Shown here piece after piece: positions 1 to 64,000 of a stretch of 64,000 bases of DNA. The translations under genes were made by a program, and so were the position numbers. Origin of the DNA: a virus. Taxonomy: Duplodnaviria > Heunggongvirae > Uroviricota > Caudoviricetes. Every line of letters begins with the position of its first letter. The stretch's first letter is position 1. Location: the IMG/VR virus record IMGVR_UViG_2695420523_000009, positions 12,534-76,533 of that record; one strand, given 5' to 3'. The notes beneath the pieces were generated by a model. It ran no database searches. It was not told where the DNA came from and saw only the letters and a program-made list of their open reading frames with translations.

Positions 1-498
1 GGGTGTAACGAATCTGAAATAGATGAATTAACGTTAATAGGCAAAGATAAAAGTGAACTTGAACAAAATTATAAAGCCCAATTCAAGAAGCTAACACAAA
101 ATGTTGAAGTGTTTATTCTTCAAGATAAAAATAGTCCGACTGAAAAAGAACCGCATACGAATGGCAACCTGATCGACGGAAAAGTCGAAATGTCATTAAC
201 CAGTAATGTTGGTAAGTATACATTCATCCAGATAAGTGAAATGCTGACAAAGGAGTACGGAAAACCCGTTGCTACAAAAGATCGTGTTTTTAACAGAGAA
301 GCAGTATCTGGCATGGACTGTATTGAAACTAAAACTTGTGGAGCTGGTAAATATTATGAAATCTTTCGAGGGAAGGATAGATTGATTATGGTGTCAAACG
401 GTGCCGGTCTTTTACACGAAAAGGAAGGTGTAACACTACTCACCATCACCGATAAACAATTTAAATTTTCTCGTTTAGAAGAAGATAAAATAAAATAA
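1..498 (+). CDS. hypothetical protein, 5'-truncated by window edge
   Basis: Frame 1 is open from base 1 (no stop before the ATG at 109) to the stop at 496-498; AT-rich like the adjacent cargo gene; no recognisable motif. Confidence 0.4.
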   Translation, partial: GCNESEIDELTLIGKDKSELEQNYKAQFKKLTQNVEVFILQDKNSPTEKEPHTNGNLIDGKVEMSLTSNVGKYTFIQISEMLTKEYGKPVATKDRVFNREAVSGMDCIETKTCGAGKYYEIFRGKDRLIMVSNGAGLLHEKEGVTLLTITDKQFKFSRLEEDKIK

Positions 499-502
499 TG
501 AC

Positions 503-530
503 AGGGGCGTATACGCCCCTATCTAAAATT
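503..530. terminator. hairpin between convergent genes (possible bidirectional terminator)
   Basis: GGGGCGTATACGCCCC palindrome flanked by A/T runs, between the convergent ORFs ending at 498 and 750. Confidence 0.45.
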
Positions 531-749
531 TGACATTAAACATATATTGCATCTGGTATCAGCAATTTTTGTGCGCTATGTAAGTCCTTACCTGCAATCA
601 GTCTCATAAATATCGGATTTTACGTAGCGTACCATCGTTACAGCAAGCATCAAATTATTCACTGACATTTATGCGCTGAAAACAGCGTTACTTACCGTAA
701 AATAACAATTTTCAGCGCAAAATTTAAAGAGGCTTCGAATCTGCACAAC

Positions 750-2078
750 CTATTGTGCGTACTCGCCCAATTTTAATGTTTCACGCTTATATTCATCAAC
801 TATCTCACATGATTTAATATAGATATGGCACAATAGGTTATCACTATCATCATTATCGTTTATTGCCATAAGTGCCAACTTTTTCTCATATTCATCGATC
901 GCATCACTCAACTGATCACCTGTAATTACATCTGACTCACTCGAGAAATATAACTGCCCAAGATTTACCGCATTTTTTCCAGTTTTTCTTTGCTCTATGT
1001 AATTTTTAATCATATCCTTCACATCCTTTTCACTACTCAGTATTTCACTTTCGAAATGGACATGCTCTGAAATCGACGCGACTCTGCAACCGATCAAACG
1101 ATGAATATAGTCATCAATAGACGTAACACTATCATTAGCTTTTTTTAGTGCTTCATCAAAAATGCTCTTTACCTCATTTGGCAAATTTTTAAAATAATCA
1201 TCAATTAAACCAGATAATGGTGTTTGGTAGTTCATTAATACCGATGAAGCAACTTGCGGACGACGAGCCACCCAGATTTCTTTGACTTCAACTTGAGAAT
1301 AATATTCCTTAATCACGTTCCAAAAGTATTTTAACATCTTGGTTTTAAATATTTTATCAAATCTATCCTTTATAAATAGCTCTACTTCAGGCATGCTTGA
1401 ATAAGCATCATCAAAGAATATTTCATCTTTGAAAAAATCATATTTATTTAATAAAGCATACAGTTTTTTTGAATCCAGCGGTTCACGAGAATCGATGTCC
1501 AATCCAAAAACTGCAATAACCAACTTCATTTGCGGTGGTATTTTTCCACTCAATTGAATAATATATTCCATTTTTTCATCAAAACAATTTCCATCTATGT
1601 AAAATCGGTTATCTACATAGACTAATATATTGGTAATATGTTTTATGTACTGAATAACCTCATGCTTTCTTACCAATGGATAAAAAAACGAATGCATTTC
1701 ATTTTTATTAAATTGTTTTTTTGTCTGTTCAATGATTGGTATGACATTATTGTACAACTCATCATGCTGATTTAATAAAGTGTCAAACCATTCTTTGAAA
1801 GAATTTTTTCTCATCTCAATCAATGAATCGGTAGTTATCCTAACGGCCTCCAGTGCTGCCTTTGCACTTTTTCTTGCTTCATAGGCGTTCCACGCTGTTG
1901 CACAAAAAGCCGCTGTCGTTATAAAACTACTCAATACAGCAATTTGGTCTGTAACCTTCCAATCTTGAAATGGCTCAAGTAGTAAACCTAAAAACAAAAT
2001 TATTATGGAAAACATTAGAATTGCAACAGAAATAAAAACAGGCATGTATGCTCTCGTACTTACCATTGTTAGTTGCAT
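750..2078 (-). CDS. membrane-anchored hypothetical protein (2 predicted N-terminal TM helices); candidate abortive-infection/defence cargo
   Basis: 442 aa ORF, clearly more AT-rich than the phage backbone; hydrophobic N-terminus (PVFISVAILMFSIIILFLGLLL) then a large soluble Lys/Asp/Glu-rich domain; no catalytic motif recognised. Confidence 0.6.
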   Translation of the reverse strand: MQLTMVSTRAYMPVFISVAILMFSIIILFLGLLLEPFQDWKVTDQIAVLSSFITTAAFCATAWNAYEARKSAKAALEAVRITTDSLIEMRKNSFKEWFDTLLNQHDELYNNVIPIIEQTKKQFNKNEMHSFFYPLVRKHEVIQYIKHITNILVYVDNRFYIDGNCFDEKMEYIIQLSGKIPPQMKLVIAVFGLDIDSREPLDSKKLYALLNKYDFFKDEIFFDDAYSSMPEVELFIKDRFDKIFKTKMLKYFWNVIKEYYSQVEVKEIWVARRPQVASSVLMNYQTPLSGLIDDYFKNLPNEVKSIFDEALKKANDSVTSIDDYIHRLIGCRVASISEHVHFESEILSSEKDVKDMIKNYIEQRKTGKNAVNLGQLYFSSESDVITGDQLSDAIDEYEKKLALMAINDNDDSDNLLCHIYIKSCEIVDEYKRETLKLGEYAQ

Positions 2079-2140
2079 TAAATATTAACTAAATTAAGTT
2101 GTGATTAACAGGCAAGTTTACGATGTATTGCAGACATTAA

Positions 2141-2161
2141 ATAGGTTTTTACTTACCTATC
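2141..2161. promoter_or_regulatory. intergenic palindrome (TAGGTA/TACCTA family) upstream of glutaredoxin gene
   Basis: ATAGGTTTTTACTTACCTATC, arms ATAGGT/ACCTAT; member of a recurrent motif family (see findings). Confidence 0.4.
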
Positions 2162-2217
2162 TTTTATAGTAATATTTATTTTCTGGTTAAGTAACACATA
2201 ATTATTATGAGGTAAAC

Positions 2218-2463
2218 ATGACTATCGTTATCTACGGACGAGATAACTGCTCATATTGCAAACGTGCGGTCGAGCTGGCGAAACAACTAAAGGGACACGG
2301 CTATGGTGATTATGAGTACATCGACATCACCACTGCCGGTATCGATAAGGAAAAACTTAGCGAAATTGTTGGCAAACCGGTAGAGACTATCCCCCAGGTA
2401 CTGATCGATGGCCAACCGATTGGCGGATACACAGAACTGGCTGCATACGTCACCACTCTCTAA
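2218..2463 (+). CDS. glutaredoxin (Grx1/NrdH-like redoxin)
   Basis: 81 aa, CSYC active-site motif, GKPVETIPQVLIDGQPIGGYTEL closely resembles E. coli GrxA; RBS GAGG upstream; hairpin terminator follows. Confidence 0.85.
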   Translation: MTIVIYGRDNCSYCKRAVELAKQLKGHGYGDYEYIDITTAGIDKEKLSEIVGKPVETIPQVLIDGQPIGGYTELAAYVTTL

Positions 2464-2468
2464 TTTTA

Positions 2469-2493
2469 ACGGCTCACAGGAGCCGTTTTTGTT
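2469..2493 (+). terminator. rho-independent terminator
   Basis: ACGGCTCACAGGAGCCGT hairpin followed by TTTTGTT. Confidence 0.7.
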
Positions 2494-2542
2494 CCCACCA
2501 AACTCACGCTTGGTTCCCTTAAAATTCAAAAAACAACGGCTA

Positions 2543-2575
2543 AATGATTCCATACCTACTATGTATGGAATCATT
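2543..2575. repeat. perfect 13-7-13 inverted repeat (AATGATTCCATAC-ctactat-GTATGGAATCATT); candidate recombinase core site
   Basis: Exact 13-bp inverted arms with 7-bp spacer, about 100 bp upstream of the tyrosine recombinase gene; lox/dif-like architecture. Confidence 0.5.
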
Positions 2576-2673
2576 ACTGAAAATGAGTTACTTTTACTCT
2601 TGATCCTATAAGAATCTATGCCTAATATACTGTTTACTTATACAGTGAATCGGCGTAACTCGGTGATTGTCAT

Positions 2674-3777
2674 ATGAAAAATAGCTTTGACAGAGCACGC
2701 GCTGCGGAGAACACCTCAAAAGAGGCGATTGAGTATCTCGAAAGAGCATCTCAAATGCAGGCCGTTATGATCTCGCAGGTTAGCAATGATATGAGATTCT
2801 CGGACGCATTCATGTTATTTACTCGCTTATCTCTGCTGATAACCAGACGTCGGCCAGAGATCGCTGTTCATTGTATTTTGATACATGTTTTGCCGCACAT
2901 TGCCGATGTAAAAGTAAGTGACATTAATAGGTTCATGGTGAACCAACTGGTCAACCCACTAATACTGGATGGCAAAATTGTTATGGGCCGCCGCGTTTTC
3001 TCTCTGATGAAGCAGTTCCTTAGCTGGTGCGCCTTCCAGGGGATGATAGACGTGTCACCGTTAAACGATATGTCACTAAACAAAGTTGCCGGTGGCGCAA
3101 AGCCCACACCTCGCGAGCGGAAGCTGACCGACGCAGAGGTATGGGTGTTCTGGAATATATGGGACTACTTCAATGTGTGCGCTGGTACAAAATGGGCGGC
3201 CAGGCTGTGTCTTGTATCCGCAAGACGACCTGACGAAGTACTGCGGGCTAAAAAAAGTGAGTTCAATCTTAAGCGTGGGGTTTGGAATCAAGGCAAGAGG
3301 AACAAATCTGCCCGTGAGCATTCGCTGCCTTTAAGCACATTAATGCGCACATGTATTGAAGAGTTGTTCGAATACGGTAAAGGCAGCCAGTGGCTCGTGC
3401 CTTCGAATAAAAAAATCGGGAAAGATCTTCCTATGTCTAAAGTGGCAATAGCCCAGGCATTACGTCGTATCCTGGAACGACCAGAACTGATGGAGCTTGA
3501 GCCATTTACACCCCGAGACTTGCGCCGTACTGCGCGTAGTTACTTCCCAGCATTAGGCATAAGCCAGGAGGTATCACGCAAAATCATGAACCACAGTCTT
3601 GAGGGGATAGATCGAGTCTACGACCGGCACGATTATATGGACGAGATGCGAGACGCCTTAGAAAGTTTCTCGACGTACATCGCATCAATCGTAGAGCAAC
3701 CGGATTTAGACGAAATTGACCACAAATTCAAGGGAGATCGTCTATCAACAGAGCTTATTCGTGTAAATTTTTCATAG
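2674..3777 (+). CDS. tyrosine recombinase (phage-integrase family, core-binding + catalytic domains, no arm-binding domain)
   Basis: Catalytic signature ARRPDE ... RDLRRTARS ... NHSLEGIDRVYDRHDY (R-H-R-Y); 367 aa, lacking the N-terminal arm-type DNA-binding domain of P4-like integrases. Confidence 0.85.
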   Translation: MKNSFDRARAAENTSKEAIEYLERASQMQAVMISQVSNDMRFSDAFMLFTRLSLLITRRRPEIAVHCILIHVLPHIADVKVSDINRFMVNQLVNPLILDGKIVMGRRVFSLMKQFLSWCAFQGMIDVSPLNDMSLNKVAGGAKPTPRERKLTDAEVWVFWNIWDYFNVCAGTKWAARLCLVSARRPDEVLRAKKSEFNLKRGVWNQGKRNKSAREHSLPLSTLMRTCIEELFEYGKGSQWLVPSNKKIGKDLPMSKVAIAQALRRILERPELMELEPFTPRDLRRTARSYFPALGISQEVSRKIMNHSLEGIDRVYDRHDYMDEMRDALESFSTYIASIVEQPDLDEIDHKFKGDRLSTELIRVNFS

Positions 3778-4158
3778 AGACTTTATGGCCTCAACAACCT
3801 TTTGTGATGCGCCTTTCTCTTTACCGAATCGCTCGTTATATGCAGCAAGAACCTGTTTTTCGTCCTCGTTAAGAGGAGCGGTGCCTTCTTTGTATAAAAA
3901 TGCTGCGAGTTCAGGTTGGCGTTCTTCCAGCACCATCATCATAAGACGACTTGGCTCAATACCCAGCGCCAGCGCCAACGGACGAACCTTATCGATAGGC
4001 AAAGGAATTTTGCCACTTTTAATTAAAGAAAGGTTGTTGGCATTTTTATAACCAATAAGTCTGGCTATTTGGGCCTGACTCATAGGTGAGGATTCAATCA
4101 GCCCTGCGATAAAAGCAGCATAGCGACTTTCTATAAATTCAATCTTGTTGTCAGACAT
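3772..4158 (-). CDS. XRE-family helix-turn-helix transcriptional regulator
   Basis: SQAQIARLIGYKNANNLSLIKSGK HTH_XRE-like motif; 128 aa; convergent with the recombinase gene. Confidence 0.8.
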   Translation of the reverse strand: MSDNKIEFIESRYAAFIAGLIESSPMSQAQIARLIGYKNANNLSLIKSGKIPLPIDKVRPLALALGIEPSRLMMMVLEERQPELAAFLYKEGTAPLNEDEKQVLAAYNERFGKEKGASQKVVEAIKSL

Positions 4159-4189
4159 TGTTACAACCTTTGCGCGTTCAATTCTCTCT

Positions 4190-4203
4190 GGTAAGTGCTT
4201 ACC
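4190..4203. promoter_or_regulatory. palindrome GGTAAGtgCTTACC in promoter region of the XRE regulator (candidate auto-operator)
   Basis: 6-bp inverted arms with 2-bp spacer, about 35 bp upstream of the regulator start codon; GGTAAG/CTTACC half-sites recur nearby (about 4310 and 4375). Confidence 0.4.
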
Positions 4204-4408
4204 GATATTACATCAAAGGTTAGGGTTGTAAAGCTATTATCATTTTTTCGATAGGCACTTAAAAGACCGGTTAAAGGCCATTGCACGGAGAAAAATTAGC
4301 CCAAAACAGGTAAGAAAATTAACTTGCATATGATATGAATGTATTCAGTATTGATATAAATTTTAGTAGTATTCCTTACCATAGTATAAGTTAGAATGGA
4401 TTGATTGA

Positions 4409-4621
4409 ATGAACACCACTATTTCCAGCCTAATCGCTCTTGAGATCGGACACGTACAGAAATTAGCTGATGAGTGTGTAGCTGACATCCTCACCGATCT
4501 ACCGAATGAGCAGATTCAGGTTGGTGTGAATGACACAACTGGCTTTATATTCGAACTTAACAACAAACGCTTCACGCTTCTCAATATCGGCTCCGGGTCT
4601 TTAGCCGTCAGAATCTGTTAA
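4409..4621 (+). CDS. hypothetical small protein
   Basis: 70 aa ORF divergent from the XRE regulator; weak RBS; no motif. Confidence 0.3.
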   Translation: MNTTISSLIALEIGHVQKLADECVADILTDLPNEQIQVGVNDTTGFIFELNNKRFTLLNIGSGSLAVRIC

Positions 4622-4687
4622 CCCCTCTTCTCCCTGCGCGAATGGCTTAGTTCCCTGTTCGCGCAGTGCTACATTAAACACACTAGT

Positions 4688-4702
4688 AAATAATTTGTTT
4701 TC
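4688..4702. promoter_or_regulatory. AACAA-N-TTGTT-type motif (half-site variant) upstream of CobT-like gene
   Basis: AAATAATTTGTTTTC, 18 bp upstream of the ATG at 4720. Confidence 0.35.
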
Positions 4703-4719
4703 ATAACAAAGGATTAGCC

Positions 4720-6828
4720 ATGTCTAAAAAACGTTCCATCAAAGAGGTTCAGGACTTCCGTGACAGTGTAAAACGAGTAGTCGCTCTCCTTTCAGGTAAA
4801 AACATCCCTGTTGCAGAACGAGGGGACGACGCTTATGTACGCTATAACGATGATGGAGAGCCAATTCTCGTAAACATCCCATCAATCCCGGATAACGCAA
4901 CACCGGCATTGATGAATGCTGTGCGCGGATTTCTCGATCATGAGGTTGCTCACATTTTGTTTACCGATATTCGTGTGTCCAACAAAATGAGAGAAAAAGG
5001 ACGCGTTCCTTCCTGGTCGCTATGGAATGCCTTAGAAGACGTGTTCATCGAGCGAAAAATGGGTCAGGTCTTTAACGGAACAAGACGTAATCTGATGGCA
5101 ACTCAGCGCCTTATAATCGAAAAAGTCTTTAAACCAAAGGCTTCAGAGGCTATTGCTTATTGTGGCAAAGATCAGCGCGCGCTTTTTCTAAACTTCTTTC
5201 TCTGTCCGGTTGTAAGAGCCTGGGATGGCCAAGCACCGTTCGTAGATTTCATGGATGAACATTGGCCTGTCATTGAGAAACCAATTTCATTATTAAAAGA
5301 ACATGGTATCGATGTGGCCGTGCGTAACATGTCTTGCACCGAGGATTGTGTAAAGGTGGCTGCGACCATAGCTAAGATCCTCAAAGACACTGAAAGTGAA
5401 AGCAAAGGTAAGGAGTCAGCTCCGGGAAAAACTTCCGATCCTTCAGACGCTGACCAGACGGATGCCTCTGGAGAAAACAATGAAGACAACGAAGATCATG
5501 AGACTCCCTCAGTGTTAGATAATTACAAATCTATCAAATCAGAATCACATAGTAAGTACAAACATGATAATAACGACAGTGATGATTCAGATAATTCTGA
5601 ATCATCAGAAACAATATTCGATGATACAGAAAATGATAAAGAGGTATCAGATTCTGATGCTTCTGATAACGCGGCGTCAGAATCATTAACCGCTGACCAC
5701 GAAAAAAGAAAAACGACAGAAGACGGCTCTTCAGATATCCCAACTCCGTCAAAAATGAGTCTGGAAGAGGCTTTAGAGGAGTTGGATAGCATGGAAGATG
5801 AAGTCGGAGGCATGACAGAAGATGCGCTATCCGAAACGATTAAAAGCGAGTTAACAGAAAGCTCGAAAAGCGAATACAGGCCATACAATCGCTCATACGA
5901 CTTCATCGGCTCGATTGATCAGGCAGAAGCCCATATCAAACGGCTTATTAAAACATTCTCCGATATTGATTTGGGAGGATATCCAATCAGCCGCTATCGC
6001 ATCGTTCCTGAAGGCAACCAGCTCTTCGACAAATATATTGAAAAGCATCTTTCGTCAGGTGTTTCGTCGACGCTGGCAAAAGACCTGGAGCGAGCAATAG
6101 CAAGCAGAAACAGAGTTCAGTTTATACCGGGCCAGCGTCGGGGGCGCATTCATGGTTCTAGTATCTACAGATTAGCAATGAATGATGCTCGCGTGTTTCG
6201 TAAAAAAGAAGAATCTAAAGCCGTTAACGCCTGTGTTCAACAAGTGATTGATTTATCAGGTTCAATGAGTGGTATAACGATTAAACTGGCTCTTGCAAGT
6301 GCATATACCATCGCCGATGCCCTTGATCGAATAAATGTTCCCAACATTATCACCGGCTTCACTACATTTGGTAGTCATATGGCGGCAGGAGAACTTAAGG
6401 CTGTCAAGTATGAGTTCTCTCGCTTTGAATCTTTAATGCTACCTATCATCAAAAATTGGAATGAAAAGGTAAATTCTCGCGAAGTTCGCTCACGTATGGG
6501 GTGTGTAGGCTACACATTCCCACTTCTTAATAACGTGGATGGTGAAAGCATAGCCAGCCTTGCATCGTTATTTTCCGGTCGCATGGAGGACAGGAAGATC
6601 ATGCTTGTTCTGAGTGATGGCGCGCCGTGGGCTGTTGGGAGAGGTTTTGACGCTCATTTGCGTTCAGTTGCGAAGCAAATTGAAACGCAGACTGATATTG
6701 ATTTGATGGCAATTGGCATCATGACTGACGCACCGGAGAGATTTTACTCAAATCATGCCCTGGTAACGAGCGTTGATAGTCTTGGTTCATCTGTAGTTAC
6801 TGAACTATCTCGTATCATTTTAAAGTGA
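4720..6828 (+). CDS. cobT: CobT-like von Willebrand factor A domain protein
   Basis: 702 aa; long acidic Asp/Glu/Ser linker in the middle; C-terminal vWA with MIDAS motif (VIDLSGSMSG); paired with a downstream CobS-like ATPase. Confidence 0.75.
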   Translation: MSKKRSIKEVQDFRDSVKRVVALLSGKNIPVAERGDDAYVRYNDDGEPILVNIPSIPDNATPALMNAVRGFLDHEVAHILFTDIRVSNKMREKGRVPSWSLWNALEDVFIERKMGQVFNGTRRNLMATQRLIIEKVFKPKASEAIAYCGKDQRALFLNFFLCPVVRAWDGQAPFVDFMDEHWPVIEKPISLLKEHGIDVAVRNMSCTEDCVKVAATIAKILKDTESESKGKESAPGKTSDPSDADQTDASGENNEDNEDHETPSVLDNYKSIKSESHSKYKHDNNDSDDSDNSESSETIFDDTENDKEVSDSDASDNAASESLTADHEKRKTTEDGSSDIPTPSKMSLEEALEELDSMEDEVGGMTEDALSETIKSELTESSKSEYRPYNRSYDFIGSIDQAEAHIKRLIKTFSDIDLGGYPISRYRIVPEGNQLFDKYIEKHLSSGVSSTLAKDLERAIASRNRVQFIPGQRRGRIHGSSIYRLAMNDARVFRKKEESKAVNACVQQVIDLSGSMSGITIKLALASAYTIADALDRINVPNIITGFTTFGSHMAAGELKAVKYEFSRFESLMLPIIKNWNEKVNSREVRSRMGCVGYTFPLLNNVDGESIASLASLFSGRMEDRKIMLVLSDGAPWAVGRGFDAHLRSVAKQIETQTDIDLMAIGIMTDAPERFYSNHALVTSVDSLGSSVVTELSRIILK

Positions 6829-6923
6829 ACAAAACAGCCTTAACGATAAGTAACCACTTACGATATATAATGATATATTTATATAAGAAGTTGAACGCTC
6901 ATTAGAGAACAAAGGAAAAACGC

Positions 6924-8159
6924 ATGACGACTACTGCACTGCAAAATGAAAAAAATCCTTCTGATTACCTTGTTTGCAAGTGGTGCGGCAAATCATTTCA
7001 CTATTTTAAGTCCCATGTAGCCAATGGTAATTGCGAGGGCATTCCTGAGTCAGTAAAAGATGCCGATCCTGACACCGTACTGAAAATGTACACAACGCAG
7101 TTTCCAGATGAACCAACGCTATCGAAAAAGGCACTTGATGCAATTCAAGCTAAACGTGCCGAGCAAAAAAGCGAAATGGCCAAATCTTCTGGCTTGACCA
7201 GTAGCCCTGGCTACACAGGCACAGTTGAGTACAAGACAGATCTGGTCGCAGCTCACGAACTGCTAAACGTAACGGTGGAAGAACTCGGAACAAAACGTGG
7301 GACGCCGCTCATGGTTAGCGTCAACGTCAATACGCCGTATCCAGAGTTCGTTCCCGAAGTGAAGAAAGGCTACGTATATGGCGACTTCGAACTGATCAAA
7401 GATATTTTCATGATGCTTGAACTTGGCATACCTGGCTATTTGTGGGGTCATGCAGGAACAGGCAAATCGTCATTGCCTACACAGCTATGTGCTTTGCTCA
7501 ATCGTCCGTTGATCCGTGCCCAACATACAGCATCAATGGAAGAGGCACATGTTACGGGGCAAATTCTGGCGCGTGATGGCTCTACGTATTTCGAACCTGG
7601 CTTGCTTGCGCTCGCAATGAAGCATGGCTGGGTTTACCTCGCGGATGAATACGACTTTGCGTTTCCACAAATTCTTGGCGTGTATCAGCCAGTGCTGGAA
7701 GGTGAAGCGTTGGTCATCAAAGAGGCAACTCCAGAATGGCGTCGCATTACTCCGCATGAACGGTTTGCTTTCATTGGCACTGGCAACACGAACGGATCTG
7801 GTGATGAAACCGGCTTGTACCAGGGTACAAACATCCAGAACGCCGCGAACTTTTCGCGTTTTGGCATCGTTTCGAATGTGAAATACATGAGCAAAGACGC
7901 AGAGATCAACATGTTGACAAATGCAGGCATCGTGGATGAATACGCTGAAAAGATGGTTAAGTTTGCCGGTATCGTTCGCGATGGATACGAAGAACACCTC
8001 ATTAGTCAGCCAATTGGCCCTCGTGAACTTTTGTTGTCGGCCAAGATTGGAATGATGCGAGGCGACTTTGTGACAGGTATTGAGCGTTCTTTCATTAACA
8101 AACTCCCTTCAGCTTCTGCACAAGCGGCTCGTGAAGTTGTTCAAAAAATATTTGGTTAA
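6924..8159 (+). CDS. cobS: CobS-like AAA+ ATPase (MoxR family)
   Basis: Walker A GHAGTGKSS, Walker B VYLADEYD, N-terminal Cys-rich stretch (CKWCGKSFHYFKSH); RBS AAAGGAAAAACGCATG. Confidence 0.8.
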   Translation: MTTTALQNEKNPSDYLVCKWCGKSFHYFKSHVANGNCEGIPESVKDADPDTVLKMYTTQFPDEPTLSKKALDAIQAKRAEQKSEMAKSSGLTSSPGYTGTVEYKTDLVAAHELLNVTVEELGTKRGTPLMVSVNVNTPYPEFVPEVKKGYVYGDFELIKDIFMMLELGIPGYLWGHAGTGKSSLPTQLCALLNRPLIRAQHTASMEEAHVTGQILARDGSTYFEPGLLALAMKHGWVYLADEYDFAFPQILGVYQPVLEGEALVIKEATPEWRRITPHERFAFIGTGNTNGSGDETGLYQGTNIQNAANFSRFGIVSNVKYMSKDAEINMLTNAGIVDEYAEKMVKFAGIVRDGYEEHLISQPIGPRELLLSAKIGMMRGDFVTGIERSFINKLPSASAQAAREVVQKIFG

Positions 8160-8339
8160 TCGTGCGTAAAGGATGTTTCGGCTCTCTTATCGCTGCTTCT
8201 GAAACTGGTAAGGCTTGTCTGGTGTGTCCAGACAAGCCCGATTGTCACCAATCAGCAAAAGAAGTTGCGATTTCGATGCATGGGAAGTTCGTAGGCTTCC
8301 CCAATGACAAAATCAAAAAAACCAGAAATGTAAAAACAC

Positions 8340-11300
8340 ATGAAGGCACTGATGGTTCGAACTGACTTCTCACTTGGGGAGTCGGCTCTAAAAGCAGAAA
8401 ACGCGGTGAAGATTGCCAGAGAAGCTGGCTACACCGCTGTAATTTCAGCAGATAGCATGAATATTGCGAGCGTTATTCCACTACAACGTGCCGCTGGTGA
8501 CGACATGGCGGTTATTTGTGGTGTGAAACTAAACATTGTTGATGATCCCACATACGAGCACCGGGCTAAACTTGCTAAAGAATCTATGAGATGTATGGAA
8601 TCATTAGAGCGGGGACGTAACTACTCGTTTACCGCTCTAATTAAAAATGAGCAAGGATATCGCGACATCTGCGAACTAATGACGGTGGCCAACACACGAG
8701 AACAGTTCTACTTTGTACCGCGTCTCTCGCTCGAACAGTTGGTTTCTACATATGCCAAAGGCAACATCATCCTGCTCACTTCCGACATCGGTAGCGTGTT
8801 CCAACGCAACGATTTTGCAAAAATCATAAGCTCACTGATTACAGCGGGCGGGAAAGACAACTTCTATAGTGTGGTTTATCCGCACCCTACCCCATTCTAC
8901 GACCAGATTAACGTCCGAGCGATGAAAGTCGCCAGCGCACTGAAAATAGAGCCAGTAGCGTTCTATCCCGCTTATTACGAATCGATCGACGATGCAGACA
9001 TTAAAGACATTGCGCACATGGTTACGAACAACATAAAAATCGACCAGCCGCATCGTCTGCGTATCCCCCACCAGCGAGATAACGCCATCAATGGTCGTCG
9101 CCATCTCCTTGAGGCGCTTAAAGCCTTCTCCGTTCGCATGGATGTGCCGGTAACAGCTGCAATGGCCTCAACAACGCAGGACTCCATTATCGATGCCTGC
9201 ACATGGCGCTGGCATGAATTGCCACCAGCACTGCCCAAGATGGCAGACGACGAACCTGCAACGCTGATGAAACTGGCTGTTGCAGGGCTGCGTAAACGTC
9301 TTACCACAAAAGAGTTTGGATACACACCACCTGCTTCTGAGAACAGGGTTTATGTTGAGCGGCTAAAGTACGAAATGGACACGCTGACTCGCCTGGGATT
9401 CTGTGGTTACTTCCTGATGGTACGCGATCTGATGAATCACAGCCGTGAAACTGGCATTCCTGTCGGGCCTGGTCGTGGTTCCTCTGCCGGTTCTCTGGTG
9501 GCGTGGTGCATAGGCATAACCAACGTCGACCCAATCCGTCACGGTCTTCTGTTTGAGCGTTTCATCAACCCTGAGCGTCTCGACTTGCCGGATGCGGACT
9601 TGGACTTCAGCCAGGCACGTCGCCATGAGGTGATCGAGTATCTGAATGAACGCTACGACGAAGATTACGTTGCAGGCATTCCGAACTTCACCTACCTGGG
9701 CGCAGCCTCTGCACTACGTGACACCGCTCGTATTTATGGTGTGGAGTCCGCAGATATGGCGGTATCAAAAGAACTGAAGAACGTCGAGGATGATAGCCTT
9801 CCATTGGAAGAGCTGCGCGAACAACTGGCAAGTCTCGACAAATACGCAACAAAATATCCTGATGCATTCAATGCAGCCTGCAAGTTACAAAGCCTTATGC
9901 GTGGCTTTGGTAGACATGCGGCAGGGATGATCGTAGCAGGTGTTCCTCTAACAGAACGTACACCGGTTGAGCGCCGTGGTGACGCGCGTTGTATCGCATT
10001 TGACAAGCGTTACTGCGAGGCTATGGGCCTAATTAAGCTGGACGTACTTGGTCTGGCAACTCTCGATTTGCTCGATAGTGCAAAACGCTACATAAAAGAG
10101 AACACAGGTGAAGATATCAATCTTGATGCCATTTCTCTTGAAGATCGCAAGGTGCTGGATGGTTTTGCTGCTGGGTACACTCAAGGTGTTTTCCAGCTTG
10201 AATCAGGCCCAATGCGCAAGCTGCTTAAAGATTTAGGTGGTGGAATTGAGCCAATGAGCTTTAAAACGGTTGTTGCTACGACTGCGCTCTTCCGGCCGGG
10301 GCCAATTCAGTCAGGCATGTTGGATGACTATGTTTCTGTAGCCAAAGGCTTTATGACGCCGGAATCATTACACCCCGTTCTTGATGAACTTACCGCAGAA
10401 ACAAATGGCGTGATTCTCTATCAGGAACAGACGATGAACGCGACTCGATTGCTTGCTGGCTTCACAATGGCTGAAGCTGACGGCGTTCGTAAAGCGATCG
10501 GTAAAAAAGACATGGAAAAAATGAAGAGCATGGGCGAGAAGTTCATCGTTCAGGCTCAAGCTGGCTGGATAGACGTTGAGCTGGAAGATGGCACTACACA
10601 GCGCATTCACCGTGCGGAACATTTTAAATGCGAAGACGGAACTCTGAAAACTGTCGAAGAGGCACTTGAGTACGGCGCAAAACTACCTATAAACGCAGTA
10701 CGCGTTACAGCGTCACATCCAGGGCTATCAGAGATGAAAGCGAAGGAGATCTGGACCGCATTCGAAAAGAATGGTGCCTACCAGTTCAACAAATCACACT
10801 CTGTTGCTTACTCCTTAATCAGTTATCAATCTATGTGGTTGAAAACTCATTATCCCGCGGAGTTCTTCGCTGCTGCTCTCACTATTCTTGGCGAAGATAA
10901 ACACCAGGGGCTGGTTAAAGATGCGCTGACCTATGGTATTCGCGTATTGCCACCAGACGTTAACGTGTCATCTAACCGAATCGAGATCCGCACGCTTGAA
11001 GATGGCAGCCAGGTGCTGTATGCGCCCTTCTCTGCTGTGAAAGGGTGTTCTGAGAATGGCTGCCAAGCCATCATGAGAGCGCGAGAAAAAGTTGGCGGCA
11101 AATTCGAGTCACTGGCGCAATTCGAAGAAGCTGTCGAGAAACGTGCCTGTAATAGTCGAGTGCGCGAATCGCTGCAAAAAGTAGGGGCGTTTGCATCCAT
11201 CGAGCCAGGCAGTCTGCCAGCAACTGATCCAGAGCGCCTACGCGACCAGGCTGAATTGATGGGAAACCTTGTCATAGACGCAGTTAAAGCCTCACGTCCG

Positions 11301-11858
11301 TTTGAGATGAACCCCAAACGTTCGGCTGAAATTAACGTACTCATGACGCGGATGGCGGCTGAAATGGGCTTAGGTGATGAACTAATCCGCCCCAGCATTG
11401 GTATTAAGCCGAAAATCATGATCATTCTGGACAATGCGAACGGCAATGATGCTCGAACCGGTTACTTTATGGAGAACGGATACGACGACTTTAAGGCCAA
11501 GCTATTGACGGCTGGAGATTTACGCATGGGCGATCTCTATGTCACAGGTGTTTGCAAGAAGGTTAAAGACAAAGAAAAAGACTACACCAAAGACGAGATC
11601 GGCCAGTTCACCGACTTTATGCGTGAAGAGATCAATCTGGTGCGTCCGACCTATGTGCTGACGTGTGGCAGCCGGGCAACTTCATTGTTTAACAACAAAA
11701 ACAAGCCATCCGATTTGGTCGGCAGGAAGGAGTATCTTCCAGACCTTGACGTTACTGTCTTTTACGGGTTTAACCCCAACATTCTTTACTTCAGACCTGA
11801 AGAGGGAGAACGACTAGAAGCGATATTAGCCGACGTAGCAGAAACCATTAAGACGTGA
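8340..11858 (+). CDS. dnaE: DNA polymerase III alpha-subunit-like replicative polymerase (DnaE family, PHP + polymerase core)
   Basis: 1172 aa; N-terminal PHP-like region (MVRTDFSLGESALKAENAVKIAREAGYTAVISADSMN) and DnaE-type core; start in conserved context AAAAACACATG. Confidence 0.9.
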   Translation: MKALMVRTDFSLGESALKAENAVKIAREAGYTAVISADSMNIASVIPLQRAAGDDMAVICGVKLNIVDDPTYEHRAKLAKESMRCMESLERGRNYSFTALIKNEQGYRDICELMTVANTREQFYFVPRLSLEQLVSTYAKGNIILLTSDIGSVFQRNDFAKIISSLITAGGKDNFYSVVYPHPTPFYDQINVRAMKVASALKIEPVAFYPAYYESIDDADIKDIAHMVTNNIKIDQPHRLRIPHQRDNAINGRRHLLEALKAFSVRMDVPVTAAMASTTQDSIIDACTWRWHELPPALPKMADDEPATLMKLAVAGLRKRLTTKEFGYTPPASENRVYVERLKYEMDTLTRLGFCGYFLMVRDLMNHSRETGIPVGPGRGSSAGSLVAWCIGITNVDPIRHGLLFERFINPERLDLPDADLDFSQARRHEVIEYLNERYDEDYVAGIPNFTYLGAASALRDTARIYGVESADMAVSKELKNVEDDSLPLEELREQLASLDKYATKYPDAFNAACKLQSLMRGFGRHAAGMIVAGVPLTERTPVERRGDARCIAFDKRYCEAMGLIKLDVLGLATLDLLDSAKRYIKENTGEDINLDAISLEDRKVLDGFAAGYTQGVFQLESGPMRKLLKDLGGGIEPMSFKTVVATTALFRPGPIQSGMLDDYVSVAKGFMTPESLHPVLDELTAETNGVILYQEQTMNATRLLAGFTMAEADGVRKAIGKKDMEKMKSMGEKFIVQAQAGWIDVELEDGTTQRIHRAEHFKCEDGTLKTVEEALEYGAKLPINAVRVTASHPGLSEMKAKEIWTAFEKNGAYQFNKSHSVAYSLISYQSMWLKTHYPAEFFAAALTILGEDKHQGLVKDALTYGIRVLPPDVNVSSNRIEIRTLEDGSQVLYAPFSAVKGCSENGCQAIMRAREKVGGKFESLAQFEEAVEKRACNSRVRESLQKVGAFASIEPGSLPATDPERLRDQAELMGNLVIDAVKASRPFEMNPKRSAEINVLMTRMAAEMGLGDELIRPSIGIKPKIMIILDNANGNDARTGYFMENGYDDFKAKLLTAGDLRMGDLYVTGVCKKVKDKEKDYTKDEIGQFTDFMREEINLVRPTYVLTCGSRATSLFNNKNKPSDLVGRKEYLPDLDVTVFYGFNPNILYFRPEEGERLEAILADVAETIKT

Positions 11859-11865
11859 TCCCATA

Positions 11866-11892
11866 AACATGGCCTCTATGGCCATGTTTTCT
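11866..11892 (+). terminator. rho-independent terminator
   Basis: AACATGGCC-tctat-GGCCATGTT hairpin followed by TT run, just after the dnaE stop. Confidence 0.7.
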
Positions 11893-11983
11893 CTTATCCC
11901 CTCATATCCCCTATCCTCGAACTCCTTGCCTTATCATCACAATGATATAATCAATATAAGATGATAAGTAAAAAGGAAAGCAT

Positions 11984-12415
11984 ATGATCACCGATATTTA
12001 CGAGAAAATAATGTCTGATCTCGAGTTTGACCGAGACAATCTGGAGGAAGTCTGGCGTAGACAACCCCGCCTTTTAATGGAGTATGGCTCAAAACTCGCT
12101 CATGCAGAAAGAAGTGTCGCAGAGGCAAAACTTAACCTTGAAGCTGTTGAAGCAAAGCTATACGACACAGAGCGTAAGAACTTGAGTATGAACGGCATTA
12201 AGTTCAACGAATCTGTACTGGACGCTAAGGTTAAAACAAACCCACAGTATCTGTCTAAACGGCAGAAGTTGGATGAAGCACGGCACATCGCAGACATATA
12301 CAAACATGCTGTCGCCGCCTTTTCGCATCGCCGAGACATGATCGTTCAGGCGTCAAAGATGGCCATCGTTGAATTAGAGCGATTAGGCTCTGAACGCTTT
12401 ATTACTCCCCGTTGA
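11984..12415 (+). CDS. hypothetical protein (coiled-coil)
   Basis: 143 aa ORF with RBS GGAAAG; sits immediately upstream of the gp32-like SSB gene. Confidence 0.55.
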   Translation: MITDIYEKIMSDLEFDRDNLEEVWRRQPRLLMEYGSKLAHAERSVAEAKLNLEAVEAKLYDTERKNLSMNGIKFNESVLDAKVKTNPQYLSKRQKLDEARHIADIYKHAVAAFSHRRDMIVQASKMAIVELERLGSERFITPR

Positions 12416-12532
12416 TTTTTGATAGATAATAAGTAAGTACTGATCTATTATTTAACAGCTCGAAAGAGCCACGAATGAACGAAAGCCCAACGCGCATAGC
12501 GCCATCGGCCAAATCACAACAAGGAGAAACAC

Positions 12533-13561
12533 ATGTCTAAGACATTACTTGATTTGCTTAACAAAACTCGTGAAGACATTGCCGCCAAACGTGGTAACAA
12601 CGTTGATCTGACTCGCTTAAAAGACGGCGTCAACTATATCCGCATCTTCCCGAATAAAGACGACCCAAACGGTAAGTTCTTCCAGACTTTCGGTATGCAC
12701 TACGTTAAGTATCAGAACGAGGAAGGTAAAGAAGCAACCAACGCTTATATTTGTGAGCAACATACTCACGGTCGCGCTTGTCAGCTATGCGAAATGGTGA
12801 TGGAAGGTCGCGCTCGTCACAAGGGTAACAAAGCAATGGAAGAACGCATCGGTCAAATGCGTGCCACTCCTCGCTACCTGGTCAACGGCATTCTTTCTGC
12901 TCGTGAGGATTTCGCAGATGCTGAGAAATGCCAGTTAATCGAGCTGCCGTCTACTGTATTCGATGATATCTGCAAAGCAATCACCGAAGACATCGCTGAT
13001 GATATCGGCAATCCACTGAGCAAAGAGGAAGGCTACGCATTCCTGATTAAACGTACTGGCTCTGGTCGCGATACCAAATATGACGTCTCGCCTAAGCGTA
13101 AAGTCTACAAAGGCGATATCGAAGATAAATTCTGGAATACCCAGCATGATCTGATCGCATACGCAAATCAAGCTGATGAAACTCGTCTTCTGTCGACAGT
13201 TCGCACTATGGGTCGTCTGATTGGCATCGCTGCACCAACTGCCGCAGCATCTGCACCAGCAATTTCCTCAACCGCGAAAACATCGGCTGCGGCACTACCT
13301 GGATTTGGCTCTGTCACTGGTCATACGGAGGGTGCGACTGCTGTAGCTACCGCTCATACCCCAGCTTCTGAACCAACCAGTCTGGTTGATGAAGAAATCC
13401 TCCGTGCCGTTGAAACTGAATTTAAACCAGAAGCAAGTCCCGCTGCCGTTGCAGTATCAGTCAAAGAGTCTGAAGCAGTCGCAGCGACATCTGTAGCAGC
13501 CGCATCTGCGACGGAAGATGAAGGTCTGGATGACCTACTGAGAGAGCTGGACTCTCTGTAA
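12533..13561 (+). CDS. single-stranded DNA-binding protein, T4 gp32-like
   Basis: IRIFPNKDDPNGKFF resembles gp32 IRFLPSKNDE; Zn-site-like C-x2-H-x-H-x3-C-x2-C (CEQHTHGRACQLC); Ala-rich linker and acidic C-terminal tail (EDEGLDDLLRELDSL). Confidence 0.7.
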   Translation: MSKTLLDLLNKTREDIAAKRGNNVDLTRLKDGVNYIRIFPNKDDPNGKFFQTFGMHYVKYQNEEGKEATNAYICEQHTHGRACQLCEMVMEGRARHKGNKAMEERIGQMRATPRYLVNGILSAREDFADAEKCQLIELPSTVFDDICKAITEDIADDIGNPLSKEEGYAFLIKRTGSGRDTKYDVSPKRKVYKGDIEDKFWNTQHDLIAYANQADETRLLSTVRTMGRLIGIAAPTAAASAPAISSTAKTSAAALPGFGSVTGHTEGATAVATAHTPASEPTSLVDEEILRAVETEFKPEASPAAVAVSVKESEAVAATSVAAASATEDEGLDDLLRELDSL

Positions 13562-13578
13562 TCCCATTACGTGACCAG

Positions 13579-13606
13579 TAAGGCGTCTACGGACGCCTTA
13601 CTTTTT
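13579..13606 (+). terminator. rho-independent terminator
   Basis: TAAGGCGTC-tacg-GACGCCTTA hairpin followed by CTTTTT; lies inside the ORF-track version of the next gene, hence the re-assigned start. Confidence 0.65.
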
Positions 13607-13621
13607 GGAAGGAATGTACCG

Positions 13622-14566
13622 GTGAATTATCTCTTCGTAGATGGCAATAGCCTGGGTTATTACCACCAACAATCTGACAAATTGCACAACGGCGAAATGG
13701 AAGTACAGGCTGCTTTCGGCTTTGTTAAGAACGTCCGTCGTTATGCCTCCATCCTCCATGCCCGACCTATGATTCTTTGGGATGGATTTAGTGACAAGCG
13801 TCGCGACTTTTACCCGGACTACAAAGCAAATCGCGACGACGATCCTGATATGAAAAAGATGAAGGAAGGCTTTGCTATCCAGAAGCCATACATCCTCAAA
13901 ATGATGACCGCGCTTGGAGTTACCCAACTCATTGCAAAAGATGCAGAAGCGGATGATCTGGCCGGGCTGCTGGTAGCCAGCATTGCACCGCAGCCAATCG
14001 TTGAACACATCTATCTGTTAACAGGCGATAGCGACTGGCTTCAGTTAGTTCGCGAAAACGTAAGCTGGGTAAGCCTGCGCGAAGACGCCAAAAACAAGCA
14101 GGTTAATTTTGAGCAATTTGCGGAACTGACAGGATTCGCTACTCCTCGCGCATTTTTGGAAGCAAAAGCATTACAAGGCGATAAATCGGACAACATTAGC
14201 GGTGTTGGTGGCATTGGTGCTGGCGGTGCGAAAGAGCTGCTGCATGAATGGGGAAGTGTCGCAACGATGGTACGCGGTATCAACGACGGCTCAATCGTGG
14301 TTGACAAAGGACGCCATAAGACCGCCTTCAACAAACTAGCGAAGAATGCCTTCAACGAGAAAACAGGCTGTCGAATGCTCGAAGCGTTCAAGAGAAACAT
14401 CACGCTAATGAACCTGATTGAGACGAAGTTTCCGCCTACCGAAATCGAAACAATCAAAGGCAATCGTGACGTGAAAGCATTCGAGCAACTGTGCTACGAG
14501 CTGAATTTCCGTTCGTTCCTTGAAGACCTTGAAGTGTTTGTTCTTCCATTCGAAAGGTATTGCTAA
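13622..14566 (+). CDS. 5'-3' exonuclease / flap endonuclease (T4 RNase H / PolA 5'-exo family)
   Basis: FVDGNSLGYYH N-terminal motif, GDSDWLQLV, H3TH-like ALQGDKSDNISGVGGIGAGGAKEL; start set to GTG 13622 (RBS GGAAGGA 6 nt upstream) rather than the ORF-track GTG 13571, which overlaps the terminator. Confidence 0.8.
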   Translation: MNYLFVDGNSLGYYHQQSDKLHNGEMEVQAAFGFVKNVRRYASILHARPMILWDGFSDKRRDFYPDYKANRDDDPDMKKMKEGFAIQKPYILKMMTALGVTQLIAKDAEADDLAGLLVASIAPQPIVEHIYLLTGDSDWLQLVRENVSWVSLREDAKNKQVNFEQFAELTGFATPRAFLEAKALQGDKSDNISGVGGIGAGGAKELLHEWGSVATMVRGINDGSIVVDKGRHKTAFNKLAKNAFNEKTGCRMLEAFKRNITLMNLIETKFPPTEIETIKGNRDVKAFEQLCYELNFRSFLEDLEVFVLPFERYC

Positions 14567-14832
14567 TGCTTAAATCGATTATCAATGGCGCTACAACCAC
14601 CCCTGCCCAACTGGCAAAAGAGATTGTCTTTTATCACGGTGAGTACGCTGTCATCGCACTGCCGTCAATTCTAGGCGCTGCCGGAATGAAAGCGACAGAT
14701 CGCGAGTTTGGATTAGTCAGCGAGCAGGTCGTAAAAATCCTCGCTCGTGTATCCAGACTCCTTAACCACGATGCGATTGTATTCGATGAATCCGCCGCTT
14801 TAAAACGAATCAACGAAACAAAAGGAGCCTGA
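14566..14832 (+). CDS. hypothetical protein
   Basis: 88 aa from ATG 14566 overlapping the upstream stop (TAATG coupling), RBS GAAAGG. Confidence 0.5.
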   Translation: MLKSIINGATTTPAQLAKEIVFYHGEYAVIALPSILGAAGMKATDREFGLVSEQVVKILARVSRLLNHDAIVFDESAALKRINETKGA

Positions 14833-14834
14833 TC

Positions 14835-15908
14835 ATGGCAAAAGGAAAATCCGCACTGGCACTTGCTCTGAAAAAGAAAATCGGTAGCAACGACGAAATT
14901 CAGAAAGTAACTCATTGGATTGATACAGGCTTTCCACCGTTAAACAAAGCTATTTCTGGTCGTTACGATGGCGGCTTCCCATGTGGTCGTATCGTCGAAG
15001 TATTCGGTCCTCCAAGTGCAGGGAAAACGTTCCTTGCAACAGCAGCGATGATCTCCGCTCAAAAACAAGATGGTCTGGCGGTATTCCTCGATCATGAAAA
15101 CAGTTTTGACGTTGGCCTGGCTGTAGCCAATGGCCTGAACGCAGATGAAGATGACGGCCAGTGGGTATACAAGCAGCCAGATACCTTCGAAGACTCTGTG
15201 GAGTTGATCGGCACAATACTTAAATTGGTACGTGATGAAGAGCTTATCCCTGAATCAGCACCTATCTGTATCGTGGCGGACTCACTTGCGTCTATGGTTC
15301 CGAACTCCAAAGCCGAGAAGTTCGAAAAGATGGCTGAAGGCACTGCCAAAGACAAAGATCAGCTAAACATGAATGACAATACGGCGCTGGCTCGTGCGAC
15401 GAGTGCGAACTTCCCCACTCTGGCTTTGTGGGCACGCAAATACAACGCCTGCATCATCTTCTTGAATCAGGTTCGCACAAAAATCGGTGTAATGTTTGGC
15501 GACCCTACGACGTCACCAGGTGGCGATTCGCCGAAGTTTTACGCTTCTGTGCGCATCCGTCTCGGTGCATCGGTGATGAAGGATGGTAAAGAGAAGATCG
15601 GTCAGGACGTAGGCGCAGAGTGCATCAAAAACAAAGTTGCACCACCTTATGGCAAGTGCACCTGGAAATTCTACTTCGATCCTACTCGTGGCCTCGACGT
15701 TATCGAATCGCTCGTCGAGTACATGCTGGATGAAGGATACCTGCCAAAGAACGCAAGCGGTCGAGTAGAAATTGGCGACAAGAAATACACCAAATCACAG
15801 ATCGTCGAGATGTATCGGGAGAAGCCACTAGCTGAAATCATTGCGGCTTTGCAGGCAATCGACGACCGGAGAGCAAAAGACACCCCCACCGAGTCAGTAG
15901 AAGAGTAA
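14835..15908 (+). CDS. RecA/UvsX-family recombinase
   Basis: Walker A GPPSAGKTFLA, RecA-like core (VFLDHENSFD ... IIFLNQVRTKIG); 357 aa. Confidence 0.85.
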   Translation: MAKGKSALALALKKKIGSNDEIQKVTHWIDTGFPPLNKAISGRYDGGFPCGRIVEVFGPPSAGKTFLATAAMISAQKQDGLAVFLDHENSFDVGLAVANGLNADEDDGQWVYKQPDTFEDSVELIGTILKLVRDEELIPESAPICIVADSLASMVPNSKAEKFEKMAEGTAKDKDQLNMNDNTALARATSANFPTLALWARKYNACIIFLNQVRTKIGVMFGDPTTSPGGDSPKFYASVRIRLGASVMKDGKEKIGQDVGAECIKNKVAPPYGKCTWKFYFDPTRGLDVIESLVEYMLDEGYLPKNASGRVEIGDKKYTKSQIVEMYREKPLAEIIAALQAIDDRRAKDTPTESVEE

Positions 15909-15912
15909 ACAC

Positions 15913-15937
15913 AAGGCGTCCACAGGACGCCTTTTTT
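15913..15937 (+). terminator. rho-independent terminator
   Basis: AAGGCGTCC-aca-GGACGCCTT followed by TTTT; stem nearly identical to the terminators at 13579 and 17052. Confidence 0.75.
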
Positions 15938-15952
15938 ATCTCTTGAAAATAT

Positions 15953-15968
15953 ATAAGTACCTACTTAT
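15953..15968. promoter_or_regulatory. palindrome ATAAGTA-cc-TACTTAT
   Basis: Perfect 7-bp inverted arms, 2-bp spacer, about 30 bp upstream of the ATG at 16001. Confidence 0.4.
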
Positions 15969-16000
15969 TATTTTCGCATAACAACCACATAGGAAAACAC

Positions 16001-16201
16001 ATGATCAAAATCTATCTATTGGCAGTAACCACAGGCCTTTCAGTGGCTCTCATCTACGGTTTACTGGTTCCGTCGCTGATTTCTACCAAGAGTGATTTAG
16101 CCGTCATGTTTGGAATTATCGTTGGTTTTGGTGCTCCTGTAATCGGTCTTATTGCTGGTCGTAAATTTATTAACTCATTAATCAAAGCAAAGGGGAAATA
16201 A
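16001..16201 (+). CDS. small membrane protein (2 predicted TM helices)
   Basis: 66 aa, hydrophobic, RBS AGGAAAACACATG; directly upstream of the SPFH lipoprotein gene. Confidence 0.55.
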   Translation: MIKIYLLAVTTGLSVALIYGLLVPSLISTKSDLAVMFGIIVGFGAPVIGLIAGRKFINSLIKAKGK

Positions 16202-16204
16202 GTA

Positions 16205-17035
16205 ATGAAGAAAGGTTTACTTGCAGTTGCTCTGGCGGCTATTTGCACAATGGGTCTTACTGGCTGTGATCGCGTGGAGCCTGGATACGTTGGCATCAAA
16301 GTAAACAAATTAGGTGAAGACAAAGGGGTTGGTGAAGTAGTTGGCGTTGGTCGCCAATGGACAGGTCTTAACACCGAACTTTACGTATTTCCGACCTTCA
16401 AACAAATGAAGACCTACGACGAACCGTTCACATTCCAGATGAGTGACGGTACTGCTATTGGTCACAAAATTGGCGTTGCATATCTGGTTAATCGTGACAA
16501 GGTAACGACGGTGTTCCAGACCTATCGCAAAGGCGTAGACGATATCACCGAATCAGATCTGCGTCAGAAAATTGCCGACTCTCTAAACCGTTTGGCCAGC
16601 CGTATGACCACTGACTCATTTATCGACGGTGGTAAGGCGCAATTGCTGGACAACGCACTGAAAGATATTCAGAAAGAGATGTCTCCGGTTGGTATTGAGG
16701 TACTGAGCCTGTCATGGGTTGGAAAGCCTGATTACCCAAAAACCGTCATTGAATCTATCAACGCCAAAGTAACGGCTAACCAGCGTACTCTGCAACGTCA
16801 GCAGGAAGTTGAACAACGTAAAGCTGAGGCGAATATGCTACGTGAACAGGCTAATGGTGAAGCTGATGCTATCCGTGCTCGTGCGCAAGCAGAAGCAGAC
16901 GCCATTCGTCTGCGCGGTGAAGCTCTGCGTCAAAACCCGAACGTTATGGAACTGGAAGCCATCAATAAATGGAATGGCCAGTTACCGCAGTACATGACTC
17001 AAGGGGCTAACACTCCTTTCATTACAGTGAAATAA
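16205..17035 (+). CDS. SPFH/band-7 (stomatin/prohibitin-like) lipoprotein
   Basis: Lipobox LTGC after signal peptide; band-7-like core followed by Ala/Glu/Arg-rich coiled coil. Confidence 0.7.
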   Translation: MKKGLLAVALAAICTMGLTGCDRVEPGYVGIKVNKLGEDKGVGEVVGVGRQWTGLNTELYVFPTFKQMKTYDEPFTFQMSDGTAIGHKIGVAYLVNRDKVTTVFQTYRKGVDDITESDLRQKIADSLNRLASRMTTDSFIDGGKAQLLDNALKDIQKEMSPVGIEVLSLSWVGKPDYPKTVIESINAKVTANQRTLQRQQEVEQRKAEANMLREQANGEADAIRARAQAEADAIRLRGEALRQNPNVMELEAINKWNGQLPQYMTQGANTPFITVK

Positions 17036-17051
17036 CTCCCCTAAAAAGTTC

Positions 17052-17076
17052 AGGCGTCCAGTTGGACGCCTTTTTT
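17052..17076 (+). terminator. rho-independent terminator
   Basis: AGGCGTCC-agtt-GGACGCCT followed by TTTTTT. Confidence 0.75.
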
Positions 17077-17095
17077 ATCGAAATTATCTTATTAA

Positions 17096-17111
17096 GAAAA
17101 CAATTTGTTTA
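17096..17111. promoter_or_regulatory. GAAAACAA-N-TTGTTT palindromic motif
   Basis: GAAAACAATTTGTTTA, 15 bp upstream of the ATG at 17127. Confidence 0.45.
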
Positions 17112-17126
17112 AAAGGATAAGAAAAC

Positions 17127-17552
17127 ATGACAGTTATTAAGAAACTCTACGATGCCGCAAACGTGGCTCTGGATGTTATTGATGATGAAGTAGCAAAAGG
17201 CTTTCCTGAACCTGATTGGGCGCATCAGCTACGAAACGCTATCGCAGAAATGACCCCACCAGATCCAACCCCCGACGAGACAGACTGGCAGCGATTCATC
17301 CGTATGTACGCTCAGGAAATAGGTCCAACGCCAACGGCAGAGCAGGCAATGCTGCTGAAATACTTCAAAGAGGCGGGAGAGGATTTACCAATTGATGACT
17401 CAGCATATTGGTTCCACTGCGCATGGCGTAAGTATGACGTGATATTCACACAAGGCATGGGAAGCAAAGATATGGTTGTGTGGCATCTACTCCATATAGA
17501 CACAGCCGTTGACAGAGTTATTGAACAGTTTTTCCCTAAACAAGAAGATTGA
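17127..17552 (+). CDS. hypothetical protein
   Basis: 141 aa ORF, RBS AAGGATAAGAAAAC. Confidence 0.55.
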   Translation: MTVIKKLYDAANVALDVIDDEVAKGFPEPDWAHQLRNAIAEMTPPDPTPDETDWQRFIRMYAQEIGPTPTAEQAMLLKYFKEAGEDLPIDDSAYWFHCAWRKYDVIFTQGMGSKDMVVWHLLHIDTAVDRVIEQFFPKQED

Positions 17553-17607
17553 TCGCCTATTCATAACTAACAAAATAAGTAAACACTAACCACAAAAGGA
17601 AAAACAC

Positions 17608-17883
17608 ATGAGAGTTTTAGTTCGAATCGTTACCAGCACTGTCTATGACGTGTTTCCGCTTTTTATGGTCAAAGTCGATGGCCTTAACGATGAAGAAACT
17701 GACGCGCTGATCCAGCGTACTCTTGTTGAATATACAGGTCATGACGCTGATTCAGTGATGGTTGATGATGATGGTGTTTGTTGGCATAACGGCAACTGTT
17801 GGTACGTAGAAGAGACTCAACAAATCAGTAATGAAGATGCTGAACATCTTGAGCGTATTTTAAGCATCAGCACTTTTGAGTGA
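17608..17883 (+). CDS. hypothetical protein
   Basis: 91 aa ORF with conserved initiation context AAAAGGAAAAACACATG. Confidence 0.55.
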   Translation: MRVLVRIVTSTVYDVFPLFMVKVDGLNDEETDALIQRTLVEYTGHDADSVMVDDDGVCWHNGNCWYVEETQQISNEDAEHLERILSISTFE

Positions 17884-17922
17884 GTTTACAGTAAAGTTTA
17901 TATAAGTTAGTATCTACCTATC

Positions 17923-18102
17923 ATGAAGATTTTTATTGAATACTTGTTACTCATCGTTTCAATAGCTTTTGTCATCGACTGCATTTTCACTGGTGTCATT
18001 CGTAAAGTCTTTTCCCCGGTGCACGACGTAGTCATAAACGCTTTGGCTATCGTGCTCGTATTTAATTCAGCATTTGATGTAATCAAAGAGGTGGCAGCAT
18101 GA
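17923..18102 (+). CDS. hypothetical small hydrophobic protein
   Basis: 59 aa ORF (below ORF-track cutoff) whose stop overlaps the next start (ATGA); hydrophobic. Confidence 0.35.
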   Translation: MKIFIEYLLLIVSIAFVIDCIFTGVIRKVFSPVHDVVINALAIVLVFNSAFDVIKEVAA

Positions 18103-18434
18103 AGGCCATCCCATTCGCTCTGTTGTTCCTTTCCTCGATCGTTGTGGCCGACACCACTGTTTATCAGTGTGAAATGTCTGTAGCCGACGTTAAGAATGGC
18201 GCTCTTACCGACGTCATAAAAGCACCATATGGAGCGATGGTCGTAGACAGCGGCGACCAGTTCTATGTTGTGCGTGACGATCGAGTATTGTCATCCCCAT
18301 ATCTCACAAACCGTAATGGCAAATTAACCGGCGTCGGAGAAGACCACTTCGTATACAACAAATACAAGGGCTTCTATGGCGTGCACGCTTCTCAGCAAAG
18401 CTACCTTTTCGATGACTGCAAGGAGGTTGGATAA
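18099..18434 (+). CDS. hypothetical secreted protein (signal peptide)
   Basis: N-terminal MKAIPFALLFLSSIVVA signal-peptide-like segment; RBS AAAGAGG. Confidence 0.55.
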   Translation: MKAIPFALLFLSSIVVADTTVYQCEMSVADVKNGALTDVIKAPYGAMVVDSGDQFYVVRDDRVLSSPYLTNRNGKLTGVGEDHFVYNKYKGFYGVHASQQSYLFDDCKEVG

Positions 18435-18646
18435 TGGCATTAACACTGGCAGGTCTGGAAATCGAGAAAACAAGCGGATACTGGCGTGCTAAGGGTTTCA
18501 AGCAGCCTGGCATTCTTGAGCGTCTGGAACGTGAAGATGGGTATATCGTCCACCAGCGACGTGAATGGCGTATGTACGATCCAGAAACAGGAAAACTGAC
18601 TACAAAAGCCGGAACACTTTGGGGTCTGTTGAAGAAAATACACTAA
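18434..18646 (+). CDS. hypothetical protein
   Basis: 70 aa, start overlaps upstream stop (translational coupling). Confidence 0.45.
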   Translation: MALTLAGLEIEKTSGYWRAKGFKQPGILERLEREDGYIVHQRREWRMYDPETGKLTTKAGTLWGLLKKIH

Positions 18647-18655
18647 TAGCACCAA

Positions 18656-19129
18656 CCACTGCGGTGAGTAGCCAGCTCACCGCATTCGTATCAGCTCATT
18701 ATCCACTGTGGTCTGCAGTCCTCTCTTCCTACATATCTGCTAACCACTGTAGCGAGTAGACAGCCTTTCATTCGCATCAAACAACCACTATGGTGAGTAT
18801 TGGAGTGAGATGTCCAGCGGGTATCCACTATGGTGAGTAAGCCTTTGCTGTTTTCAGTGGATATCCACTCGCCACAGTGGATACGCTCAAAGATGAGGGC
18901 GACAACAACCACTATAGACAGTGAATTTTCCAAGATACCCAGTGACCACTAACCTCGCAGCCCTTGTTTCATCAGTGTTAGTGATCACTAACATTTAATT
19001 CAGTATTTGCATTCTACTGCCTACAGTGGTTATCAACAGATAACGATACTCATTATAGTGGATAGCGAATTACAGATATAAGTAAGGCTCACTACAGTGG
19101 ATAGTGAGCCTTACTACTAACTACAGTGG
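18656..19129. repeat. iteron-like repeat array downstream of repA (incA-like)
   Basis: About 11 copies of CCACT(A/G)T(G/A)G / CTA(C/T)AGTGG cores (e.g. 18703, 18745, 18785, 18825, 18909, 19021, 19053, 19092, 19121) in two orientations at 30-47 bp spacing. Confidence 0.65.
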
Positions 19130-19134
19130 TTGGG

Positions 19135-20190
19135 CTATTTGCGAGTCTTTGCCTTGCGCAACTCTTCGAGAAGCGCCAGTTCTTCTTTACTCAACATGAC
19201 CATTTTGCCTTCTTTTTCGTCAGGCACAACGTCGATAATGTCATCTTGATTCTCATCTGGGAGGCTATATTCCGTCTCATCATTATCGATTTTTGTTGAT
19301 ATTTGTGCCTGGCGTAACTTTGGCCGCCTATAGTGGATGACGAAGTAGACCGAGTTTCCGCGCTTAACTTCCGTGTAATCGAGATATCCTATCTCTCGCA
19401 GCTGTTCCATAGCCTTTCTTACCGTCGCATTCTGAGTAATAGTGCGACTTGTCAGATTAAGTCTGGCGCGTAAACGGGCTAGTGATATTGGTGCCGGATC
19501 AGGCGGCAAACTTTCAATAAAAGTATAAAGCGCCTGAGCGGATTCTTTTCTTGAGAGTTCGTTTATAGCCCGGAGTTGCAGAAGAACCTTTTTGTCGAAC
19601 TGGTAGAGTTCGAAAATCTTGGGATCTGCTTTCAGTTCGACCGTATCGTGCTTGACACTATATTTTGCCGTTTGCACAAGATGCGTTACGTAAAACTCAT
19701 CAGAGCCTTTGCTACGGAACGAGATGGTATTTGTGGCAATACGGCTTAGCGAACTGTCCAGGCGTTTGCGTAACTTCGCTGATGACCTGGCGGTCGGAAT
19801 GCCACACAGTCTTACAAACTCAACGAACGGCAACGTGACAGTATCGCCAACGACCTTGTGTTTGGCAAACGCGTGGATTATTCCCACCCACGTTTTAAAG
19901 TCGTTATCCATATCAAGCCGAAGGCCAGAGATCCTTATGTCTTCGTACCCTTCGGCTTTTGCCAGAGACAGCTGTTTGAGTTCAGCAGAGGCATCCATAG
20001 AGACCATTTGCCCCTTTCTTCCTCTGGATGTCGATTTCAGCGTCGGAACGAAGAGGCCCAGACGCATCAAAGCAACAGGCTGAACAGTGTTATTAGTGTT
20101 AGGAACCAACGTAACAACTTCGCCTGTCTTTTTATCTGTTTCTGAAAATGCTTCAACGATCGCTATGTTTTTATTGCCGTTTTCGCTCAT
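19135..20190 (-). CDS. repA: plasmid-type replication initiator, RepA-like (iteron-binding; RepFIB/P1 RepA family suspected)
   Basis: 351 aa; N-terminal [17 protein letters not shown] motif recalled from RepFIB/P1-type RepA; flanked on both sides by iteron arrays. Confidence 0.75.
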
Positions 20191-20236
20191 TCCAAATGTC
20201 TCTTGTTATTCGACGGCTTTGGTGGCCTTTGCTGAT

Positions 20237-20350
20237 TACAGTGGATAGTAGCACTCATCACAGCGGTTATCCTACCGTCTATAGTGGTTTTTCTCCTCTC
20301 TATAGTGGTTGCTTTGCTCCCTATAGTGGATTATTCGCTCTCTATAGTGG
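20237..20350. repeat. iteron array A (21-bp periodicity)
   Basis: CTATAGTGG cores at 20279, 20300, 20321, 20342 (exactly 21 bp apart) plus two degenerate copies upstream. Confidence 0.75.
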
Positions 20351-20399
20351 ATATCGATCATGTCTGAAGGCAGATGGCACAACGGTTTGAGGTGGGCGG

Positions 20400-20521
20400 G
20401 GATCTTATTGGGTCTTTATGGGTCTCTTTGGTTCTCTTTGTGATCTGAATTACTGGATCGGGCCTGTGGATAAAAATCAGAGGATTTCAAGAACAGGTAA
20501 CTCTACTCTTCTGTGGATATT
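20400..20521. promoter_or_regulatory. origin module A: GATC-containing 13-mer-like repeats plus DnaA boxes
   Basis: GATC at 20401, 20442, 20456; tandem GGTCTTTATG-like 10-mers; DnaA box TGTGGATAA at 20465-20473 and TGTGGATAT at 20512-20520. Confidence 0.65.
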
Positions 20522-20636
20522 TAAGGACATAAGAATCATGACTAAGAGTAGAGTTTAAAATATATCTATGTATATCAGTATGTTAATGAAGAATTAAGTC
20601 ATTAAGTTATCCATAAAAGACAATGTGCTCTACTCT

Positions 20637-20731
20637 CTACAGTGGATATATACAGCTCTCCAGAGTGGTTGTTTTACTCTTCATAGCGGTTATTCAGCTC
20701 TCTACAGAGGTTTCTTTGCTCTCCATAGTGG
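20637..20731. repeat. iteron array B (about 21-bp periodicity)
   Basis: Five copies of CTACAGTGG / CCAGAGTGG / CATAGCGG / CTACAGAGG / CCATAGTGG at 21-23 bp spacing. Confidence 0.7.
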
Positions 20732-20759
20732 ATGGCAACACCCTTTCAGACCAGTAACC

Positions 20760-20846
20760 GCAACGGCTAGAGGCGATCGGGGATCTCTTTGGATCTTCTA
20801 TTTGATCTTACTTGGGATCTCTTATTTGGATCTATCCAGTGGATAA
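20760..20846. promoter_or_regulatory. origin module B: oriC-like 13-mer DNA-unwinding element with 6 GATC sites and a DnaA-box-like site
   Basis: GATC at 20775, 20782, 20792, 20804, 20816, 20829; GATCTCTTATTTG-type repeats match the oriC 13-mer consensus GATCTnTTnTTTT; AGTGGATAA at 20838-20846. Confidence 0.65.
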
Positions 20847-20933
20847 CTGGGATAAGTAAAACAGGCAAATGCAGATTAAGGTATGCCTAATGAGTTATCG
20901 TAGCATCGGCCAATAACTACTGAAAAAACGATT

Positions 20934-21578
20934 ATGGATCTAAAACGCACGCGCTGGGTTCGTCGTCTTGAGGACGGCTCCTACACTATCGAATCAAATT
21001 CCAACCTGAATAAGCAGAAGTTACTTTGTGATATCTGCGGTATAGCGGCGAAGTGCCCGATCTACGAAACCAGAATTAAACTTGATAAGGCTGGTGTGAA
21101 CTTTCATTTGAATAGTTGTATCAGGTACGTTCCATTGCTCGCATTTCGTAAACCGATCATCGGATTGGATGCGCCCTACTTCAACACACTCCGTTCAGGT
21201 GTGACGTGGCGAGATCGTTTATCACCAGACAAGCTGATTTGCCTCGTATCCGCAGACACAGGGAAAATCATCCGTTTTGGGAAAGTAGACAAGGTTTACT
21301 CAGGCCCAGTAGACGAAATGTTGCGGAAACACAGCCGGTTTAATCATCTCTGTATGGGTGGTGAGAAAATCGAGAAGGTAGAAGAAGTGATCCGCAAATC
21401 CTACGGACACTTTCTGACCAAAGATAGCCTGCTCACAGCAATCTACATCAGACATGTAAAACGTGAGTTCGACCTCGAATACCACAGCGAAGAAGAGCTT
21501 AACCTTGTTGACCCACGTCCAAAAGCTGGCGTCATAAGCATAAACGCAGCGCGTAAAAAGCCCACTGACGCGCTGTAA
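20934..21578 (+). CDS. hypothetical protein
   Basis: 214 aa ORF; no motif recognised. Confidence 0.5.
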   Translation: MDLKRTRWVRRLEDGSYTIESNSNLNKQKLLCDICGIAAKCPIYETRIKLDKAGVNFHLNSCIRYVPLLAFRKPIIGLDAPYFNTLRSGVTWRDRLSPDKLICLVSADTGKIIRFGKVDKVYSGPVDEMLRKHSRFNHLCMGGEKIEKVEEVIRKSYGHFLTKDSLLTAIYIRHVKREFDLEYHSEEELNLVDPRPKAGVISINAARKKPTDAL

Positions 21579-21700
21579 CCCTCCAGATCGTATATTGGCG
21601 TAGATAGAATCTACGCCCCCTCAAAATAGCTCTCATAGCGTTCTACAGTGATCCTGTCTTATTTTTAGTCATACAGACAAGCAAAGTTGCGCCACAATAA

Positions 21701-21720
21701 ATAGGTATATACTTACTTAT
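21701..21720. promoter_or_regulatory. intergenic palindrome (TAGGTA/TACTTA family)
   Basis: ATAGGTATATACTTACTTAT. Confidence 0.35.
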
Positions 21721-21832
21721 AAATTTTGTATATTAAGACGCTCGTTTCATTCCTAACATACCGTTATGCATAGTTGTTTACCTTCTCATTGCTCTTAAAA
21801 TTTGTATCAAAATAACCACAAAGGAAAAACAC

Positions 21833-22918
21833 ATGACTTTGCCATACGGCGTCATTTCTGACTGCCACTACCACAAATGGGATGCGTTCTCCACGACGAA
21901 CGCAGAGGGGCTTAACTCCAGACTTGAAATACAGTTGGAAGCAACGAAAGAAGCAGCCATCGCCATGAAGAAGGCCGGTTGTAAGTACATGTTGGTTGCC
22001 GGTGATACATTTCACGTCCGAGGAACTGTGTCCCCTTCTGTTTTGCATTACGTAACTGAAACGTACAAGTGGATTATCAACGAGCTTGATCTGACAGTAG
22101 TAATGCTGGCCGGTAATCACGATCTTGAAACCAACGATTCAGTATATAGCGCCAACGCAGCAGCATCGCTGAGTTCTATCGGCGTGGTAATCGTATGTGG
22201 CAAACGCCCACACTCAATAAAAATTGGTGATGTGACTGTCCACCTGATTAGCTGGCGTAACAATCATGCGGAGCTTATCAGCGATCTGAAAGCATTACGT
22301 AAGAGCGTAGAAGGTGATAATCATGACGTTGTTATCCATACATCCATTAACAAAGCCATTCCAACAATGCCTGACGTCGGTATCGATGCGCAGGAGTTAA
22401 AGGATATCGGCTTTCGTCTCGTGCTTAGTGGGCATTACCACAACCACAAAGAGGTCATTCCTGGAGTTATCAGTGTCGGTGCGCTGACCCATCAAAATTG
22501 GGGAGATGTTGGATCTCTGGCTGGTTACATGATCGTAAACCCGGACGGCAGTTTCAGTCACTACGAAACCAGTGCGCCTAAATTCATTAACCTGGAAGAT
22601 TATGTTGCCGATGACCAAATTCGCGGCAACTACGTGCGTTTCCGCGCCGTAATTGAGAACGATGAAGAAGGCATTAAGTACCAGAACATCCTCAAAACAA
22701 TGGGTGCAAAAGGTGTCGTGTGCAACTTCATCCGTAAGTCATCAATGATGGAAGGGACAGCAAGCACAACGGAAACCAGCAAAATCGATAGCCTGGGAGA
22801 GTCGGTATCTGCTTATTGCAAGATTGTCCACGATACTGACGGCGGATTTGATCTGAGCAAGTTGGATATTTTGTGTCAGGAAATCCTCACCGAAGCGGAG
22901 AGTTCGGAGGCTGTGTGA
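21833..22918 (+). CDS. sbcD: SbcD/Mre11-family nuclease (T4 gp47-like)
   Basis: Calcineurin-like phosphoesterase motifs SDCHYH, GDTFH, GNHD; conserved start context AAAGGAAAAACACATG. Confidence 0.85.
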   Translation: MTLPYGVISDCHYHKWDAFSTTNAEGLNSRLEIQLEATKEAAIAMKKAGCKYMLVAGDTFHVRGTVSPSVLHYVTETYKWIINELDLTVVMLAGNHDLETNDSVYSANAAASLSSIGVVIVCGKRPHSIKIGDVTVHLISWRNNHAELISDLKALRKSVEGDNHDVVIHTSINKAIPTMPDVGIDAQELKDIGFRLVLSGHYHNHKEVIPGVISVGALTHQNWGDVGSLAGYMIVNPDGSFSHYETSAPKFINLEDYVADDQIRGNYVRFRAVIENDEEGIKYQNILKTMGAKGVVCNFIRKSSMMEGTASTTETSKIDSLGESVSAYCKIVHDTDGGFDLSKLDILCQEILTEAESSEAV

Positions 22919-23151
22919 GGCAAAGTCGTTATGGGAGCTTTCGAGACTTTGCCATCACGATGAAAAGACTTGAACGAGGCCAGACGGTGATGTTTCACAA
23001 GCCCTACCCGCCACAAGGAAATCCCGTAGCGTTTTATCTTGGAAGGTTAACCAGAAAAGGCGTATTGAGGCGCAGATCCTTCCCGGCGCATACGGAGTTC
23101 AGATTGAAAGAAGGTCAAAAGCTAACACACGGTATCAAAGGTGTTATATGA
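22873..23151 (+). CDS. possible small basic protein (doubtful)
   Basis: 92 aa ORF spanning the 229-bp gap between sbcD and sbcC; no RBS; may be non-coding. Confidence 0.2.
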   Translation: MSGNPHRSGEFGGCVRQSRYGSFRDFAITMKRLERGQTVMFHKPYPPQGNPVAFYLGRLTRKGVLRRRSFPAHTEFRLKEGQKLTHGIKGVI

Positions 23152-25064
23152 AGTTTTTAAAGCTCCAGGTTGAGAATTTTATGGCTATCGCCAGCGCGGA
23201 GGTCGAGTTAGATCAGCGTGGTTTAGTGCTCATTCAGGGTGTTAATAGTGATGATAGTTCCGCATCAAGTAATGGCTCTGGAAAGTCAACGCTAATGAAT
23301 AGCCTGATGTGGTGTCTTTATGGCGAAACAGCTCATGGTGTGAAGGGTGACGATGTGTTGTCTACCGACCATGAAAAGAACTGTCGTGTTGCAGTAACCA
23401 TCGAGGATGAAGGCAAGAGATATGCGATCATTCGTCACCGTAAACACAAAGAGTTCAAAAATCGGCTTATCGTTCGTGGTGAAGACGGCGATATGACGAA
23501 AGGCAAAGATGCGCTGACGCAAGAGTTCGTCGAGCGTCTGATCGGTGCATCTAAAGAGGTTTTCATGGCTTCCATCTATGCGAGCCAAGAAGCTATGCCA
23601 GATTTACCTGGAATGTCCGACAAAAACCTCAAAACCATCGTAGAAGAAGCCGCTGGCGTTGACAGACTGACACGCGCCTACGCTATTGCTCGTGAGCGAG
23701 CTAATGCAGCTGCCGCACGTATGGATGTGGTTAAAACCAAATTGGAGTCGACAATCTCGACCATTGAGGCAACACAGTCAGAAATTGAGTCAGCGAAAGC
23801 CTCCTCTGAATCATGGGAGCAAGAGCGTTCTAAACGTTATGACGATGCCCTGGCTGGGCTGGCCAGTGCCGAAGTTGAGTTAACGGAAGTTGAACTTGAG
23901 ATCCGCACTCTTCCCGAACAGATCCGTGATGCCGAGAAGGCAATCGAAAGTGAGCGCAAAAAGTTAGCCTCAAAAGAAGAACATGACGCCAAGTTGCTCA
24001 AAGTTCGTGGTGCGATAACTGATATTCGGGCAAGCATCAAAGCTACAGAAAATAGTCAGGCTGATGCAATGAACCGTGCGCGTAATTTTAAGACCAAAGC
24101 AGAAGAGGTTGGTACTAAAGTGGGATCACCATGCCCTACTTGTGGCAAAGCCTACTGCGAAGAAGATCTATCAACGGTGAAGGAGAATTTCATTGAACAA
24201 GCACGTCAGGAAATTGGTCAGGCGAAGACACTTGCAGAGGCAATGGCTAAACACAAAACGAATCTTGAGAAAGCGTTAAGCATTGAGTCTGCCCTTGTTA
24301 AAACGACACCTGATGTAACGGCTATCATTGCCCGGATTGAAGAGCTTACGAAACAACTCTCATCTTTGCGTCATCGTGAGAAGGAGGTTGTTGCTATTGA
24401 GTCTCTTGTGACTCGTGCTCGTACTGAGGTCGATCGTATATCAAAAGAGATTAATCCGTTTATTGCTCTTATCGCCAGACACGAAGATAACCTGGTATCC
24501 AGTAAGTCTACCTTCAAGTCCTTAAAAGATGAGTTGAAGGCTATTCAGGAACAAACGTTGCTATTGGAAAAAGCTCGTCAGGTCTACTCTCCTGCCGGGG
24601 TGCGTTCTCATATTTTGACGTCTGTTACGCCTTTCCTGAATACACGCACTGCCGAGTATCTCAATACGTTGTCTGACGGGAATATTACTGCTGAGTGGTC
24701 GACGATGGATGTCACTAAAAAAGGTGAGTATCGCGACAAATTCAACATTAGTGTGCAGAAGAAAGGTTCAAGTAAGTCGTTCCAGACCCTCTCTGGTGGT
24801 GAGAAGCGGAAGGTTCGCATTGCGTGTTCTTTGGCATTGCAGGATCTGGTTAGTAACCGGGCGAGTAAAAACATCGATTTGTTTATCGGCGACGAAATTG
24901 ACGATGCACTCGATACAGCCGGTCTTGAACGCCTCATGGGTATTCTGGAGTCCAAAGCTCGCGAGCGAGGTACTGTGCTGATTATCTCCCATAAAGAGAT
25001 GAAGTCATGGTTCCGGGAAACTATTACGCTGGAAGTTAAAGAGGGGCGCAGCTATGTCGTTTAA
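23148..25064 (+). CDS. sbcC: SbcC/Rad50-family ATPase (T4 gp46-like)
   Basis: Walker A NGSGKST, long coiled coil with CPTCGKAYCE zinc hook, signature LSGGEKRK and Walker B LFIGDEIDDALD. Confidence 0.85.
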   Translation: MKFLKLQVENFMAIASAEVELDQRGLVLIQGVNSDDSSASSNGSGKSTLMNSLMWCLYGETAHGVKGDDVLSTDHEKNCRVAVTIEDEGKRYAIIRHRKHKEFKNRLIVRGEDGDMTKGKDALTQEFVERLIGASKEVFMASIYASQEAMPDLPGMSDKNLKTIVEEAAGVDRLTRAYAIARERANAAAARMDVVKTKLESTISTIEATQSEIESAKASSESWEQERSKRYDDALAGLASAEVELTEVELEIRTLPEQIRDAEKAIESERKKLASKEEHDAKLLKVRGAITDIRASIKATENSQADAMNRARNFKTKAEEVGTKVGSPCPTCGKAYCEEDLSTVKENFIEQARQEIGQAKTLAEAMAKHKTNLEKALSIESALVKTTPDVTAIIARIEELTKQLSSLRHREKEVVAIESLVTRARTEVDRISKEINPFIALIARHEDNLVSSKSTFKSLKDELKAIQEQTLLLEKARQVYSPAGVRSHILTSVTPFLNTRTAEYLNTLSDGNITAEWSTMDVTKKGEYRDKFNISVQKKGSSKSFQTLSGGEKRKVRIACSLALQDLVSNRASKNIDLFIGDEIDDALDTAGLERLMGILESKARERGTVLIISHKEMKSWFRETITLEVKEGRSYVV

Positions 25065-25797
25065 ATTAAGCCGCTCGCAGTTTTTGCAGGTATTTGCAGT
25101 GATGCAGTCGATAAAACTGATCAATGGGCATACTTCCAATGGTGCGGCTCCACGTATTCTGTGGGGCAGCAACAATATTGACGGAGTACAATTCGCCGCG
25201 TTGCTTGGTCTAATATCCGAGACGCCATTGATGCAAAGTTTGAAATCACTACCACCTGGATGTATTGCGCCGATCCTGATTAATCCTTTTGTTGAGGGGG
25301 GATATCTTCCCAACGTCGGGCCTGGGTTTATTGCATCCCATGAAAATGAAGATCTTAACATTAATAGCGAAGGGTTCTTTGGGGGAATGGGTGCGCATCA
25401 CTGTATGGCTTTCACGAACCTTATTCGACTTGCCAATAAGCGGGTGGATAGTTTGGCATCGCCAGGTGATGCTTTTACTGGTTTCCTTATCCAAAGGAGG
25501 GATAAAAAGTACAGTGTGGACAAACTACAGTTTGTTGGTAAGTATGGAGAAATGGTAGAAATCGAACTTCAGCTCCCTCATGTTTTAGCAAACGATAGTG
25601 CAGACAGTCGGAGGCTGTTGGGCATCATGCGTCATTTCATAGCAAGTGGTGTTAAACATGCCGCAGATAAACGTGTCACGCAGGAAAATGAGTATTCAGA
25701 CTTTGCAAACTCTCCCCAACCAACGTTGCAAACGGCAATAGTAACCAATTCGTTGGAGGCGAGATTATTGGAAAACCCTATATGGGGAACATGGTAA
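25054..25797 (+). CDS. hypothetical protein
   Basis: 247 aa, RBS GAGGGG, start overlaps sbcC stop. Confidence 0.55.
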   Translation: MSFKLSRSQFLQVFAVMQSIKLINGHTSNGAAPRILWGSNNIDGVQFAALLGLISETPLMQSLKSLPPGCIAPILINPFVEGGYLPNVGPGFIASHENEDLNINSEGFFGGMGAHHCMAFTNLIRLANKRVDSLASPGDAFTGFLIQRRDKKYSVDKLQFVGKYGEMVEIELQLPHVLANDSADSRRLLGIMRHFIASGVKHAADKRVTQENEYSDFANSPQPTLQTAIVTNSLEARLLENPIWGTW

Positions 25798-25806
25798 GGA
25801 GACTAT

Positions 25807-26376
25807 ATGAGTAAAAAAATCAGCGTAGTTGGTGTTGATCCCTCTATGAGCAACTTTGGGCTTGCTGTGGGCACTTTAGACCTTGAAACGGACGAACTTG
25901 AGATTCACGGCCTTACTCTTGTTGAGACTAAGGCGGGGAGTAACAAAAAGACCGTTCGTGTGAACAGTGACGATCTGCGTCGTGCCAGTGAAATATGGCG
26001 TGTTGCGAAGCCAATCATTGATAAGGCAAATATGGTTTTTTGTGAGCTACCGGTTGGGAGCCAAAGCTCTCGTTCGCAGACGTCTTACGGTATTTGTATC
26101 GGTGTACTTGCGTGTGTGGATAAGCCATTGATCCAGGTTACTCCAAACGAAATTAAGCATTTTGTCGGCAATAAACTTACTACATCGAAAGAAGAGATTA
26201 TCCAGTGGGCTACGAAAAAACACCCTAAAGCACCGTGGCTGCGTCGTAAGCAATCTGGACAGGATGTTCTCGTGAACAAAAACGAACATTTGGCTGATGC
26301 GGTGGCTGCCATCCATACCGGTATGCAAACAGATCAGTTCCGCCAGGTGCGCGATGTTCTTAAGTCTCTCATTTGA
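25807..26376 (+). CDS. RuvC-like Holliday-junction resolvase
   Basis: N-terminal ISVVGVDPSMSNFGLAV (RuvC IILGIDPG-like) and C-terminal HLADAVAAIHTG (RuvC DAADALAIA-like); RBS AAGGAG. Confidence 0.65.
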   Translation: MSKKISVVGVDPSMSNFGLAVGTLDLETDELEIHGLTLVETKAGSNKKTVRVNSDDLRRASEIWRVAKPIIDKANMVFCELPVGSQSSRSQTSYGICIGVLACVDKPLIQVTPNEIKHFVGNKLTTSKEEIIQWATKKHPKAPWLRRKQSGQDVLVNKNEHLADAVAAIHTGMQTDQFRQVRDVLKSLI

Positions 26377-26383
26377 TTTCATT

Positions 26384-26401
26384 GATAGGTAGGTACTTAT
26401 C
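26384..26401. promoter_or_regulatory. intergenic palindrome GATAGGTA-gg-TACTTATC
   Basis: 8-bp arms with one mismatch, upstream of nrdA. Confidence 0.4.
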
Positions 26402-26410
26402 TATTAACAT

Positions 26411-26441
26411 GGGCCACTATATTTAGTGGCCCTCTTTATTT
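26411..26441 (+). terminator. rho-independent terminator
   Basis: GGGCCACTA-tattt-TAGTGGCCC followed by TCTTTATTT. Confidence 0.6.
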
Positions 26442-26449
26442 GGTGATAC

Positions 26450-28765
26450 ATGATAAGCATCGTAAAACGTAACGGCCAAACAGAGCCGTTATCCGAAGAA
26501 AAATATAACCGCGTCGTAATGTATGGCGTAGAAGGCATTCGTGGTGTAAGCGCATCCGCTGTAGCAATGGGAGCTGCGGCCAGCATTTTTGATGGGATGA
26601 CCACCAGCCAGTTGCATGAGGCTTTGGTTAAATCTGCCGCTGATTTGATCTCACCAGAAGCACCAAATTACTCACAGGTGGCTGCCCGCCTGAACATTTT
26701 TAAAATCCGCAAAGATGCCTTCGGTCGTTACGACTATCCGAACTTCTACCAACACATTGTCAAGAACGTTAACAAGGGCGTTTATGACAAGGATTTGCTG
26801 ACACATTATTCGTTTGAAGAGATCGAAGAACTCGGCAATTACATTAAGCCGAAACGTGACGATCTTTTTGGCTATGCAGCTACGGTGCAGTTGCAAAGCA
26901 AATACCTCGTTCAAAACCGTGTTACTGGTGAGATTCATGAGGGGCCGCAACATATCTATATGCTGGTAGGCATGTGTCTGTTCCAGAATTGGGAAGACGA
27001 CTGCGCTGGCAAAACACGTATGGAGATGGTCAAAGGTTTCTATGACGTTACAAGTACGTTCAAACTGTCTCTGCCCACACCAATCATGGCCGGCGTCCGT
27101 ACTCCAACCCGTCAGTTCTCCAGTTGTGTGCTGATTGAGTCTGGCGATAGTCTGAAAGGGATTAGTGCAGCTTCAGCCGCAATTATCGACTACGTTTCAC
27201 GTCGTGCTGGAATTGGTATTGGTTTTGGCCGTATCCGTGCGCTGGGCAGCGAGATCCGCAATGGTGAAGCCACCCATACCGGAGTTATTCCATTCCTGAA
27301 GCATTTCCAGACGGCTGTTAAATCTTGTTCGCAAGGTGGTGTTCGTGGTGGCGCAGCAACAGCGTTTTACCCGATCTGGCATCTTGAAGTTGAAAGTCTG
27401 CTGGTGGTGAAAAATAACCGTGGTATTGATGAAAACCGCGTTCGCCATCTTGATTACGGCGTCATGAGTAACCGTCTAATGTACCGTCGACTCGTCAGAA
27501 GCGAGAACATCACTCTGTTCAGCCCGCATGATGTGCCTGATATGTACGAAGCCTTCTTCACAGACCAGGAGCTGTTTGAAAAGCTGTACCATAAATACGA
27601 AGCCGATGATTTAATTCGCAAGAAGTCAGTACCTGCCATTGAGCTGTTCTCATCTCTGATGCAGGAACGAGCGTCCACGGGCCGAATTTATATTGCGAAC
27701 GTCGATCATATTAATGAGCATGGCGCTTTCATTCCTGCTCTTGCACCTGTCCGCCAGTCAAACCTGTGTATGGAGATCACCCTACCCACCCGTCCACTGG
27801 CATTTACCGACGACCCGAACGGTGAGATCGCGCTATGCACTTTATCCGCTTTTAACCTCGGAGCCATCCGTTCACTGGAGTCTCTTAAAGAGGTGGCGTT
27901 CTATGCCGTTGCTGCACTGGATTCGTTACTGGATTATCAAGACTATCCGATGGAGGCAGCCGAAGTGCCTGCCAAAGCTCGTCGTAGCTTGGGAATTGGT
28001 GTAACCAACTTTGCTTATTACCTGGCAAAGAATGGCGTTCGTTATTCTGATACCGCTGGCAATAAACTGGTGCATGAAACATTCGAAGCTATCCAGTATT
28101 ACCTTCTTGATGCCAGCTGCCGACTTGCTGAAGCAAAAGGTGAGTGTGACTGGTTTGAGCAGACCAAATACGCAATTGGTCAGTTGCCGATCGACCATTA
28201 CCGTTCTTCATTAGACGAAAGTGGCGAAACCAACTTTGAGTTAAAGATGCCGTGGGAAGAACTGCGTGAACGTATTGCAAAATACGGCCTTCGCAACTCC
28301 ACACTGACGGCACAAATGCCATGCGAGACTTCCAGCCAGATCACTAATTCCACCAACGGCATCGAACCGCCTCGTGGCCCGGTGTCGGTGAAATCTTCTA
28401 AGGACGGCATCGTTAAGATGGTCGTGCCTGAGTTTGAAAAACTGAAGGAACAGTATGAATACCTGTGGGATATGCCGGACAACCGCGGCTATCTGACAAA
28501 GGTGGCGATCATCCAGAAGTTCTTTGACCAGGCTATTTCAGCCAATACCAACTATGACCCTTCTCGCTTTGAAGGCGATAAAGTCCCAATGATGACGCTA
28601 CTGTCAGATTTGCTTCTCGCCTACAAGATGGGAGTTAAAACGCTTTACTACCACAACACCAGAGATGGTGCAGGAAAGCGTGATGACGACGAACCGCAGA
28701 ATCCACTGGCGCAAGCTGTAGCCGTCGAGCCAGAAGATGAGTGCGACGGAGCCTGCAAAATCTGA
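26450..28765 (+). CDS. nrdA: ribonucleoside-diphosphate reductase class Ia, alpha subunit
   Basis: 771 aa, near-collinear with E. coli NrdA including ATP cone, catalytic core (SNLCLEI, PSETSS) and C-terminal CxxC tail. Confidence 0.95.
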   Translation: MISIVKRNGQTEPLSEEKYNRVVMYGVEGIRGVSASAVAMGAAASIFDGMTTSQLHEALVKSAADLISPEAPNYSQVAARLNIFKIRKDAFGRYDYPNFYQHIVKNVNKGVYDKDLLTHYSFEEIEELGNYIKPKRDDLFGYAATVQLQSKYLVQNRVTGEIHEGPQHIYMLVGMCLFQNWEDDCAGKTRMEMVKGFYDVTSTFKLSLPTPIMAGVRTPTRQFSSCVLIESGDSLKGISAASAAIIDYVSRRAGIGIGFGRIRALGSEIRNGEATHTGVIPFLKHFQTAVKSCSQGGVRGGAATAFYPIWHLEVESLLVVKNNRGIDENRVRHLDYGVMSNRLMYRRLVRSENITLFSPHDVPDMYEAFFTDQELFEKLYHKYEADDLIRKKSVPAIELFSSLMQERASTGRIYIANVDHINEHGAFIPALAPVRQSNLCMEITLPTRPLAFTDDPNGEIALCTLSAFNLGAIRSLESLKEVAFYAVAALDSLLDYQDYPMEAAEVPAKARRSLGIGVTNFAYYLAKNGVRYSDTAGNKLVHETFEAIQYYLLDASCRLAEAKGECDWFEQTKYAIGQLPIDHYRSSLDESGETNFELKMPWEELRERIAKYGLRNSTLTAQMPCETSSQITNSTNGIEPPRGPVSVKSSKDGIVKMVVPEFEKLKEQYEYLWDMPDNRGYLTKVAIIQKFFDQAISANTNYDPSRFEGDKVPMMTLLSDLLLAYKMGVKTLYYHNTRDGAGKRDDDEPQNPLAQAVAVEPEDECDGACKI

Positions 28766-28770
28766 CATAT

Positions 28771-28800
28771 GGTGGGGGATATCCCCACCTTCTCTTTGAT
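28771..28800 (+). terminator. rho-independent terminator
   Basis: GGTGGGGGATATCCCCACC perfect hairpin followed by T-rich run. Confidence 0.7.
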
Positions 28801-28826
28801 TTGTAAGCCTTGTTTAAACACATAAG

Positions 28827-28844
28827 ATAACAACTTGTTTAAAC
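28827..28844. promoter_or_regulatory. AACAA-N-TTGTT palindromic motif (two TTGTTTAAAC half-sites in this spacer)
   Basis: ATAACAACTTGTTTAAAC, upstream of nrdB; second TTGTTTAAAC at 28811-28820. Confidence 0.45.
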
Positions 28845-28871
28845 GCACCAAAAAAGAAAAAGGAAAAACAC

Positions 28872-30014
28872 ATGTCATATTCAACGTTCCGTTTGGGTGC
28901 TAATGATGCAACCAAAGAGCCTATGTTCCTCGGACAATCTGTCAACGTGGCACGTTACGATCAGCAAAAATACCGTGATTTTGAAAAGTTGATTGAACGT
29001 CAATTGTCTTTCTTCTGGCGGCCGGAAGAAGTTGATATTTCGAGCGATCGTATCGACTTCAACACGAAGCTGCGGGACCACGAACGTCACATTTTTCTGA
29101 GCAATCTCCGTTATCAAACGTTACTCGATTCAGTTCAGGGACGTAGTCCAAATGCAACGCTGCTGCCGCTTATCTCTATTCCTGAACTGGAAACGTGGGT
29201 TGAAACATGGTCTTTCTCTGAGACTATCCATAGCCGCAGCTACACCCACATTATTCGTGGCATGGTGGACGATCCGAGCATTGTTTTTGACGGTATTGTT
29301 ACGGATGAAGAAATCATCAACCGAGCGATCAGTATCTCTGCTGAATATGACAGGCTTTATGGGATGACCTGCGAGCGCCAGTCGTTAGGTGAGAAGGAAT
29401 TTGAGCGTCTGTACGTAAATGAATATGGCTGGAAGCCATACCCTTTGCATCGTCAGCTTTTCCGCACGTTGGTGTCCATTAATGCGCTTGAGGCGATCCG
29501 TTTCTACGTAAGTTTTGCATGTACGTTTGCCTTTGGTGAACGGAAGTTGCTTGAGGGTAACACCAAAATTATGCGCTTTATTGCCCGTGATGAAGCTCTG
29601 CATTGCGAAGGAACTGAACGCATGATCCGCTTCATGCGTACCGGTCGCGAAGGTTTATTGTGGAAAGAGATTGCTGCTGATGAAGAAAACGTCATTTACG
29701 ACACCATGAAATCAGTCGCCGAACAAGAAATGAACTGGGCAGACTATCTCTTCAAAGACGGTTCGATGATTGGTTTAAACGCGGATATTCTCAAAACCTA
29801 TGTAAAATACCGCACCAATCTGGCTATGAATCGTCTTGGCCTGAAGGCTTTATTTCCAGAAGTTACCACTGATCCGCTGGTCTGGATGAACAAGTGGTTG
29901 TTAACCGACACACTGCAAATTGCACCACAAGAGGCAGAGCAAAGCACATATCTGGTAGGTCAGATCGATTCTACCGTGGATAAGGCTTCTCTAAGCCAGT
30001 TTGCAGACCTGTAA
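28872..30014 (+). CDS. nrdB: ribonucleoside-diphosphate reductase class Ia, beta subunit
   Basis: 380 aa, collinear with E. coli NrdB (di-iron/tyrosyl radical region), conserved start context AAAGGAAAAACACATG. Confidence 0.95.
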
Positions 30015-30091
30015 ACCGATACAAAGCATTATGTGGCCTGGCAACGCTGGGCCACAATGGATCACAAGAATTAAGAAGGAGCAAAACTAGC

Positions 30092-30961
30092 ATGAACTTT
30101 ACCAAACTGACTGACCACCTGAAACTTGCCACCGATCGACTCATTGGATTTAAGCCAGAACCATATGAGTTGCATGAAGGCCATGGTGTAGCCACTGAAA
30201 GTATTTACAAGATGGTCGATCAGTTTCATGAACTCTTCCAGCATCCGAGACGCGTTATGCCGACACCAGAGCTGCTTCGTCTCCGTGCAAGCCTGATTCA
30301 TGAAGAAGCTGTAGTGGAAGGTATTCCAGCCGCAATGAATGGGGATATTGAGCAACTGCTGGATGCAATGGCCGACTTTTTATACGTTGGTGTTGGTACG
30401 ATGGTCGCCATCAAAGGTGGTATTTCTACCGGCATGACTTATTACACGCAGGAACAGAGCATTGATCGCTTTATGCAGACAATTTTTGTGCCTGGTAACA
30501 CTGTTTTCGATGATATGGCAATGCCATTTCAGGAAGCTCGTGAGGCGTCATGTATGCTCGAAGAGCTGGCAGATAAACTTGAGAAGAAGACTGTTAAGGA
30601 TTCTGAGCTGATTCAGGAACTGCGCCGTGTAATGAACAAAATCTATGTGGCGTGCATGATGACTTATCGACTGGCTGATTTTCTCGGTATCAATGTCGTC
30701 GAGCTGGTTGGCGAAATTCATCGGTCCAACATGACAAAATTATGGCCTGCAGATGCCGAAGAGCGTCGCCATGCTGTGGCCAACTGCAAATACGACTCTT
30801 CTGACCTGGGATTTCGCCATGCTGATGGCACCGATAAGATGATCGGTTTTCGAATTTCCGATGGAAAGATTCTGAAGTCTCCAACCTATAGTGATGTCGA
30901 TTTATCCTCCTTTGTTGAGCAAGCTAAAGCCTCAGCAATGTACGGAATGATCAAAAAATAA
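30092..30961 (+). CDS. putative all-alpha NTP pyrophosphohydrolase (MazG-like, tandem domains)
   Basis: Two EExxE...D-type repeats (IHEEAVVEGI ... DAMADFLYV; EEAREASCMLEELADKL ... RLADFLGI); function inferred, not certain. Confidence 0.45.
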   Translation: MNFTKLTDHLKLATDRLIGFKPEPYELHEGHGVATESIYKMVDQFHELFQHPRRVMPTPELLRLRASLIHEEAVVEGIPAAMNGDIEQLLDAMADFLYVGVGTMVAIKGGISTGMTYYTQEQSIDRFMQTIFVPGNTVFDDMAMPFQEAREASCMLEELADKLEKKTVKDSELIQELRRVMNKIYVACMMTYRLADFLGINVVELVGEIHRSNMTKLWPADAEERRHAVANCKYDSSDLGFRHADGTDKMIGFRISDGKILKSPTYSDVDLSSFVEQAKASAMYGMIKK

Positions 30962-31105
30962 TTGTAGGTAGTTATCTATCTGTGTATATTGCGCTGGCGC
31001 GTTAAATTTCTGAAACAACTATTCGTTTTTGGTGGCCTATGGCCACCATTTTTTTATCTGTCTGGTCTTGTTCTCTCAATAAATGTAAACTCACGCAATG
31101 AATAA

Positions 31106-32236
31106 GTGGTTACTTATCTTTGTGAGGTTTTTGTGTCACTCCTTTTGAATCGTGAGCATACGAACGGTCAGGTAACAAACGCATCGTATGCAAAAGTTAT
31201 TGAGACGGTGCTTAAAAGCGGCGTGCAGGCTGATGATCGCACAGGCACTGGTACTTTAAGCACCTGCTACGTTCCCTCTTACTACATGCTTACTGGTGGG
31301 ACTGTGCCGCTTATTTCTGGAAAGGCGGTAAATCTTAAGCCACTGCTTGTCGAACTTGAGTGGTATCTGAAAGGCACGGGCAACATCCAATTTCTCAAGG
31401 ATAACGGCGTTAAGATTTGGGATGCATGGGCCGATGAGAATGGCGATTTGGGGCCGGTTTACGGTAAGCAGTGGCGTCGATGGGAAGATACCCGCATCGT
31501 GAGCCATAGTGAATATCTGAGCAAGATCGCTACTTTCCGTGAACGCGGGTACAAAGTCGAGGGATACCTGGGTATCAGTGAAGATCGCGTAGTGCTGTCC
31601 CGTGAAATCGATCAGCTACAGCGTATTGTCGATACACTGCGCACGAACCCTACCGATCGTCGCATCATGCTTAACGCATGGAACGTAGGCGAGCTTGAGG
31701 ATATGAAACTGCCACCTTGCCACTTTGTCTTCTCTTTGTGGAGTCGTGAACTGGATTTTGAAACCCGTTTAACGATGGCAACTGACATTGGTCTTCAACA
31801 CAGTCGCCTCGGTTACGAGTCTATCTACACCAAGATGCTATACGATCTGGAGATGGACGGCAGTGTTACTGAAGCTGAACTGGATGAACTTGGAATCCCC
31901 AAACGCATCCTCAACTCCTGCCTCGTACAGCGTAGCGTAGACACTTTTGTTGGTATGCCATTCAATATTGCTGGCTATGGCATTCTCACTCATTTTCTCG
32001 CGAAGATTACGGGTCACATGGCCGGTGCATTTGTGCATTTTGGCTTTGACGTGCATTTGTACAACAACCACATGGAAGGTGTGTGTGAGCTAATGCAACG
32101 ACAGGCTCCAGAGCATTCAGATCCGGTCGTTATATTCCCTAATGAATGGTCTGAGCTGGATGATTTCAAATGGGACGAGATTCTTATTCTTGGCTATGCC
32201 CCTCTACCGTGGATCAAGGTTCCAGTGGCGGTGTGA
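31106..32236 (+). CDS. thyA: thymidylate synthase (ThyA family, with insertions; start uncertain)
   Basis: DRTGTGTLS, WADENGDLGPVYGKQWR, catalytic LPPCH, uracil-type PFNIAGY; about 100 extra residues relative to E. coli ThyA; possible starts GTG 31106 or GTG 31133 (GAGG 5 nt upstream). Confidence 0.8.
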   Translation: MVTYLCEVFVSLLLNREHTNGQVTNASYAKVIETVLKSGVQADDRTGTGTLSTCYVPSYYMLTGGTVPLISGKAVNLKPLLVELEWYLKGTGNIQFLKDNGVKIWDAWADENGDLGPVYGKQWRRWEDTRIVSHSEYLSKIATFRERGYKVEGYLGISEDRVVLSREIDQLQRIVDTLRTNPTDRRIMLNAWNVGELEDMKLPPCHFVFSLWSRELDFETRLTMATDIGLQHSRLGYESIYTKMLYDLEMDGSVTEAELDELGIPKRILNSCLVQRSVDTFVGMPFNIAGYGILTHFLAKITGHMAGAFVHFGFDVHLYNNHMEGVCELMQRQAPEHSDPVVIFPNEWSELDDFKWDEILILGYAPLPWIKVPVAV

Positions 32237-32237
32237 T

Positions 32238-32651
32238 ATGGCAAGAGGTATGTATGTCTTATGCGAAATTGAAGGTGTGCTGGCAAATACCAGCCATCGT
32301 AAATCTGTATCTGACTCGGATGCAGGCCAATTCATTGCCGGTGATGAACTCATTTTCCCCACCAGCCGTATGTTGCGTGGTTTTGCTCGCTCAGGGGCTG
32401 AAGTGGTGCTTATCAGTAGCCGCTCTGAAACTCTTGAAGCGCCCACTAAACGATGGCTGAAAGATTTTGGTGTTGATTACGACTGGCTTCACCTCGTACC
32501 GAATAGCACCAGTTATGAGAAGCATATTAAGCGCACATTAGCGGAGCATAAAGGCGATCTGCTTATCGCTGCGCTGGTGCACGATCCTCGACTCCGTGCC
32601 GCTTTAGCTGACTCTCATCATAGACCGGTCATCTATGAGGTGAGCAAATGA
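32238..32651 (+). CDS. hypothetical protein
   Basis: 137 aa from ATG 32238 directly after thyA stop; the upstream part of the ORF-track ORF overlaps thyA. Confidence 0.45.
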   Translation: MARGMYVLCEIEGVLANTSHRKSVSDSDAGQFIAGDELIFPTSRMLRGFARSGAEVVLISSRSETLEAPTKRWLKDFGVDYDWLHLVPNSTSYEKHIKRTLAEHKGDLLIAALVHDPRLRAALADSHHRPVIYEVSK

Positions 32652-33124
32652 AGATGATAGCTGCTGTTGGCCGTAACTATGAGATCGGCATAGCGAACGA
32701 ACTGCCCTGGCGTTGTTCTACCGATCTGAAGCTATTTAAGAGACTCACCAAAAACGCCACTGTCGTTATGGGGCGTAAAACGATGGAAAGTCTCAAACGC
32801 CCTCTTCCAGAGCGTCATAACCTCGTTTTGACGCGCTCTCATGGCTTTGTACCAAATGGATTCTACCCTGCTGGTGTGGATGATGTGTTGCGATTACCAG
32901 AGCCTGTGTGGGTGATTGGCGGGGAACAAATTTACTCGCTATTCATGCCGCATGTTGAAGAGATTTGGCTCTCCCACATCGGCGTTGATGTGCCAAACGC
33001 CGATGCATTCTTCCCGGCAAGCATGATGCGTAATTTAGGCTTTGTGCCTGTTGAAACAGCTTATACCCAACGAGCCAGCGAGGAAGAGCCTGGCTTTTCG
33101 CAGATCGTATACAGAAGGTCGTAA
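32648..33124 (+). CDS. folA: dihydrofolate reductase
   Basis: MIAAVGRNYEIG ... LPW ... VMGRKTMESL ... VIGGEQIY pattern typical of DHFR; 158 aa; start overlaps upstream stop. Confidence 0.85.
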   Translation: MKMIAAVGRNYEIGIANELPWRCSTDLKLFKRLTKNATVVMGRKTMESLKRPLPERHNLVLTRSHGFVPNGFYPAGVDDVLRLPEPVWVIGGEQIYSLFMPHVEEIWLSHIGVDVPNADAFFPASMMRNLGFVPVETAYTQRASEEEPGFSQIVYRRS

Positions 33125-33768
33125 TGGATTACCGGATTGGGATCACTGGTGCTCAGGGCAGTGGGAAAACAACCCTGGCTAAATATATCGACAAACATTA
33201 CGGAATCCCTTACGTGGATGCTGGTGTCGGAAGTTTGATGAGCCGCCTCGGTGTTCGAGTAGGTGATTCTATGCCTCTATATGAGCGGCTTCAGATTCAA
33301 ATGGAAATAGCAAAGCATATAGAGCTACTTACGCGTGGTGCTGAAGGCTTTGTTATCGATCGCACACCTGCTGATGTTATGGCCTACACGTTGGATTTGG
33401 TCGGCCATACAAATGAAGATCGGTGTATTGAGTTAGCCCTCGATATCGAAAAGTTTTGCCACAAAACTGCTATTTCAAACTTTAACGCCATTGCTGGCCT
33501 ACGCCCGGGGGTCGCTCTCTCAGAGCGAGATTACTTGCGGTCACAACGAGCATCATTAGACCGTCTGTATGTCGCTCGTATTGATGCGTTGATGTGCGGG
33601 GAACTGACAAAAATTCACCTGCATCCGCAAAGGGGAGATCTGCAAACCTTCGTCGTTTCCAACCGGTATCGCACAGTTGAAGCAAGAGCCAGATCAGTGA
33701 TGAGAATGCTAGATAACGCTGTAGAAAAGATAGAAAACCGGTTCTGTGGCCGAGTGACCGTTCATTAG
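33124..33768 (+). CDS. P-loop nucleotide kinase (putative dNMP/thymidylate-kinase-like)
   Basis: Walker A GAQGSGKTT and DR-type motif FVIDRTPADVMAYT. Confidence 0.55.
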   Translation: MDYRIGITGAQGSGKTTLAKYIDKHYGIPYVDAGVGSLMSRLGVRVGDSMPLYERLQIQMEIAKHIELLTRGAEGFVIDRTPADVMAYTLDLVGHTNEDRCIELALDIEKFCHKTAISNFNAIAGLRPGVALSERDYLRSQRASLDRLYVARIDALMCGELTKIHLHPQRGDLQTFVVSNRYRTVEARARSVMRMLDNAVEKIENRFCGRVTVH

Positions 33769-33829
33769 AAATTGTTCGCCTCTTCGACATTGCGACAATA
33801 AAACTCTCAAAATGGGTTAAGGATAAAAA

Positions 33830-34249
33830 ATGTTTAGTGAAATGTTGCTTGAAGATGAACTGGATCGGAAAACAACAGAGGCTTTGATTCGTGTAGCGGA
33901 CGAACATTCCCGGTCGCTTATGAGCGATCGAGAGGCTCGTCTGGCTATTCGTGCCATATTCGAAACTGCGCAGGGGCTTGTTGGTACACAAGTGGGTGAA
34001 GCCATTAACATCGCCATGTCTCAGTTCAGTGAAGGCAGTAAAAAGCCTCTGTTTCCTATGCATTTGATGCTGGCTGGTGGCACGGTGCTTTATATCTCTG
34101 TTTGTCTGGATAGCAACCAAATCAATATTCTCAACACTGTGTCAGGTAAGTGGAAAGATCCGATTGTCTGTGAAACCAGTGAAGAAACTTTGAAAAAAGC
34201 GGCTCAATTTGTACGTAGCGCACTACTTAAGGGCGCTAAGAAGTTGTAA
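33830..34249 (+). CDS. hypothetical protein
   Basis: 139 aa, RBS AAGGA. Confidence 0.5.
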   Translation: MFSEMLLEDELDRKTTEALIRVADEHSRSLMSDREARLAIRAIFETAQGLVGTQVGEAINIAMSQFSEGSKKPLFPMHLMLAGGTVLYISVCLDSNQINILNTVSGKWKDPIVCETSEETLKKAAQFVRSALLKGAKKL

Positions 34250-34258
34250 GGAGTTCTG

Positions 34259-34816
34259 ATGACAACGATTGTTGCAGGCATCGATATCGAGTCTACGGGA
34301 CTGGATTTCCTTGCTGGTCATAAAATTATTGAAATCGCAATTACCCGCTATGAACTGGAGACACAGAGACATATTGATAGTCTGGAGATGCGTTTTAACC
34401 CTCGCAGAAACATAGATCCGAAAGCTCAAGCCGTTCATGGCATTTCATTGGAACAGCTCGCAGCTGAACCTTTGTTGTCAAATCATGCCAGCGAAATTGG
34501 CGCTTATATGGGGGCATGTAGTGTGTGGGTTGCTCATAACGGCGAAGCATTTGATATACCATTTATTCGACACGAGTTTTCAGGGTATGGAGTAAGACTG
34601 CCAGAAGTTCCTGTTATAGATACTATGTTATCGGGATTGTGGGCCACAGAAGACGGTAAACGTCCCCGCCTTGAAGAGTTGGCCTTCTCTCTTGGCTTTA
34701 TATACGATCATGCCAAAGCACATAGTGCCTTATATGACACAAACTTAATGATGCAATGCTTCTTTAAGGCACGTAATAAGTACGGATTTTTTAAATTACC
34801 CTCTGAAATTGTGTAA
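34259..34816 (+). CDS. DnaQ-like DEDDh 3'-5' exonuclease (candidate proofreading subunit)
   Basis: Exo I GIDIESTGL, Exo II HNGEAFDIPFI, Exo III HSALYDT. Confidence 0.8.
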   Translation: MTTIVAGIDIESTGLDFLAGHKIIEIAITRYELETQRHIDSLEMRFNPRRNIDPKAQAVHGISLEQLAAEPLLSNHASEIGAYMGACSVWVAHNGEAFDIPFIRHEFSGYGVRLPEVPVIDTMLSGLWATEDGKRPRLEELAFSLGFIYDHAKAHSALYDTNLMMQCFFKARNKYGFFKLPSEIV

Positions 34817-34822
34817 AACAAA

Positions 34823-34858
34823 AGCCTACTTTAAAAAGTTTAAAGTAGGCTTTCTTTT
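34823..34858 (+). terminator. rho-independent terminator
   Basis: AGCCTACTTTA ... TAAAGTAGGCT hairpin followed by TTTCTTTT. Confidence 0.65.
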
Positions 34859-34974
34859 AAAGAACAGTCGCCTTTCAATCATTTCCTGCCTGTATTTAAT
34901 ACTTTTCCGCCTGATAGGTTTAGTCAAAATGCAGCCATCGAAACGCAAATGTAACCAAACAGAAGGAGACTTAC

Positions 34975-35784
34975 ATGAGTTCGGTTGAAAATGTAATGAC
35001 AAATGATGATCTGGACGAGCTGACAGCCATGTTGCAATCACTTGATGAACCAGTAAAAAAAGCTGCACAGGTTGAAAATACTGATGATATTGACGATCTG
35101 CTGCTCGGCCTAGATGCTGGCGTAGCCATGAGTTCTGATGATGTTGCCGAAGAGCTGTTCAATGAAGAAAAAGCAGGTGATTTCAGCTCTGCTTTAAATG
35201 AGTTGGAGTTAGCGCATGAGCCTATAAACGTAATTAACGCTGAAAGTGTTGAAGCTGCCGAAAACGAGCCAGAACAATTGGGATTTATTGAGGTTGAAGA
35301 GTGTGTTGAGGTTAATGATGAATTAAAAGTTCAACAGTCAAATGATAGCAATACAAATAAAAAAGCTCGTACTGCAAGAGGTCCTCGTTTTACTTTAAGT
35401 GATAAAGATGATTCGTTTTTCAATAAAGCGGGCTTAGAAAAAGATATTTTCTTAGACGCTTACGATAACGCGCCTGTCAAAGCAAAGGATAAGATATTAA
35501 ACCTTCTTAATTGGTTTAGCGGAGGTCCAGATATTAGTGTTTACACGGTAATTTCCATGAGACACCTTCTCACAGAAAAGAAGGCTACAAGTAATAGTAT
35601 TAAGATTGCTTTAATGAGCAATCCAGAAAAACCGTATCCGCTTAACACTGCGTCAACTCAGGCTGGGCAAATGATGGCTGTATTTCCAGCGACAGGAATT
35701 GCCGTTAGAGACGGTGGAAATCTAACATTGAACGAAGAATCACCGATCGTTAAGAAGTTTGTCGCGGAGTACACTATTGGATGA
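34975..35784 (+). CDS. hypothetical acidic protein
   Basis: 269 aa; N-terminal half strongly Asp/Glu-rich; RBS GGAGA. Confidence 0.55.
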   Translation: MSSVENVMTNDDLDELTAMLQSLDEPVKKAAQVENTDDIDDLLLGLDAGVAMSSDDVAEELFNEEKAGDFSSALNELELAHEPINVINAESVEAAENEPEQLGFIEVEECVEVNDELKVQQSNDSNTNKKARTARGPRFTLSDKDDSFFNKAGLEKDIFLDAYDNAPVKAKDKILNLLNWFSGGPDISVYTVISMRHLLTEKKATSNSIKIALMSNPEKPYPLNTASTQAGQMMAVFPATGIAVRDGGNLTLNEESPIVKKFVAEYTIG

Positions 35785-35863
35785 CGTTCCCCTACTTAAA
35801 ATAAAGCCCATAGAGAGCTTTATAGTACTGGGTAAGCCAATCACATACCCAGCACCACAAAAA

Positions 35864-35906
35864 CGCGCCAGAGAGCTTCTCGTTTGCATTTCTGGCGCGT
35901 TTTATT
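35864..35906 (+). terminator. rho-independent terminator (long loop)
   Basis: CGCGCCAGA ... TCTGGCGCG stem followed by TTTTATTT. Confidence 0.55.
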
Positions 35907-35937
35907 TGATTGCCAGACATAAAATCAAATGCAAAAA

Positions 35938-35957
35938 TAGGTATATACTTACCTATC
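35938..35957. promoter_or_regulatory. palindrome ATAGGTA-tatact-TACCTAT
   Basis: Perfect 7-bp inverted arms around a TATACT (-10-like) hexamer, 10 bp upstream of the ATG at 35968. Confidence 0.45.
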
Positions 35958-35967
35958 GAGAAAGAAG

Positions 35968-36561
35968 ATGATTGCAGCCGAAAAAATCAAACAGCGAAAG
36001 CGCGACAACTCTCTTCGTGACCTCTGGAGAACACCTGACTGGCTGTTTTCTGCCATTCAACGTTATCTTGGAGTGACATTTGATGTTGACGTTGCCTGCA
36101 ACAAGGACAATGCAAAGCTGCCTAATTTCATAGGCGTTGAGCGTGATGCTTTGAAATCTGAATGGGGACAGCCAGGTACAATTGCCTTCCTCAATCCACC
36201 CTACTCCAAAATCTACCCATGGATTGATGCGGCTATACGTGAGCAGGCTCGCGGAGTTACAACAGTGATGCTAATTCCTCAATCCCTAGATACAAAGTGG
36301 TATGAGCGTGCAACAGAGTGTGCGAATGAGACGATTATTCTGTCTGGTGGCCGCGTAGCGTTTGTCGAGCCTGACGTAAATCTGGGTCAGGTAGAAGTAA
36401 ACATCAACCCAGGTGGCAGTATGCTCGTTGTTTTTCGAGGATTCTGTAAGGACGCTGGGCACTCTATAAGCAAGATCCCTTTGGACGTCATGAAAAGTCT
36501 GGGAGGGTATGATCCTGCGAATGTGATCAGGAAAAAAAGACCATCAAAGAAGGCTGCTTAG
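35968..36561 (+). CDS. DNA N6-adenine methyltransferase (phage Dam-like, orphan)
   Basis: FLNPPYS catalytic motif (NPPY); about 197 aa, typical size of phage orphan Dam-family MTases. Confidence 0.75.
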   Translation: MIAAEKIKQRKRDNSLRDLWRTPDWLFSAIQRYLGVTFDVDVACNKDNAKLPNFIGVERDALKSEWGQPGTIAFLNPPYSKIYPWIDAAIREQARGVTTVMLIPQSLDTKWYERATECANETIILSGGRVAFVEPDVNLGQVEVNINPGGSMLVVFRGFCKDAGHSISKIPLDVMKSLGGYDPANVIRKKRPSKKAA

Positions 36562-36746
36562 TTTGTTCTGGCGTCTGTAATTAGCCTGCTTCTGTATATA
36601 TAAATAACTACATATTAATTATTAATATACGGAAGCAGGCTGTTTTGTATCAGAGACTCCAGACCTGAACATCACTACAGAATCCACTAGAACCCCTTCC
36701 CAGACGCTTTAAAATCGATTTTATGAACCACTTTAAGGAAACCAAC

Positions 36747-36977
36747 ATGTCATACCCGACTAATGTCGTTGCGCTCGTAGAGAGCGATTTTCTGGCCCAG
36801 GCTCGTGAAATGATGAAAGATCGTGAGCAGGCTTTCAACTTGTACGAATGGGCAATTAAGTGCTTGCATCTTGGCGAGCATCGCGAACTTGTTGAACAGC
36901 TTTTAGGTGAGTTGATCAATGAGGTGTTTGCCTTGAATGTTCAACTACATGGTAGAGAAAATAATCAATCACAATGA
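36747..36977 (+). CDS. hypothetical protein
   Basis: 76 aa from ATG 36747 with RBS AAGGAAACC. Confidence 0.45.
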   Translation: MSYPTNVVALVESDFLAQAREMMKDREQAFNLYEWAIKCLHLGEHRELVEQLLGELINEVFALNVQLHGRENNQSQ

Positions 36978-36989
36978 TAGATAAGTACA

Positions 36990-37480
36990 AACTATTCATA
37001 AAGTGAATTGTAAGTGCTAAGATCTGATAGTTTCCAGTCGTAGACTGGAGACTCGACCTGATGGGTGGGGGTAAGCGTCACTGGCGTCAGGTTTAAAAAA
37101 GCTCACTACCAGCGTAGAACTGGTGCCGTTTAGGTGTCGGGGAAGGGGGAACCAAAGTGAGCAGAGACAAGGGTCACTTTATGATTGTCGAGTCTGGGGG
37201 TGTTTCGAGAGGTTGAATCCAGTACTCCCCTTCATAAAGTGTGGGAAGATCTCGGTTCTGGGGTGCTGTCATCCATAACTTCCCAAGTCTAAGCTGGCAG
37301 TAGACTTAGACCATAACTTTTCAGGTTATGAAACGACCAGGTTGGTGAGAGATTTTTATACTCACCTCCCTGGGAGAGTATTACCTGAAAAGACAACCTC
37401 TCACTTCGTTCGAGGTGAACTTCACTCACTTCGTTCGTTCAGTTCAGGTTTATAAAAACCTGTTCTGGGAAGTAATTTGT
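36990..37480. other. ORF-free region, candidate structured non-coding RNA or origin element
   Basis: About 490 bp without ORFs of 60 aa or more on either strand; G-rich blocks (GGGTGGGGGTAAG, CGGGGAAGGGGGAAC), short direct repeats (CACTTCGTTCG x2). Confidence 0.3.
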
Positions 37481-37499
37481 TTATTTTAATAATTATTAA

Positions 37500-37523
37500 C
37501 ACGCACGCGTGTGCGCACGCGCG
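37500..37523. repeat. alternating purine-pyrimidine GC tract (adjacent 8-bp palindromes CACGCGTG and GTGCGCAC)
   Basis: CACGCACGCGTGTGCGCACGCGCG in the rnhA leader; Z-DNA/cruciform-prone. Confidence 0.45.
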
Positions 37524-37560
37524 AGGAAAAATCGGCGCGGCGCTTGATTCAGGAGTTTAT

Positions 37561-38151
37561 ATGACGACGAAGACACCAGCCCGATCGCAAGCAAAAACTC
37601 GCAAAAAAGACAAAAACAAAAATTCTCCCCGCACCAATCCCACAACGCCTGTCGTAGAGTTCAATCCCCAGCTTAAAACCGTGAAAATCTTTAGTGATGG
37701 CTCTTGCCTTAAAAATCCGGGCGGCCCGGGCGGTTACGGTATCGTTCTCCAGTATCGTGGTGAGGAACGCGAGTTCTCAGATGGTTTTCATAGCACCACC
37801 AATAACCGCATGGAGATGATGGGGGCACTTATCGGGCTGGAGCGTTTGAAATATCCATGCAACGTTATTTTGCACTCTGATAGCCAGTATCTGAAAAACG
37901 GCATGACACAGTGGATGAAATGGTGGAAACGCAATGGATGGATGACTTCTGACAAAAAACCGGTAAAGAATGTTGATCTGTGGAAGCGTCTGGATGAGGC
38001 CGCAAGTCGACATAATGTTCGCTGGAAGTGGGTTAAAGGTCACGCCGGGCATCGTGAAAATGAAATATGTGATCGACTCGCGAAGATCGCAGCTTTTTCA
38101 GCAGCAGATATGCCTCACAAGAAAGATATTGGTTTTGTTTATAACAAATAG
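37561..38151 (+). CDS. rnhA: ribonuclease HI
   Basis: [20 protein letters not shown] ... [11 protein letters not shown] ... HSDSQY ... [18 protein letters not shown] near-collinear with E. coli RnhA; basic 40-aa N-terminal extension; start at ATG 37561 (RBS AGGAG). Confidence 0.9.
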
Positions 38152-38252
38152 TAAGTAAGTGTTTACCTATCATTTTAAATCATGTATCTTATCGGCGTCA
38201 GGATGACAATGTGTCGGTAAGACACAGTTCCAGGATGGAACGAGAAAGGCGG

Positions 38253-38290
38253 NNNNNNNNNNNNNNNNNNNNNNNNNNNNNNNNNNNNNN
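38253..38290. other. assembly gap (run of 38 N)
   Basis: Literal N characters in the sequence. Confidence 1.
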
Positions 38291-38325
38291 CCCGCAACTC
38301 TTTCTGACACTGGATGGAGTCCACA

Positions 38326-38819
38326 TGGCACGTCAAACCTATTTCACTTCTGTAACTAAACGTCCTCGTTCTTTACGTCAAATTTTGGCCGAATTATTTA
38401 GCGGTCGTGTTATGTCACGTCTTGATGAACTAGAGACTACCGTTCGGTTGCTGAATGAACGTTTAGATAATCAAGCGTCAGTTGTTGCGAACGTGGGGGC
38501 GATTGTTGCCTCTGGTTCTTCACGCGAAGCGAAAAGTACACGGCCTTTAGTGAAGGAGAAAAACAACAAGGACAGTTCGAATGGAAAATTTTCAAAGAAA
38601 GAGGCTGAAACCAATGGCCTACGTTCTCATTATAGTTTCACTGGCGACGGTAGCCGTTCCAGCCGGCCAGAGCCTTTTGATGCCGGGTTCATCCATCACC
38701 ACACCTCCGTCGACGACAATTACCACCACTCCAGTAGAGCGTCCTGTCACTCTGGATGGGATGACGGTGGATGCGATACCTCAAGTTCATCCGGTTACTC
38801 AGGATCATGCTGTGACTAA
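38326..38819 (+). CDS. hypothetical protein (frame conflict with 38581..38832; uncertain)
   Basis: ORF continuing from the gap-spanning frame; N-terminal part looks coiled-coil-like, C-terminal part is low complexity (Ser/His/Gly/Cys). Confidence 0.3.
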
Positions 38820-38832
38820 GGCGGTTGTATGA
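38581..38832 (+). CDS. hypothetical membrane protein (alternative frame; uncertain)
   Basis: 83 aa with one TM segment; RBS AAGGA; stop overlaps next start (ATGA). Confidence 0.3.
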   Translation: MENFQRKRLKPMAYVLIIVSLATVAVPAGQSLLMPGSSITTPPSTTITTTPVERPVTLDGMTVDAIPQVHPVTQDHAVTKAVV

Positions 38833-39017
38833 ACTGGTTTTCAAATCACTTTGGAAAAATTTGGCTGGCAATTCTTGCCTTCATGGCCGCCGGTTGGGTA
38901 TCGAACATTATAAAACTTGTTTGCTCTGGCGATCTCCAGTTTCAGGCTGGCATGACCTTGGCTCGTGTAGTTGGGATTTTTGTTTTTCCAGTCGGTTCGG
39001 TACTTGGTTATTTCTGA
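38829..39017 (+). CDS. hypothetical small membrane protein
   Basis: 62 aa, two hydrophobic segments, translationally coupled to the upstream ORF. Confidence 0.4.
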   Translation: MNWFSNHFGKIWLAILAFMAAGWVSNIIKLVCSGDLQFQAGMTLARVVGIFVFPVGSVLGYF

Positions 39018-39073
39018 CGGCTGTTAGTGCATATGCATTGACCATCTTTGCGTAAGCAATTTATGAAACTATA

Positions 39074-39089
39074 AAACAACTTGTTTTGA
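39074..39089. promoter_or_regulatory. AAAACAA-N-TTGTTTT palindromic motif
   Basis: AAAACAACTTGTTTTG, 22 bp upstream of the ATG at 39111. Confidence 0.5.
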
Positions 39090-39110
39090 CAAATAACAAA
39101 AGGAAAACAC

Positions 39111-39536
39111 ATGTTAGGTTTCTTCAAAAAGAAAACTCGTAAAGCAGTTATCGAAGTCAAAAAAATGGAGAACCGTGATGCGGTTGAGGCCACCGTGTGG
39201 GGCGCGTACATGATCTCCTATGCCGACGGCACATGTGACGCAAAAGAAATTGCCATTCTTGAGAAGACAATTGCAGCTCTGCCTGCGTTTTCTCCGTTTG
39301 CTGGTGAAATTGCCCAAATGAGCGCCAATATCCGTGCTCGTTACGAAGCGTCCCCTCGTTCTGCGAATGCGCAGGCTATGCGTGAGCTGGCTGATATTGC
39401 GGGCACTCCAGAGGCGGTCGATGTTCTGTGTCTGTGCCTTGATATTGCCGACCAAGACGGTATTGGAGAACAAGAAGAGCAGGCACTGAAAAAGATAGCC
39501 CAGGCGCTTCAGTTGTCACTGGATGCTTATCTCTAA
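39111..39536 (+). CDS. TerB-like domain protein
   Basis: Helical ADG-containing repeats (AYMISYADGTCDAKEIAILEK ... LCLCLDIADQDGIGEQEEQAL) resembling the TerB fold. Confidence 0.55.
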   Translation: MLGFFKKKTRKAVIEVKKMENRDAVEATVWGAYMISYADGTCDAKEIAILEKTIAALPAFSPFAGEIAQMSANIRARYEASPRSANAQAMRELADIAGTPEAVDVLCLCLDIADQDGIGEQEEQALKKIAQALQLSLDAYL

Positions 39537-39694
39537 TGCTTGAGAGATTCCGGCTTGTGATCGTCATTGCTCTTCTGGTGATGGCGGTGTTGGTGGATTT
39601 TACGGGAAAGATGATGTCTGTCATTTCTGATGGCGTCCTCATTGGTTTGGCGATCTACTTCGCTTATCCGTTAGTTCGTAAAGCAAAGTGTTAA
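39536..39694 (+). CDS. hypothetical small membrane protein
   Basis: 52 aa ORF (below ORF-track cutoff), start overlaps TerB-like stop (TAATG); two hydrophobic segments; terminator follows. Confidence 0.4.
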   Translation: MLERFRLVIVIALLVMAVLVDFTGKMMSVISDGVLIGLAIYFAYPLVRKAKC

Positions 39695-39698
39695 TGAC

Positions 39699-39724
39699 AA
39701 GGGCCATTTGGCCCTTGTGTTTCG
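39699..39724 (+). terminator. rho-independent terminator
   Basis: AAGGGCCATTTGGCCCTT hairpin followed by GTGTTT. Confidence 0.6.
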
Positions 39725-39800
39725 TTGACCGAAATAGAGAGTTTGCACCTTTACGTTTAGCTTGCTCCCCTTATATGCCACATCACAATAAAGCCAATAA

Positions 39801-39818
39801 GAAAACAACTTGTTTAAG
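39801..39818. promoter_or_regulatory. GAAAACAA-N-TTGTTT palindromic motif
   Basis: GAAAACAACTTGTTTAAG, 16 bp upstream of the ATG at 39834. Confidence 0.5.
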
Positions 39819-39833
39819 CATTAAGGAAAACAC

Positions 39834-40400
39834 ATGTGCGAGAAATGCAAAGCAATAGCTGATGAACAAAACGCCCTATTCGAAGAAATGGATGCTAATG
39901 AACTTGTCAAAATGTTAGCCATTCTTCGAGGAATAGAAGACGTTTCCATATTTGAGAGACTGTTTACAATACTTAATTTTAATTCCACCTTTGAAGAGCC
40001 AACTCAGATTGTAGCTTTGGCACACCATTTCGGTGTTCATTACCTTGCTGAAAAAGAGAGAGCTGATAAGTTGCAAGCGACTTTGGATATGGTGAGCGAG
40101 ACTCAAGGAACTGATGACGGCAACAAAAGTGAGACGATTATTGCCAGCAAACATCGTGAAATTGCCGGGCTTAAATCCTCTCTAACGATGTTGATGTCTG
40201 CAATCAACCTTATGTCTTCTAAAGCAGGTTATAAAATGCCATCACTAAACAGCGACGATCCGATGGCCGTTCGCCAGCTTTTAGGTGCAATGGCCGACCA
40301 GCTCGACGACACAAAGAGTCGCCTTGAAGACATGATGCGGGAGCTCACGCATCGCCATGACTTGAATAAGCAGCCGCACAAAACGCAATACGCACTCTAA
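39834..40400 (+). CDS. hypothetical protein
   Basis: 188 aa, conserved start context AAGGAAAACACATG. Confidence 0.55.
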   Translation: MCEKCKAIADEQNALFEEMDANELVKMLAILRGIEDVSIFERLFTILNFNSTFEEPTQIVALAHHFGVHYLAEKERADKLQATLDMVSETQGTDDGNKSETIIASKHREIAGLKSSLTMLMSAINLMSSKAGYKMPSLNSDDPMAVRQLLGAMADQLDDTKSRLEDMMRELTHRHDLNKQPHKTQYAL

Positions 40401-40417
40401 TACAGCACCAGTCGACA

Positions 40418-40439
40418 GGGGGCGACAGCCCCCATTTTT
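40418..40439 (+). terminator. rho-independent terminator
   Basis: GGGGGCGACAGCCCCC hairpin followed by ATTTTT. Confidence 0.7.
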
Positions 40440-40541
40440 ACGCCTTAAATCTGCTGTAACGCCTATGAATGCAGCTTTTATGCCTTTTCAAGTTTGCGAT
40501 AATTACACCAATCAGAAAACAAATTATTTAATGGTGTAATT

Positions 40542-42227
40542 ATGAATACAGCCCTTTCCATCATCGACGATGCCAGCTCAAACACGGCTATCGACTATCG
40601 TCAGGAAATGAATGTCATCCACGAAATCGTGGCCGAGTGCGAGAAAGAGATCGCCTTCATGTATCAGGTACACGACTTCGTTTATGGCGACGAACGCCAC
40701 AACATGATTAATCGCCTGCTGAGACTAAACCATCGACCAGATGAAGATCGCTCGCGTTTAAATCGAGGTTGGTTGGATAAAGTCGATCTGGAATGGGTGA
40801 AACAGAATATTTGGGCCGAGTACTGGAGGAAGGTCACGGACATGACTAACGTTTTGCTGATCATGCCAGCTTCCCGTCGAGATGAGTGGCGCGAGCAGTT
40901 TATAGAGGGCAAACAGGAAGTCATCAAAACTGACAGAACCGGCTACCAGATGAAGGTTAAAGAGTTCGTTGGTGTACCGGAGTTCAAAGCAGAAACGGTC
41001 ATACCCACGATGCTTAATTTACTGAATGACAGGCACAAATATCTCTCTGAGCGCGTGTATGGCTTGTTTAAGGCGCTGAGTCCTGCGCACAAGACAAATA
41101 AGACAAACGGTTTCAGCGAGCGGCTGATAATCGCTGACTGCATTTCTGATTTCTGGCGGGACAGCGTTAGCGTGAACTATCGCAAAGAGGACTACATCGA
41201 CGATCTACGTGTCTTGCTTCATTTCTTCGCGCACAAAGAATTTATTACCATCAACCGCACTGCTGAGGTGCTATCAGCTGCGTATAGGGCAAACGACTGC
41301 CAGACCGGTGACTGGATGAACGTCGATGGAAATCTGATGCGCGTGAAGATGTTCAAGAACGGCAACGTTCACTTTGAAATACATCCTGACGTGGCCTGGA
41401 AGTTGAATGAGGTGCTGGCTTACAGTATGCCTGCTGCAATCCCCGCGCCATGCCGAACTGCGCCAAAAACACGGGCACCAAAGCAGTTCGGGTTAATCCA
41501 GAAGACGATCTCCGTGCCGGTTCGCACTGCGCTTCGTGACGGGCGATTGAGCAAAGACAAAGGCGTATGGTACTTCTCTGATTCAGCTCTCCAGAAGTCG
41601 CAGGTGGAAGAGCTTGAGCGCACACTGAGCTTCATTGGCGGCGTGCAGGAGAAAAAGCACTGGCAGTTCCCGTATAACATCGGCCATACGCTAAATACGA
41701 TTGTGGCTACCGGTTTAATACCGGATACAAAATCACACCAGTTCTACCCTACCCCACGCTTGATTGCTGAGTACGTTGCAAGAGCCACTGAATTGAAGCC
41801 TGGTGAGAAGCTGTTGGAGCCTCAAGCCGGACGTGGGGATCTTCTGGCCTATATAAACGCCGATCTGGAAGATGTTACCTGCATAGAAATCGCACCTCTC
41901 TTCGCTGATATCCTGCGTGGAAAAGGGTATACGAACACGATTTGCTGCGACTTCATAAAGTGGTCTGAGGACAACGCAGGTTATCAGTTCGACAAAATCG
42001 TTATGAACCCGCCGTACTCGCTTGGTCGTCATAGAGAGCACACGCTGGCTGCGCTGGGGCATCTGAAAGTCGGCGGGCGTCTTGTAGCAGTATTGCCAGG
42101 CACTGCGCCAATACTGGACTGGATGACGATGGATAATTACGTTTATGCCAGAGGGAAGTCGTTTACCAACGAGTTTGAAGACACAGGGATCACAGTCAGC
42201 GTATACGTTTTCAAACGCGTTAAATGA
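40542..42227 (+). CDS. DNA methyltransferase (N6-adenine type) with about 380-aa N-terminal domain of unknown function
   Basis: C-terminal FYPTP, LEPQAGRGD (SAM-binding motif I-like) and IVMNPPYS (motif IV). Confidence 0.7.
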   Translation: MNTALSIIDDASSNTAIDYRQEMNVIHEIVAECEKEIAFMYQVHDFVYGDERHNMINRLLRLNHRPDEDRSRLNRGWLDKVDLEWVKQNIWAEYWRKVTDMTNVLLIMPASRRDEWREQFIEGKQEVIKTDRTGYQMKVKEFVGVPEFKAETVIPTMLNLLNDRHKYLSERVYGLFKALSPAHKTNKTNGFSERLIIADCISDFWRDSVSVNYRKEDYIDDLRVLLHFFAHKEFITINRTAEVLSAAYRANDCQTGDWMNVDGNLMRVKMFKNGNVHFEIHPDVAWKLNEVLAYSMPAAIPAPCRTAPKTRAPKQFGLIQKTISVPVRTALRDGRLSKDKGVWYFSDSALQKSQVEELERTLSFIGGVQEKKHWQFPYNIGHTLNTIVATGLIPDTKSHQFYPTPRLIAEYVARATELKPGEKLLEPQAGRGDLLAYINADLEDVTCIEIAPLFADILRGKGYTNTICCDFIKWSEDNAGYQFDKIVMNPPYSLGRHREHTLAALGHLKVGGRLVAVLPGTAPILDWMTMDNYVYARGKSFTNEFEDTGITVSVYVFKRVK

Positions 42228-42247
42228 TAGGTAAATACTTACTTAAT
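42227..42247. promoter_or_regulatory. intergenic palindrome (TAGGTA/TACTTA family)
   Basis: GATAGGTAAATACTTACTTAA. Confidence 0.35.
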
Positions 42248-42288
42248 TTGTGTAAGAATTTAGTGACTAAACGATAAGAGAAAAACAC

Positions 42289-42993
42289 ATGAACAACCTC
42301 CAGTTAGAGCATTTTAACGTCACAGGCCATTCTGATTTTCCTTTCAAGTTTACATTGAAAGGTTATGCAGAGGATGCGGTAGGCCAGATCATTATTGATA
42401 AAGGCATCGTTAAGTTTGAGGGGAATTTTGATGAATCCGCGAAAACATTCATAGACTTCGTTGCCAAACGTTGGAGCGAGCAATGGAAAGACATGGAAAA
42501 GCGCGCTAGTGAGTTTGATCGGTTCATGGATGCAATGGATACAGCAAAAGAGGCTCTTGCTGCCGGGACTCCGTTAGATCTTGAGTCACTTTTCAACGGC
42601 GAAGTGGCCTCTGCGATGTTCGCCACCATGTTCGCGGGTGAGTTCGTCCGCAGCGGTGCCAAAAACTACCTTGAGCTGGATTACAACGTCCCTGCAATTG
42701 GCGATTTCGTCGTTACCATCCAACGCAAAGAAGGTAAGACGCCAGGTGAATGCGTCGCAGAGCTTGAGGCCGTTGTGGATCAGCGTAACGGAGAGTGTGA
42801 CCGTTTGATCAACGAGCTTCATGCACTTCGGGAAGAAAGAATATGTGCGGGTAGCAATACACGTAATGCAGCGGATATCTACTTCCAGTTAGTTGAGGAA
42901 TGCCAGATTCCACCAGGTGGCTCTCTTGTCGATTACGTCAGACATTTAATGGCGGAAGTTAACTCCAGCCATAAAGATGGTGAGGTGCGCTGA
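42289..42993 (+). CDS. hypothetical protein
   Basis: 234 aa, start context AGAGAAAAACACATG. Confidence 0.55.
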   Translation: MNNLQLEHFNVTGHSDFPFKFTLKGYAEDAVGQIIIDKGIVKFEGNFDESAKTFIDFVAKRWSEQWKDMEKRASEFDRFMDAMDTAKEALAAGTPLDLESLFNGEVASAMFATMFAGEFVRSGAKNYLELDYNVPAIGDFVVTIQRKEGKTPGECVAELEAVVDQRNGECDRLINELHALREERICAGSNTRNAADIYFQLVEECQIPPGGSLVDYVRHLMAEVNSSHKDGEVR

Positions 42994-43373
42994 TGTTTGG
43001 CATTGACGCACAGCGTATAGCTGCTTTTGCAAAAAGCCCTCTTGATAATCCCTTGTCTCGTAGTGAGCAAATGGAGCTGGCAAGGCTTTTTATTCACATT
43101 CAAAAACAGGCAGACGTTTTCAATAACATGCCTAATCAACCTATTCTGGATGGTCACATCCAGATGGTCATTAACAGTCATGAGAAAGGCTGGGCTGCAA
43201 TCGTCCCCTGCACAATTACATACAGGTTGGCGAAAGAGGTTCAAGAGTTTCGAAAAGCCAGTGTCGAATCGGAGTCTACCAAAGCCGCAATAAACACTCT
43301 TATTCGCATGGGGTTCACATGGACCGGTGGAGCCTACTGGCAAGCACCTCACCCCATTTTATCCGGCAATTAG
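42993..43373 (+). CDS. hypothetical protein
   Basis: 126 aa, start overlaps upstream stop (TGATG). Confidence 0.5.
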   Translation: MFGIDAQRIAAFAKSPLDNPLSRSEQMELARLFIHIQKQADVFNNMPNQPILDGHIQMVINSHEKGWAAIVPCTITYRLAKEVQEFRKASVESESTKAAINTLIRMGFTWTGGAYWQAPHPILSGN

Positions 43374-43511
43374 ACGCTACAAATCCTTCGGCATGAATAA
43401 ATAAAGGCCATAAGTTGTGGCCTTAAATAAATTGTTTTCTACCTTTTCTTATTTGTGAAAATAAACCAGCACTTGGTAGTGCTTATGTAACAGCAAAGAA
43501 GAGAAAAACAC

Positions 43512-44012
43512 ATGAGTAACAAAATCGAAAACCCCGTAGTTCTCATTCACAAGCGTGAGAACCACGACTCCTATGCGGTGGCGATCACCAATGGGAGTCA
43601 CGATTATTACGATGGTCTGCTAATGGCCTCAGTGTCGCCTGATGAGGCAGACAACTCTTTTGCCGTCTTCGCTATGGTTGGTTACTACATGGCTGCCGAA
43701 ATTGAGAAGTTGCGGGCGCAGAGAGACGCATTAGCGGCGGAGAATGCAGCCCTGAAAGAATCTGAGCGAGCATTCGATGAGATGTGTGCCGACGAACACG
43801 GAGATAATTGGGTTAGCGAATTAACGGAGACTCCAGCCACCGATGCTTTTCTGGCTGAAGTACGTGCGCAAGGCGTGGATATGGCTCGTAACGCGATGAT
43901 TGATTTTGTTGATGGTGAAGTTGGGCCAAACAAGAACGTTCCGGGGCTGATTAGAGGCGCAGAGATATGCGTAAGTATTGCTGAACAGCTTCGTAAAGGA
44001 GTCGAAGAGTGA
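43512..44012 (+). CDS. hypothetical protein
   Basis: 166 aa, start context AGAGAAAAACACATG. Confidence 0.55.
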   Translation: MSNKIENPVVLIHKRENHDSYAVAITNGSHDYYDGLLMASVSPDEADNSFAVFAMVGYYMAAEIEKLRAQRDALAAENAALKESERAFDEMCADEHGDNWVSELTETPATDAFLAEVRAQGVDMARNAMIDFVDGEVGPNKNVPGLIRGAEICVSIAEQLRKGVEE

Positions 44013-44230
44013 ATAAAGCAGAGTTATTTCAGAAAATATCGGCTCTCGCGACTGAATGCCACGCTATAGCATCTGAGTTTGATGTTGGCGATGAACGAAC
44101 CGAGATGTTCGAAATATACAGTGTGCTGCGCAATCTCTGTCGGCGTGGCTACGCCACTCAAGTAGGGCGAATGACTAACCCACTACTCTCATCCTGTGAT
44201 GAGGATGACTCGGATGAGGATGACGAATGA
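44009..44230 (+). CDS. hypothetical protein (acidic C-terminus)
   Basis: 73 aa, GTG start overlapping upstream stop. Confidence 0.4.
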   Translation: MNKAELFQKISALATECHAIASEFDVGDERTEMFEIYSVLRNLCRRGYATQVGRMTNPLLSSCDEDDSDEDDE

Positions 44231-44898
44231 TGCATAAATCAGTAGCCGGTGAGTTTCAGAAGGAAGTCGATAATACCACTGATCTATTGGACGATATTTT
44301 AAGCATTCTCGCGCTGCTTGAGGCTGGCGATTGGTCAGAACATTGCACTAAAACAGAGCTAGGCGGTCGGCTTGAAAGAGAGATTACACGACTTATTGGT
44401 GATGCGCAGGAAGCTACAGTCACTAGTTATGAGTTAATCGCTGAAGCCTGGCGTTTGATGGATGGACAAGATCCTAAAACCAGCGATTGGCATAGCAAGG
44501 CTTCGAAGTATTTAAATTCCGATAGGGTAGAAAAAGTTGATGATGTGAAACCGAAGCCAGTAGACCACGGTTTCCGCGATAACTGCGAATGCTCTAGTTG
44601 CCAGACCACGGCCCGTATTTGTTCCGAATTGACAGATAAGTCCAGCCTAATCTACGAAGTTAATGTAGGCGGTAATACATGGGTCGAATGCACAAGAGCT
44701 GCATACGTAAGAGCAAAAGACAAGGGTGAATTAACCAGAGTTGTTGCCCATCACCCAAATAATGAGCTTAAAGATCACCAGATTAGAGAACTGGTGAATG
44801 AGTTGCGGGATATTGCGGTTCAGTACCACGGAACGCAGCAATTGCGGGAGAAAATTGCCAGAGCAGTGAACAACTCAATTAGATCAGAAAGTATGTAG
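44227..44898 (+). CDS. hypothetical protein
   Basis: 223 aa, overlapping start/stop with upstream gene. Confidence 0.5.
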   Translation: MMHKSVAGEFQKEVDNTTDLLDDILSILALLEAGDWSEHCTKTELGGRLEREITRLIGDAQEATVTSYELIAEAWRLMDGQDPKTSDWHSKASKYLNSDRVEKVDDVKPKPVDHGFRDNCECSSCQTTARICSELTDKSSLIYEVNVGGNTWVECTRAAYVRAKDKGELTRVVAHHPNNELKDHQIRELVNELRDIAVQYHGTQQLREKIARAVNNSIRSESM

Positions 44899-45334
44899 TC
44901 AATACAATAAAATGGCCCCATTTGGATGGGGCCGGTAACAACTAGCATTATGGGCGCTGGTTGACGTACTCAATGATCGCTTCGATGATTGCGAACATAG
45001 GCGGCACGATTTTGAAAAGTAAGTTAAGCACTATAGGCCTCACTTAGTTTTATCGCACCTAGCTGCAAATACCTTTGAGCTTGCCTTTGCAGTTGCAATA
45101 TCTGTAGTCGCCAGATACTTACGGCACGATTTCGAGTTAAGGTAAGGTTTTAGAGTCACCAAAAACCTGGACTTAAATCTTCTTTGAGAACAACGATGTT
45201 TGGTAAATGGTCATTATTACCTAGCATGACGGCTCAACGTTTCTTGATGAATCCAGTACATTCGGTTAATCTTAGCTCAGTCGCCAGATACTTATGGCTC
45301 AGGAACAGAGGCGCAAACTCTGTTTCCTTTTAAA

Positions 45335-45363
45335 AAGCCCAGCCTAGTCAACTGGGCTTTTTT
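45335..45363. terminator. bidirectional rho-independent terminator
   Basis: AGCCCAG ... CTGGGCT stem flanked by AAAAA on the left and TTTTTT on the right. Confidence 0.6.
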
Positions 45364-45658
45364 AATGTCCGTTTTTAACCAAATGTACCCACAATACCGC
45401 AACATCAGTGTCTTGCGAATTAAGATAGGATTTATAGAGACTATGTGCAAGTGCATAACTTTGTGGATAACTCGTAAAGGAAAAAGTGGTTTCCGCGGAC
45501 ATTAGTTCAGACAAGGAGTCTGGGAAAGTCAATGGGAAGTAAAAATTTGTTAAAAATAACGTTTGTTGGAATTGTATATATTTATGCCTTTCAATAGTTA
45601 GCATCTTATTAACATCTTTTTTAAGAGATAGAGTTCAAAAATATATAGCTTCAACATA

Positions 45659-45678
45659 TACTGTATGCATATACAGTA
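45659..45678 (+). promoter_or_regulatory. LexA (SOS) box
   Basis: TACTGTATGCATATACAGTA matches the CTGT-N8-ACAG consensus; 17 bp upstream of the UmuD'-like start. Confidence 0.8.
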
Positions 45679-45694
45679 TTAAGAGGCGAGTATT

Positions 45695-46084
45695 ATGGGC
45701 TTCCCTTCTCCTGCGGCGGATTATGCTGAGAGCCGTATTTCTCTTGATCAGCAGATAATTAGACATCCTTCAGCGACCTACTTCATGAGGGCGGCTGATA
45801 GTCATCATCGTGAGGGAATATTGCAGGGTGCATTGCTGGTGGTCGATTCCTCACTGACTCCTGTTGATGGATCTCTTCTTGTATGTGCTCTGGATGGGGA
45901 ATATCGCGTAAAAAGATACCGGAAGTATCCACGTCAGCATCTGGAGGATTTAAGAACTGGTAAGAAGGAAGCATTGCCAAAGGATGATGATGGATGCACG
46001 GGCAGCAATGCCGTGTTTGGTGTGATCACTCACATTATCAACGACGCAAGAAGTGGCGAGTTTGATGATTGTCCTGTGATGTAG
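45695..46084 (+). CDS. UmuD'-like protein (S24 peptidase family; pre-processed UmuD analogue, HumD-like)
   Basis: Starts MGFPSPAADY, equivalent to UmuD just after its Cys24/Gly25 cleavage site; HPSATYF, DS (Ser) and VK (Lys) catalytic positions retained; RBS AAGAGG; SOS box upstream. Confidence 0.75.
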   Translation: MGFPSPAADYAESRISLDQQIIRHPSATYFMRAADSHHREGILQGALLVVDSSLTPVDGSLLVCALDGEYRVKRYRKYPRQHLEDLRTGKKEALPKDDDGCTGSNAVFGVITHIINDARSGEFDDCPVM

Positions 46085-46096
46085 GAGAACTGTTTA

Positions 46097-46121
46097 GGTG
46101 GTGCATTGCACCACCTTTTTA
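46097..46121 (+). terminator. rho-independent terminator
   Basis: GGTGGTGCATTGCACCACC hairpin followed by TTTTTA, abutting the mrp stop codon. Confidence 0.65.
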
Positions 46122-47222
46122 TCACACTGCGCGGAATGCGATTTCGCCAGGTATTACTTCACCTTGCCAATACATTTGGGCAGCAACGCGATCTGCGAGG
46201 TCACGATAAATAGCCGTAAATTCGCTATCTGGACGACTAATAACGGTTGGTGTTCCGTTATCCAGATCTTCACGAAGAGAGATATGAAGTGGCATTTGGC
46301 CTAACAACTGCGTGTTGTATTTCTCGGCCAGTTTCTGTGCGCCACCGGTGCCAAAAATTGGCTCGTGATGACCGCAGTTACTGCAAATATGCACACTCAT
46401 GTTTTCGACGATACCTAGTACCGGCACTTCGACTTTTTCGAACATCACAATGCCTTTCTTCGCATCGATCAGCGCGATGTCTTGCGGCGTAGTTACCACA
46501 ACCGCACCAGTTACAGGAATGTTCTGCGCCAGCGTCAACTGAATATCACCAGTGCCCGGCGGCATATCGAGAACGAGATAGTCCAGATCAGGCCATAGAG
46601 TTTCCTGCAACATCTGCATCAGCGCCTTGCTGGCCATCGGTCCACGCCACACCATTGCATTGTCGTCGGTGACCAGATAACCAATAGAGTTGGTTGCCAG
46701 GCCATGAGACATGATAGGTGCCATGTGAGTACCGTCAGGTGAGGTTGGACGTTGGTTTTCCGCGCCCAGCATGGTTGGAATTGATGGACCATAGATATCG
46801 GCATCCAAAATACCAACTTTCGCACCTTCAGCAGCCAAAGCCAGTGCCAAGTTTACTGCTGTGGACGATTTGCCTACACCGCCCTTGCCTGAGCTTACGG
46901 CGATAATATTCTTAACACCATTAATGCCTGGTTGGTTTTTGACGCGCTTAAGCGTGGCAATGTTGTACGACAGCTTCCAGTCAATAGCCTTTGCGCCAGT
47001 GATACGGAGCAGATCACCACTACATTGCTCTTTCAGGTCTTCAAAAGGCTTATTCCACACGAAAGGCATGATTAGTTCGACATGCAGTGTGTCATCCATC
47101 AACGCAACATGGTGTAACGCTTTAAGCGTAGTCAGGTTGTGTTTCAGGGTTGGGTGCTGAAAATTAGCCAGCGTACCGGCTACCATTGCTCTCAGGGCAT
47201 CCGGCGATTTGGACTCGCTCAT
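46122..47222 (-). CDS. mrp: Fe-S cluster carrier ATPase Mrp/ApbC
   Basis: Protein essentially identical to E. coli Mrp as recalled (GKGGVGKSSTAVNLALALA, CSNCGHHEPIFG); RBS AAGGAG. Confidence 0.95.
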   Translation of the reverse strand: MSESKSPDALRAMVAGTLANFQHPTLKHNLTTLKALHHVALMDDTLHVELIMPFVWNKPFEDLKEQCSGDLLRITGAKAIDWKLSYNIATLKRVKNQPGINGVKNIIAVSSGKGGVGKSSTAVNLALALAAEGAKVGILDADIYGPSIPTMLGAENQRPTSPDGTHMAPIMSHGLATNSIGYLVTDDNAMVWRGPMASKALMQMLQETLWPDLDYLVLDMPPGTGDIQLTLAQNIPVTGAVVVTTPQDIALIDAKKGIVMFEKVEVPVLGIVENMSVHICSNCGHHEPIFGTGGAQKLAEKYNTQLLGQMPLHISLREDLDNGTPTVISRPDSEFTAIYRDLADRVAAQMYWQGEVIPGEIAFRAV

Positions 47223-47379
47223 CCCGTCTCCTTTATTTTAATTTGCGCAATTGTCGCCTTGTAGTGTACTCCAGCTGCGACATTTAATCATTTATGAGAA
47301 ATGCTGTTATCACATGGCAGACATAAGGCCATTTTGTTACTATCAAGCCCCTTTTCACTACAAAGAAGTAATGCCTACT

Positions 47380-49413
47380 ATGACCCAAGTCGCGAAGAAA
47401 ATTCTGGTGACGTGCGCGCTGCCGTACGCTAACGGCTCAATCCACCTCGGCCATATGCTGGAGCACATCCAGGCTGATGTCTGGGTTCGTTACCAGCGAA
47501 TGCGCGGCCACGAGGTTAATTTCATCTGTGCCGACGATGCCCACGGTACGCCGATCATGCTGAAAGCACAGCAACTTGGTATCACACCGGAGCAGATGAT
47601 TGGCGAAATGAGTCAGGAACACCAGACTGATTTCGCAGGCTTTAACATCAGCTATGACAACTATCACTCGACGCACAGCGAAGAGAACCGTCAGTTGTCT
47701 GAGCTTATCTATACTCGCCTGAAAGAGAACGGTTTTATTAAAAATCGCACTATCTCTCAGTTGTACGACCCGGAAAAAGGCATGTTCCTGCCGGATCGTT
47801 TTGTGAAAGGCACCTGCCCGAAATGTAAAGCGCCAGATCAATACGGCGATAACTGTGAAGTTTGCGGCGCGACCTACAGCCCGACTGAACTGATCGAGCC
47901 GAAATCGGTGGTTTCTGGTGCTACCCCGGTAATGCGTGATTCTGAACACTTCTTCTTTGATCTGCCCTCTTTCAGCGAAATGTTGCAGGCATGGACCCGC
48001 AGCGGTGCGTTGCAGGAGCAGGTGGCAAACAAAATGCAGGAGTGGTTTGAATCTGGTCTGCAACAGTGGGATATCTCCCGCGACGCACCTTACTTCGGTT
48101 TTGAAATTCCGAACGCGCCGGGCAAATATTTCTACGTCTGGCTGGACGCACCGATTGGCTACATGGGTTCCTTCAAGAATCTGTGCGACAAACGCGGCGA
48201 CACTACCAGCTTCGACGAATACTGGAAGAAAGACTCCACCGCCGAGCTGTACCACTTCATCGGTAAAGATATCGTTTACTTCCACAGCCTGTTCTGGCCT
48301 GCCATGCTGGAAGGCAGCAACTTCCGCAAGCCGACCAACCTGTTTGTTCATGGCTATGTGACGGTGAACGGCGCGAAGATGTCTAAGTCTCGCGGTACCT
48401 TTATTAAAGCCAGCACCTGGCTGAATCATTTTGACGCTGACAGCCTGCGTTACTACTACACTGCGAAACTCTCTTCGCGCATTGATGATATCGATCTCAA
48501 CCTGGAGGATTTCGTTCAGCGCGTGAATGCCGATATCGTGAACAAAGTGGTGAATCTGGCGTCCCGTAACGCGGGCTTTATCAATAAGCGTTTTGACGGT
48601 GTGCTGGCAGGCGAACTGGCTGACCCGCAACTGTACAAAACCTTTACTGATGCCGCTGAAGTGATTGGTGAAGCATGGGAAAGCCGCGAATTTGGTAAAG
48701 CGATTCGTGAAATCATGGCGCTGGCTGATCTGGCTAACCGCTATGTCGATGAACAGGCTCCGTGGGTGGTGGCGAAGCAGGAAGGACGCGATGCCGATCT
48801 GCAGGCGATTTGCTCTATGGGCATTAACCTGTTCCGCGTGCTGATGACGTACCTGAAACCGGTACTGCCGAAACTGACTGAACGTGCAGAAGCATTCCTG
48901 AATACAGAACTGACCTGGGATGGTATCCAGCAACCGCTGCTGGGCCATAAAGTGAATCCGTTCAAGGCACTGTATAACCGTATCGATATGAAACAGGTGG
49001 AAGCACTGGTGGAAGCATCCAAAGAAGAAGTGAAAGCCACAGCTGCACCGGTAACTGGCCCACTGGCTGACGACCCGATTCAGGAAACCATCACCTTTGA
49101 CGACTTCGCCAAAGTTGACCTGCGTGTGGCGCTGATTGAAAACGCGGAGTTTGTCGAAGGTTCTGACAAACTGCTGCGCCTGACGCTGGATCTCGGTGGT
49201 GAAAAGCGTAATGTCTTCTCAGGCATCCGTTCCGCTTATCCAGATCCACAGGCACTGATTGGTCGTCACACCATTATGGTGGCTAACCTGGCTCCGCGTA
49301 AAATGCGCTTCGGTATCTCTGAAGGCATGGTGATGGCTGCTGGCCCCGGCGGGAAAGATATCTTCCTGTTAAGCCCGGATGCCGGTGCTAAACCAGGCCA
49401 TCAGGTTAAGTAA
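47380..49413 (+). CDS. metG: methionyl-tRNA synthetase
   Basis: From [26 protein letters not shown] (HIGH motif) through KMSKS and the C-terminal tRNA-binding domain, collinear and near-identical to E. coli MetG (677 aa); start set to the internal ATG 47380. Confidence 0.97.
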
Positions 49414-49432
49414 TTAAACAACCTCTCTTCGC

Positions 49433-49461
49433 AATGCCCGGCAACACGCTGGGCATTTTCA
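49433..49461 (+). terminator. rho-independent terminator (metG)
   Basis: AATGCCC ... GGGCATT stem followed by TTTC. Confidence 0.6.
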
Positions 49462-49496
49462 TATAGACACAATCCCTCCTGATTTACACAAGCCCT

Positions 49497-49512
49497 AAAA
49501 CAATTTGTTTTC
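49497..49512. promoter_or_regulatory. AAAACAA-N-TTGTTTTC palindromic motif (copy 1)
   Basis: AAAACAATTTGTTTTC, near-perfect palindrome. Confidence 0.5.
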
Positions 49513-49546
49513 TACCTTTTGTTGATTGAGATAATAAGCCACATAA

Positions 49547-49563
49547 GAAAACAAATTGTTTTG
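49547..49563. promoter_or_regulatory. GAAAACAA-N-TTGTTTT palindromic motif (copy 2)
   Basis: GAAAACAAATTGTTTTG, 12 bp upstream of the ATG at 49575. Confidence 0.5.
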
Positions 49564-49574
49564 GAGTGGTTGAA

Positions 49575-49874
49575 ATGTTGAACATTACCCAAGCCTACCA
49601 GGTGGCATTGATCAGTTCATCTCATACATCAGAGGAAGATGCTCGCCGATTCATGATCGCAAGCAATGAGCTGGATTGGGTTTCACAAATTGACGGCGGT
49701 TGTATTGTCCACGCCGGGTTACAGGATGATGTCTGGAAAGAGGACTTGCGTCGATATGGTATATCCGAAGGCGCGATTGCTAACATTCAGAAAGTACTTG
49801 ATGTAGGCTTTGACTCTGTACATTTTGATTGTGGTGCACCGGTCGTTGAAGGGCTAGAGTGCTGGCAATGGTAA
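49575..49874 (+). CDS. hypothetical protein
   Basis: 99 aa from ATG 49575 (RBS GGAGTGG); ORF-track start 49566 is a GTG inside the RBS. Confidence 0.5.
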   Translation: MLNITQAYQVALISSSHTSEEDARRFMIASNELDWVSQIDGGCIVHAGLQDDVWKEDLRRYGISEGAIANIQKVLDVGFDSVHFDCGAPVVEGLECWQW

Positions 49875-49910
49875 TCCGGCAATCGCTTCATACTAGACAA
49901 CGGAGAATTT

Positions 49911-50096
49911 ATGCTTAAAGAAGACTCATATCTACTAAAGGCGCTTGAAATGCGTGGCGTTGAACCTACAGTGAAAAACGCTCACGATATCTACCTTCAG
50001 TTTTCACCGGAGCTGAAACGGTTCATAAATCAATACGGGGTTAATGACTCAAGTGTTAAAGCAATGATAGATGATGAATTAGACCATCTCATCTAA
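49911..50096 (+). CDS. hypothetical protein
   Basis: 61 aa, RBS GGAG. Confidence 0.4.
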   Translation: MLKEDSYLLKALEMRGVEPTVKNAHDIYLQFSPELKRFINQYGVNDSSVKAMIDDELDHLI

Positions 50097-50248
50097 TCGT
50101 TTCCTATGATAATGGTTTTCACTTTGAGATTGTTATTTTTCATAGCTAAAGCTGATGTTTGTGGAAGGTGAATTGATAAACGGATGCGTATTTAGGTTAT
50201 ACAAGTGAGAAAATTGATAATATATAAACGCGATTTTTATGTGATGGA

Positions 50249-50818
50249 ATGGATGTGATGGAAACCCAGAACCAACAAACAAAACCTCTGAATAACATTT
50301 ATGCGTGGATTCTAGCGTTCATGCCTTTCTTCTTTGGAGTATCGCCGGAAGAGTATACCAATTACGCTATTATAATTGGGGGTGTAACTACCATCGGTTT
50401 GTTAGTAGCTGACAGAATGGCTCTATCGGAGTCTGGCTGTGAACCACCTTCAATTCTATGGGGGGTATTCCTCCTGCCTGTCTATCTCTGGAAGCGCGCG
50501 ACTATTACAAAAGGCAGCAGAGTGCCATTTATCATAATCGTTGCGTCGCTGGCTTGGATTATCTTCATCGGCATCCCACACAAGGACGAGGTTGCTCTTG
50601 AAGAAGCAGCCTGCCCTCTCGTGACAACTATTCTGAAAGAGAATAACGGTTCGACTGCACCAAAATGTATGAAGGTGACAATAGAGGACAAGGTGACGGA
50701 TAAGTTCTATAGAGCAACGGCTACACTAGACAATGGTAATGACATTAACATTACTCTGGAACTTACCGGCGACAGGAACTTCTACGTCCGTGTTCCAAAT
50801 GTTTATCTGAACAACTAA
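50249..50818 (+). CDS. hypothetical membrane protein
   Basis: 189 aa with 3-4 hydrophobic segments; preceded by an AT-rich spacer. Confidence 0.5.
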   Translation: MDVMETQNQQTKPLNNIYAWILAFMPFFFGVSPEEYTNYAIIIGGVTTIGLLVADRMALSESGCEPPSILWGVFLLPVYLWKRATITKGSRVPFIIIVASLAWIIFIGIPHKDEVALEEAACPLVTTILKENNGSTAPKCMKVTIEDKVTDKFYRATATLDNGNDINITLELTGDRNFYVRVPNVYLNN

Positions 50819-50939
50819 CGGTTGCAACTCATTGATAATGGCGGTCACAATTTGATTCTTTTCTATAAGAATCCGTTGATCGCCACTACTCCCTTTCCAT
50901 ACCCGCAATCACATCCTTAAATATCAATAAGTTATAGTT

Positions 50940-51700
50940 TTTATACAATCAAGAAAACAACTGAATAACAGATCAACGAAACATCAACGCTTTCACCCGA
51001 TTTGGTCTAAAAAATTGACGTTTTCACACATCACTTCTTATACCCGTAATTCTACGCAGCAGACAGCGCCACAGCGTCCAATTTTCACCACAGACGACCC
51101 AACACACTACCAACAAAAACACACGCTCAAAATCGCTCCCGTTGCGTTACACAACCATATAAACAACTTATTTTCAGGCATAACAAAACAACTAAATAAC
51201 ACACATGCCATTCCCAAAAACAACCAACCTCTTTATGGCAGGCTACCGAAAAGACCCACCTCTTCTCCCCAGGCTACCGGACAGCCAACCTAACTTTCAC
51301 AGGCAATCCGAAAACATTCATACGCGCAATACCCACGACACGCCATTACCCAAACAGCGAAGAAACACCAGAATCACTGAAACCCCAACGAAGCCTGTAA
51401 CCACAAGGATTCTCTCAATCCCAAAAGACACGAAACATAACAATCACGGGAAACGCCATTACCCAATACACGAATAACTACAAAAGCCCTTCACGCACTC
51501 CAGACAAACAACTCAAACACAACAACGAAAGGAATCGCCCACCTGCCATTACTCCATACATGGAGAAGAACAATCACCAAAACGACGAGAACACCCCATA
51601 GAAGAACCACCGCAAAACGAACGAAACCACATACACCGACAGAGAAACAACACACCCAATTCACCAACAGAAATAGTCGCCGTATAGAACATTCTGGAAG
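50940..51700 (+). other. A+C-rich, G/T-poor non-coding tract (strand-asymmetric)
   Basis: Top strand dominated by A and C with few G (e.g. CAACACACTACCAACAAAAACACACGC); the ORFs called here are composition artefacts with no RBS. Confidence 0.6.
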
Positions 51701-51875
51701 GAGTGAGCATTAACGCCTATAGAGAGGTTGAGACAGAAAAACACAACATGTATAGCGAAGAAGCCAGGTATGTATAAGTGGGGAGGGAAGGAGGGGTGTC
51801 GCCTCCTTTTTCGTATTTATTCAACTCCTGATTTTATCCCCCCGTAACACCCCTACGGTCAGTCTTCGGTCCATA

Positions 51876-52009
51876 CAGGGAAAAGGTTGCATCCCGCTAC
51901 AGAAACGGCTGGGTTGCCTTCGGGGAACGGCTGGGGATTTTCAGGGAAACGGTCGAGTTGCCTGTGTGGATTTCGGGAAAAGGCTCGATGCCGGTTCAGG
52001 AACGGCGGC
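51876..52009. repeat. direct-repeat array, GGGAAACGG family, about 22-bp periodicity (array 1)
   Basis: Six copies (CAGGGAAAAGG, CAGAAACGGCTGG, CGGGGAACGGCTGG, CAGGGAAACGG, TCGGGAAAAGG, CAGGAACGG) at 21-22 bp spacing (one 31 bp); TGTGGAT DnaA-box-like core at about 51965. Confidence 0.6.
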
Positions 52010-52343
52010 GTACCGGTATAGCGAGAGGGAGAGTTGCGGCTACCCACCTGTAATGTGCGGGAAGAAGAGAGGCGCTCACGTGCAGGCGAACTTACTTACC
52101 GCTGGATTCCCTCTGAATGCCCAACTACAGCGTAATTGTGCCAGACAGCCAGCGGGTCACAATCGATTTCAGTAGGTTTTCGGGGAGAGGATTATTCTGC
52201 CTACCAGCCACTTTCGGCCACTAAATCAGAATAATGTAAAAAGTGTACTCGGTACTGAACCTGAAAACTCACTGCCAAAACCACATTCACCGGAATAAAA
52301 TCCTTTTCCGCCTTTGTCTTATTGCGATAATAACACCAACAAG

Positions 52344-52359
52344 TAAACAACATGTTTAG
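52344..52359. promoter_or_regulatory. AAACAA-N-TGTTTA palindromic motif
   Basis: TAAACAACATGTTTAG, upstream of the ATG at 52390. Confidence 0.45.
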
Positions 52360-52389
52360 ACGTTATATAAACGAAGTGAGGATGAAGAG

Positions 52390-52608
52390 ATGATTAAGAT
52401 GCCTGTGACGGTTGAGGTGTGGGGCGTGGATTCCCTGGCTGAGTGTCTGGATGCAGTGGGGCCGGAGTTGTACCGCAAGTTGTGGTCGTTCGTCCCGGCA
52501 GAAGGGGAATCGCCCAAAGGGAAGGATATCTGGCACCTGCTGAGTGAAGATGAAAAGCGAGAGCTGGTGGACGCGGTACACAGCGAGTTCCCGGGCGACG
52601 AAGATTAA
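52390..52608 (+). CDS. hypothetical protein
   Basis: 72 aa, RBS GAGGATGAAGAG. Confidence 0.5.
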   Translation: MIKMPVTVEVWGVDSLAECLDAVGPELYRKLWSFVPAEGESPKGKDIWHLLSEDEKRELVDAVHSEFPGDED

Positions 52609-52617
52609 GAGTGAGGC

Positions 52618-52640
52618 CACCAGCACGGTGGCTTTTGTCG
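52618..52640 (+). terminator. rho-independent terminator
   Basis: GCCACCAGCACGGTGGC hairpin followed by TTTTGT. Confidence 0.7.
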
Positions 52641-52682
52641 CTATTAACCTCCGGGCAGCGCAGCACCGTAACGATATACTTT

Positions 52683-52740
52683 GTGGCCGTTTTCTTACTG
52701 GTATTATTTACGCAATTCAGAAAACAACATGTTTAAGGAT
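52683..52740. repeat. about 57-bp promoter-region cassette, copy 1 of 2
   Basis: GTGGCCGTTTTCTTACTGGTATTATTTACGCAATTCAGAAAACAACATGTTTAAGGA; near-identical copy at 53167..53222. Confidence 0.7.
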
Positions 52741-52746
52741 TGCGTT

Positions 52747-53076
52747 ATGTTTGCAAATATCGACATCAACCAAATCAAGAAAATGACTCAAAAAGAGTTT
52801 GACCAGTTTTATGAGTTAGAAGGTTGGTCTTCCACGCTGATCAATTCGCGCTGGGTGCTTGAGCTGATGACTCGTGATGATGCTCCTGCTTTGATTATTT
52901 GCGACCTGGGTGAAGATGCTGACTTTATGGATATGAGCGAATTTTGTGTGGACACATACAACCGCAGCCAGAAGTACTACTTCACATGCGATAGCGAGAA
53001 TGACGTTATTTCTAAGGTCTATCTTCACCTCGTCCAGCATTGGGACGTTCAGGAGTTTCTTGAAGTATTCGAGTAA
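52747..53076 (+). CDS. hypothetical protein
   Basis: 109 aa from ATG 52747 (RBS AAGGA 8 nt upstream). Confidence 0.5.
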   Translation: MFANIDINQIKKMTQKEFDQFYELEGWSSTLINSRWVLELMTRDDAPALIICDLGEDADFMDMSEFCVDTYNRSQKYYFTCDSENDVISKVYLHLVQHWDVQEFLEVFE

Positions 53077-53086
53077 CCCCAACCAA

Positions 53087-53110
53087 AGCCAGCAATGCTG
53101 GCTTAATTTC
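53087..53110 (+). terminator. rho-independent terminator
   Basis: AGCCAGCAATGCTGGCT palindrome followed by TAATTT. Confidence 0.6.
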
Positions 53111-53166
53111 TCTATAGCCGCAGGGAAGAACCTGCATATCGCTCATGCACCTGATCAATATGCTTT

Positions 53167-53222
53167 GTAGCCGTTTTCTTACTGGTATTATTTACGCCAT
53201 TGAGAAAACAAGTTGTTTACGG
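53167..53222. repeat. about 57-bp promoter-region cassette, copy 2 of 2
   Basis: GTAGCCGTTTTCTTACTGGTATTATTTACGCCATTGAGAAAACAAGTTGTTTACGGA. Confidence 0.7.
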
Positions 53223-53229
53223 AGTTGTA

Positions 53230-53541
53230 ATGAAAAAATCATTGGTTCTTGGTCTGGACAAAGACCAGAAGAGAAAAGAGAAGCCTGCGCTGGTTGCTCA
53301 ATTAACTTTGCTGGACATCGTTGCCAATGGGACCTCTATTCGTCTGTTCCGTGAAACAGCGGTGTCTTTCGATAAAAACACCTTTACTCGTTATGTAATG
53401 AATGTTCGTCGCCAGCGTGGAAAAGGCTGGGTGGCATTTCAAAGAATGTGGCCGGAACATCAGCTCGAACTGGCTTTGATGGAAGTTAACCGCGTGGCCC
53501 AGCAAGAGATTCAGAGAGCATCAGTGATGGCAATAGCCTGA
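53230..53541 (+). CDS. hypothetical protein
   Basis: 103 aa from ATG 53230 (RBS ACGGAG). Confidence 0.5.
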   Translation: MKKSLVLGLDKDQKRKEKPALVAQLTLLDIVANGTSIRLFRETAVSFDKNTFTRYVMNVRRQRGKGWVAFQRMWPEHQLELALMEVNRVAQQEIQRASVMAIA

Positions 53542-53575
53542 TAATGTGCAAGTGGCAATTAGTCGACAGTACGAC

Positions 53576-53604
53576 AGCCCCGCCATCCTTACGGGGCTTT
53601 TTTG
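53576..53604 (+). terminator. rho-independent terminator
   Basis: AGCCCCG ... CGGGGCT stem followed by TTTTTTG. Confidence 0.75.
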
Positions 53605-53608
53605 TATT

Positions 53609-53624
53609 GTAAGTACATACTTAC
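53609..53624. promoter_or_regulatory. palindrome GTAAGTA-ca-TACTTAC
   Basis: Perfect 7-bp inverted arms, 2-bp spacer; same architecture as 15953..15968. Confidence 0.45.
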
Positions 53625-53667
53625 GATCATAGAATATAAAAATAATCAAAACACTACGGAGAGTGAA

Positions 53668-54063
53668 ATGACCGTTAAACGCGAAAAACTGACAGTTGAT
53701 GTTTACTATGCCTCTGAAACCGCCGAAGGTAAGAATGTGGCAAAAATTACCGTTGTTACGTACAACACCGAAACTGGTGCCGAAGTCCAGGCCAGTACGA
53801 TCGTGCGTAAAGGTGATGCCTCCGGCGGCGAGTACGCGACTCAATACCAGTCCATTCTCGATGCAACTGACCCGCTGCTGCTGAAAATCGAGAACTACTT
53901 CCGCCAGGTTGATGAAGAGGTGTTTGAAACCATGATGAATATGGTTAACACCGTATTCGCCTCCAGCCTGAATACCAACACTACCTGGATTGGTCAGTAC
54001 GGCCTGCGCATTACCTCTGGCATTCCTGCCGACACCTTAATCCCTGAAAGCGTATTCGCTTAA
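53668..54063 (+). CDS. hypothetical protein
   Basis: 131 aa from ATG 53668 (RBS GGAGAG). Confidence 0.5.
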   Translation: MTVKREKLTVDVYYASETAEGKNVAKITVVTYNTETGAEVQASTIVRKGDASGGEYATQYQSILDATDPLLLKIENYFRQVDEEVFETMMNMVNTVFASSLNTNTTWIGQYGLRITSGIPADTLIPESVFA

Positions 54064-54072
54064 TCCTCTTTA

Positions 54073-54100
54073 AATGGCGCGTAAACCGCGCCATTTTATT
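54073..54100 (+). terminator. rho-independent terminator
   Basis: AATGGCGCG-taaac-CGCGCCATT followed by TTATT. Confidence 0.7.
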
Positions 54101-54107
54101 AAGCCCG

Positions 54108-54123
54108 ATAACAATTTGTTTTC
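54108..54123. promoter_or_regulatory. AACAA-N-TTGTTTTC palindromic motif
   Basis: ATAACAATTTGTTTTC. Confidence 0.5.
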
Positions 54124-54180
54124 TGCCTTATCTGATTTGTGAAAATGATTTCACTGAAGCAACTTAATAAGGAAACCATC

Positions 54181-54555
54181 ATGGGACTTGATATCTATAT
54201 CGAGACACAGCCTAAAAACGATCTGAATAACGAGGCATCCAGAAAGCAGGTTGCTTACTTCCGTAAGTTCAATGCGCTCGTTGGGTGGATGGAGCGCAAC
54301 GTAGGTGAAGTCGAAAATTGTGAGCTTTTAGAATTAACGATGAATGACATTTGTTTTCTGAAGGCTCATTTGATGCACATAAACGAAAGTAATTGCGAAG
54401 AGTACTTGCCTACCCGGGAAGGTTTTTTCTTCGGCAGTCAGGAGTACGATGAAGGTTACTGGCATGATGTGGGGCAGTTGAAAGAGCTTGTGGAAGACCT
54501 GATTAAGAACCACGACTTTCACAATAACAGACTGACCTTCTGCGCCTGGTGGTAA
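54181..54555 (+). CDS. hypothetical protein
   Basis: 124 aa from ATG 54181 (RBS AAGGAAACC). Confidence 0.5.
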   Translation: MGLDIYIETQPKNDLNNEASRKQVAYFRKFNALVGWMERNVGEVENCELLELTMNDICFLKAHLMHINESNCEEYLPTREGFFFGSQEYDEGYWHDVGQLKELVEDLIKNHDFHNNRLTFCAWW

Positions 54556-54557
54556 AT

Positions 54558-54701
54558 ATGGGCGATTTCAAGAAACGCCTGAAGGAAAGAGCCGAGATGG
54601 TCAGAAAGCAAAACGCCTCTTCTGTCATCAGATACGCAAGGCAGTTTAGTCGCAACAACAAATCAGTTGAGGAAAAGATCCTTAGCGTAATCGTGCGATA
54701 A
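54558..54701 (+). CDS. hypothetical small basic protein
   Basis: 47 aa ORF (below ORF-track cutoff) starting 2 nt after the upstream stop. Confidence 0.3.
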   Translation: MGDFKKRLKERAEMVRKQNASSVIRYARQFSRNNKSVEEKILSVIVR

Positions 54702-54870
54702 TTATTAAGGCCATCAGCATTGGTGGCCTTAAATGACCATCTTGTTTCCCGCAGGCTAAAAACACCAACCTCTTACCTCCAGGCAACCGACAAACCCACC
54801 TGTTCCCGTCCGGCTACCGCAACTTTCCACTTTGACGCCTTATTCGTACAACGATAATTAACGCCAACAA

Positions 54871-54886
54871 GAAAACAATTTGTTAT
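54871..54886. promoter_or_regulatory. GAAAACAA-N-TTGTT palindromic motif
   Basis: GAAAACAATTTGTTAT, 19 bp upstream of the ATG at 54906. Confidence 0.5.
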
Positions 54887-54905
54887 TTACGATAAGGAAT
54901 TAATC

Positions 54906-55388
54906 ATGAATTTTATCGCTACTGTAAACGCACCCGCACATGGCAATATCGCTGTAACGTTCTCTGACATTGAAAAACGAGTACTTGGTGCATGGCGCGA
55001 CAATGAGACGGTAGAACTGTCAGCACAAGAAAAATGCATTATTGCACGCGACATCATTGGCAATCGTCGTTACTCGCGGGTATTTGAGAAAGCGTATGTG
55101 GTAAATTCTGGATTCGGAACGTTCGTCTTTCCGGTGCGCTCCGGGCGATTCTGCCAGTCCAAGCTGATTGAGTTCGCTACGCAGATTTCTGTCTGGATTA
55201 AAACTCAATCGTCGTTCAAATTTTCCGACGATGAAGCAGTATCGCAGGGGATGCGGATCGCCAACAATGCGATTAAATGCAAAAACATTACGTATACCGC
55301 TGGCGTTGATACATGGAAACTGTTTTGCGCTAACTTTATGCTGAATGTATACGCAAGCAACCGCATCCACATCCTTGATGGCGTGTAA
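54906..55388 (+). CDS. hypothetical protein
   Basis: 160 aa, RBS AAGGAA. Confidence 0.55.
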   Translation: MNFIATVNAPAHGNIAVTFSDIEKRVLGAWRDNETVELSAQEKCIIARDIIGNRRYSRVFEKAYVVNSGFGTFVFPVRSGRFCQSKLIEFATQISVWIKTQSSFKFSDDEAVSQGMRIANNAIKCKNITYTAGVDTWKLFCANFMLNVYASNRIHILDGV

Positions 55389-55392
55389 CTGA

Positions 55393-55420
55393 GAAGAGGG
55401 CCAGAAACGGCCCTTTCTCT
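55393..55420 (+). terminator. rho-independent terminator
   Basis: GAGGGCC-agaaac-GGCCCTT followed by TCTCT. Confidence 0.6.
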
Positions 55421-55438
55421 ATAGCCACCAGCTGCCGC

Positions 55439-55550
55439 AGGGAAATTTTCAGAAGCGGCGAGGAACGTATTCATGAGCCGACGGGGAACGGCCAGGATTT
55501 TTTCGGGAAACGGCTGCATTTGCCTTTGTGTAGAAAAAACATCGGGAAGC
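55439..55550. repeat. direct-repeat array, GGGAAACGG family, about 22-bp periodicity (array 2)
   Basis: CAGGGAAAT, GAGGAACG, GGGGAACGGCC, CGGGAAACGGCTG, CGGGAAGCTGG; same family as array 1 at 51876..52009. Confidence 0.55.
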
Positions 55551-55963
55551 TGGTGGAATCCAACCAGCGGTTGTCGGACAGGTGAGCGGGGAAAATTATG
55601 ATGACTTTCGTCACCTGAGACATCCAGATTTCTTTCGTAGCATAATCACATACGTGATTAAGTGGTGTGATTATGTGAAAAATCACGCGCACATAATACG
55701 CGAGCGGATACGGAACAAAACAAAATGCCGATCCGCGCCGACAAATAAACGCGGATCATAAAGCAAGACTAAAAGCCAATGATTAACTATGCGCTATAAC
55801 GCGTTTTAAGCGCGTTAATGTGTTAAGTAATGGGTATGTACTGGCAAGGATATAAAAGCGCGTCTATGGCGTTATTTTGGCGCTTATTTTTATGTTGTTG
55901 GAGTGAGTTAAAGACAATAAAAAACGCGCCATCAATGGCGCGTTATTGTGGAAGTATTGGAAA

Positions 55964-56000
55964 CGAAAAAAGCGCCCATAGTGGGCGCTCGATTTTATTT
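55964..56000. terminator. bidirectional terminator; GCGC-rich hairpin family member
   Basis: AAAAAAGCGCCCATAGTGGGCGCTCGATTTTATTT; serves the minus-strand operon ending at 55995. Confidence 0.7.
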
Positions 56001-56225
56001 ATGTAAACTGATTTCAAATCCCATTTCTACAAACGCTTTTAACATTAAAAATAGATCAGCGTCGTTCACGTCTGCTTTTTTTCGCTCCTGGTCGCTCAAT
56101 AAGTCAATTTTGCGCGTCGTTTCATCTATAAGCTCGACTGCGCGCCCAGCGTAACCAGCGATCCCAGCGATGCGATTAACATAATATTCATTATGGACGT
56201 TAACGCCAGCGATAAGAACAAACAT
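55995..56225 (-). CDS. hypothetical protein
   Basis: 76 aa, last gene of a 3-gene minus-strand operon in an AT-rich islet. Confidence 0.45.
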   Translation of the reverse strand: MFVLIAGVNVHNEYYVNRIAGIAGYAGRAVELIDETTRKIDLLSDQERKKADVNDADLFLMLKAFVEMGFEISLHK

Positions 56226-56246
56226 GATTAAGCTCCTTAAAAAAAA

Positions 56247-56495
56247 TTAAATAGAATTTTGAAGTTTTCCGATTAATGCGCTTAAGCGTAAGTATTCACG
56301 TTTGCGCTTGCAATCTCGCTTGCTGTTAAGCAAATCAGAAAACGTAAAATTTAATTGGTCGCGTTGCGCGATCAAATCGTCGATTAATTCCAGTTTATAA
56401 GCGCGATAATTTGCGCGATATTCTGCGCGGATCTTGTCATAGCTGACCATCTTTAAAGCTCCTTTAAAGCGCCCATTGTGGGCGCTTGATTCCAT
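56247..56495 (-). CDS. hypothetical protein (start possibly internal, at about 56450)
   Basis: 82 aa ORF; a GCGC hairpin at 56467..56487 lies in its 5' end. Confidence 0.4.
   Translation of the reverse strand: MESSAHNGRFKGALKMVSYDKIRAEYRANYRAYKLELIDDLIAQRDQLNFTFSDLLNSKRDCKRKREYLRLSALIGKLQNSI
56467..56487. repeat. GCGC-rich palindromic hairpin AAGCGCCCATTGTGGGCGCTT
   Basis: Near-identical to the 55971..55989 palindrome; related palindromes at 55924..55945 and 55797..55815. Confidence 0.6.
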
Positions 56496-56498
56496 TAA

Positions 56499-57149
56499 TT
56501 ACGCTTTAAAAGCATCAGCTAAATAATTGTAGAAATCATTCTTGATAAAGCGATATTGCTGTGTACCAGCTTTGGCGCTCCCAGCTCCTTTGACTTTTTC
56601 AACAAGTCCGAGACGTTCGCAAAGATTGATCAACTGGTTGGCTTGAGTATAGCCAGCGTCCAATTTAATTTCACACGCTTTTTTAGCTTCATTCATTAAA
56701 TCGAAAACAGCGCCATTGGTGAACGTGTCGATCTCGTCGTTAATCATATCGATTAAAGCGAATACACGAGATCCAGACATATCAGCGATGGAATAAATGC
56801 ATTTACCAGATTTAATTGATTTAACCAGATAAACCAGTTTTTCCAGAGAATAACTATTAGTCATTGCATCACGAAAAAATACTTCTGGCGCTTGTTTGCT
56901 TGCTTTAATCGCATAGTAGAAAACAGAGCACAATTTTTCGTCTTCTACAGCGTTTACAACGTTGTTGATGAAGTAAGCTAGTTTAGTGGTCGCAGCTTGC
57001 ATATTTGCTTTGTCTGCTTTAGTGTGCGTACCATTTTTATAATGTTCGTTGTATGTTTGAGTTGCCAGATCTGCTTTTTCGCGCAGTTCATCGGATACAA
57101 TGGAAGCAGCTTCAACGATGGATTTTTTAGAAATGATAATGTTAGCCAT
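56499..57149 (-). CDS. hypothetical protein (C-terminal winged-helix-like segment)
   Basis: 216 aa; C-terminal QLINLCERLGLVEKVKG resembles a wHTH recognition region; preceded by a 280-bp AT-rich promoter region. Confidence 0.55.
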   Translation of the reverse strand: MANIIISKKSIVEAASIVSDELREKADLATQTYNEHYKNGTHTKADKANMQAATTKLAYFINNVVNAVEDEKLCSVFYYAIKASKQAPEVFFRDAMTNSYSLEKLVYLVKSIKSGKCIYSIADMSGSRVFALIDMINDEIDTFTNGAVFDLMNEAKKACEIKLDAGYTQANQLINLCERLGLVEKVKGAGSAKAGTQQYRFIKNDFYNYLADAFKA

Positions 57150-57433
57150 GATGATTTTTCCTTATGTAAATTTAAAATTTATTGTCGTTAGCGTCTTCGC
57201 TTTCGACGAGTTCAATCATCGATATACGAAAAAAGATTGCAAGTGTTTTTTTTAAAATTTTTTGCAGGGATGAAAGTCCTAGAAATAAAAGCGAGATCGT
57301 CGAAGGTGTTCCCTAAATAAATAATCGATTCCGGCTTTAGACCTTATATATATTTAGGTTATTTGATTTATAGATATAAAGAAGTGATGTGAAAAATAAT
57401 AACCGGACTTAGCCGGTTATTAACCTTATAGAT

Positions 57434-57742
57434 TTATTGAACAGACTCTACAGCCTTACGATTGGTGTCAAATAGCGCATCAACGAACTGTGCCGATGAC
57501 TCGCTAGATTCGCAATCCAACATTGCCCGTTCTTCATTTGCCACTTTCTTACACAGTTCCACATTCTCGCCTATCGCTTTTCCTGCTTTTACGGCTGCCG
57601 AAAATTGATACATGCAAACTGATACATTCTGAGACGTTGAGCACACGTCATTCATCAGCGACTGAATGACAGGCTTATAGTCCATTGCATTTGCTGCAAC
57701 TGAGCAAAGTAAAAATAATGGTGGTAACAATATCGATTTCAT
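57434..57742 (-). CDS. hypothetical secreted Cys-containing protein
   Basis: Signal-peptide-like MKSILLPPLFLLCSVAANA; 102 aa; 3 nt after the upstream gene. Confidence 0.5.
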   Translation of the reverse strand: MKSILLPPLFLLCSVAANAMDYKPVIQSLMNDVCSTSQNVSVCMYQFSAAVKAGKAIGENVELCKKVANEERAMLDCESSESSAQFVDALFDTNRKAVESVQ

Positions 57743-57745
57743 AAC

Positions 57746-58270
57746 TCAAAAAGGCAAAATTCGTTCAACCCAATCGAACAAAACAACTATTTTTCTACCG
57801 TTCTCGACACGTAGTGTAACCTGACAAGCATCTGCACCTGCTGACACCCCCTCAATTTCACGGCCATCCGCCATGTACACCCTTATAGATTTGTTTGCTT
57901 TGTAGGCTTGGTTGCAAATTGCAAAAAAATCGCGGCGTGATGGCCGATTATCGACATAATCAGGGTGAACTGTTAGTCGACCTTTGAAATCGTGAGCGAT
58001 ACTGTCAACCACACCTGATTCAATTGTACTAATGCGTTCAAGTGGGAGCCTTATACGATTTTCTTTGTCAAAAGGGGCTGGGCAAAGGTCAACTTTGTTA
58101 CGAGATGGCATGAGGCCATAAACGTACATGCAAAACGCCTGGCCATCTTCGAGAGTGACCCTTACAGGAATTTGTTCTCTGCGCCAGAACATCAGTAGTT
58201 TTTCAACGTTAGTGTAATCTCGCGGCCAGAGTTCAGCTTGGATACCGTAGGTAATATCTTTGGTTGTCAT
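57746..58270 (-). CDS. hypothetical protein
   Basis: 175 aa from the internal ATG at 58270; the ORF-track start 58348 would overlap the upstream lipoprotein gene by 74 nt. Confidence 0.45.
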   Translation of the reverse strand: MTTKDITYGIQAELWPRDYTNVEKLLMFWRREQIPVRVTLEDGQAFCMYVYGLMPSRNKVDLCPAPFDKENRIRLPLERISTIESGVVDSIAHDFKGRLTVHPDYVDNRPSRRDFFAICNQAYKANKSIRVYMADGREIEGVSAGADACQVTLRVENGRKIVVLFDWVERILPF

Positions 58271-58274
58271 GTCA

Positions 58275-58739
58275 TCACAGAGTTGTTGGCAGAATGTCGA
58301 TGTCACCAGAATTGCTGGTGAACACCCTGAACGCTTTTGTGTCTCCATTCTTCAGAGTCGTTTCTCGCTCTTGACGAGCGGGGTTTAGAGCACATAAACC
58401 TGCACCTTCAAGAGATGCACCCACAATTAATTCTCCGGCATTTAAATGGAAAGTCGCTTTTTCGCCTGTAGCCAGTTTTGCGACAGTTTCGCCGTTGATG
58501 AAAATGGAAGCATCACATCCAGCTCCTACAAAACCTGTGTCTCTCATTACCACCAACGTAGCTGGCGCTGCGCTTTGATACTTGAACACTTTGGCCTGCG
58601 GTGCTGGTTTGGCGTCATGGATTGATATTGGGCGTGATTGGCACGCGGTAAGCATCAACACTGGTAACGTTAGTAGAGGGAGAAGCGAGTATTTCATGAT
58701 AGTTTTAGAACAGAAAGTGAACAGTATGGGAGACTTCAT
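58275..58739 (-). CDS. putative lipoprotein
   Basis: Lipobox LTAC; the internal Met (58697) gives a canonical 19-aa lipoprotein signal peptide (MKYSLLPLLTLPVLMLTAC); RBS AGGGAG before the 58739 start. Confidence 0.6.
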   Translation of the reverse strand: MKSPILFTFCSKTIMKYSLLPLLTLPVLMLTACQSRPISIHDAKPAPQAKVFKYQSAAPATLVVMRDTGFVGAGCDASIFINGETVAKLATGEKATFHLNAGELIVGASLEGAGLCALNPARQERETTLKNGDTKAFRVFTSNSGDIDILPTTL

Positions 58740-58765
58740 CTTTGTCTCCCTAATTGATAGCGTGA

Positions 58766-59044
58766 TTATTTTAATCTGCTTAATAGCGTTTCGAGATCTT
58801 CCTTTGTCATATTAGAGTTCTCATAGATACGCATGATTTTCTCACGAGTCTTAGCGGAAGCCCCGACAGAAGATATAACCTTGTCAAAGTCGGCCATTGT
58901 CAATTGTTCCAGAATGGTATTTATGACTTCAGCCTTAGACATTTTGATATTTTTTTCTTTTAGTTTCACTTGAAACTTTCCAAGTTTGTCATTGGCCTTA
59001 TCAGACAATGCTACCTGACAGTAAGTTGTTTTCTTTTCACTCAT
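58766..59044 (-). CDS. hypothetical protein
   Basis: 92 aa, starts 2 nt after the helicase stop (coupled). Confidence 0.5.
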   Translation of the reverse strand: MSEKKTTYCQVALSDKANDKLGKFQVKLKEKNIKMSKAEVINTILEQLTMADFDKVISSVGASAKTREKIMRIYENSNMTKEDLETLLSRLK

Positions 59045-59046
59045 AA

Positions 59047-60606
59047 CTAATCTCGTTTCAGAACTCCAAAATCGAATGCTCCATCAATAGGCAATACACC
59101 TTCTGCAAAGCCAGGTGTGGTGTCGATGATGTGTTTTCGCTCATAAGAGTGAGACAACAGGTATTTGTTGCTAATGTCAATGAAATCAGTGATAAAACAC
59201 ACGTTTGCCTGATTTTTTTTGGCTCGTAAGCCACGACCGACACGCTGTCTCATTTCAACTTCTGCTTTCCCACCACCAGCAAGAATGACCGCACCAACGC
59301 TTGGCACATCAACACCAACATCCAGAATAGTCGAGCCTATTAAAACATCTATTTCACCAGACGCTAAACTATTCAGCTTTGCTTGCCTTGTCGTCTGGTT
59401 AGATTCCCCATAGATGAAATCAACTTTAAGACCTGACTCCTTCATCATCTCCATCAGGATTTGCCCGTGGCGTTTAAGACGAACCAGAGTCATGCAGTTG
59501 AGTGAATGTTGCTTATAAAGCAATGCCTCGCGCACTATGGCCTCGTTACGTCCCAAATTATACACGATCCCCAACTGATAAGCCTTTTGGTAGGCGGTGC
59601 TCATACCAACTCTAAAATTGAGGTGTTTGTTGGCAAGTTCGGCCTTGATTCTGGCCTCGTCTGGCTTGTAGGCAACTTTATGATAAAGGAAGTACGGCTT
59701 TGCCAGAATGCCTCGATCAATCAGGTACTTTTCTGTGACTTTAATTTCAATTCGCCCGGCCACCGCCATCAGGCGCATGTTGGCTTCCGTCGAATCCTTC
59801 ATGAACGGCGTGGCTGTAAGCGCCAGACGATAGTCTGCGTTCACACATAATCTGGCAATGTCATAGAAATTAGAGCCTGAAGACTCATGCGCTTCTTCCA
59901 GAATAAGCAGAGACACACTTGAAAGGAAGCGTTTCACCAACTCCCGACGTTTGAGATGGTAGCTCTTTTTATCTGGTGTTGCATCGCGTGGTGGTTCTTC
60001 AAGGAAACTTGCCAGAGTTTGAACTGTAGCGACGTTGATATGTCGTGATACCTGGAACTCACCCGAGCCAATGACTCCAACCTTTTGGCCCTTTAACCAC
60101 GGTTCGCCATTTTCGGCGCGGTAGTCGATGGATCTCTGGAAGTTTTCGGCCATTTGAAACATCAGAACAGAGCGGGTTGTTAAAAATAATGTCATTCGAC
60201 CGATACGTGCAGCTGCTTTGCAGGCAACGTTAGATTTCCCGCCACCAGTAGCGATCTGCGCAATCATCATTCCCTCTCGAACCAGTGTTTCCACAGTCTG
60301 ATCCTGATACGCATAATCAGGATTGTATGGGAATGGGTTAACCGCCGGATTTGGTTTACCAAGCGCCGGGGCTTTGTCTTTGCGGATATGAACACATTTG
60401 ATGCCCGCCTTGTTCAAGTTCGCCGCTACAGGCTTGGCAAAGCCAGCAGGGAACGAGTTTTTACTCCAGTTGAACATCGTGCTTGTGCCCTTCCAGTCGC
60501 CAGTCTCGACTTCGTAGCTCAACATTTGCTGCACCAGTTGCTTTACCTTGTCATCTGCGCCAGAAATAAGCGCATTTACTGCGTTAGATACAATCCGAAC
60601 AGTCAT
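59047..60606 (-). CDS. superfamily-2 DNA/RNA helicase (DEAD/DEAH-like, ResIII-type)
   Basis: Walker A IATGGGKS, DEAH-like LILEEAHE, motif III LTATP, motif VI QRVGRGLR. Confidence 0.85.
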   Translation of the reverse strand: MTVRIVSNAVNALISGADDKVKQLVQQMLSYEVETGDWKGTSTMFNWSKNSFPAGFAKPVAANLNKAGIKCVHIRKDKAPALGKPNPAVNPFPYNPDYAYQDQTVETLVREGMMIAQIATGGGKSNVACKAAARIGRMTLFLTTRSVLMFQMAENFQRSIDYRAENGEPWLKGQKVGVIGSGEFQVSRHINVATVQTLASFLEEPPRDATPDKKSYHLKRRELVKRFLSSVSLLILEEAHESSGSNFYDIARLCVNADYRLALTATPFMKDSTEANMRLMAVAGRIEIKVTEKYLIDRGILAKPYFLYHKVAYKPDEARIKAELANKHLNFRVGMSTAYQKAYQLGIVYNLGRNEAIVREALLYKQHSLNCMTLVRLKRHGQILMEMMKESGLKVDFIYGESNQTTRQAKLNSLASGEIDVLIGSTILDVGVDVPSVGAVILAGGGKAEVEMRQRVGRGLRAKKNQANVCFITDFIDISNKYLLSHSYERKHIIDTTPGFAEGVLPIDGAFDFGVLKRD

Positions 60607-60652
60607 AAACCTCTTTCCTTAGTGCCTTTTGTATGTTATTTGGCTATTATAA

Positions 60653-60668
60653 TAAGTAAGTGATTACT
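60653..60668. promoter_or_regulatory. palindrome AAGTAA-gtga-TTACTT in divergent promoter region
   Basis: Between the helicase (minus) and ParB-like (plus) genes. Confidence 0.4.
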
Positions 60669-60670
60669 TA

Positions 60671-61369
60671 GTGGATTGTAGCAATAAAATGGATGTAAAA
60701 ATCACGATTTTGCAGGTTGATGTTGCCAACCTTCGCCCGAATACCTGGAACACCAATTCGGTTGGTGCGCAGAATTTTGAAAAACTGAAAGGTTCTATCG
60801 AAAAATTGGGCTTTTTTAAGCCAATTTTGGCTCGTGAACTTGAAGATGGATTTTTTGAAATCCTCGGCGGTGAACATCGCTGGCGTGCTGCTATTGAGCA
60901 AGGAATTTCAACGGTTCCGGTGCTTTCTGTGGGCAAAATTAGCGATGTCGTAGCTAAACAGATGTCACTGGTGGACAACGAGCGATACGGTGAAGACGAC
61001 CAAATCGCATTGCAACGCTTCATTGAAGAAATTCAGTCAGAACTTGACTATCAACTGTCTGAAATCGCCCCGTATGACGACGAAATCTCGATGGTTTTAG
61101 CAAAAGAGGCGGCAATCGACCTTGAAGCACTGGAGGCGTTGTCTCGTGGTAGTGATGAGCCTGTCGATACCGACAAACGAGAGAAAACCGAACGTGTGGG
61201 TGCGGAACATCAGACCATGCGCTTCAAAGTAACTTTCGATGCGTCAGATCGTGTTGCAGAAACCATAAAAAACATCATCAAAGAGCAGGCTATTAACACC
61301 GGTAATGAAATGGAGAACGCTGGTGAGGCTCTGGTGTGGCTGGTTGACTACTACAAGGAGCGTATGTAA
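60671..61369 (+). CDS. ParB-like N-terminal (ParB/Srx) domain protein 1
   Basis: ParB/Srx core ILGGEHRWRAAIEQG; start uncertain (GTG 60671 or ATG 60689); stop overlaps next start. Confidence 0.7.
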   Translation: MDCSNKMDVKITILQVDVANLRPNTWNTNSVGAQNFEKLKGSIEKLGFFKPILARELEDGFFEILGGEHRWRAAIEQGISTVPVLSVGKISDVVAKQMSLVDNERYGEDDQIALQRFIEEIQSELDYQLSEIAPYDDEISMVLAKEAAIDLEALEALSRGSDEPVDTDKREKTERVGAEHQTMRFKVTFDASDRVAETIKNIIKEQAINTGNEMENAGEALVWLVDYYKERM

Positions 61370-62037
61370 TGACCAAAAAGTTTGAAATCGTATATCGCGA
61401 CCCGGCAGATCTTATTCCCTATGAGATGAATGCCAAAAAGCATGATGAACAGCAGATCCGAGATCTAGCCGCAGCCATTAAAAAGCGCGGATTTGACCAG
61501 CCAATTACGGTCGATAAGAACGACGTAATTATTACTGGCCACGGCCGCCGTGAGGCTGCAATTTTTGCTGGACTTGAGCGCGTACCGGTTATTGTTCGCG
61601 ATGATCTCAGTGATGACGAGGTTCGTGCGAAGCGCCTTGAAGATAACCGACTTGCCAGCATTGATTACGATGCAATTAAGCTACAGAAAGAGCTTGAGTC
61701 GCTTGTTCTGGACGATATCGAGGTTTTCGGCTTTGAAGAGCGTGAGTTGAATGTTCTCGTTGGCAGTATGACAGAAGAAATGGACACCGACTCGCTAGTT
61801 ATCGATCTTGGCGAAGAAACTAAACGACAGAAGGATGAACACACCGAGATCAGTCGTGAAGTTGCAGCGGAGGAAGTACGTGTTGTCGACGTATTGGGCT
61901 TTAAAACGCTCCCTGCTGGCTCTGCCATTGTTGTTGGTGATTTGCTTGCCCACATGGAAGAAATGACGGGAGAAAGCGGGGTAGACGCATTTGTGGCATA
62001 TGCGGAGAAGATCTCTTCCGGGGAGATGGCTGCATGA
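61369..62037 (+). CDS. ParB-like N-terminal (ParB/Srx) domain protein 2
   Basis: IITGHGRREAAIFAG ParB-box-like motif; acidic C-terminal half; 4-nt overlap with next gene. Confidence 0.7.
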   Translation: MTKKFEIVYRDPADLIPYEMNAKKHDEQQIRDLAAAIKKRGFDQPITVDKNDVIITGHGRREAAIFAGLERVPVIVRDDLSDDEVRAKRLEDNRLASIDYDAIKLQKELESLVLDDIEVFGFEERELNVLVGSMTEEMDTDSLVIDLGEETKRQKDEHTEISREVAAEEVRVVDVLGFKTLPAGSAIVVGDLLAHMEEMTGESGVDAFVAYAEKISSGEMAA

Positions 62038-62699
62038 GCAAATACATCATCAACGTATCGTTTCAGACACGCGTAAATAAAACCACGCGCACGTTGGAAA
62101 TCGCTGAGTCGTTCGGGCTTGGCCTGGACGAAAAAGAGTGGACGCTTTACGACAATCTGGAGCTGGAAGTGAAGCAGGGCGATGTGGTGTACATTACCGG
62201 CCAATCCGGTTCCGGCAAATCCGTTGTGCTGCGCGAGCTGCAACACCAGATGAAGGATGAAGGGCTATCTGTGGCCTCCATCGATGATTTTACCTTCGAT
62301 AATGAGGTTAACGTCATTGACCAACTGGGCAAAACTACCAGTGATGCGCTTGGGTTGTTATCTATGGCTGGTCTGAACGATGCATATCTGTTTGTTCGCA
62401 AGCCTTCTGAAATGTCAGACGGTCAGAAATATCGTCTCAAGATTGCCAAACTGATTGAGTCAGGCGCTAAAGTGTGGGCTGCTGACGAGTTCGGCGCTGT
62501 TCTCGACCGTGTAACCGCTCAGGTTGTGGCGTCTAACCTCCAGCGTGCCGCTCGAAAGGTTGGTGCGACGGTAATGGTGGCGACGACTCACGAAGACCTG
62601 AAGAACGCGCTGCGCCCGGATATGCAGATCACCAAGCACTACAAAGAACGCGTGAAGGTGGAATATCACAATGGTAGTCATGATGAGGTCCATTCATGA
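62034..62699 (+). CDS. ABC-type ATPase (stand-alone nucleotide-binding domain)
   Basis: Walker A GQSGSGKS, ABC signature-like MSDGQKYRL, Walker B/D-loop VWAADEFGAVLD, H-loop ATTHED. Confidence 0.75.
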   Translation: MSKYIINVSFQTRVNKTTRTLEIAESFGLGLDEKEWTLYDNLELEVKQGDVVYITGQSGSGKSVVLRELQHQMKDEGLSVASIDDFTFDNEVNVIDQLGKTTSDALGLLSMAGLNDAYLFVRKPSEMSDGQKYRLKIAKLIESGAKVWAADEFGAVLDRVTAQVVASNLQRAARKVGATVMVATTHEDLKNALRPDMQITKHYKERVKVEYHNGSHDEVHS

Positions 62700-63586
62700 C
62701 GGACATCATCATTAAACGCTACCGCCCTGAAGAGTTTCCGCGTCATCTGGACTTTCTGGAGCGAATGACTGTTACAAAGGGAACTGTAGAGGACTGGCAC
62801 GCTCTTAAGTCGCTTCACTACAAAACAGACGGCAAACCTTTCGCGCCAACTTACTATCGCTGCGAACTTGATGACCGTCTGGTGGGCGTCGTGGTTATGG
62901 CTTACCCGAAACTACTGTTGGCACCTCGCCACCGCATGTTTCCTAAGTTGAAACCAACCACTAATACCACCGTGGCTAACCAGTACTGGGGTCGGTACGT
63001 GAATAACAACTTTGCGGTGATCAGTCGCTCAGTTGTGGATACTCAGTATCGTGGCGTAGGCGTCTCTTATCGAATGATTAACCTGGTTAGCAGGATGCAT
63101 GACCGGCCAATCATTGAGATCCAGTCCTCGATGAGCAAATACAATCCCTTCGCCATGAAAGCAGGGTTTAAGTTCATCCGCCCTGAGCGACCGAAGAGCT
63201 ATGAAAGTGCACTGCGTGTATTCCAGCGCCATTTCCGTTCCGACCCGGGTGATAACGAGGCGATCGTCAAAGAGTTGTTCGCAATGAGCGAGTCTCGTCG
63301 TCGCCGTGCACTGCGTGATCTGGTGGCGGACTACCACAAGAACAGTTCCCTGGCAAAAGCTGGGCGGAATCGTGGCACGACGATTCAGGACATTGCCGAC
63401 AGTCTGGTGGACGAGGCCAGCATTGTGAAGCTGCTCAAGGACATTCACAACCTGAGCTTTACGTCTCCGTTGTATGGTGTGTACCGAAACCCTGACTTTG
63501 GTCGTCGACTGCCTGACACGCTGCCACTGCTGGCATTCGACAAACAATCTTTGGATAAACCGTTAGAAATTGCTTTACCGGCATAA
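62696..63586 (+). CDS. GNAT-family acyl/acetyltransferase domain protein with C-terminal extension
   Basis: Motif A-like VVDTQYRGVGVSYRMINLV and motif B-like NPFAMKAGFKFI; 4-nt overlap with upstream ATPase gene. Confidence 0.6.
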   Translation: MTDIIIKRYRPEEFPRHLDFLERMTVTKGTVEDWHALKSLHYKTDGKPFAPTYYRCELDDRLVGVVVMAYPKLLLAPRHRMFPKLKPTTNTTVANQYWGRYVNNNFAVISRSVVDTQYRGVGVSYRMINLVSRMHDRPIIEIQSSMSKYNPFAMKAGFKFIRPERPKSYESALRVFQRHFRSDPGDNEAIVKELFAMSESRRRRALRDLVADYHKNSSLAKAGRNRGTTIQDIADSLVDEASIVKLLKDIHNLSFTSPLYGVYRNPDFGRRLPDTLPLLAFDKQSLDKPLEIALPA

Positions 63587-63595
63587 GGATTTGCC

Positions 63596-63862
63596 ATGAC
63601 GTTAACCGATAAACAAAAGGACATCATCAAAACGCTCAATCTCGGTTATGAGCGAGGTCATCTACTTGACCTGGACGAATTGCTTGAAGTTTTGCCGTAC
63701 AAGACAACCAAGCAAAGTATCCAGTTCTCAATTCGCGCTCTGATAAAAAAAGGGCTGGTGGAGAAAGGGCATACGCGCCAACGCAGTGACAATCGCTATC
63801 ACCGCCGAACTCTTGGGTTAACTACTTTAGGTCGAGCCAAAGCGAAGTTACTGGTGATGTAA
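63596..63862 (+). CDS. putative winged-helix DNA-binding protein
   Basis: 88 aa; IRALIKKGLVEKGHTRQRSDNRYHRRTL resembles a wHTH recognition helix and wing. Confidence 0.45.
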   Translation: MTLTDKQKDIIKTLNLGYERGHLLDLDELLEVLPYKTTKQSIQFSIRALIKKGLVEKGHTRQRSDNRYHRRTLGLTTLGRAKAKLLVM

Positions 63863-64000
63863 TCGGTCTGGGAGCTTATTTAAAGACCTGCTTCTGGGTG
63901 ATGCTGCCAACTTACTGATTTAGTGTATGATGGTGTTTTTGAGGTGCTCCAGTGGCTTCTGTTTCTATCAGCTGTCCCTCCTGTTCAGCTACTGACGGGG

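What the first reader, a model, noticed from the sequence alone, without database searches (positions are those of the whole stretch)
60671..63862. Translationally coupled ParB-like / ParB-like / ABC-ATPase / GNAT operon with trailing wHTH gene
Four consecutive genes with overlapping stop/start codons (61369; 62034-62037; 62696-62699) encode two paralogous ParB/Srx-domain proteins, a minimal ABC-type ATPase and a GNAT-fold transferase with a 100-aa C-terminal tail, followed 10 bp later by a small winged-helix protein. I do not recognise this combination as a named partition, packaging, defence or DNA-modification system. ParB/Srx domains are CTP-binding or nuclease-like and GNAT folds include the phage Mu Mom DNA-modifying enzyme, so a DNA-targeting modification or anti-defence module is plausible. 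A partition role is less likely because the ATPase is ABC-type, not a ParA-type deviant Walker A.
Basis: partly seen in the sequence, partly recalled or inferred. Interest (0 to 1): 0.75.

Follow-up and report, generated by a model that had tools for sequence, protein, structure and literature searches.

The report
ParB–ABC–GNAT module beside phage terminase
This is a real, deeply conserved but experimentally uncharacterised five-gene phage operon (two ParB-like NTPases, an ABC ATPase, a GNAT acyltransferase, a small DNA-binding protein) lying just upstream of the DNA-packaging genes; it most likely marks or processes phage DNA late in infection and is not a plasmid-partition system.

Summary
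Five co-oriented genes sit at 60689(60671)-63862, joined by TAATG, ATGA, ATGA and a 9-nt spacer. The window is an E. coli SSU5-like phage-plasmid, 99% identical to phage Cyrano.

The gene order helicase(-) | ParB ParB ABC GNAT wHTH | TerS TerL portal is kept in 27 of 28 species-level loci, down to 37% identity. It also occurs in ~105-120 kb siphophages of Pseudomonas, Rhizobium, Stenotrophomonas and Xanthomonas.

The ABC and GNAT genes are the split form of a widespread ABC-GNAT fusion family, annotated as COG2401/MK0520-type. In unrelated phages a ParB -> ABC-GNAT pair lies directly before TerS/TerL. In a metagenomic clade the fusion follows TerL. ParB-ABC-GNAT and PolB-ABC-GNAT fusions also exist.

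In Cyrano RNA-seq the five genes are at background in the plasmid state, which argues against partition. No PADLOC defence hit, permease or ParA was found.

Best reading, which is inferred and not shown: a "ParB-terminase locus" DNA-modification module. NTP-gated ParB clamps would deliver an ATP-gated GNAT acyltransferase to phage DNA before packaging. Precedents are ParB-MTase fusions, ParB-dependent T-dioxygenases, DpdB and Mom. I rate it a new variant of a known kind, and the substrate is unknown.

The parts
60689..61369 (+). ParB-like protein 1 (226 aa from the ATG; the maximal ORF starts at GTG 60671). It has an N-terminal ParB/Srx NTPase fold with GEHRWRAA and DNERYG motifs and an acidic C-terminal half.
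   Evidence: PF02195 E 3e-13; phrog_723 E 2e-79; aligns to Spo0J/ParB/Noc N-domains; motifs conserved in 29 orthologues.
61369..62037 (+). ParB-like protein 2 (222 aa), a paralogue of protein 1. It carries GHGRREAA and EDNR motifs. Its closest relatives are the ParB domains fused to phage DNA methyltransferases.
   Evidence: E 1e-8; phrog_930 E 1e-112; phrog_498 DNA MTase E 2e-31; PADLOC MTase_II N-terminal region E 3e-17.
62034..62699 (+). Soluble ABC-type ATPase (221 aa). Walker A is GQSGSGKS, the signature is MSDGQKYR, Walker B with the catalytic Glu is AADEF, the D-loop is LDR and the H-loop is TTHED. It has a family-specific N-terminal AExFGLGxD motif. It corresponds to the N-terminal half of ABC-GNAT fusion proteins.
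   Evidence: phrog_293, phrog_11143; P0160 aligns across both window genes, 35% identity, 75% coverage.
62696..63586 (+). GNAT-fold acyltransferase (296 aa). The GNAT core spans about residues 20-165 and has an R119-x-x-G122 acyl-CoA loop and an invariant H41-Y42-K43. It is followed by a conserved helical subdomain and a returning beta-strand (PLYGVYxNPD). It corresponds to the C-terminal half of ABC-GNAT fusions.
63596..63862 (+). Small (88 aa) putative winged-helix DNA-binding protein, the last gene of the operon.
   Evidence: (phrog_900 E 2e-46); detected after the GNAT gene in 19 of 28 related loci.
63887..63896 (+). Remnant of the left arm (CCTGCTTCTG) of a GC-clamped, AT-rich hairpin or palindrome. 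In intact relatives this element separates the operon from terS. Here IS1 cuts it at 63896/63897.
60607..60688 (.). 82-bp divergent intergenic region between the UvsW-like helicase gene (59047-60606, - strand) and ParB1. It is the presumed promoter region of the operon, but no consensus promoter was found there.
   Evidence: the divergent helicase | ParB arrangement is conserved in 27 loci.

Best explanation
The operon is a lytic-cycle, DNA-directed enzyme module of the 'ParB-terminase locus' type.

Proposed mechanism (inferred):
1. The two ParB-like paralogues bind a nucleotide triphosphate and close as a clamp on phage DNA, probably as a heterodimer.
2. They recruit or activate the ABC ATPase-GNAT pair, a split version of a single-chain ABC-GNAT enzyme.
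3. ATP-driven dimerisation of the ABC domains positions the GNAT domains on the substrate.
4. The GNAT domain transfers an acyl group, from acyl-CoA or conceivably an aminoacyl-tRNA as in Mom, onto a DNA base. This happens after replication and before or during packaging, so that progeny DNA is marked against host nucleases.
5. The small wHTH protein is a specificity or regulatory subunit.

Shown here: gene anatomy, folds, intact catalytic motifs, deep co-conservation, terminase linkage, the fusions, and silence in lysogeny.
Inferred: complex formation, DNA as the substrate, the chemistry, and the anti-restriction benefit.
For: 1. Co-conservation. 27 of 28 species-level loci keep Hel(-) | ParB ParB ABC GNAT | TerS TerL portal, down to 37% GNAT identity. 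The same order is seen in phages nickie, RHph_N1_15 and JGB6 and in three further distant contigs.

2. Functional linkage by fusion. About 60 of the best 150 distant relatives are single-chain ABC-GNAT proteins. The fused model has pLDDT 91.5 and pTM 0.87, which indicates a fixed inter-domain geometry. There are ParB_N-ABC-GNAT triple fusions (L194, L197; custom ParB HMM E 1e-27 and 1e-33). A PolB-ABC-GNAT fusion is seen in 35 collection blocks, in a phage replication module.

3. Terminase linkage in independent lineages. ParB -> ABC-GNAT lies directly before TerS/TerL in S. pyogenes prophage 315.4, Gordonia Axumite, Leptospira LE4 and Pasteurella Pmp13; in Pmp13 it is downstream of the Q antiterminator and the lysis genes, so in the late operon. 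TerL -> ABC-GNAT occurs in a metagenomic clade, where Terminase_6N was found in 31 of about 64 loci within the two upstream genes.

4. Effector swapping. The ParB partner in 315.4 is 55-87% identical to ParB domains of proteins annotated as DNA methylases or DUF4417 at the same genome position. The window ParBs match the ParB part of MTase fusions best.

5. Intact motifs. The ParB GxxR and DN.R motifs, all ABC motifs including the catalytic Glu, and the GNAT R-x-x-G loop are conserved.

6. Lytic-phase expression. In 99%-identical Cyrano the five genes read 5.0-9.5, against a prophage median of 9.8 and 46 and 114 for the neighbouring genes.

7. Precedents. ParB-Tls loci are predicted to modify DNA during packaging (PMC4738411). 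ParB-dependent T-dioxygenases are described in PMC13229309. DpdB is a ParB-like ATPase that assists DpdA. Mom is a GNAT that acylates dsDNA late in infection (PMC13219725).
Against: - There are no data on base composition of SSU5-like virion DNA. No paper was found on this module in 10 searches.
- The relationship to Mom is not significant (hhalign E 0.3; Pfam Mom PF25680 not hit).
- The ABC domain is closest to transporter-type NBDs, not to DNA-binding ABC ATPases such as Rad50, UvrA or MutS.
- No ParB was detected near the TerL-ABC-GNAT metagenomic clade, so ParB is not obligatory.
- In SSU5-like genomes a terminator-like hairpin separates the operon from terS.
- The ParB C-terminal halves have no recognisable DNA-binding domain and were not modelled.
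Confidence: 0.4

Rival explanations
1. Packaging or DNA-maturation accessory with no covalent DNA modification. The ParB-like proteins (as clamp or nickase) and the ABC ATPase would help terminase find, clear or cut the packaging substrate. The GNAT would acetylate a protein partner such as TerS, TerL, portal or a host nucleoid protein like HU.
For: The gene pair is adjacent to TerS/TerL in at least four independent gene orders. In many viral contigs the ABC-GNAT gene lies within 0-1 kb of the contig end. The SSU5 and Cyrano linear records end just after the operon. ParB/Srx proteins can nick DNA (cited in PMC12839542). Soluble ABC NBDs that remodel enzyme complexes, such as PhnK/L and MCR A2, are among the structural neighbours.
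Against: A TerS-like and a TerL gene are already present. The PolB-ABC-GNAT fusion lies in a replication module, not a packaging one. The closest ParB relatives are fused to DNA methyltransferases, not nucleases. A terminator-like hairpin separates the operon from terS.
Confidence: 0.2
2. Host-takeover or anti-defence enzyme that acts on a non-DNA target. An ATP-dependent GNAT would acetylate a host protein, a polyamine or another small molecule, or a defence signal. The ParB-like proteins would serve only as NTP-sensing regulators.
Against: The module has a fixed position at the replication/packaging boundary and behaves as a core gene set, not a variable moron, across Alpha-, Beta- and Gammaproteobacterial phages. 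It is fused to PolB and to ParB_N. There is no PADLOC hit and no match to a known anti-defence family.
Confidence: 0.12
3. RNA or tRNA acetyltransferase analogous to TmcA/NAT10 (an NTPase plus a GNAT that makes ac4C on tRNA-Met), possibly tied to the phage's own translation genes.
For: NTPase plus GNAT is the TmcA design (own knowledge). The element encodes a full-length MetRS. Phage nickie carries tRNA-Met and tRNA-Asn next to the helicase/ParB module. Gordonia Axumite has a Formyl_trans_N gene between ABC-GNAT and terminase. ASCH-domain genes occur in Cyrano and beside the module in prophage 315.4.
Against: There is no sequence match to the TmcA/NAT10 GNAT or helicase families. The ParB association, the PolB fusion and the terminase adjacency all point to DNA. 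The tRNA, MetRS and Fmt links are scattered coincidences, each seen in a single lineage.
Confidence: 0.06
4. Plasmid partition system of the phage-plasmid, with ParB centromere-binding proteins and an unusual ABC-type motor.
For: Genes are annotated as ParB or 'partition' in public records. No ParA-type partition ATPase is evident in this part of the element: the 'MinD' gene is an Mrp/NUBPL-type protein. Pfeifer et al. read the duplicated ParB genes of related Acinetobacter phage-plasmids as partition genes.
Against: The five genes are at or below background in the plasmid-prophage state of Cyrano. The same module is present in integrated prophages on Mb-scale contigs and in phages not known to be plasmids. 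There is no ParA-binding motif, and no HTH or other known domain is detectable in the C-terminal halves. Scores are far below the TIGR00180 cut-off (43 against 58 bits). The module always sits next to the terminase genes.
Confidence: 0.02

Closest known systems
Phage 'ParB-terminase large subunit (Tls) loci' carrying DNA methyltransferases (Iyer, Zhang & Aravind; PMC4738411), including ParB_N-N6/N4 MTase fusions
   Same: A ParB-fold protein and a nucleic-acid-modifying enzyme are encoded immediately next to the terminase genes. The window ParBs are most similar to the ParB part of these MTase fusions. The published prediction is modification of phage DNA as part of packaging.
   Different: The effector here is an ABC ATPase plus a GNAT acyltransferase, not a SAM-dependent methyltransferase. 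There are two ParB paralogues plus a wHTH gene. The effector is not fused to ParB, except in rare triple fusions.
ParB-dependent phage thymidine dioxygenases (5mYOX + ParB; PMC13229309, bioRxiv 10.1101/2025.08.14.668559)
   Same: A short phage ParB (an NTPase domain plus a C-terminal domain, with no canonical DNA-binding domain detected) is encoded beside a DNA-modifying enzyme and is required to activate it. Terminases co-occur frequently.
   Different: The enzyme class differs (Fe/2OG dioxygenase against ABC-GNAT). ParB dependence is shown experimentally there and only inferred here.
Phage Mu Mom (GNAT-superfamily enzyme that transfers glycine from Gly-tRNA to N6-adenine in dsDNA; PMC13219725)
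   Different: There is no significant sequence relationship (hhalign E 0.3; PF25680 not hit). The window protein keeps a canonical R-x-x-G-x-(G/A/S) acyl-CoA loop at the position where Mom has PRNSES. Mom needs neither an ATPase nor a ParB.
COG2401 / 'MK0520' family: ABC-type ATPase fused to a predicted acetyltransferase domain (uncharacterised)
   Same: The window ABC and GNAT genes together align along the fused proteins. Public records already use this name for the GNAT gene.
   Different: Here the two domains are separate, translationally coupled genes, in some relatives with 1-3 small genes inserted between them. No function is known for the family, and no paper was found.
DpdA/DpdB of the Dpd 7-deazaguanine DNA-modification system
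   Same: A ParB-like NTPase (DpdB) supplies NTP-dependent assistance to an enzyme that modifies DNA bases.
   Different: The enzyme and the chemistry differ (TGT-like transglycosylase). Dpd is a cellular defence system with restriction components. There is no ABC ATPase.
TmcA / NAT10 (NTPase + GNAT, forms N4-acetylcytidine in RNA)
   Same: The design principle is the same: an NTP-hydrolysing module coupled to a GNAT that acylates a nucleobase (own knowledge).
   Different: The ATPase is helicase-type, not an ABC NBD. The substrate is RNA. No sequence match was found.
ParABS plasmid/chromosome partition
   Same: Both have the ParB N-terminal NTPase fold with GxxR-type motifs.
   Different: There is no ParA, no ParA-binding motif and no detectable HTH or centromere. 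The genes are silent in the plasmid state and are also present in non-plasmid phages.

Membership tests
ParABS partition system | A ParA (deviant Walker A) ATPase encoded with ParB | tested here: not met
   The operon's ATPase is ABC-type. The only ParA/MinD-annotated gene in the window (46122-47222) is Mrp/NUBPL-type (PF10609 E 2e-102) and lies 14 kb away.
ParABS partition system | Canonical ParB architecture: N-terminal ParA-binding motif, HTH centromere-binding domain, TIGR00180 membership | tested here: not met
   There is no [LFI]G[KR]G[LFI] motif. TIGR00180 scores 43 bits against a cut-off of 58.45. No Pfam domain is found in the C-terminal halves. No structure was predicted for the ParBs.
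ParABS partition system | Expression while the element is maintained as a plasmid | tested here: not met
   Cyrano (99% identical) RNA-seq: CYRAN_119-123 read 5.0-9.5, against a prophage median of 9.8 and a cut-off of 49 (PMC9928086 S1 Table).
ParB/Srx NTPase fold (PF02195) | N-terminal domain with box II GxxR and box III motifs | tested here: met
   PF02195 E 3e-13 and 1e-8, above the gathering score. GEHRWRAA/DNERYG and GHGRREAA/EDNR are conserved across 29 orthologues. Nucleotide binding itself is not testable here.
ABC transporter | NBD motifs (Walker A/B, signature, D- and H-loops) | tested here: met
ABC transporter | Associated permease or transmembrane domain | tested here: not met
   No membrane protein is encoded in the operon or in any of 27 related loci. 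The partner domain in the fusions is a GNAT. The 'ABC transporter' annotation is a misnomer.
GNAT superfamily | GNAT fold and an acyl-CoA pyrophosphate-binding loop (Q/R-x-x-G-x-G/A) at the beta4-alpha3 junction | tested here: met
ABC-GNAT fusion family (COG2401 / MK0520-type) | Homology of both halves to the single-chain ABC-GNAT proteins, with shared family-specific motifs (AExFGLGxD, FHY[KR], YNPFxxKAG) | tested here: met
   The profile search recovers fusions at E 1e-28 to 1e-15. Pfam shows ABC_tran plus Acetyltransf domains in them. tblastn of P0160 spans both window genes. The motifs are visible. The equation with COG2401 rests on source annotations; the COG profile itself was not searched.
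Mom family (PF25680) DNA adenine-modifying GNAT | Sequence membership in the Mom family and the catalytic set H58, Y59, R111, S124, D149, R151 | tested here: not met
Known anti-phage defence systems (PADLOC-DB 2.0) | A match of the gene set to a defence-system model | tested here: not met
   Only generic domain-level hits were found: the ParB part of MTase_II, and the P-loop of mad3/PtuA. There is none for the GNAT.
Phage ParB-terminase (Tls) locus DNA-modification modules | A ParB-fold gene and a nucleic-acid-modifying enzyme encoded adjacent to terS/terL in a phage | tested here: met
   The concept comes from PMC4738411.
Phage ParB-terminase (Tls) locus DNA-modification modules | Actual modification of phage DNA by the encoded enzyme | not testable with these tools
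   This needs nucleoside LC-MS or sequencing-kinetics data on virion DNA. No such data were found in the papers searched.

The most novel reading that the evidence does not exclude
ABC-GNAT would be a new class of DNA-hypermodifying enzyme. An ATP-gated GNAT is loaded by NTP-dependent ParB clamps, or tethered directly to the polymerase in the PolB fusions. It installs a hitherto undescribed acyl or aminoacyl mark on a base of phage DNA just before packaging. The donor might be an aminoacyl-tRNA, as in Mom. That would give meaning to the phage-encoded MetRS, the tRNA-Met next to the module in nickie, and the formyltransferase next to it in Gordonia phages.
Probability: 0.25. Interest if true: 0.85.

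Novelty: new variant of a known kind. Interest (0 to 1): 0.62.

Why it matters
The module is a core gene set of a large siphophage lineage. That lineage includes the clinically widespread SSU5, pHCM2, pMT1 and pKpn phage-plasmids of E. coli, Salmonella, Klebsiella and Yersinia pestis; more than 700 plasmid records carry it nearly intact.

Its ABC-GNAT core recurs, fused or split, in hundreds of protein clusters from unrelated phages and archaea-like sequences, always without a known function. Public annotation calls these genes 'partition proteins' and 'ABC transporters', and the evidence here argues against both names.

If the enzyme modifies DNA, it would add an ATP-dependent GNAT to the small set of phage DNA-hypermodification chemistries. 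It would extend the emerging rule that ParB-fold NTPases act as loaders for DNA-modifying enzymes. It would also bear on how phage-plasmids that carry resistance genes evade restriction when they infect new hosts.

The hypothesis is directly testable, because culturable phages (SSU5, Cyrano, nickie, Axumite, LE4) are available.

Tried and rejected
- **Partition system:** rejected. There is no ParA, no ParA-binding motif, sub-threshold TIGR00180 scores, silence in lysogeny and presence in non-plasmid phages.
- **ABC transporter:** rejected, because there is no permease and the partner domain is a GNAT.
- **Known defence system:** no PADLOC match.
- **Terminase substitute:** rejected, because separate TerS-like and TerL genes follow the operon.
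- **Specific kinship to Mom:** hhalign with a single sequence and with a 28-sequence Mom alignment gave E 0.3, and the second half of the alignment was topologically off-register. This is not accepted as evidence; only the H-Y dyad is noted.
- **Sequence search of the GNAT protein against the PDB:** nothing was found.
- **Pfam on the isolated C-terminal halves of both ParBs and of the GNAT protein:** nothing was found.
- **IMG/VR scan with the window-type GNAT alignment:** it returned only near-identical SSU5-like loci and was uninformative for diversity. The species-level genome collection was used instead.
- **First crude gene caller (longest-ORF greedy):** it failed in high-GC loci and was replaced by labelling all ORFs with HMMs.
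- **Contexts of P0154 and P0188:** the contigs were short or uninformative.
- **afdb50 fold library:** unavailable.
- **Literature:** searches for COG2401, for 'ATPase fused to a predicted acetyltransferase domain', for ParB + ABC + terminase, and for ParB + CTP + packaging found no study of this module. Iyer et al. 2013 (NAR) could not be retrieved, so I cannot exclude that ABC-GNAT is mentioned there.
- **IS1 rearrangement:** the idea that the palindrome copy at window 36585 reflected an IS1-mediated rearrangement was rejected. Cyrano has the same second copy, and the window is collinear with it.

Full report
**1. The observation.** The window holds five co-oriented ORFs: 60671-61369, 61369-62037, 62034-62699, 62696-63586 and 63596-63862. 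The junctions read TAATG, ATGA, ATGA and a 9-nt spacer, with Shine-Dalgarno-like purine runs before genes 2, 3 and 5. Relatives annotate the first gene from the ATG at 60689. Pfam finds ParB_N in genes 1 and 2, ABC_tran in gene 3, a sub-threshold GNAT hit in gene 4 and a sub-threshold LexA-type wHTH hit in gene 5. All five match PHROG families at E 2e-46 to 2e-165. The two ParBs are paralogues, 33% identical over the N-domain, E 5e-10. The description is therefore correct, and these are real genes.

**2. What the element is.** The region is 99% identical to Escherichia phage Cyrano and to hundreds of E. coli plasmids. It is 85% identical to Salmonella phage SSU5 and 81% to Klebsiella phage-plasmids, and it is also present in Yersinia pestis. 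The window is collinear with Cyrano over its T4-like replication, recombination and nucleotide-metabolism genes.
- In intact relatives the operon is followed, after a 196-bp gap, by a TerS-like gene, TerL, portal and capsid genes on the same strand.
- It is preceded by a divergent UvsW-like helicase gene.
- In this window an IS1 has inserted 35 bp after the operon.

**3. Co-conservation.** The GNAT protein has 341 word-index homologues. Three distant examples at about 44% identity (Ectothiorhodospira, Hyphomonas and a metagenomic 3.3-Mb contig) show the same order: helicase(-) | ParB ParB ABC [0-3 small genes] GNAT small-gene | TerS TerL portal.
- tblastn finds the gene in ~105-120 kb siphophages of Pseudomonas (nickie), Rhizobium (RHEph10, RHph_N1_15), Stenotrophomonas and Xanthomonas, with the same arrangement.
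- In the one-genome-per-species collection, 28 loci were recovered, from Enterobacterales, Alpha- and Betaproteobacteria, Acinetobacter, Halomonas and others, at 37-99% identity. Labelling all ORFs with HMMs showed two ParBs, ABC and GNAT in order in 27 of them. The 28th is truncated upstream. TerS, TerL and portal follow wherever flank exists.

**4. The proteins.**
- *ParBs.* Both align to the N-terminal CTPase domain of Spo0J, ParB and Noc. They keep box II (GEHRWRAA, GHGRREAA) and box III-like (DNERYG, EDNR) motifs, which are conserved in 29 orthologues. They fall below the partition-ParB cut-off. They lack a ParA-binding motif, and their acidic C-terminal halves have no detectable domain. 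Their best profile matches beyond their own PHROGs are the ParB parts of phage DNA methyltransferase fusions.
- *ABC protein.* It has every NBD motif, including the catalytic glutamate. Structurally it resembles transporter-type NBDs and soluble NBDs that drive enzyme complexes. No permease is present.

**5. ABC plus GNAT is a split enzyme.** A profile search of 1.84 billion representatives found 983 clusters at E <= 1e-3 and 253 at E <= 1e-10.
- About 60 of the best 150 are 410-700-aa proteins in which the GNAT region starts near residue 200. Pfam shows ABC_tran followed by a GNAT domain in these. Their sequences share the family motifs of the window's two genes. One of them aligns across both window genes.
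- The fused protein models as one rigid unit (pLDDT 91.5, pTM 0.87). No solved structure covers both domains. In BFVD only Leptospira phage LE4 gp15 matches full-length.
- Variants include an intein in the ABC domain and a C-terminal TFIIB-like extension. Two ParB_N-ABC-GNAT triple fusions exist. A family-B DNA polymerase-ABC-GNAT fusion is found on many contigs, inside a phage replication module.
- Sources label the family 'ABC-type ATPase fused to a predicted acetyltransferase domain (MK0520)'. I found no paper on it.

**6. Linkage to terminase and to ParB outside the SSU5 lineage.**
- In S. pyogenes prophage 315.4, Gordonia phage Axumite (genes 1-2), Leptospira phage LE4 (gp14-15) and Pasteurella phage Pmp13, a single ParB-like gene overlaps or abuts an ABC-GNAT gene a few genes upstream of TerS/TerL. 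In Pmp13 the pair lies downstream of the Q antiterminator and the lysis genes, so in the late operon.
- In a metagenomic viral clade the order is TerL -> ABC-GNAT, often at the contig end. Terminase_6N was found in 31 of about 64 loci within the two upstream genes, and no ParB was detected there.
- The ParB partner in 315.4 is 55-87% identical to ParB domains of proteins annotated as DNA methylase or DUF4417, at the same position in other Firmicutes phages. The same ParB module therefore pairs alternatively with a methyltransferase or with ABC-GNAT.

**7. Expression.** In E. coli LF82 carrying Cyrano as a plasmid prophage, CYRAN_119-123 read 5.0, 9.5, 9.2, 8.0 and 7.8. The prophage median is 9.8 and the 'expressed' cut-off is 49. 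The adjacent helicase and CYRAN_117 read 46 and 114 (PMC9928086). The operon is therefore repressed in lysogeny, like the structural genes.

**8. Interpretation.** I reject the partition and transporter readings (section 7; membership table). [quoted passage not shown] Experimental precedents now exist for ParB-fold NTPases as obligatory partners of DNA-modifying enzymes:
- ParB-dependent T-dioxygenases, whose ParBs also lack a DNA-binding domain;
- DpdB working with DpdA;
- a broad survey of ParB-fold fusions with varied NTP specificity.

Mom shows that a GNAT-fold enzyme can acylate dsDNA in the lytic phase, using Gly-tRNA as donor.

I therefore propose a ParB-loaded, ATP-gated GNAT that acts on phage DNA before packaging, with confidence 0.4. 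Folds, motifs, conservation, fusions, genomic linkage and silence in lysogeny are shown. Complex formation, DNA as substrate, the chemistry and the benefit are inferred.

Points against the proposal:
- There are no DNA-composition data.
- The GNAT hits do not discriminate substrates.
- The relationship to Mom is not significant.
- The NBD is transporter-like.
- ParB is absent from one clade.
- A terminator-like hairpin lies before terS.

The rivals are a non-covalent packaging accessory or protein acetylation, a host-directed acetyltransferase, a TmcA-like RNA enzyme, and partition. Their weights are given in the rivals section.

**9. Novelty.** The gene families are catalogued (PHROGs, COG-type annotation), and the locus type has been discussed in the literature. 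However, the ABC-GNAT effector, its split form, the paired ParBs, and the ParB and PolB fusions appear undescribed in the literature I could search, and no function has been tested. I rate it a new variant of a known kind, with interest 0.62.

Noticed in passing
window 63897-64000 (IS1 left end); insertion point 63896/63897: An IS1 (GGTGATGCTGCCAACTTACTGAT...) is inserted 35 bp after the wHTH stop codon. The insertion point lies inside the left arm of the hairpin that separates the operon from terS in intact relatives. It may uncouple or disturb expression or packaging functions at the head of the terminase operon in this particular plasmid.
   Followed up: partly
L002 12288-12342 (intact relative); second copy at window 36584-36641: A roughly 55-bp GC-clamped, AT-rich nested palindrome (GCCTGCTTCTGTATATAT...ATATATACGGAAGCAGGC) occurs twice in the element. 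One copy follows the adenine-methyltransferase gene and is followed by TGTTTTGT. The other follows the wHTH gene. The linear GenBank records of SSU5 and Cyrano end near its centre. It is either an operon-end terminator-like hairpin or a terminus/pac-cos element. Analogous GC-flanked AT-rich inverted repeats lie in the same gap in Xenorhabdus (L094) and Piscirickettsiaceae (L098) relatives.
   Followed up: partly
window 17099, 28829, 39075, 39804, 49499, 49550, 53207, 54110, 54874 (11-bp sites); L002 12407: The palindromic motif AACAANTTGTT is strongly over-represented: 22 strand-matches at <=1 mismatch against 2.1 expected, and 0 of 100 shuffles reach that count. Every exact site maps to an intergenic gap about 25-50 bp upstream of a + strand gene. 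In intact relatives one site lies 52 bp upstream of terS. The motif is absent from distant relatives. It is a candidate set of scattered operator or promoter sites for a lineage-specific regulator.
   Followed up: partly
window 46122-47222 (-) and 47251-49413 (+): The gene annotated 'MinD / septum site-determining protein' in Cyrano is an Mrp/NUBPL-type P-loop protein (PF10609, E 2e-102), not a partition ParA. The gene next to it is a full-length methionyl-tRNA synthetase with a tRNA_bind domain. CYRAN_99 is expressed in lysogeny (9x background). No ParA-type partition ATPase is evident in this 64-kb part of the phage-plasmid.
   Followed up: partly
window 38253-38291: A run of N (masked or unresolved bases) interrupts the window. 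The flanks align to Cyrano on both sides.
   Followed up: no
Cyrano CYRAN_75 (about window 33.1-33.8 kb), next to the DHFR gene: A second small stand-alone 'ABC transporter ATP-binding protein' (about 214 aa) is encoded within the nucleotide-metabolism cluster. It was not compared with the operon's ABC protein.
   Followed up: no
L122 1805-2452 (Gordonia phage Axumite gene 3): The gene between ABC-GNAT and terminase, annotated 'tRNA-methyltransferase', carries a Formyl_trans_N domain (E 1e-8). This is a possible additional tailoring enzyme in that version of the module.
   Followed up: no
Cyrano CYRAN_64 (about window 20.9-21.6 kb); L121 5981-6358 (prophage 315.4): ASCH-domain proteins, predicted readers or hydrolases of modified nucleic-acid bases, are encoded in the element. 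In the S. pyogenes prophage one lies two genes downstream of the ParB/ABC pair.
   Followed up: no
L117 (Halomonas sulfidaeris chromosome), L094 and L105: The chromosomal Halomonas copy is decayed: the helicase, GNAT, TerL and portal genes are each split into pieces. The TerL ORFs of L094 (749 aa) and L105 (838 aa) are about twice the usual length, which suggests inteins. One ABC-GNAT relative (P0167) has an intein in its ABC domain.
   Followed up: no
window 58766-59044 (-), homologue of CYRAN_117: The small gene beside the helicase encodes a 92-aa protein. It is one of the few Cyrano genes strongly transcribed in lysogeny (114 against a background of 9.8), and the helicase itself reads 46. 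The divergent neighbours of the silent operon are therefore active in the prophage state.
   Followed up: no
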